A stretch of 14,084 nt of DNA from Candidatus Velthaea sp. Lineage in GTDB: Bacteria; Vulcanimicrobiota; Vulcanimicrobiia; Vulcanimicrobiales; Vulcanimicrobiaceae. The stretch lies in NCBI GenBank assembly GCA_050012475.1, contig JBEKHC010000118.1, positions 1 to 14,084 on the forward strand. The letters run 5' to 3'. The position numbers and the translations under genes were made by a program. Of the stretch, positions 1 through 14,084 are shown piece after piece. Under the pieces are notes generated by a model, which worked only from the letters and a program-made list of their open reading frames with translations, was not told where the DNA came from and did not search any database. Position 1 is the stretch's first letter. Each line of letters begins with the position of its first letter.

Positions 1-707
1 TCGACGATCGCGCGCGATGTGCGCAGCAGCTGCATGAGCACCAGCGCGATGATCACGCCGATGACAACCTCCCAGGTCGCCTCGACCCAGAAGTGCACGA
101 GCCACCACCACCAGTACTGATCGACCGCAAGATTCGTGATCGCCGGAAACGCAATCAGATACAGCCCGAAAAGTGGAATCAGATCGACCATCAGAACCCA
201 GACGATCCCTGAGACGCGGCGGGTCGCAATGGCCGTCCCGATGACGTTCCACAAAAATCCGCCGACGACCGCGACAACGCCGATCGCCGCCCAACGCGGC
301 GCTTCGACGTACTTGCGGCCTTGGTTGATGAACCACAGCGTAAACTCGTTGGCGGCGCCGGTTTGGACGAAGATAAAGACCACCGAAACGATGGCGACGG
401 CCGCGCAAAAAACCCAGAACAGGATCTCGCTGAAGCGGATTCCGACCAGTTCGCTCTCGAATTCGTCCGGCAACAGCCAGTAGAGCGATCCGAAAAACGC
501 CATCAGCAGCCCGATGATCAGCGTGTTGATGTGCAAGATCTTCACGATGCTGAACGGCAGCTGCGGGAACAGGAAATTCGGCGAGATATACATGATCGAA
601 GCCAGAATTCCGCTGGCGAAGAGGATCCCAAACAGAACCATCGAGGCGGTAAAGTAGCGCAGCGCCAAACGTTGGGACCGGTACAAGGTGGGTCGCGCGA
701 TATCCAT
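1..707 (-). CDS. norB: Nitric oxide reductase large (cytochrome b) subunit, cNOR type; 3' end lies outside the window
   Basis: Not in the ORF track because it is open at the window edge. Manual translation from ATG 707 (GGAG upstream): MDIARPTLYRSQRLALRYF...PFSIVKILHINTL...QGRKYVEAPRW...DQYWWWWLVHFWVEATWEV. Has the heme b His (LHIN) and the NOR signature WWxxHxWVExxWE. Directly downstream of norC. Confidence 0.96.
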   Translation of the reverse strand, partial: MDIARPTLYRSQRLALRYFTASMVLFGILFASGILASIMYISPNFLFPQLPFSIVKILHINTLIIGLLMAFFGSLYWLLPDEFESELVGIRFSEILFWVFCAAVAIVSVVFIFVQTGAANEFTLWFINQGRKYVEAPRWAAIGVVAVVGGFLWNVIGTAIATRRVSGIVWVLMVDLIPLFGLYLIAFPAITNLAVDQYWWWWLVHFWVEATWEVVIGVIIALVLMQLLRTSRAIV

Positions 708-722
708 CAGACGTTCTCCGCG

Positions 723-1316
723 TTATTGAGGTGTGGCATGCCCGAACGCGTTCGGGAAGCCGTTTGTATCGATCGAGGATAGCCACTTGAGATAGGCCAC
801 CGTCGCGCGGGCCTCGTCCTCGCTGAGGTTGAGATCCGGCATCTTGCGGTTCCAGGTGGCGTATTTCTCGGGGTGCATCAAGAACGCGACCATCGCCTCG
901 GCCCGGTCCGGCTTCTGCGTGAATGGGATCCAGACGTTATGCCAGGCGGGATCCAGCCATGCCTTAGTCAAGTCTGGGGCAAAATACGCACCGTTGCCGA
1001 AAAACGTATGGCAATCCATGCAAGCCCGGCTCTGAATGACGAGCTTGCCCTGGTGCAACAACGCCTCGGCTTCGTCCGCCGAATACTTCTTGCCGAAGAG
1101 CAACTCGGTGGCACCGATCGTCGGCACCCAGCCGCCGCGATCGTCGTCATACCGGTAGCCGATTTGTTGGTTGATGACCGTGTACGGCGGAACGTTCCTC
1201 CCGCCGGCTTGCATCGCGTCCAGTGAGTCAACCGTCAGGAAAATAAGCACGGCGACCATGACCGTAATAGAACTGATCGCGCCGGCGCGCCAAAACTTGG
1301 GATCATGGGTGAACAT
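723..1316 (-). CDS. norC: Nitric oxide reductase small subunit, membrane-anchored cytochrome c
   Basis: ATG at 1316 with GGAGG RBS (the ORF-track start at 1352 is probably too long). N-terminal TM helix, heme motif CMDCH, NorC-typical GNGAYFAPDLTK, axial Met region RKMPDLNL. Adjacent to norB. Confidence 0.95.
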   Translation of the reverse strand: MFTHDPKFWRAGAISSITVMVAVLIFLTVDSLDAMQAGGRNVPPYTVINQQIGYRYDDDRGGWVPTIGATELLFGKKYSADEAEALLHQGKLVIQSRACMDCHTFFGNGAYFAPDLTKAWLDPAWHNVWIPFTQKPDRAEAMVAFLMHPEKYATWNRKMPDLNLSEDEARATVAYLKWLSSIDTNGFPNAFGHATPQ

Positions 1317-1499
1317 CTGACGGCCTCCGATGCTTGCGCTCTGAGCACGCAAATCGGTATCGGTGGGTCACCCTCGGACCGCAGGGACGTTCGCCGAGAC
1401 GAGTACTTGACTGTCTACCACCAACTCGGTTGACGAGGAGGTCCCGTGTCGTGCAAGGCATGGATGTGTTCTCCTACCTGAGAGTCGCGATGTGTTGCA

Positions 1500-2783
1500 T
1501 TAGGGCATGCCGCGCAGCAGCGATACCGTACGCGTTGAATCCGGAGGTTCACGAAAGCTGACGGCGCGGCACGCGGCAATCGCGGCATTGATGACCATTG
1601 TGGTCCACGCGCAGAGTCCGGCGATCGCCGCTCCCGTCAAGAGCGTGGGCCAATTGAAAACCAGCGCGCAGGTCCCGCTCGCAACCGCCCCCTGGAAGAG
1701 CGCAAATGACGCCCAGCTCAGGGGCGCGACGAGCAGTTCGCCCGGCCGCGTTTCGTCGTCGTCACCGCGCGCGACCGTTGCGATCAGTCGAATGCCGATG
1801 TGATAGAGATGGCCATTGACCATCTGACCGAGCCAGCCGACGAGCAGGACGTAGACTGCCGCTGCGCCCGATGACGAACCGGCGGCAGCGCTAACGCTCA
1901 GTGCGAGCCCCCCGACGAGCCAGCCCGCCGCGACGCCCAAGAACGCCTGCGGCGGCCGGTGTCTAACGGTCGCGCGAAACAAAATGTCGAGCAGGTCGGC
2001 GACGTAAATGAGCGCGCCCAGCACGACTGCAAGTACGCCGATCCATTCGACCACCGGTGTGCGCAGCATCAGACCAATAGCAAAGAGCACCACACCGCCC
2101 ATCTCGCAGCCGCCAGCCGCGCTGTGCGCCCACGGCCGGCGCGAACGGGCGCCGGTAATCGGTCGCACGGTTCGCGTCGAGACGCCCATAACGAGGACCG
2201 TCAACCATCCGATCATGCCGAATGAAGCGTGAATCGGCGGCCCCGACATAAGCAGCGTGGCGGGACCGCCGGCGGCCAGCGCCCATGCGAGCGCCGCACC
2301 GATGAGAACCGTGATGAAGAGCGAGCCCAGCGTGATGAGCAAGGCGCGTGCGATTGCCGCTTCCGTTTTCGGTCCCGCGAGTACGGTCGACAGCGTTCTG
2401 CTCGCCGGAACCAGATACGACGCCAGCGCGAGGACGATGAGCGTTCCAGCCCATGGCAACACGGCGGTCGCACCGTTCCAGAAGCCGAAGACGAGCACGA
2501 TGACGGCCGTCTCAAAAATGAAGAGCGCACCTCGAGCGATTCGTTCGCCGGTCCAGGTCGCGTCGGTAAAGCCGGGAATGACGTGAACGAGGATTGCCAA
2601 CGCCGTCATCGTCAGCCAGCCCAGCGCGATGAGGTGCAACCAACCCAGTGCGGGTGCTCCCAGCGTGAACGGACGGTGCAGCGCCAAGACGAGCAGCAAA
2701 ATCCATGACGCGCCGTGCGCAAGCTGTCCGGCAACGAGCGCAACGGGCGGTATCCAATGCCGACGGCTCGGGGTGACTACCAT
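1500..2783 (-). CDS. Polytopic membrane protein (427 aa) with repeated H...GW helices; NnrS-like or heme-copper-oxidase-like fold suspected, function unknown
   Basis: ATG 2783 overlaps the TAA of the upstream gene (TAATG). About 12 hydrophobic segments. Repeated motifs WLHLIALGWLTM, IHASFGMIGWLTV and YVLLVGWLGQMVNGHLYH. Confidence 0.8.
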   Translation of the reverse strand: MVVTPSRRHWIPPVALVAGQLAHGASWILLLVLALHRPFTLGAPALGWLHLIALGWLTMTALAILVHVIPGFTDATWTGERIARGALFIFETAVIVLVFGFWNGATAVLPWAGTLIVLALASYLVPASRTLSTVLAGPKTEAAIARALLITLGSLFITVLIGAALAWALAAGGPATLLMSGPPIHASFGMIGWLTVLVMGVSTRTVRPITGARSRRPWAHSAAGGCEMGGVVLFAIGLMLRTPVVEWIGVLAVVLGALIYVADLLDILFRATVRHRPPQAFLGVAAGWLVGGLALSVSAAAGSSSGAAAVYVLLVGWLGQMVNGHLYHIGIRLIATVARGDDDETRPGELLVAPLSWASFALFQGAVASGTCALVFNWPTLLTGAAIAGLCAWTTMVINAAIAACRAVSFREPPDSTRTVSLLRGMP

Positions 2784-3238
2784 TACTGCACGCCCGGCGC
2801 CGGATGCCGCGGCGCGCGCACGCGTTGCCAGGCTACGAACACAAACAGCGCGATGGCTGCGGGTTGAGAGATGGCCGCCAGCGCTAAGAGTGTTGCCGCA
2901 ACGGGCGCATTTCCGCTCAATTGGTTCCATGGCGCCGCTCTAAGCCGTAACACCAGGCCGCTGTTGAGCAGCACGAAGCTCGTGCTGACAGCCAGGGTCG
3001 GATATCGGCCTTGCGTTACCGGAAAGCGTTCCCGATTGAGCGGCAGCATCCACAGCGCGATGCCGATGACGAGGTCTACCAGCCAGCCGACTTCGCCCAG
3101 GTGCGCGTGTTCGACAGAAAAAACATACGGCACGGAACGGCCCAACGCTTTAAGCACGAGAAGCACACCGCCCAACGCGAACGTCAGCACGAGATAGACC
3201 AAGCCGGTTTTCACGAAAATACGCGCTTCGCGAGGCAT
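2783..3238 (-). CDS. Four-helix membrane protein (151 aa) with HAHLxxxGW motif
   Basis: Four hydrophobic segments and the motif EHAHLGEVGWLVDLVIGIALWMLP. Starts 9 nt after the ferredoxin stop; its stop overlaps the next start. Confidence 0.82.
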   Translation of the reverse strand: MPREARIFVKTGLVYLVLTFALGGVLLVLKALGRSVPYVFSVEHAHLGEVGWLVDLVIGIALWMLPLNRERFPVTQGRYPTLAVSTSFVLLNSGLVLRLRAAPWNQLSGNAPVAATLLALAAISQPAAIALFVFVAWQRVRAPRHPAPGVQ

Positions 3239-3247
3239 CGGTCACCG

Positions 3248-3487
3248 TTACTTAAAGTAGTCGCTGTTGACGCCCGCATAGTGCTTCCACTTTTGTGGGA
3301 TGTCAGCATCAGCAAAGATGGCTTCGACGGGACAGGCCGGCACGCACGCCCCGCAGTCGATACACACGTCGGGGTCGATATAGAGCTGCGGATCGCCGTC
3401 AGTTCCGTGGATGCAGTCGACGGGACAAACGTCGACGCACGATTTATCTCTCGTGCCGATGCACGGTTCGGTAATGACATAGGGCAT
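3248..3487 (-). CDS. fdxA: 7Fe ([3Fe-4S][4Fe-4S]) ferredoxin, 79 aa
   Basis: MPYVITEPCIGTRDKSCVDVCPVDCI...CIDCGACVPACPVEAIF: C-x7-C-x3-CP plus CxxCxxCxxxCP, the pattern of Azotobacter/Thermus-type 7Fe ferredoxins. Start ATG 3487. Confidence 0.95.
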   Translation of the reverse strand: MPYVITEPCIGTRDKSCVDVCPVDCIHGTDGDPQLYIDPDVCIDCGACVPACPVEAIFADADIPQKWKHYAGVNSDYFK

Positions 3488-3639
3488 GCACTTACCGTGG
3501 AACCTTTCTGCTTGTCGTCGCCACATTCAAATCGCTCGTTTGCCTTGCACACTCGTCGATTCGCGCCGACTAATACATCGGGCGGGGTTAGCGAAAGCTT
3601 CAACAAAGCGGTGTCGTCAACGCGCTCGCAGGGAGCTGC

Positions 3640-4031
3640 GGTGTCGCAGCAATTGTAGTCCGGCGGCCTGTGAGGGTCATCCCAAGGCGTGACTGACGTC
3701 TTTTGCTGTGACGTCGAAAACGACCGGATGTATCGAGAGGGACAACCGCCGGCACTAAGAAGCCACGGTGCTGGGCGATGACCGAATAGTGCTGAGCGTT
3801 GACAGATGCTTGCGCCTTGCGGTACGGAAATGCGGGGATCGTGATTGCATAGATTGCGAACGCGACGATCAGCGTGAACCAGAACCAGTGACGCCGGATT
3901 CCGTAACCGCGCGCGGTGACAGCCGATTGTGCAAGTAGAGCGCTTTGCCGGTACTTGGCTAACCAAACAAGCAAGATGATCGCGCATAGGGCGACGATCA
4001 AAAAGATGTCTAAAACAGTCCTGCTATCCAG
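3640..4031 (-). pseudogene. Disrupted heme-copper oxidase subunit II-like (cupredoxin) gene
   Basis: GGAGG then CTG at 4031, two TM helices, then ...VPAVVPLDT. Removing one base near 3728 gives PVVFDVTAKDVSHALG (subunit II motif FxVTSxDVxH), followed by TGA at 3679-3677. Residual DPH/PDY codons follow in another frame. No CxExCGxxHxxM CuA motif found. Confidence 0.75.
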
Positions 4032-4076
4032 AGGCGCCTCCGTGGACGACGAGGATACAACGGGGAACTGCCCCAA

Positions 4077-4082
4077 AGTATA
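4077..4082 (-). promoter_or_regulatory. -10 element TATACT of a class II Crp/Fnr-activated promoter (predicted TSS about 4070)
   Basis: The plus strand reads AGTATA at 4077-4082. With a TSS at 4070 the FNR box centre (4111.5) falls at -41.5. Confidence 0.75.
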
Positions 4083-4104
4083 GTCGTCAGGCGGCTTCTT
4101 GGTA

Positions 4105-4118
4105 TTGATTTGAATCAA
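4105..4118. promoter_or_regulatory. FNR/DNR/NnrR-type binding site TTGAT-ttga-ATCAA
   Basis: Exact match to consensus TTGAT-N4-ATCAA, located between the divergent Crp/Fnr gene and the minus-strand nor gene string. Confidence 0.92.
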
Positions 4119-4163
4119 TGCGCATCAGCAGCGAAGCGGCTTAAAGTACACCGGAAGCGAGCG

Positions 4164-5093
4164 ATGAATCCGATCAATCCCGCACGGAGCCTCGACCTAC
4201 GATCGCTCCCGACTTGGGAACGTCACTCGCGCATTTTTGTCGCGTTTGATCAAATGCGCGAAGGAATGGCCCTGACCGTCATCACCGATCACGAGCCGCG
4301 CCCGCTGCGATTGCAATTCGAGCGGCTCTATCCGGATGAATTCGTCTGGGACCAGCGCCATCTGGGAATCGCCCGCTGGGAGGTAAGCCTGCGGCGGGCG
4401 CTGCCGATACCCGATCAGCGGGCATTTCTGCGACGTTGTGCACTGCTTTGTGACGCGAACGAAGAAACCGTAAGCGCGATCGACCAACGTTCGATCGCGC
4501 GGAATTTCAACGCTACCGAGGTGATCATCGAACAGGATACCCAGTGGCCGTATCTGGGGTTATTGCGAAGCGGCACACTCGCAGCCGTCGTCGGCGCAGC
4601 GAACGGTCGCGATCGGCAACTCTTCGACATTCTACCGGGCGACACGATCGGCGACATCGAGACCATCGACGGGGGTCGCTCGCTGGCGCATATTGCGGTA
4701 ACTTCAGCGGCTGCGCACGTCGTCTTGATTCCCCGTGGCATCGTTCTCTCGGCACTGCTTGAAGATGGAGTGTTTGCCCGGAAGTTGGCAACGATCTGCG
4801 CCCAGCGCGTGCGACTTCTAGGCGCACAGTTATCCCATGTTACCCAGCCGGCCGTTTCCCGCGTTGCGGCCGCTATACTCCCCTATGCGTCACCGGATGC
4901 CGGACTTTCCCCCGCCTTTGATGCATTGCAACGTATGACTCAAAATCAACTTGCGATCATTGCTGGAACAGCGAAGGAAGTTGCCGCTCGCGCCATTGCG
5001 GAATTGGAAGCGGCGGGCGCACTTCAACGCAACGAAGGTCACATTGCGCGAATCGATCGCGCAAAACTGCAGGCGTACGTGGTCGAGCAATAG
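4164..5093 (+). CDS. Crp/Fnr-family transcriptional regulator with N-terminal DUF2249-like domain (309 aa)
   Basis: N-terminus LDLRSLPTWERHSRIFVAFDQM...ITDHEPRPLRLQF...WEVSLRR resembles DUF2249. Central cNMP-binding-type beta-roll (ILPGDTIGDIETIDG). C-terminal HTH MTQNQLAIIAGTAKEVAARAIAELEAAGAL. ATG 4164 preferred because the ORF-track start at 4110 lies inside the FNR box. Confidence 0.9.
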   Translation: MNPINPARSLDLRSLPTWERHSRIFVAFDQMREGMALTVITDHEPRPLRLQFERLYPDEFVWDQRHLGIARWEVSLRRALPIPDQRAFLRRCALLCDANEETVSAIDQRSIARNFNATEVIIEQDTQWPYLGLLRSGTLAAVVGAANGRDRQLFDILPGDTIGDIETIDGGRSLAHIAVTSAAAHVVLIPRGIVLSALLEDGVFARKLATICAQRVRLLGAQLSHVTQPAVSRVAAAILPYASPDAGLSPAFDALQRMTQNQLAIIAGTAKEVAARAIAELEAAGALQRNEGHIARIDRAKLQAYVVEQ

Positions 5094-5213
5094 TACGCGT
5101 GCCCGCCAGGTCTTCGGACGCAGCTAAAGGTCGCGTTGGGTGGAGCCGCATTTCGTCAAACAAACCTCGTCGCTGCAAGCCTTCGCGCTATTGCGAAATA
5201 GCTATCCACAAGA

Positions 5214-5360
5214 TCAGTCTCCTGACTCAAGGGCATCGCAGCCGTCCCGGTGGCCATCTTCAGCTATTGCAAGCGCTCCGCAACTAGGGCAGACGAGATG
5301 GAGCCAGCATGCATCATCTCCCCCGGTCCGTGGCTGTGGCATGCACGCCACGCGTTGCAT
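5214..5360 (-). CDS. Small Cys/His-rich protein (48 aa), putative metal-binding miniprotein; start uncertain
   Basis: Manual translation MQRVACMPQPRTGGDDACWLHLVCPSCGALAIAEDGHRDGCDALESGD*. CxxCG knuckle plus CWxH and HxxGC. Below the ORF-track length cutoff. Confidence 0.6.
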   Translation of the reverse strand: MQRVACMPQPRTGGDDACWLHLVCPSCGALAIAEDGHRDGCDALESGD

Positions 5361-5412
5361 TATCCATCGACACTTCCTTTTCGAAATGCTAGTCTTCCAC
5401 TTCTGCCTTCAT

Positions 5413-5694
5413 TCACGACGCGGAAGCGTCGTTTAGTGCGGACTGGGCCGCGTTCTGTAGTGCGCGGTACGAACGCTCCCACTGACCGTCGCGCGGTGTC
5501 GTAGAAGCGAGCCGGCGAAGCAACGCGTCATATACACGCTGTCGCTGCTGCGAATCGCGCAGATCGCGGACCACGCGCTCGTGCTCGAGCGCGTCCACGA
5601 GTTGCACCTTGCGGTACTGACAAACACCGATGCACGTTTGCGGGGCCTCGATATTCCCGCAGCCGATACACTTCCAGGCTTCTATCGTTTCCAT
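5413..5694 (-). CDS. Small hypothetical protein (93 aa) with N-terminal CxxC-x8-CxxxC cluster and helical C-terminus
   Basis: METIEAWKCIGCGNIEAPQTCIGVCQYRKVQLV... from ATG 5694. The upstream extension in the ORF track is low-complexity Arg-rich sequence and probably non-coding. Confidence 0.8.
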   Translation of the reverse strand: METIEAWKCIGCGNIEAPQTCIGVCQYRKVQLVDALEHERVVRDLRDSQQRQRVYDALLRRLASTTPRDGQWERSYRALQNAAQSALNDASAS

Positions 5695-6147
5695 AAGTTC
5701 GTACCGCCAAAGAAAATGGATGCGGTCGTGTCTTCTTCTAGTTTTGCGGGCAACCCCATCTCCTGCGCCGCGGGACCGACCTCGCGCGGCGGGCCGCCGC
5801 GAACCCGGCGGCAGGAATGCCGGGCGAAATCGCTCGAGTTCCGCCGCGACGGCCCGGGGCGTCACGATCTCCGCCAGTGCCTTTGGGCACTGTCGAGCGC
5901 GAGCCGATCGTCGACGCGTTGCCGCTCGAATCGGTCACGTTCAACTGGGCCAGATTGCGAGCATTGGGACGGCACGAACGATGCCCGACTGGGATTGGTC
6001 GGAGTAGCGACTGCCGCAAGTGTATCGTTGTGGGAATCCGTAGGTATAATATACTAATTATTAATGAGCCATTTAGGGAAGTCATACTTAGCCGAAAGGC
6101 TGGTACTTTTAGGAAAGTATTGGATCGGCATTCAGAATACGTCTAGT

Positions 6148-6447
6148 ATGAGTATGTTCTTTCCGCGTGGTCCCGAGTCGTGGAAAATCGAGAATCGCCT
6201 TGGCCGATTGCGCTTCGAGTATCAACTGGAAAACTCCGGCGAATCAGCGTGGACTCAGCGATTTGCGCTGTTTTTTAGCGCATTGATTTGGTTTGTTTTG
6301 GTCGCTTCTGTACTTTGTCTTTTGTTTGTCGTGGAAGTTAGCGTTAGTACAGGATTTTCGATCACTACGCTTTTCCGCTTTGTGTTTTCCCACTCACCGC
6401 AGAACTGGATCAGTTCGTTGGTGACTGTGTTCCAAGGCTTAGAATAG
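6148..6447 (+). CDS. Hypothetical small membrane protein in an AT-rich patch (start 6148, 6154 or 6064)
   Basis: One strong hydrophobic stretch (FALFFSALIWFVLVASVLCLLFVV). TATAAT at 6045-6050 upstream. No recognisable family. Confidence 0.4.
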   Translation: MSMFFPRGPESWKIENRLGRLRFEYQLENSGESAWTQRFALFFSALIWFVLVASVLCLLFVVEVSVSTGFSITTLFRFVFSHSPQNWISSLVTVFQGLE

Positions 6448-6825
6448 AGATGTTCCAAGAGCATTTCGCGGCATGCATCACTGACCAGGTGCCGGACTGG
6501 GGCGACACATCGAAAACGTACTTGCAGCACGAACAGTAGGCGACCTCGCCTCAACGGTGCCTTTGACGTCGTGACGTCGTGAAGGTCGGTTACTACGGAT
6601 CGCGTTATGCATGAACCACGGCTTTCGTGCCGCCGGGACCTCTGGAGCGCCTTGATCTCAGTCGGCCGGCACAACAACCTTCGGCCAGCCGTCGCCGACA
6701 ACCATTGATGCGCGGCAATACGCCGGTGCTCACATCCACGGACCGACCGGTACGGAGCGATTTCGCTCGCCGATCGAGCCTCGCCAACAACCATGCTCAG
6801 GTGCGGCTCTGAAACAGCACGCGGA

Positions 6826-7329
6826 TCACTTTGCGCGATCAATGCGCTCCGCTCTCCCTCGCTGGGCCTCGCCAACCGCATCTCGAATCCGCTTCAGGCG
6901 CGTTTCGGGCTTAACGGCCTCGTCGATGCGCCGGACGATGAAGTTCTGCCGACCGGGAGGGAGCGCTTTGAAGTCCCTCGTGGCTCCTTCCGCCCGCAGG
7001 GCGGAAAGTAAGTCGGCCGGGTACGTGACGGCTGCCCGGTCGAGGACTGTGATTCGCATATGCACCCGATCGCCGGTTTTCGTTCGCGTCTCTTTTCGAA
7101 CCTTGGCTTTGACGCGGATATAATGCTGGCCGCCCCCGACGGGAAACAGGCTTACCTTGAACGGCGCGGAGTCATTGAGACAGGCCATGACAAGAACAGA
7201 GCCGTGTGTCCCGAGAGCCTCGGTAATCGTTGCCGGAACCGGAACGGCGCAATAGTCCATTCCTTCCGCCCAATTTTCGAGCGTAGCTTCGAACGACAGT
7301 TGCTTGCCTGCGATAGGTGAGTTCTTCAC
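6826..7329 (-). CDS. DUF1905 domain plus YdeI/OmpD-associated (OmdA) domain protein
   Basis: FEATL...AVPVP...SLFPVGGGQHYIRVKAKVRK...GDRV (DUF1905-like), followed by PADLLSAL...FKALPPGRQ...IDEAVKPETRLKRI (OmdA-like). Confidence 0.88.
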   Translation of the reverse strand: MKNSPIAGKQLSFEATLENWAEGMDYCAVPVPATITEALGTHGSVLVMACLNDSAPFKVSLFPVGGGQHYIRVKAKVRKETRTKTGDRVHMRITVLDRAAVTYPADLLSALRAEGATRDFKALPPGRQNFIVRRIDEAVKPETRLKRIRDAVGEAQRGRAERIDRAK

Positions 7330-7568
7330 AGATGATAGCTAACCCAAGCGAGATTTCAACACTCTACGAGGGACAGCGGTCAATCCCCGGCCGTGGGGTC
7401 GTGCCCCAGGCAGGAGCCAATGCCACTTTCGAGGCGAAACTTGTCTGAGTTCGATCCGAGCTGCGATTCTATCAAGAAGGCGCTCCCTCGTTTCACGTCA
7501 ATCCGATCGCAGCGGAGCAGGTTGGTCCCGACTGCATGCCATCGGTGGGATCACAGCGGCCGCTCCTA

Positions 7569-7613
7569 GCGTAACGATCCGTGGCGTAACGATCCGTGGG
7601 GTAACGATCCGTG
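7569..7613 (+). repeat. Tandem repeat, 3 x 15 bp (GCGTAACGATCCGTG)
   Basis: Units at 7569-7583, 7584-7598 and 7599-7613; the third has one substitution. Confidence 0.95.
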
Positions 7614-7777
7614 CGCTCCACCGTCGCTTCCGCCTTGGGAATCATCTGCTGCATCGCAGCGGACCGCCGATTGCCGTCGACAAGCCGATTCCCGAGCCTG
7701 CTCCGTGACGAGCACTACCAGGTTCTCCGCGCCGAACGGTGGAGCCGTACTCCGTGAACGGGGCGTCTCGCACCACG

Positions 7778-9361
7778 CTAACCACGAGGCGATTTTACCA
7801 TCGGAACCAGCAAATGCGAATCATAGTTCGCGCCCGTATAGATCGAATGCCGCCCTCGATTGACCGTCGGCTGATGACGGAAGGCCGGGTACGCGTCCGC
7901 ATCTTGACCGAGGACGTCGACGCGCAGAACCGATCCCGCCTCGAAGAGCGTGCTGGACGCGAGGATTTCAACGTCGACCGCAACGACGTCCCCCGGCGCG
8001 ACGGGATCGGCACGAAGGTGTGAATGCAGCGGCATGCCCGGGCGGCTGCGTTCTTCGTCCATCGCACGATGCGAAACGCGCAGCCAGCCCTTCGCGACGC
8101 CGTCGCGATCGAAGCCGTTGTATCCGTAGAAGAAAACTTCGCGGCCCGTAACGTCAAACTTGCGAAGCTTTACGAAGAGGTCGAGGTCCGCGCCGCGGCT
8201 CGTGGCAACCCAAAGCCGCAAACACATCGATCCGGTAAGTTCGGTGTCCGTCGCAAAGCGATGCGCAAACGTCGCGCGATGGGGTGATCGGCGGCGGCGC
8301 GTTCCGTAAGCGGCAACAGAAACGTCGGTCGAAGGCGCAAAGTCAAGCGCACGTTGTGCGGCATCGAGGTAGAGTGGCACATACGTGACGCTTGCGAGCG
8401 GCCATGCGTCTTCGGTGCGAATACTCCACCGCTCGAGCGACTCTCGGACCTCGAGCCGGACGCGCGGCGTGTCCTCCCAACCGTTGGCCTCACCCTTCAG
8501 AAAACGATCGAAGAAGCGCCGCTGCATATCGCGGGCCTCCTCGCTGTAGAACGTTTCCCACTTGCGCCTGCCGTGGGTGAACAACCACTTCCGTTGCGAC
8601 CGGAGCGCTTCAAAGCCAAGCAGCGACCCGCGCGTATGCAGGCCGTGATCCGCCCAGCCCGCGCAAACGAGCGCAGGCACACCAATGTTATCGAAGGCCG
8701 GTCTTTTGCTCTTCCACCAATCATCCTCGAACGGCCGTGCATCGCGTTCGCGGAGGAAATCCTCGGCCATGGAAAAGCGCCGGTTGTGCCCGCGCCGCAT
8801 GCGGATGTTCCACCACGTTGGCACAAACCCCGACTCACGCACGCCGTCTTGATAAGCGAACTCGCGCAGCAGATCGGTGGCACCCTCCCACGGAATCATT
8901 GCCTTGAGCGCCGGTGGCCGCAGCGCTGCGACGTTCCACTGCGACATCGCCAGATAGGAAACGCCGCAAAGGCCAACGACGCCGGTGGACCAGGGTTGGC
9001 GAGCGCACCACGCGATGAGTTCAGCGTAATCGTGCGCATCCGTCGGCGTCAACACGCCGGCCGCGCCTTCCGAACGGTGCATGCCGCGCACGTCGGCCTG
9101 CACGACGTTGTACCCCGCGCGCACCCAGAACACCGGATCGGGCGACTCGAACCCGGTCCGACGCGAACACGCCAACCTGCCGAAGCGCACGCCGGCCAGT
9201 CGCATGAGCGTCATGCCGATGCGATCGGGCAGCTTGTCCTTGCCGTACGGCGTGACGGACAGGACGACGGGATGCGGCGCCTTATCCTCCGGACGATAGA
9301 CGTTCAAGAAAAGGCGCACGCCGTCGCGCATCTCAACGGCAACGTCACGCGTAATTTTCAC
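7778..9361 (-). CDS. CocE/NonD family hydrolase (peptidase S15-like)
   Basis: GTG start with GGAGG RBS. Motifs MRDGVRL, TPYGKD, DVRGMHRSEG, nucleophile elbow GVSYLA and GWAD, plus a C-terminal PepX-like domain (ELTG...DLDLFV...GWLRVSHR). Confidence 0.93.
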   Translation of the reverse strand: MKITRDVAVEMRDGVRLFLNVYRPEDKAPHPVVLSVTPYGKDKLPDRIGMTLMRLAGVRFGRLACSRRTGFESPDPVFWVRAGYNVVQADVRGMHRSEGAAGVLTPTDAHDYAELIAWCARQPWSTGVVGLCGVSYLAMSQWNVAALRPPALKAMIPWEGATDLLREFAYQDGVRESGFVPTWWNIRMRRGHNRRFSMAEDFLRERDARPFEDDWWKSKRPAFDNIGVPALVCAGWADHGLHTRGSLLGFEALRSQRKWLFTHGRRKWETFYSEEARDMQRRFFDRFLKGEANGWEDTPRVRLEVRESLERWSIRTEDAWPLASVTYVPLYLDAAQRALDFAPSTDVSVAAYGTRRRRSPHRATFAHRFATDTELTGSMCLRLWVATSRGADLDLFVKLRKFDVTGREVFFYGYNGFDRDGVAKGWLRVSHRAMDEERSRPGMPLHSHLRADPVAPGDVVAVDVEILASSTLFEAGSVLRVDVLGQDADAYPAFRHQPTVNRGRHSIYTGANYDSHLLVPMVKSPRG

Positions 9362-9796
9362 CGAAACCTCCGAGCGTTGCTGATGCCGAGAGCATCGCGA
9401 GGCCGGTTCGGCGTTCGCTTCGGACGCATGCCGTTCGTTGCGGGAGCGCGCCCGGTTTCACGGCGGGGTCTGCGGCAGCACGATCGCTTTGCTGATTCCG
9501 CGAAGCCCGCGGGGTCAACCTTCGGAACAGGGTAAACAGCTGCGCTCGGACGGCACCTTGAATTTCGCCGTGGCTGCCCGTTTTGTGAAAACGATGCTGC
9601 TCGTGGCGGGCGGCCGCGACGAAGGCACGCCGGCCTCTTCGATGCGCGGCGTCGACGCCGGCGACAAGGGCGGCTGCGGATCGCCGCGTGAGTCATTCTC
9701 AATGCGACTGAGGAGGAGCGGACCGCACACGACCGCGTACGTTTGCCGGATGCGTTCAGTCAAGTAGTCGAACGCACGCTGCCGGGCGAGGAGAGC

Positions 9797-10852
9797 ATGA
9801 CGAGCTTAACGTTGACACGCAGTCGCAGCAGCGCCGTATCCCGGCGCAGAGTACTATCGCGCGTGCGCCTCGCCGGGCTCATGGCACTGACGTTTGCCCT
9901 CTCATGCGGGGCACCCACGTTCGCACAAACTCCGGGCCCTGGCGGTACGGCGCGCGTCGTTCCGACGATAGCACTGTTCTCGCCCGCAATTCCGTACGCG
10001 TTATGCCCGCCGAATGCCGGCAATCGTCTCGCGTGTTCGCCGAACACCGACGATACATCCGGCGCCGGCGCGATCGATGCGATCCGGACGGCGGCGCTTG
10101 CGCCGGGCGTCGAACGCATCGTCTTGTTTCTTCCCGGCTATCGAACGGCGCTAACCGACGGTCACGCAACCGCCCAGCGAATTGCGGACATCCTCGGCCC
10201 GCACTTCTTGGTCGTTCACGTCGATTGGGGATCGCTCGGTAAAATGGCCGGCTATCGCGCGGATGGGGTCGCGGCCAAGCGCGAAAGCACGGACTTTGCG
10301 CAATTCGTGTCGGACCTGCATGCCGCGATTCCGCAGCGCGAACTCACGATTTTCGCGCACAGCATGGGAACTCGCGTTGCGGCGGGGGCGATGGGCATCA
10401 TCAAGGCACCGCAAGACCGACGGCCGTTCGTGACCGAAACGGTTTTTGCCGCTCCCGATCTCGGGTTGGGCGATTACGAACGGGCCGTTCTGCGCAATCC
10501 CGTGCCGTTCGGTCACGTCACGATCTACGTGTCTCGTCACGACAAGGCGCTGCTGGTCTCGTCAATCATTCACTTGGGGCATCGCATCGGTCAGCTCGCC
10601 GTTTGGCGCAAAACGATTGCGGACACGAGCGTCGTCGACGCATCTTCGGCCGAACCGGTCGGGCAAGGCCACGGCTATGCCCTTCACGATGCCCTCGTCG
10701 TTCGCGACATCGGAGCAGTGTTTTTGGACAGCGCCATCCCGCACTTGAGCTGGGCGCGGCTCAATCCGGCGTCGATCACCTGGACGCTCATCCCCGCCAA
10801 AATTCTGCCGCTCACCGAGGTGCGCTCGCAAGCCGGTTCCACCAGCCCCTAA
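9797..10852 (+). CDS. Exported alpha/beta hydrolase, DUF900 family
   Basis: ATG 9797 after GAGGAG. Signal peptide (SRRRVL...ALTFALSCGAPTFA). Motifs LFLPGY, DWGS, AHSMG, FAAPD, YVSRHDKAL and GHGY. Confidence 0.88.
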   Translation: MTSLTLTRSRSSAVSRRRVLSRVRLAGLMALTFALSCGAPTFAQTPGPGGTARVVPTIALFSPAIPYALCPPNAGNRLACSPNTDDTSGAGAIDAIRTAALAPGVERIVLFLPGYRTALTDGHATAQRIADILGPHFLVVHVDWGSLGKMAGYRADGVAAKRESTDFAQFVSDLHAAIPQRELTIFAHSMGTRVAAGAMGIIKAPQDRRPFVTETVFAAPDLGLGDYERAVLRNPVPFGHVTIYVSRHDKALLVSSIIHLGHRIGQLAVWRKTIADTSVVDASSAEPVGQGHGYALHDALVVRDIGAVFLDSAIPHLSWARLNPASITWTLIPAKILPLTEVRSQAGSTSP

Positions 10853-11233
10853 AGCGCCTCCGGCGCCGTCACCGTGGCGTTCAACTTTGTGTCCGTCTGT
10901 CCCGGGCTGCGCTCACGATCGTGGGGCTGAGCGCGCCCGCGGGTAGCGCGATCCACTGAACTCTTCTCACGTGCTCAGCAGCCGAGCCGAGTTGGCCGCT
11001 ATGGACTTAGCGCTTTCCGAGCCGTAACCGTTCTGCACCGGACACTCGCTACGGACGGAACACAAACGTCAAGATCCATGTGTTATAAGACGATTTCCGC
11101 GGCCGCGGATTCGCCATATGGATACCAGCATCGCCCAGCAAAGCGGTGGCTGCCCGCGAGCGAATCTCACGTATCTCGCCATCGATCTGCCGAGCAGCGA
11201 GCATCCGCGAGAAGGCCATTTATCGGGACGTCG

Positions 11234-11274
11234 ATTTATGTTGAGAGATCTTTCATTTACGTTGAGAGATCTTT
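11234..11274 (+). repeat. Tandem duplication, 2 x 20 bp (ATTTAYGTTGAGAGATCTTT), of the LysR gene 3' end
   Basis: Copies at 11234-11253 and 11255-11274 with one mismatch. The second copy contains the last codons and the TAA of the LysR gene. Confidence 0.9.
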
Positions 11275-12171
11275 GGCGACGATCAAAAGTTGAGCTCGCA
11301 GCCAGTTGTGAGCCGCATCGTCTCGCAGCCGCCGGTGCCAAGCCATACGATAGGCAATCTTGGGTAGTTCACGAGGCGCGGCCAGGAGGCGGACGTGGGC
11401 AACGGGAGCCAGTTGCTTTGCCAGACGGCGTGCTGTCGTACAGATCATGTCGGTGCGCGAGGCGGCGAGTATCGCCGATAGTTGATAGGGCGAACGATAA
11501 GCGACGCGCCGTTCGAACCCATTTGCCGCCAGGGCGCGTTCGATCCACGGTTGAGTACCATCTCTGCCGATAGCGACGACGGCGTGCCCATACTCGACGT
11601 AGCGCTTGAGGGTCAGGCGCGACGCACGAAGCGGATGGTTCTCGGCGACGACGCAAACGAATTCATCTGAGAAAAGAGCCTCACTTTCAAACGGCTCCGG
11701 CGGCTGGACACCGATCAGAGCCAGATGGATGCGGCCGGCTTCCATCTCGTTGAAGACCCGGTCGTTCCAGGGTAAGACTTCGATTCGGATGGACGGTGCG
11801 GCGTTTGCAAAATGCTCGAGCACGGTCGGAATGAGAACCGACGCGGCGTAATCGGTCGTTGCGATGTAGAGGCGGTCTCCGCTCGTCGCCGGGTCAAACC
11901 GATTGCCGCGTACCGCGGCGTCCAAGCGTGGGAGCAGAGCTTGCAAGTCGACGAGCAACTGATCGCCGCGCGGCGTTCGTTCGTACGCGCCGCCAGAACG
12001 GACCAGCAGTTCGTCGTCAAGCGCGCTCCGCAGCCGTTCAAGCGCGCGACTCATCGCCGACTGGCTCATGTCGCAACGGCGCGCGGCACGCGTTACATGG
12101 CGCTCGTCGAGCAGTGCGTAGAGCGGCTCGACAAGACTTAGGTCAAGGCTTCTAATATGCGGAAACTGCAT
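11257..12171 (-). CDS. LysR-family transcriptional regulator (NodD/LeuO-like substrate-binding domain); start 12171 or 12180
   Basis: HTH LDLSLVEPLYALLDERHVTRAARRCDMSQSAMSRALERLR, then LLVR...TPRG, FDPATS, TDYA and WHRR...DAAHNWLR. Confidence 0.95.
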   Translation of the reverse strand: MQFPHIRSLDLSLVEPLYALLDERHVTRAARRCDMSQSAMSRALERLRSALDDELLVRSGGAYERTPRGDQLLVDLQALLPRLDAAVRGNRFDPATSGDRLYIATTDYAASVLIPTVLEHFANAAPSIRIEVLPWNDRVFNEMEAGRIHLALIGVQPPEPFESEALFSDEFVCVVAENHPLRASRLTLKRYVEYGHAVVAIGRDGTQPWIERALAANGFERRVAYRSPYQLSAILAASRTDMICTTARRLAKQLAPVAHVRLLAAPRELPKIAYRMAWHRRLRDDAAHNWLRAQLLIVAKDLST

Positions 12172-12193
12172 GGCCTTCATGCCAAATGTGCAT
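12157..12193. promoter_or_regulatory. Two LysR-type T-N11-A palindromes (ATGC-N7-GCAT)
   Basis: ATGCggaaactGCAT at 12157-12171 and ATGCcaaatgtGCAT at 12179-12193, 22 bp apart, overlapping the LysR start and upstream of the divergent genes. Confidence 0.7.
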
Positions 12194-12239
12194 CCAGCGA
12201 ATGGAGTGATCCTGCCTATCGCCGGGAAAGACTCGAACA

Positions 12240-12620
12240 ATGGATCCGCCGAATCGGGATGTGGCAGCGCTTTCAGCGGTTTTTTTCAGCGGGCAGCGCG
12301 CCGGAATGATGCTGGCTCTCGGGGTCGCTCAGGTGGCGACGGCAGATCTGCCCGAAGAGAGTTGGATGTTGCGGCAACAAGCCGATGACTCGCTCTTTCG
12401 TAAGGTCATGCCGGTGGTGTTCGCGTTGAATGTCCTGAACCTGAGCCCGGCAATTGCGACATCCGAAAAACGCGGAAATCGCTCCTTCGGCGCGGCAGGA
12501 GCATTCTCGATCGGCGCGATTGCCGACACCATGCTGGTCAACGTGCCGCTCACTGTGACGATGTCGGCTTGGAAAGCGGGCGCTGCACTCCCTCTCTCCG
12601 CTGCCGGCATGCGAGGCTAA
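12240..12620 (+). pseudogene. DUF1772 (anthrone oxygenase-like) membrane protein, apparently degenerate and C-terminally truncated
   Basis: Motifs RKVMP and TMLVNVPL...W resemble DUF1772. The ORF ends at AGMRG without the usual final W...H/N..R helix and has polar residues inside expected TM segments (SGQRAG, AIADTM). Confidence 0.55.
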
Positions 12621-12622
12621 CC

Positions 12623-13483
12623 TTGAAGATCTTCGTTGTCGGCGGTACGGGACTCGTGGGTTCGGCTGTCGTTCGGGAATTATTGCGTCGAAACGCCGAC
12701 GTTCGGCTGCTCGTGCGCGATGCTACGACCGCCGTACCGAGCGGTGTCGACGTGATGGTTGGGGACTTGCTGGATCCGCCGGCCGTCGATCGTGCGATGA
12801 AAGGTTGCGATAAGCTTTACCTCCTCAATGCGGTGACGCCCGACGAGGTTACGCAGGGGCTCGTCGCCTTCGATCTAGCGAAGCGCCACCGGTTCGCGCA
12901 TGTCGTTTACCATTCCGTATTTCGCGTGGACCGATTCCTTGATGTACCGCATTTCGCATCCAAATTTGCGATAGAGTCGGCGCTTCGTCAATTTGACGTT
13001 CCGTGGACGATTCTCCGGCCGAACTATTTCTTTCAGAACGACGCGACCCTACGCGACCCGCTGACCGCTGCGGGCATCTATCCACAGCCGCTTGGAGACA
13101 CGGGTATCTCTGCGGTCGACGTTCGCGATATTGCTGAAGCCGCCGCGATTGCCCTAACGACCAAAGGTCACGAGGGTAAGGTTTACAATCTCAACGGTCC
13201 GGCGCTCCTCAGCGGTCCCACGGCGGCAGCCATTTGGGGCGAGATTCTTGGCCGGAAGGTGCGTTACGGCGGCCACGACATGGACGCATTCGAGACAGCA
13301 ATGCGAGAGCGCGCACCGGCGTGGTCAGCGTTTGACATCCGCATGATGTATCAGGGTTACCTCGAGCGCGGTTTCGCGGCGGAGCCCGGCGACATCGAGA
13401 CCCTTACGGCCCTCCTGGGCCATGCGCCGAGAACCTATGAAGCCTTTGCGCGCGATTGCGCGGACAGATGGAGAATACAATGA
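12623..13483 (+). CDS. NmrA-family (atypical SDR) NAD(P)-binding oxidoreductase
   Basis: TTG start at 12623 with GAGG RBS. Rossmann motif KIFVVGGTGLVGS, plus PHFASK, WTILRPNYFFQN, VDVRDIAEAAA and YNLNGP. Confidence 0.93.
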   Translation: MKIFVVGGTGLVGSAVVRELLRRNADVRLLVRDATTAVPSGVDVMVGDLLDPPAVDRAMKGCDKLYLLNAVTPDEVTQGLVAFDLAKRHRFAHVVYHSVFRVDRFLDVPHFASKFAIESALRQFDVPWTILRPNYFFQNDATLRDPLTAAGIYPQPLGDTGISAVDVRDIAEAAAIALTTKGHEGKVYNLNGPALLSGPTAAAIWGEILGRKVRYGGHDMDAFETAMRERAPAWSAFDIRMMYQGYLERGFAAEPGDIETLTALLGHAPRTYEAFARDCADRWRIQ

Positions 13484-13863
13484 CGCGCGTACTGTTTGTG
13501 GGCCAGGCTCCGGACACGGTGAATTATAGCGATCCGGCGCTGCCGTCCGGCATGAACGCGGAGAAGATTCAGGCCGGTATCGATCTTGCGGCAGCCAAGA
13601 TCGCGGAACGCGGTTGGATCGCGGACCTTTGCATGATCCCGCCCGACGCCGAGGGCCTAGCCTTGCTGGAGAAACAATTGGCCAGCGCAATCTACGACTG
13701 CGTCGTGATCGGTGGGGGCATGCGGTTGCCGCCCAAGGGCCTCATCCTGTTCGAAAAAGTCGTGAACGCTGTGCACCGGGCCGCACCAGGCTCCGCCATC
13801 GCCTTCAACACCGTCCCCGGGGACACGGCCGACGCTGCAGCCCGCTGGCTGAAATCTGAGTAA
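13480..13863 (+). CDS. Conserved-looking hypothetical protein (127 aa)
   Basis: ATGA overlap with the NmrA-like gene and GGAG RBS. Alpha/beta pattern with YDCVVIGGGMR...FEKVVNAVH...IAFNT..DTADAAARW. Confidence 0.85.
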   Translation: MTRVLFVGQAPDTVNYSDPALPSGMNAEKIQAGIDLAAAKIAERGWIADLCMIPPDAEGLALLEKQLASAIYDCVVIGGGMRLPPKGLILFEKVVNAVHRAAPGSAIAFNTVPGDTADAAARWLKSE

Positions 13864-14084
13864 TTTTCTAACGCCGGCTTGATTCTCTCTCTGCAGCCAT
13901 ATGGAGGCCGGGAATTGCCGGAACGCTCAAGCTGGCGTCGGGCGATTTTCGGCAGGCGTCACGAGCGCTTCCCAATCGGCCACGACGGTGGTGTGCGACG
14001 CTCGGGTAAGGCGCTTCGCGCTGAGCGGTAACACCGCGCGGCAGTGGGTTCCAACGCATCCGCGGCGTTTCTCGGCGTAGAACG

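Follow-up and report, generated by a model that had tools for sequence, protein, structure and literature searches.

The window, a 14,084-nt stretch that comprises the whole of contig C118 and of which positions 1-5,093 are described here, comes from a genome (G000) estimated at 93.8% completeness. The source bacterium belongs to a mesophilic peat-soil clade of the Eremiobacterota. The minus strand carries norB, norC, the genes for a 427-aa and a 151-aa membrane protein, a ferredoxin gene and the remnant of a subunit II gene, and the plus strand carries a regulator gene. The preliminary description had listed this co-oriented string (remnant, ferredoxin, two membrane proteins, norC, norB), and every listed part proved real. 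Taken singly, each part is of a known kind; the cNOR-specific module into which they had been joined does not hold.

Between the regulator gene and the divergent string lies a perfect, strandless FNR/DNR-type box, TTGAT-N4-ATCAA (4105-4118), identified by motif scan and conservation. It is the window's single match at one mismatch or fewer (0.20 expected; 36 of 200 shuffles reach 1). Perfect boxes are not enriched across the source genome (3 found versus 2.5 expected), and the case for this one rests on its position between divergent genes and on its conservation. The minus-strand hexamer TATACT (4077-4082) stands 22 nt from the box, a spacing that matches the class II geometry given in PMC7713065: the box centre falls near -41.5, overlapping the -35 region, with a predicted start near 4070. 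The box and a TAnnnT hexamer recur in 12 of 29 related metagenome loci, at 22 nt in all 12 box-bearing ones, of which 8 are close kin and 1 (L157) is the same species as the window. The combination is also present in genomes G222 and G196 (spacing 21 nt in G196). Boxes lie upstream of 0/16 other sNOR subunit II genes and 2/40 genes for the 151-aa protein; on the sequences compared, the FNR-type box is confined to one subclade. A possible weak -10 hexamer towards the regulator, TAAAGT (4142-4147, plus strand, 23 nt from the box), is seen only in the window and L157 and is not conserved in the other 11 box-bearing loci.

The regulator (4164-5093, plus strand) is a DUF2249-Crp/Fnr fusion whose Pfam DUF2249, cNMP and HTH_Crp_2 matches all exceed their cut-offs. 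Its recognition helix reads K-E-V-A-A-R, with Lys at 180, Glu181 and Arg185. Glu181 without Arg180 goes with TTGA boxes (Rodionov 2005, PMC1274295), and among 13 Crp-family matches in the source genome this regulator alone has that combination. Regulators with a TAKEVAAR helix have the box and -10 hexamer upstream in 3/3 cases; among 27 more distant ones, two have a box at 1 mismatch, without the hexamer. We rejected an identification as FNR proper, the O2-sensing [4Fe-4S] protein, as the four-cysteine motif is absent and no Cys is invariant in 15 homologues. No DNR or NnrR model matched, and NCBIfam returned only weak FtrB, YeiL and CRP matches. The protein shares with DNR/NnrR/HcpR-type regulators (PMC1274295) the absence of an Fe-S cysteine motif, Glu181 with Arg185, and the TTGAT-N4-ATCAA site, differing by its Lys at 180. 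DUF2249 is likewise tied to nitrogen-oxide sensing in Thermus DrpA/DrpB (PMC6282519), although here DUF2249 and Crp share a single chain. The fusion has homologues in nearly every genome of the class (180/181), the window copy being an accessory paralogue. The earlier report of a perfect box between a Crp/Fnr gene and a co-oriented string is confirmed, and a class II FNR-type promoter with a locally encoded regulator is supported. Judging from the sequence, the operon is likely activated by the adjacent regulator under low oxygen or NO.

At the far end of the string, norC (723-1316, minus) encodes a membrane-anchored mono-heme cytochrome c subunit (Pfam Cytochrom_C; CxxCH at 99, KMP at 158). 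After a 15-nt gap it is followed by the 5′ part of norB (1-707, minus; 235 aa; Pfam COX1, E 4e-18), which is cut at the contig end because the window is the entire contig; contigs of two studies (X1, X4) run on as norB. A separate heme-c subunit directly before NorB is the cNOR layout. The norC gene is 44-68% identical to those of 70 other loci, 68 of which have norB behind it. Window NorB has H59, H205, E209 and E213, and the 99% identical NorB of L157 adds E242, H256, H257, E278 and H288. The first three FeB-site residues (P. aeruginosa H207, E211, E215, H258, H259, E280) are therefore present in the window and the others in L157, with no cross-linked Tyr. The helix X heme ligands H347/H349 fall past the contig end, and both are present in the relative L035.

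The NorD-docking acidic sites (D220/E222) are occupied in window NorB by S231 and A233, and the channel sites I244/F290 by E and H in L157 and all 64 aligned relatives. No CbbQ_C match indicative of norQ was found in the 93.8%-complete source genome. We rejected a NorQD-dependent norCBQD operon given the non-acidic docking sites and the lack of a detectable norQ. By these residues the cNOR belongs to the known NorQD-independent type, sharing with the Thermus-type enzyme (PMC12067857) NorC plus NorB, all checkable FeB and heme ligands, non-acidic D220/E222 positions, E/H channel sites and no norQ found. It differs from that enzyme in its mesophilic peat-soil Eremiobacterota host, in having no nir genes found, and in a Lys at the P. 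aeruginosa E135 position (37/66 relatives). Since norQ, nir, narG and nosZ were all not found in the 94%-complete genome, the likely role of this cNOR, as read from gene content, is detoxification.

The 427-aa protein (1500-2783, minus) is predicted by AlphaFold (pLDDT 94.8) and structure comparison to be a 12-helix, NnrS-like membrane protein with an HCO fold but without the catalytic ligands. In a VIA fold comparison the model aligned with cbb3 subunit I at Z 34.3 (rmsd 3.3, 390 aligned) and with cNOR NorB at Z 33.4, the next unrelated fold reaching Z 10.1. H50, H185 and H328 are invariant in 95/95 homologues, and only H50 and H185 occupy unit-equivalent sites. Unit 1 and unit 2 are repeats of each other (probability 90%). 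We rejected a role as a catalytic HCO/NOR subunit I, a class with six conserved His, since the helix VII His pair is missing and Y or F at 311 replaces the helix X HxH.

The 151-aa gene (2783-3238, minus) is coupled to the 427-aa gene through a TAATG stop/start overlap and encodes a four-helix membrane protein with an HxH motif. Weak COX1 matches occur in 47 of 79 family members (best E 2e-4), and a profile comparison pairs the family with unit 2 of the larger protein (probability 84%, E 7e-6). H44 and H46 are invariant in the 79 close homologues; in distant ones H46 is kept in 126/129 and H44 in 55/129. The window protein departs from the invariant residues solely at E102, replaced by A.

HCO-homology (HCOH) proteins, including NnrS, were reportedly defined by Pei, Li, Kinch and Grishin in 2014 (Protein Sci 23:1220; taken up in PMC11218638). 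Their single-unit members are said to have four helices like one HCO unit with a helix-2 His and to assemble as a heme-binding trimer that re-forms the HCO fold, and their three-unit members 12 helices with about two conserved His. To our knowledge these proteins have no established chemistry. Measured against that definition, the 427-aa protein has the 12 helices, the HCO fold and about two conserved His of a three-unit member, and the 151-aa protein agrees weakly but consistently with a single-unit member; by sequence it is likely a single four-helix HCO unit of the HCO-homology/NnrS-like kind. Further likenesses are a separate four-helix gene, a reduced histidine set, DUF2249 nearby and an NO/denitrification gene context. 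The window pair differs in lacking a Pfam NnrS match, in the coupling of single-unit and three-unit genes, in the fusion of DUF2249 to the Crp regulator, in a further set of conserved histidines towards the end of helix 10, and in having no DUF59 or hemerythrin gene in the operon.

Ahead of the pair lies a 79-aa 7Fe-type, FdxA-like ferredoxin (3248-3487, minus; Fer4; Cx7Cx3CP and CxxCxxCxxxCP), for which FdxA models score below their cut-offs. By inspection it has no signal or membrane segment, while cNOR takes electrons from the periplasmic side (Murali 2024, PMC11214002). It is therefore an unlikely donor for cNOR.

The region between promoter and ferredoxin holds an sNOR-type CuA subunit II pseudogene (3680-4031, minus), recognised by homology to intact subunit II genes. 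Its reading frame likely begins with CTG at 4031 and contains an additional base near 3728, shortly followed by a stop; the CuA-binding half is not recognisable. The intact subunit II of L129 shares 54% identity with it over 94 aa, and L174 shares 82% at the DNA level; the same lesion recurs without gaps in contigs of X3 and X4. No sNOR subunit I was found in the source genome. The preliminary description was right that a real gene remnant lies here, but the remnant belongs to a lost sNOR-type reductase rather than to the cNOR; homology covers 3680-4031, and the recognisable part stops at about 3680, since the alignment over 3520-3680 is equalled by shuffled sequences (92/500 score as high).

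Comparison of 11 subunit I and 11 subunit II sequences of relatives with Dataset S1 showed Asn replacing the active-site Tyr, the residues Y+4, Y+11 and T319, an S309 site without Ser, and a CuA subunit II; the sNOR marker E255 is replaced by V or A at N+12 in 11/11 subunit I sequences. Among 21 Eremiobacterota rows, Dataset S6 of Murali 2024 (PMC11214002) lists sNOR and no e-, b-, n- or gNOR. We use the label sNOR-type because E255 is absent; Dataset S6 supports the label. sNOR is a proposed NO reductase that has never been assayed (PMC11214002). The remnant is homologous to the CuA subunit II genes that precede the B-family-derived sNOR subunit I with Asn for the cross-linked Tyr, but the window keeps just the broken subunit II. 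A join of sNOR subunit I to the 151-aa gene in L174 was discounted as a likely assembly chimera.

A second trace, overlooked in the preliminary description, lies in the gap at 1317-1499. The span at 1418-1477 (minus; about 60 nt) is likely a qNOR scar, comprising a ribosome-binding site, an ATG at 1461 and about 15 decayed codons. It aligns gap-free with the start of the qNOR gene found 3′ of the 427-aa gene in L158-L160, scoring 47, whereas 2000 shuffles reach 28 at most; without the non-coding part the score is 25 versus 27, which is not significant. The qNOR gene of L159 scores 77 bits against PF22085 and lacks a CxxCH motif. In L158 (84% DNA identity), scraps of subunit II persist in collinear order between box and ferredoxin, and a qNOR gene follows the 427-aa gene. 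The sNOR-type pseudogene together with the likely qNOR scar suggests that the operon housed sNOR and qNOR before the present cNOR.

The neighbourhood survey gave no support to a conserved cNOR-centred module: a homologue of the 151-aa protein occurs at none of the 70 norC loci, and a distant one of the 427-aa protein at a single locus. For norCB, the lack of conserved linkage that the preliminary description had named as its refutation is thereby observed. In a 250-genome phylum sample, 0/3 cNOR genomes have the pair within 10 kb, and all three carry the 427-aa gene somewhere. The proposal of uncharacterised accessory genes tied to NO/low-oxygen heme-copper enzymes fared better, as the pair adjoins sNOR, cbb3 and qNOR in relatives. 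An HCO subunit I gene lies within about 10 kb in 16 of 40 genome loci (11 sNOR, 5 CcoN and 2 A-family, overlapping), against roughly 1.0-1.3 of 40 expected by chance if a 3-Mb genome has 4-5 such genes; 24 of the 40 loci have no HCO gene nearby. Heme-synthesis-type radical SAM genes lie near the pair in 8 of the 40 genome loci. In metagenome loci, CcoN starts at most 64 nt from the 427-aa gene in 9/29 (close kin), and qNOR does so in 3/29. The 427-aa gene occurs in 31/33 sNOR genomes versus 50/217 others, a ratio that overstates independence because the genomes are kin, and sNOR lies within 5 kb of either pair member in 14/33.

Traces of two further reductase types, one a broken gene and the other a likely scar, argue that the reductase is likely a replaceable passenger and not a fixed partner. 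Our main reading, to which we assign a probability of about 0.6, is that the stable core consists of the ferredoxin and the two predicted HCO-related membrane proteins behind the FNR-type box. This core would likely be activated by low oxygen or NO and would likely tend iron and heme for NO-exposed heme-copper enzymes, while the adjacent reductase was likely exchanged (sNOR, qNOR, then cNOR). Under such a scheme, a regulator dimer would bind the box at about -41.5 and the transcript would start near 4070, crossing the subunit II pseudogene, the ferredoxin gene and the pair, and would probably extend into norCB, before which no separate box lies. The box to norC read-through distance is 2.7 kb, and an internal sigma70-like site at 3680-3652 is at chance level (1 found versus 1.2 expected). 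The metal and heme sites that follow derive from conservation and helix order. The 427-aa protein would be unable to reduce O2 or NO in the HCO way; it likely binds one heme via H50/H185 and holds a metal in a cytoplasm-facing group (H220, H275, H325, H328) that the ferredoxin would keep reduced. Its 151-aa partner likely oligomerises into the same fold and binds heme via H46. The genome yielded no reductase for nitrite, nitrate or N2O, and the cNOR likely clears outside NO and releases N2O.

The association with 31/33 sNOR genomes, with operon adjacency in 14, singles out a candidate helper for first sNOR tests and bears on how NorQD-less reductases obtain iron. In a small space the locus also documents unrelated NO reductases that have likely succeeded each other behind one switch, a point relevant to the persistence of several NOR families in microbes. 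Where no nosZ is found, as in this peat bacterium, an orphan cNOR might act as a source of N2O.

A narrower and rather unlikely reading makes the pair a dedicated loader of active-site metal or heme for NorQD-less heme-copper enzymes (cbb3, sNOR, qNOR and the cNOR type seen here); this would account for successive reductases settling beside it. The four HCO types adjoining the pair, the frequency of the 427-aa gene in sNOR genomes, the presence of that gene in all three other cNOR genomes of the sample and the lack of a detectable norQ agree with this, and the account of Appelgren and Adelroth 2025 (PMC12067857) is compatible with chaperones as yet unknown. However, the same paper offers a hydrophilic channel as explanation, and NorB (of L157) has both channel residues; the pair is nearby in 0/70 loci of this cNOR clade (loci, not whole genomes), and 50 genomes carry the 427-aa gene with no sNOR found. 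Its broadest form, equally speculative, would make coupled single-unit/three-unit HCO-homology proteins a general ferredoxin-driven cofactor-loading station for such enzymes, the operon a socket for sNOR, qNOR, cNOR or cbb3, and the locus a record of three NO-reductase families in succession under one promoter.

We also consider it improbable that the pair and ferredoxin form a cytoplasm-facing, NnrS-like scavenger of NO or nitrosothiol, parallel to whichever reductase is present. The Atlas clusters nearest to the 427-aa model carry the automatic name NnrS-family (TM 0.91; true NnrS domains 0.83), nnrS is a core NO regulon member, and by inferred topology the conserved histidines face the ferredoxin's side. 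Yet PF05940 matches 0/95 family members at E up to 0.1, and the CcoN neighbour (an O2 reductase) in the 9 metagenome loci indicates low oxygen as much as NO.

Far less probable is a fixed cNOR accessory operon, as first proposed, with the upstream genes serving NorCB specifically. The genes are co-oriented, contigs of independent studies span the 427-aa to norC junction, and no separate box precedes window norC versus an exact one within 300 nt upstream in 13/69 related norC genes; but the linkage is seen in this species alone, the remnant derives from sNOR, and a sister lineage has qNOR at the same site. A decaying island is hardly credible, with the cluster as a rearrangement hotspot, norCB lying there by chance under a separate promoter and the upstream operon no longer useful: the pseudogene and scar, the inversion-split paralogous pair on contig C89 of the source genome, the inversions and truncated qNOR in relatives' loci and the failure to find the cluster in 3/3 other genomes of the genus fit it, but the promoter elements (box and -10), the regulator, the ferredoxin and the two membrane genes have stayed intact, the invariant residues are kept except E102, and contigs of two studies run on as norB.

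All genes noted in the preliminary description lie at the positions it gave, as do the TAATG coupling and the perfect FNR box (4105-4118). The DUF2249-Crp/Fnr regulator (4164-5093, plus strand) is divergent from a minus-strand gene string that comprises a subunit II remnant (3680-4031), a ferredoxin (3248-3487), two coupled membrane protein genes of 427 aa (1500-2783) and 151 aa (2783-3238), norC (723-1316) and norB (1-707). We favor, with a probability of roughly 0.6, a reading in which a low-oxygen/NO switch drives the ferredoxin together with an HCO-related membrane pair that would tend iron and heme, accompanied by an exchangeable reductase that currently serves detoxification. All single parts belong to known kinds. 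A literature search, outside which most subscription papers fell, returned no paper on this Eremiobacterota module, and no coupled pair, DUF2249-Crp fusion, sNOR association or reductase succession.

Neither membrane protein of the window matched Pfam or NCBIfam, and sequence searches of solved structures with both families yielded no significant match. The AlphaFold model of the 427-aa protein (12 helices, pLDDT 94.8) matched HCO subunit I structures with Z scores of 34.3 (cbb3) and 33.4 (cNOR), the next fold scoring 10.1, and Foldseek concurred. Within the 427-aa family, the helix 2 and helix 6 histidines H50 and H185 are kept in 95 of 95 members, the helix VII His pair is absent, and Tyr or Phe occupies the site of the helix X HxH. 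Additional histidines are conserved (H220 in 94, H275 in 92, H325 in 92 and H328 in 95 of the 95), and from helix order we infer that these four would lie on the cytoplasmic side. Profile comparison of the family with a CcoN gave a probability of 1.5%; H185 nevertheless aligned with the helix VI His. That the pair scavenges NO directly appears unlikely.

The 151-aa protein has four helices and profile-matches unit 2 of the neighboring 427-aa protein. Its family is broad (932 representatives at E ≤0.001); of 79 members, 47 match COX1 weakly. A fold search with its model returned generic four-helix bundles (best Z 10.4) and HCO chains (Z 9.3 and 7.8). Pei et al. 2014 reportedly distinguished HCO-homology proteins of three-unit and single-unit kinds. 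The features of the 427-aa and 151-aa proteins agree with these two kinds as they appear in the accessible part of PMC11218638. A paralogous pair was also observed on contig C89 of the same genome (19622-21063), in which an inversion, either a real rearrangement or an assembly artefact, affects codons 1-90 of the larger gene; loci L159 and L160 carry a similar inversion.

The 151-aa family gave 52 non-self matches, around which we took 40 regions, excluding weaker matches and the unpublished genome G048. HCO subunit I genes occur in 16 of these regions (11 sNOR-type, five CcoN and two A-family, overlapping), against about one expected if, as a rough estimate, 3 Mb contain 4-5 such genes. Among 29 metagenome loci with the 427-aa protein, a CcoN gene starts ≤64 nt from the 427-aa gene in nine and a qNOR gene in three, and a cNOR follows it solely in L157, a near-identical locus of the same species. 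Across the phylum sample, the 427-aa gene is present in 31 of the 33 genomes with sNOR and in 50 of the other 217, and sNOR lies ≤5 kb from a member of the pair in 14 of the 33; since kin genomes are not independent, we attach no P value to this association, and the genome-level pair tallies take in the unpublished G048 and G234. The joint at position 649 of locus L174, which connects an sNOR subunit I with the 151-aa gene, was dismissed as a probable assembly chimera. A role for the pair as a dedicated cofactor loader is likewise unlikely.

The linkage to norCB proved not to be conserved. None of 70 norC loci carries a 151-aa homologue and one carries a distant 427-aa homologue, while cNOR occurs in 3 of 250 phylum genomes, in none of them with the pair ≤10 kb away. 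A fixed cNOR module is very improbable.

The subunit II remnant is real, as first described; its homologues accompany an sNOR-type subunit I. It shares 54% identity over 94 aa with the intact subunit II of locus L129 and 82% at the DNA level with L174; an extra base near 3728 is closely followed by a stop, and the CuA half is unrecognisable. The identical lesion occurs in contigs from two studies. Intact homologues lie before a subunit I that has H-x3-N, Y+4 and Y+11 but lacks Ser at the S309 site; E255 excepted, this agrees with sNOR in Murali Dataset S1 (PMC11214002). As far as the available portion of Dataset S6 of that study extends, sNOR is listed among at least 21 Eremiobacterota rows, and no other B-derived NOR is. 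No sNOR-type subunit I was found in the source genome. In the sister locus L158, fragments of this subunit II survive in collinear order between the box and the ferredoxin gene, so the gene was present in the common ancestor of L158 and the window. That the cluster is a decaying island has very little probability.

In L158-L160, a qNOR gene begins behind the 427-aa gene, and the window aligns with these loci from the ribosome-binding site through the ATG and some 15 codons, beyond which its sequence passes into the norC leader. The simplest history would place sNOR in front of and qNOR behind the ancestral operon, the sNOR then decaying and a within-phylum cNOR taking the place of qNOR; we infer the order of replacement, and the putative qNOR scar is short. 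Import of norCB from another phylum found no support: in a rapid, non-bootstrapped tree of 69 rows, from which L025 and other rows with too little norB were excluded, the window NorCB groups with six other Eremiobacterota rows (SH-aLRT 99).

Over its readable part, the cNOR has its ligands intact. NorB carries Ser and Ala at the NorD-docking sites, and its channel sites hold Glu and His; this combination marks NorQD-independent cNORs in Appelgren and Adelroth 2025 (PMC12067857). The family search of the source genome covered NorQ, NirK, NirS and NarG, with no match above cut-off, and NosZ, with no match to the query. A truncated norB was also dismissed: the L157 norB runs into a DUF1848 gene (joint at 4899), a likely assembly chimera because contigs of the metagenomes X1 and X4 extend past the joint, that of X1 with norB sequence. 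Capture of norCB by the upstream promoter is plausible on sequence grounds, because the window norC lacks a box of its own, whereas an exact one lies ≤300 nt upstream of 13 of 69 related norC genes. Ahead of norC, the search for a structured RNA gave a z of -0.2. The promoter and terminator scan reached chance level only.

Residue 132 of NorB corresponds to E135 of the P. aeruginosa protein, a calcium ligand, and is Lys in the window and in 37 of 66 aligned NorB. In this cNOR clade, norB is directly followed by a conserved gene for a membrane protein of some 100 aa without a Pfam match, as seen in L006, L007, L008, L011, L024, L029, L031 and L039; by analogy with Thermus NorH, it is possibly a third subunit. 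In the Eremiobacterota locus L035 (4646-17410), both subunits (I and II) of an sNOR-type enzyme are encoded together with divergent norCB, a nosZ cluster and a radical SAM gene of the heme-synthesis type.

The perfect box is no rarer in the genome than by chance (3 observed, 2.5 expected). On the minus strand, TATACT lies 22 nt from the window box, which puts the box center near -41.5, a class II position according to the available part of PMC7713065. Exact boxes occur in 12 of the 29 metagenome loci with the 427-aa protein (eight of them close kin and one the same species as the window), all 12 with a TAnnnT hexamer 22 nt off on the operon side, and two further cases were identified in genomes G222 and G196. 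Because of this -10 hexamer at class II spacing and its recurrence in the 12 loci, G222 and G196, the box very likely directs transcription of the minus-strand string. Against generality, no such box precedes any of 16 other sNOR subunit II genes, and 151-aa protein genes have one upstream in 2 of 40 cases. A genome-wide regulon was rejected: of 848 degenerate box matches, 12 are accompanied by a -10 hexamer 21-23 nt away; two of these are exact, and both are the window box, read in either direction.

The regulator lacks the FNR cysteine motif and is alone among 13 Crp-family matches in the genome in having Glu181 without Arg180, a pattern associated with TTGA boxes in the accessible part of Rodionov 2005 (PMC1274295). 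The available sections of two further papers link Thermus DUF2249 proteins to nitrogen-oxide sensing (PMC6282519) and report induction of DUF2249 proteins during haloarchaeal denitrification (PMC11218638); by analogy, these data would fit an NO/low-oxygen signal. Within the class, 180 of 181 genomes hold homologues of the DUF2249-Crp fusion, and none of the 69 other genomes in the phylum sample does (a tally that takes in the unpublished G048, G234, G022, G059, G024 and G262), which suggests that one copy may be a core regulator throughout the class. A second fusion on contig C49 (21983-22930) is 32% identical, with the helix R-D-M-A-A-R. In the 732-aa database protein P0046, a DUF2249-Crp regulator is joined to the 427-aa protein, either a true fusion or a gene-calling artefact.

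The window makes up the entire contig C118 of the source genome, which spans 5.36 Mb and is 93.8% complete, and named homologues of window genes come from Eremiobacterota (Vulcanimicrobiaceae and relatives). At least half of the window's words are present in each of six runs from five studies, all soil or peat metagenomes; four of these runs were compared with L157 and cover it. Convergent with the regulator lies a minus-strand 94-aa ORF (5413-5697) with four cysteines (CxxC-x8-CxxxC) and a helical tail; it is 90% identical in L159, has no Pfam match and falls in Atlas clusters of uncharacterised Pseudomonadota proteins (score 0.96). G+C falls to 55% near 5500-7000. From 6826 to 13863, gene content appears ordinary, with DUF1905/OmdA (6826-7329), a CocE/NonD-like hydrolase (7778-9361), a DUF900 hydrolase (ending at 10852) and a LysR gene (11257-12240) divergent from an NmrA-like gene (12569-13483).

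Follow-up and report, generated by a model that had tools for sequence, protein, structure and literature searches.

A class-wide DUF2249–Crp/Fnr fusion regulator in the Vulcanimicrobiia and its predicted binding site

The window, a 14,084-nt stretch of Candidatus Velthaea sp. DNA (contig JBEKHC010000118.1, assembly GCA_050012475.1), encodes a regulator in which a DUF2249 domain stands ahead of a full Crp/Fnr body in one frame of 309 residues, as an earlier note on this DNA had claimed (Table 1). The protein represents a real, class-wide and apparently undescribed variant of the Crp/Fnr superfamily; a sensor role for its DUF2249 domain is plausible, and the FNR-type box beside its gene is a predicted site. 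Judged from sequence, the protein is most likely a local dimeric class II activator of an accessory module for respiration under low O2 or NO. The fuller reading, in which such an activator takes a metal or haem bound by two histidines of the DUF2249 domain as its input, is tentative, and we give it slightly less than an even chance.

According to the accessible text of PMC6282519 and PMC11218638, DUF2249 occurs in thousands of proteins encoded near denitrification or haem-copper oxidase genes and has no known biochemistry, in agreement with the earlier remark that DUF2249 proteins lie in denitrification loci. Hemerythrin and response-regulator fusions of DUF2249 are listed in the accessible text of PMC6282519, and a Crp–DUF2249 fusion is not named in the accessible parts of either paper; in those of PMC9758169, on the cultured Vulcanimicrobium alpinus, the words "regulator" and "Fnr" are absent. 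Our literature searches, which covered the main text of freely accessible papers, found no description of the fusion family, although a mention in print is possible, and databases already carry a two-domain label for it, assigned automatically. New in this analysis are the perfect box, whose centre lies 29.5 nt from a -10 hexamer, and the related box with the same spacing across the subfamily, which recurs at held-out sites.

Architecture and distribution of the fusion

A Pfam scan of the window protein placed DUF2249 (PF10006) at residues 10–78 (E 7.9e-17; 61.3 bits against a gathering cut-off of 29.5), cNMP_binding at 113–198 and HTH_Crp_2 at 233–305, each above its cut-off, so that all three domains predicted by the earlier note were recovered, while NCBIfam gave no cut-off match to any named Crp/Fnr subfamily. 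The motifs it had described were also present, with LDLRSL for LDxRxL, RH (H21), DHEPRPL (H43) and RRCALLCD (C92 and C96), and the N-terminal four-cysteine cluster was indeed absent: C92, C96 and C212 are the only cysteines in the protein, which does not have the FNR-type set of three N-terminal and one internal cysteine. A full-length AlphaFold model built with 61 homologues had a pLDDT of 91.8 and a pTM of 0.85, the latter suggesting a fixed arrangement of the domains. Structure prediction, one of the checks proposed beforehand, gave a TusA-fold N-domain on a GlxR/CRP-like body, the best structure matches of the body being GlxR and CRP at a Foldseek TM of about 0.8. With a beta-barrel cNMP-type domain followed by a C-terminal Crp helix-turn-helix, the protein belongs to the Crp/Fnr superfamily.

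PF10006 and PF13545 occurred together in 103 of 114 homologues, and three ESM Atlas clusters (51, 187 and 76 members) have the same architecture; these homologues and clusters, with the class-wide genomes, rule out a one-off fusion, a chance join or an assembly artefact. A search across the phylum revealed a class-wide family, with matches to the window protein at E <= 1e-30 in 323 of the 331 genomes of the window's class (289/296, 5/5 and 29/30 across three families) and, with the same query, in none of 69 genomes from 18 other families of the phylum. The survey set comprised 400 genomes of the phylum besides that of the window; its tallies include 12 genomes marked as unpublished, and those of core copies and of PF10006 include two (G128 and G233); the other claims do without such genomes. 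PF10006 exceeded its cut-off in 60/60 class genomes that are at least 90% complete. Named homologues come from Eremiobacterota/Vulcanimicrobiota or unclassified bacteria apart from a few records labelled otherwise, and those labelled as other phyla (L012, L022, L024, L059 and L066) hold one to three paralogues each, like class members; we make no claim of a spread beyond the class.

The family comprises several sets of paralogues. A core paralogue without the His pair (G000:C49:21983-22927 in the window's genome, equivalent to L082:1471-2418; helix VRDMAAR) was matched in 120/120 complete class genomes, mostly at 69–87% identity within family f1, and adjoins rsmD-coaD-like genes, so named from reading of the translations; it is a candidate both for a global regulator and for a marker of the class. 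A second core clade, also without the pair, has the helix VKEVAAR and serS, hisC, smpB and moeA as neighbours, and a third, patchy set with RH...DHEP includes the window protein. The His pair is missing from the paralogues with the widest distribution, so DUF2249 must also function without it. The window gene looks acquired, since three congeners each have a single match to the window protein, the GC3 of the gene is 0.62 where that of the core copy is 0.82, and among 135 contigs longer than 10 kb the one that carries it ranks second lowest in GC. In a tree of Crp bodies computed with FastTree from 192 sequences, which remained of 379 after removal of those >72% identical and then of those with bodies >170 aa, His-pair proteins fell into several deep clades with unfused bodies scattered among them. 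With weak deep support, this tree suggests that the His pair is probably ancestral and was lost in the core clades; the scattered unfused bodies can reflect loss of DUF2249 or mis-called genes. In locus L120, three paralogous DUF2249-Crp genes whose recognition helices differ share about 10 kb of sequence. A GAGTAGAGCGCTCTACTC palindrome precedes His-less clade genes (L006-L080) in about 40% of 45 regions, which kinship may explain.

Table 1. Features of the window at and around the fusion gene (a dot marks a feature without strand)
Feature	Position	Strand	Remark
NorB-like NO reductase subunit, helix VI HFWVE	1..707	-	cut by contig start
NorC-like c-type cytochrome (CxxCH)	723..1316	-	184-nt gap upstream
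Large hydrophobic membrane protein	1500..2783	-	present near 10/32 His-pair loci
Small membrane protein, stop overlaps next start	2783..3238	-	present near 7/32 His-pair loci
FdxA-like dicluster ferredoxin	3248..3487	-	present near 15/32 His-pair loci
Decayed CoxII-like gene, frameshift and stop	3678..4016	-	50% identity to L128 protein, E 4e-34
-10-like hexamer TATACT, 29.5 nt from box centre	4077..4082	-	divergent operon
Perfect FNR-type box TTGAT-N4-ATCAA	4105..4118	.	predicted regulator site
-10-like hexamer TAAAGT, 30.5 nt from box centre towards regulator	4142..4147	+	possible autoregulation
DUF2249-Crp/Fnr fusion regulator, 309 aa	4164..5093	+	single open frame; AlphaFold; best folds GlxR/CRP
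DUF2249 domain, residues 10-78, TusA/SirA-like fold, no Cys	4191..4397	+	Pfam, structure prediction
H21 codon	4224-4226	+	inside DUF2249 domain
H43 codon	4290-4292	+	inside DUF2249 domain
C92-x3-C96	4437..4451	+	not conserved, not considered functional
cNMP-type effector domain without cAMP-binding Arg (S173) and Glu (D164)	4500..4757	+	Pfam, profile alignment
Crp helix-turn-helix, recognition helix K271-E272-V-A-A-R276	4860..5078	+	Pfam, alignment

Gene neighbourhood and the predicted box

The genes divergent from the regulator are, in order, the decayed CoxII-like gene, the ferredoxin gene, two coupled membrane genes, norC and norB. Homologues of the decayed product are subunit II proteins that partner Tyr-less haem-copper enzymes in related loci, and a tblastn search of the window's genome did not find the partner Tyr-less subunit I; the decayed subunit II beside the downstream cNOR-type pair suggests that one NO-reductase type has replaced another. 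The unannotated membrane pair at 1500-3238 (minus strand) recurs in His-pair loci and is putatively oxidase-like. A homologue of the small protein has a weak COX1 match (E 9.4e-5), and the large protein, for which no Pfam or PDB match was found, has invariant histidines H22, H157, H192, H297 and H300 in the numbering of alignment A3. The window's genome, which is 94% complete, yielded no nirK, nirS or narG above cut-off, so its NO reductase is more likely used for detoxification. Ordinary genes (DUF1905-OmdA, S15 peptidase, DUF900 hydrolase, LysR regulator and NmrA-like reductase) occupy 6826-13863.

We compared 121 loci, consisting of 40 around high-scoring genome matches, 80 homologue loci and the window; the near-duplicate L003 was dropped and three loci were relabelled His-pair from the alignment. 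A COX1-family gene (haem-copper oxidase/NO-reductase subunit I) lay within 6 kb in 20/32 His-pair loci, 0/77 loci of the His-less clade, which may include one duplicate, and 1/11 others; for any module gene the counts were 31/32, 0/77 and 3/11, with profiles built from the His-pair loci themselves and with kin that are not independent. The strict rule that a His pair means an oxidase neighbourhood is ruled out by the core copies of family f3, which keep both histidines in 5/10 cases and have module genes within about 6 kb in 0/10 (0/20 for core loci), so the link between His pair and neighbourhood is partly clade history. Classified by active-site motif, subunit I was of the A-family in seven loci, cbb3-type in five, Tyr-less with H-x-x-x-N in helix VI in eight and cNOR-type in one, the window, with both kinds in two. 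Since O2 reductases (12/32 His-pair loci) are at least as frequent as NO-reductase types (9/32), the signal need not be NO; the neighbours fit either gas, and the two cannot be told apart as signals.

The H-x-x-x-N form goes by the label sNOR. A missing Tyr is a mark of NO-reductase candidates in the accessible text of PMC11214002. The eight loci concerned (L114, L117, L122-L125, L128 and L140) encode a subunit I of about 475 aa with this helix VI and a CuA-type subunit II, which makes B-family-derived NO reductases probable in the class. All seven A-family loci (L002, L121, L130, L134, L139, L142 and L146) have a CoxI without a called CoxII-motif gene in the fetched locus, and an orphan, swappable subunit I under the fusion regulator is possible there.

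The box at 4105-4118 is likely the binding site of the fusion regulator. Perfect copies of it number three in the 5.36 Mb genome, and locus L001 has the identical box at the identical offset. Class II activators act from about -41.5, and the spacing to TATACT has this geometry for the divergent operon, whose transcription start is predicted near 4070. The spacing to TAAAGT, which would allow autoregulation, is not conserved (28–31 nt in 1/16 loci, the window alone) and was rejected; a sigma-70 scan of 3900-5400 found no -35/-10 promoter. A first motif search in 150-nt upstream regions was discarded because of coding-sequence contamination and repeated on intergenic DNA. Expectation maximization on 24 intergenic regions picked for divergent arrangement (20 His-pair, 4 other) returned the subfamily motif cantgACCnnGGTcantg with a log-likelihood of 63.7, against 27.5–36.5 in eight dinucleotide shuffles run with fewer starts. 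TAnnnT followed 28.5–30.5 nt downstream of the box centre in 14/24 regions compared with 5/1224 background positions, this spacing being absent from 10/24 training regions, and several target start codons lie 41.5–42.5 nt from the box, as expected of leaderless class II promoters. Held-out sites with box and -10 numbered 24 in 412,730 bp (32 His-pair loci) versus 8 in 1,334,278 bp (77 His-less loci), and all but one of the former (23 of 24) fall between genes, in front of those for oxidase subunits, ferredoxin or stand-alone DUF2249 proteins. Within the window's genome no genome-wide regulon with the box was found, the spacing occurring in 12/428 sites, near chance, which favours a local regulator; no box was detected in the gap before norC.

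The DUF2249 domain and its histidine pair

Modelled in isolation, the N-domain reached a pLDDT of 95.5 and matched SirA-like 3hz7 (Z 9.9, rmsd 1.8, 69 aligned), TusA 3lvj (Z 9.5) and YeeD 8j4c (Z 9.5), together spanning Z 9.5–9.9 and rmsd 1.7–2.1 A over 69/72 residues; below them ranked one small protein at 8.5 and the remainder at 7.7 or less. Foldseek with the N-domain gave no match at E <= 0.001, and a PDB sequence search with its profile gave none. TusA sulfurtransferases carry a persulfide on the Cys of a CPxP motif. The N-domain shares the fold of TusA, SirA and YeeD but has the His pair and no cysteine within residues 8–79, so it is incapable of persulfide carriage, and a TusA-type sulfur carrier is ruled out.

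Among 111 non-redundant fused proteins, H21 and H43 are both present in 54 and both missing in 44 (H43 alone in 10, H21 alone in 3), which makes 98/111 both-or-neither, and they are the sole His/Cys/Met columns that separate the His-pair subfamily from other fused relatives, bearing out the attention that the earlier note had paid to them. The other Cys/His/Met columns reaching at least 50% in the His-pair set are C92 (33/54), M258 and H293, the last two equally common elsewhere. H21 opens helix 1 and H43 follows strand 2 in a loop; with this topology both would be expected at one end of the sheet. For 33 His-pair proteins, mean pairwise identity of the DUF2249, effector and HTH domains was 53/38/59%, and for the two core clades it was 55/52/77% (74 proteins) and 70/74/85% (32 proteins); thus DUF2249 is better conserved than the effector domain in the His-pair subfamily, and the core clades differ.

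Proposed function and competing readings

From Crp/Fnr biology, a dimer of the fusion regulator would bind the TTGAT-N4-ATCAA box next to its gene and, when oxygen is low or NO is present, would activate the divergent ferredoxin and membrane-protein genes, and possibly the NO-reductase genes, in the class II manner. Elimination and conservation suggest that DUF2249 docks onto the Crp body to gate it, with R65, W128 and R149 as predicted interface residues, and that His21 and His43 would bind a metal or haem cofactor, the predicted input. We place the input there because none of the known inputs is present in the body, the least conserved part, whereas the His pair is co-conserved and recurs in the free DUF2249 proteins encoded in 11/32 His-pair loci. 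Points against this overall reading are the universal His-less paralogues, the f3 core copies that keep both histidines beside no module genes, the training regions without the -10 spacing, the scattered unfused bodies, the decay of the first target gene, the norC gap without a box, the genome without nirK, nirS or narG above cut-off and 11 other Crp-type genes in the window's genome that are capable of binding the box. The interpretation offered in the earlier note survived in domain identity, His pair and NO-reductase/oxidase context; the CxxxC that it had pointed out found no support as a sensor.

A serious though unlikely alternative keeps the activator and its box and makes DUF2249 a cofactor-free contact module, which holds the Crp body back or licenses it until partners such as the stand-alone DUF2249 proteins of the regulon displace it. 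It would be the fused version of the DrpB-DnrT interaction, since DrpB is proposed in the accessible text of PMC6282519 to act on DnrT or DnrS by binding or by control of degradation. The TusA fold is a protein-contact fold, seen in TusA bound to IscS (3lvj), R65 and W72 are conserved in the His-pair and His-less clades alike, and the His-less core paralogues retain the domain at the 70% identity given above. A pure contact role nevertheless sits poorly with the co-variation of H21 and H43, which are far apart in sequence, and the window's genome has no stand-alone DUF2249 partner, both of its PF10006 matches being fusions.

Rather less probable is that the Crp body itself senses, with either a small ligand or, like DNR, haem, or that nothing is sensed and activity tracks protein level as with DnrT or FixK, DUF2249 being a structural passenger inherited from the core gene. 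Unfused relatives of 230–250 aa inside the family tree, the insensitivity of DnrT to O2 and nitrate (accessible text of PMC6282519) and the retention of C92 in the majority of His-pair proteins and of C212 in 24/54 are compatible with this, but in this subfamily no other part is as poorly conserved as the effector domain, which has no subfamily-specific His, Cys or Met column. In a profile alignment to GlxR, Thr/Ser (Ser in the window protein) takes the position of the cAMP-binding Arg and Asp that of the Glu, and the missing phosphate-binding-cassette Arg rules out a cAMP receptor; a pairwise alignment to 4ev0 shifted the register by one to R172, which is kept in 21/54. By sequence search the body matched GlxR/CRP at E 3e-24 and DNR (3dkw) weakly at E 7.5e-7, and the tree was built without named DNR or DnrT sequences.

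It is very doubtful that the box is owned by another Crp/Fnr protein and that the fusion gene is a co-regulated passenger. This reading draws on the 11 other Crp-type genes and on K271, which stands where CRP has Arg and FNR has Val. COG4309 corresponds to DUF2249. The passenger reading also draws on the box itself, for in the accessible text of PMC1274295 TTGAT-N4-ATCAA is the textbook FNR/DNR consensus. The same text places COG4309 genes with nor genes. Against the passenger reading, the motif follows the subfamily about tenfold over control loci, the window's genome has no global regulon, and half-sites ending in T are found in 6/10 cases beside AKEVAAR helices versus 8/66 beside other helices, a weak signal from related lineages. 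By reading, none of the 11 other Crp-type genes has an FNR-type helix.

That C92 and C96 form Fe-S cluster ligands or an FNR-like redox switch is almost certainly wrong: the CxxxC exists in the window protein, but its place is the first helix-loop of the Crp domain, an ordinary element that is free of Cys in GlxR and CRP, instead of the junction as first described, and both cysteines occur together in only 6/111 non-redundant fused relatives (C92 in 81/115 and C96 in 17/115 of the homologue alignment), which rules out CxxxC as a sensor.

The activator with a His-bound cofactor as its input resembles several known systems in part. Regulators of the DNR/NnrR/DnrT group have a recognition helix of the E-x-x-S-R type, whereas that of the window protein is K-E-V-x-x-R; the window sequence is also nearer to GlxR/CRP than to DNR and has the extra N-terminal DUF2249 domain, and the family box is mostly TGAC/TAAC where that group has TGAT. 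Shared with the group are a Crp body without FNR cysteines or a cAMP site, an FNR-type box (accessible text of PMC1274295) and targets that include NO reductase types, cbb3 oxidase and DUF2249 genes. In sequence and in structure the body is matched best by GlxR and CRP, which differ from it at the cAMP-binding residues. FNR has a box identical to that of the window with class II spacing, and differs from the window protein, whose three cysteines are nowhere invariant, in its N-terminal cysteine cluster. In Thermus thermophilus, DrpA and DrpB likewise tie DUF2249 to a Crp-like activator, DnrT, and to respiratory genes; according to the accessible text of PMC6282519, DrpA is a single domain reported as periplasmic, DrpB combines DUF1858 with two DUF2249 domains, and neither binds DNA. 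The DrpA-type His is noted in the accessible text of PMC11218638. Here, in contrast to DrpA and DrpB, DUF2249 is covalently part of the activator itself, and a search of the genome turned up no nitrate reductase.

Extended to the whole class, DUF2249 might be a His-ligated metal or haem sensor of gas or redox state on a TusA fold, wired onto Crp/Fnr regulators whose accessory copies use a box of their own to run NO-reductase/oxidase modules, and the fusion might be a Rosetta stone for the control of Crp activators by free DrpA/DrpB-type proteins; this generalization is speculative, and we consider it possible but somewhat unlikely. A one-component regulator with a predicted box makes the question of DUF2249 function assayable, with His-pair and His-less proteins as natural controls. 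If the proposed reading is true, DUF2249 would be a new input domain for the Crp/Fnr family, and the proposed DrpB-DnrT link would become testable. For the Vulcanimicrobiia, the fusion and its box would then be the first regulator-box pair for low-O2/NO genes, and the conserved paralogue would serve there as a class-wide marker.
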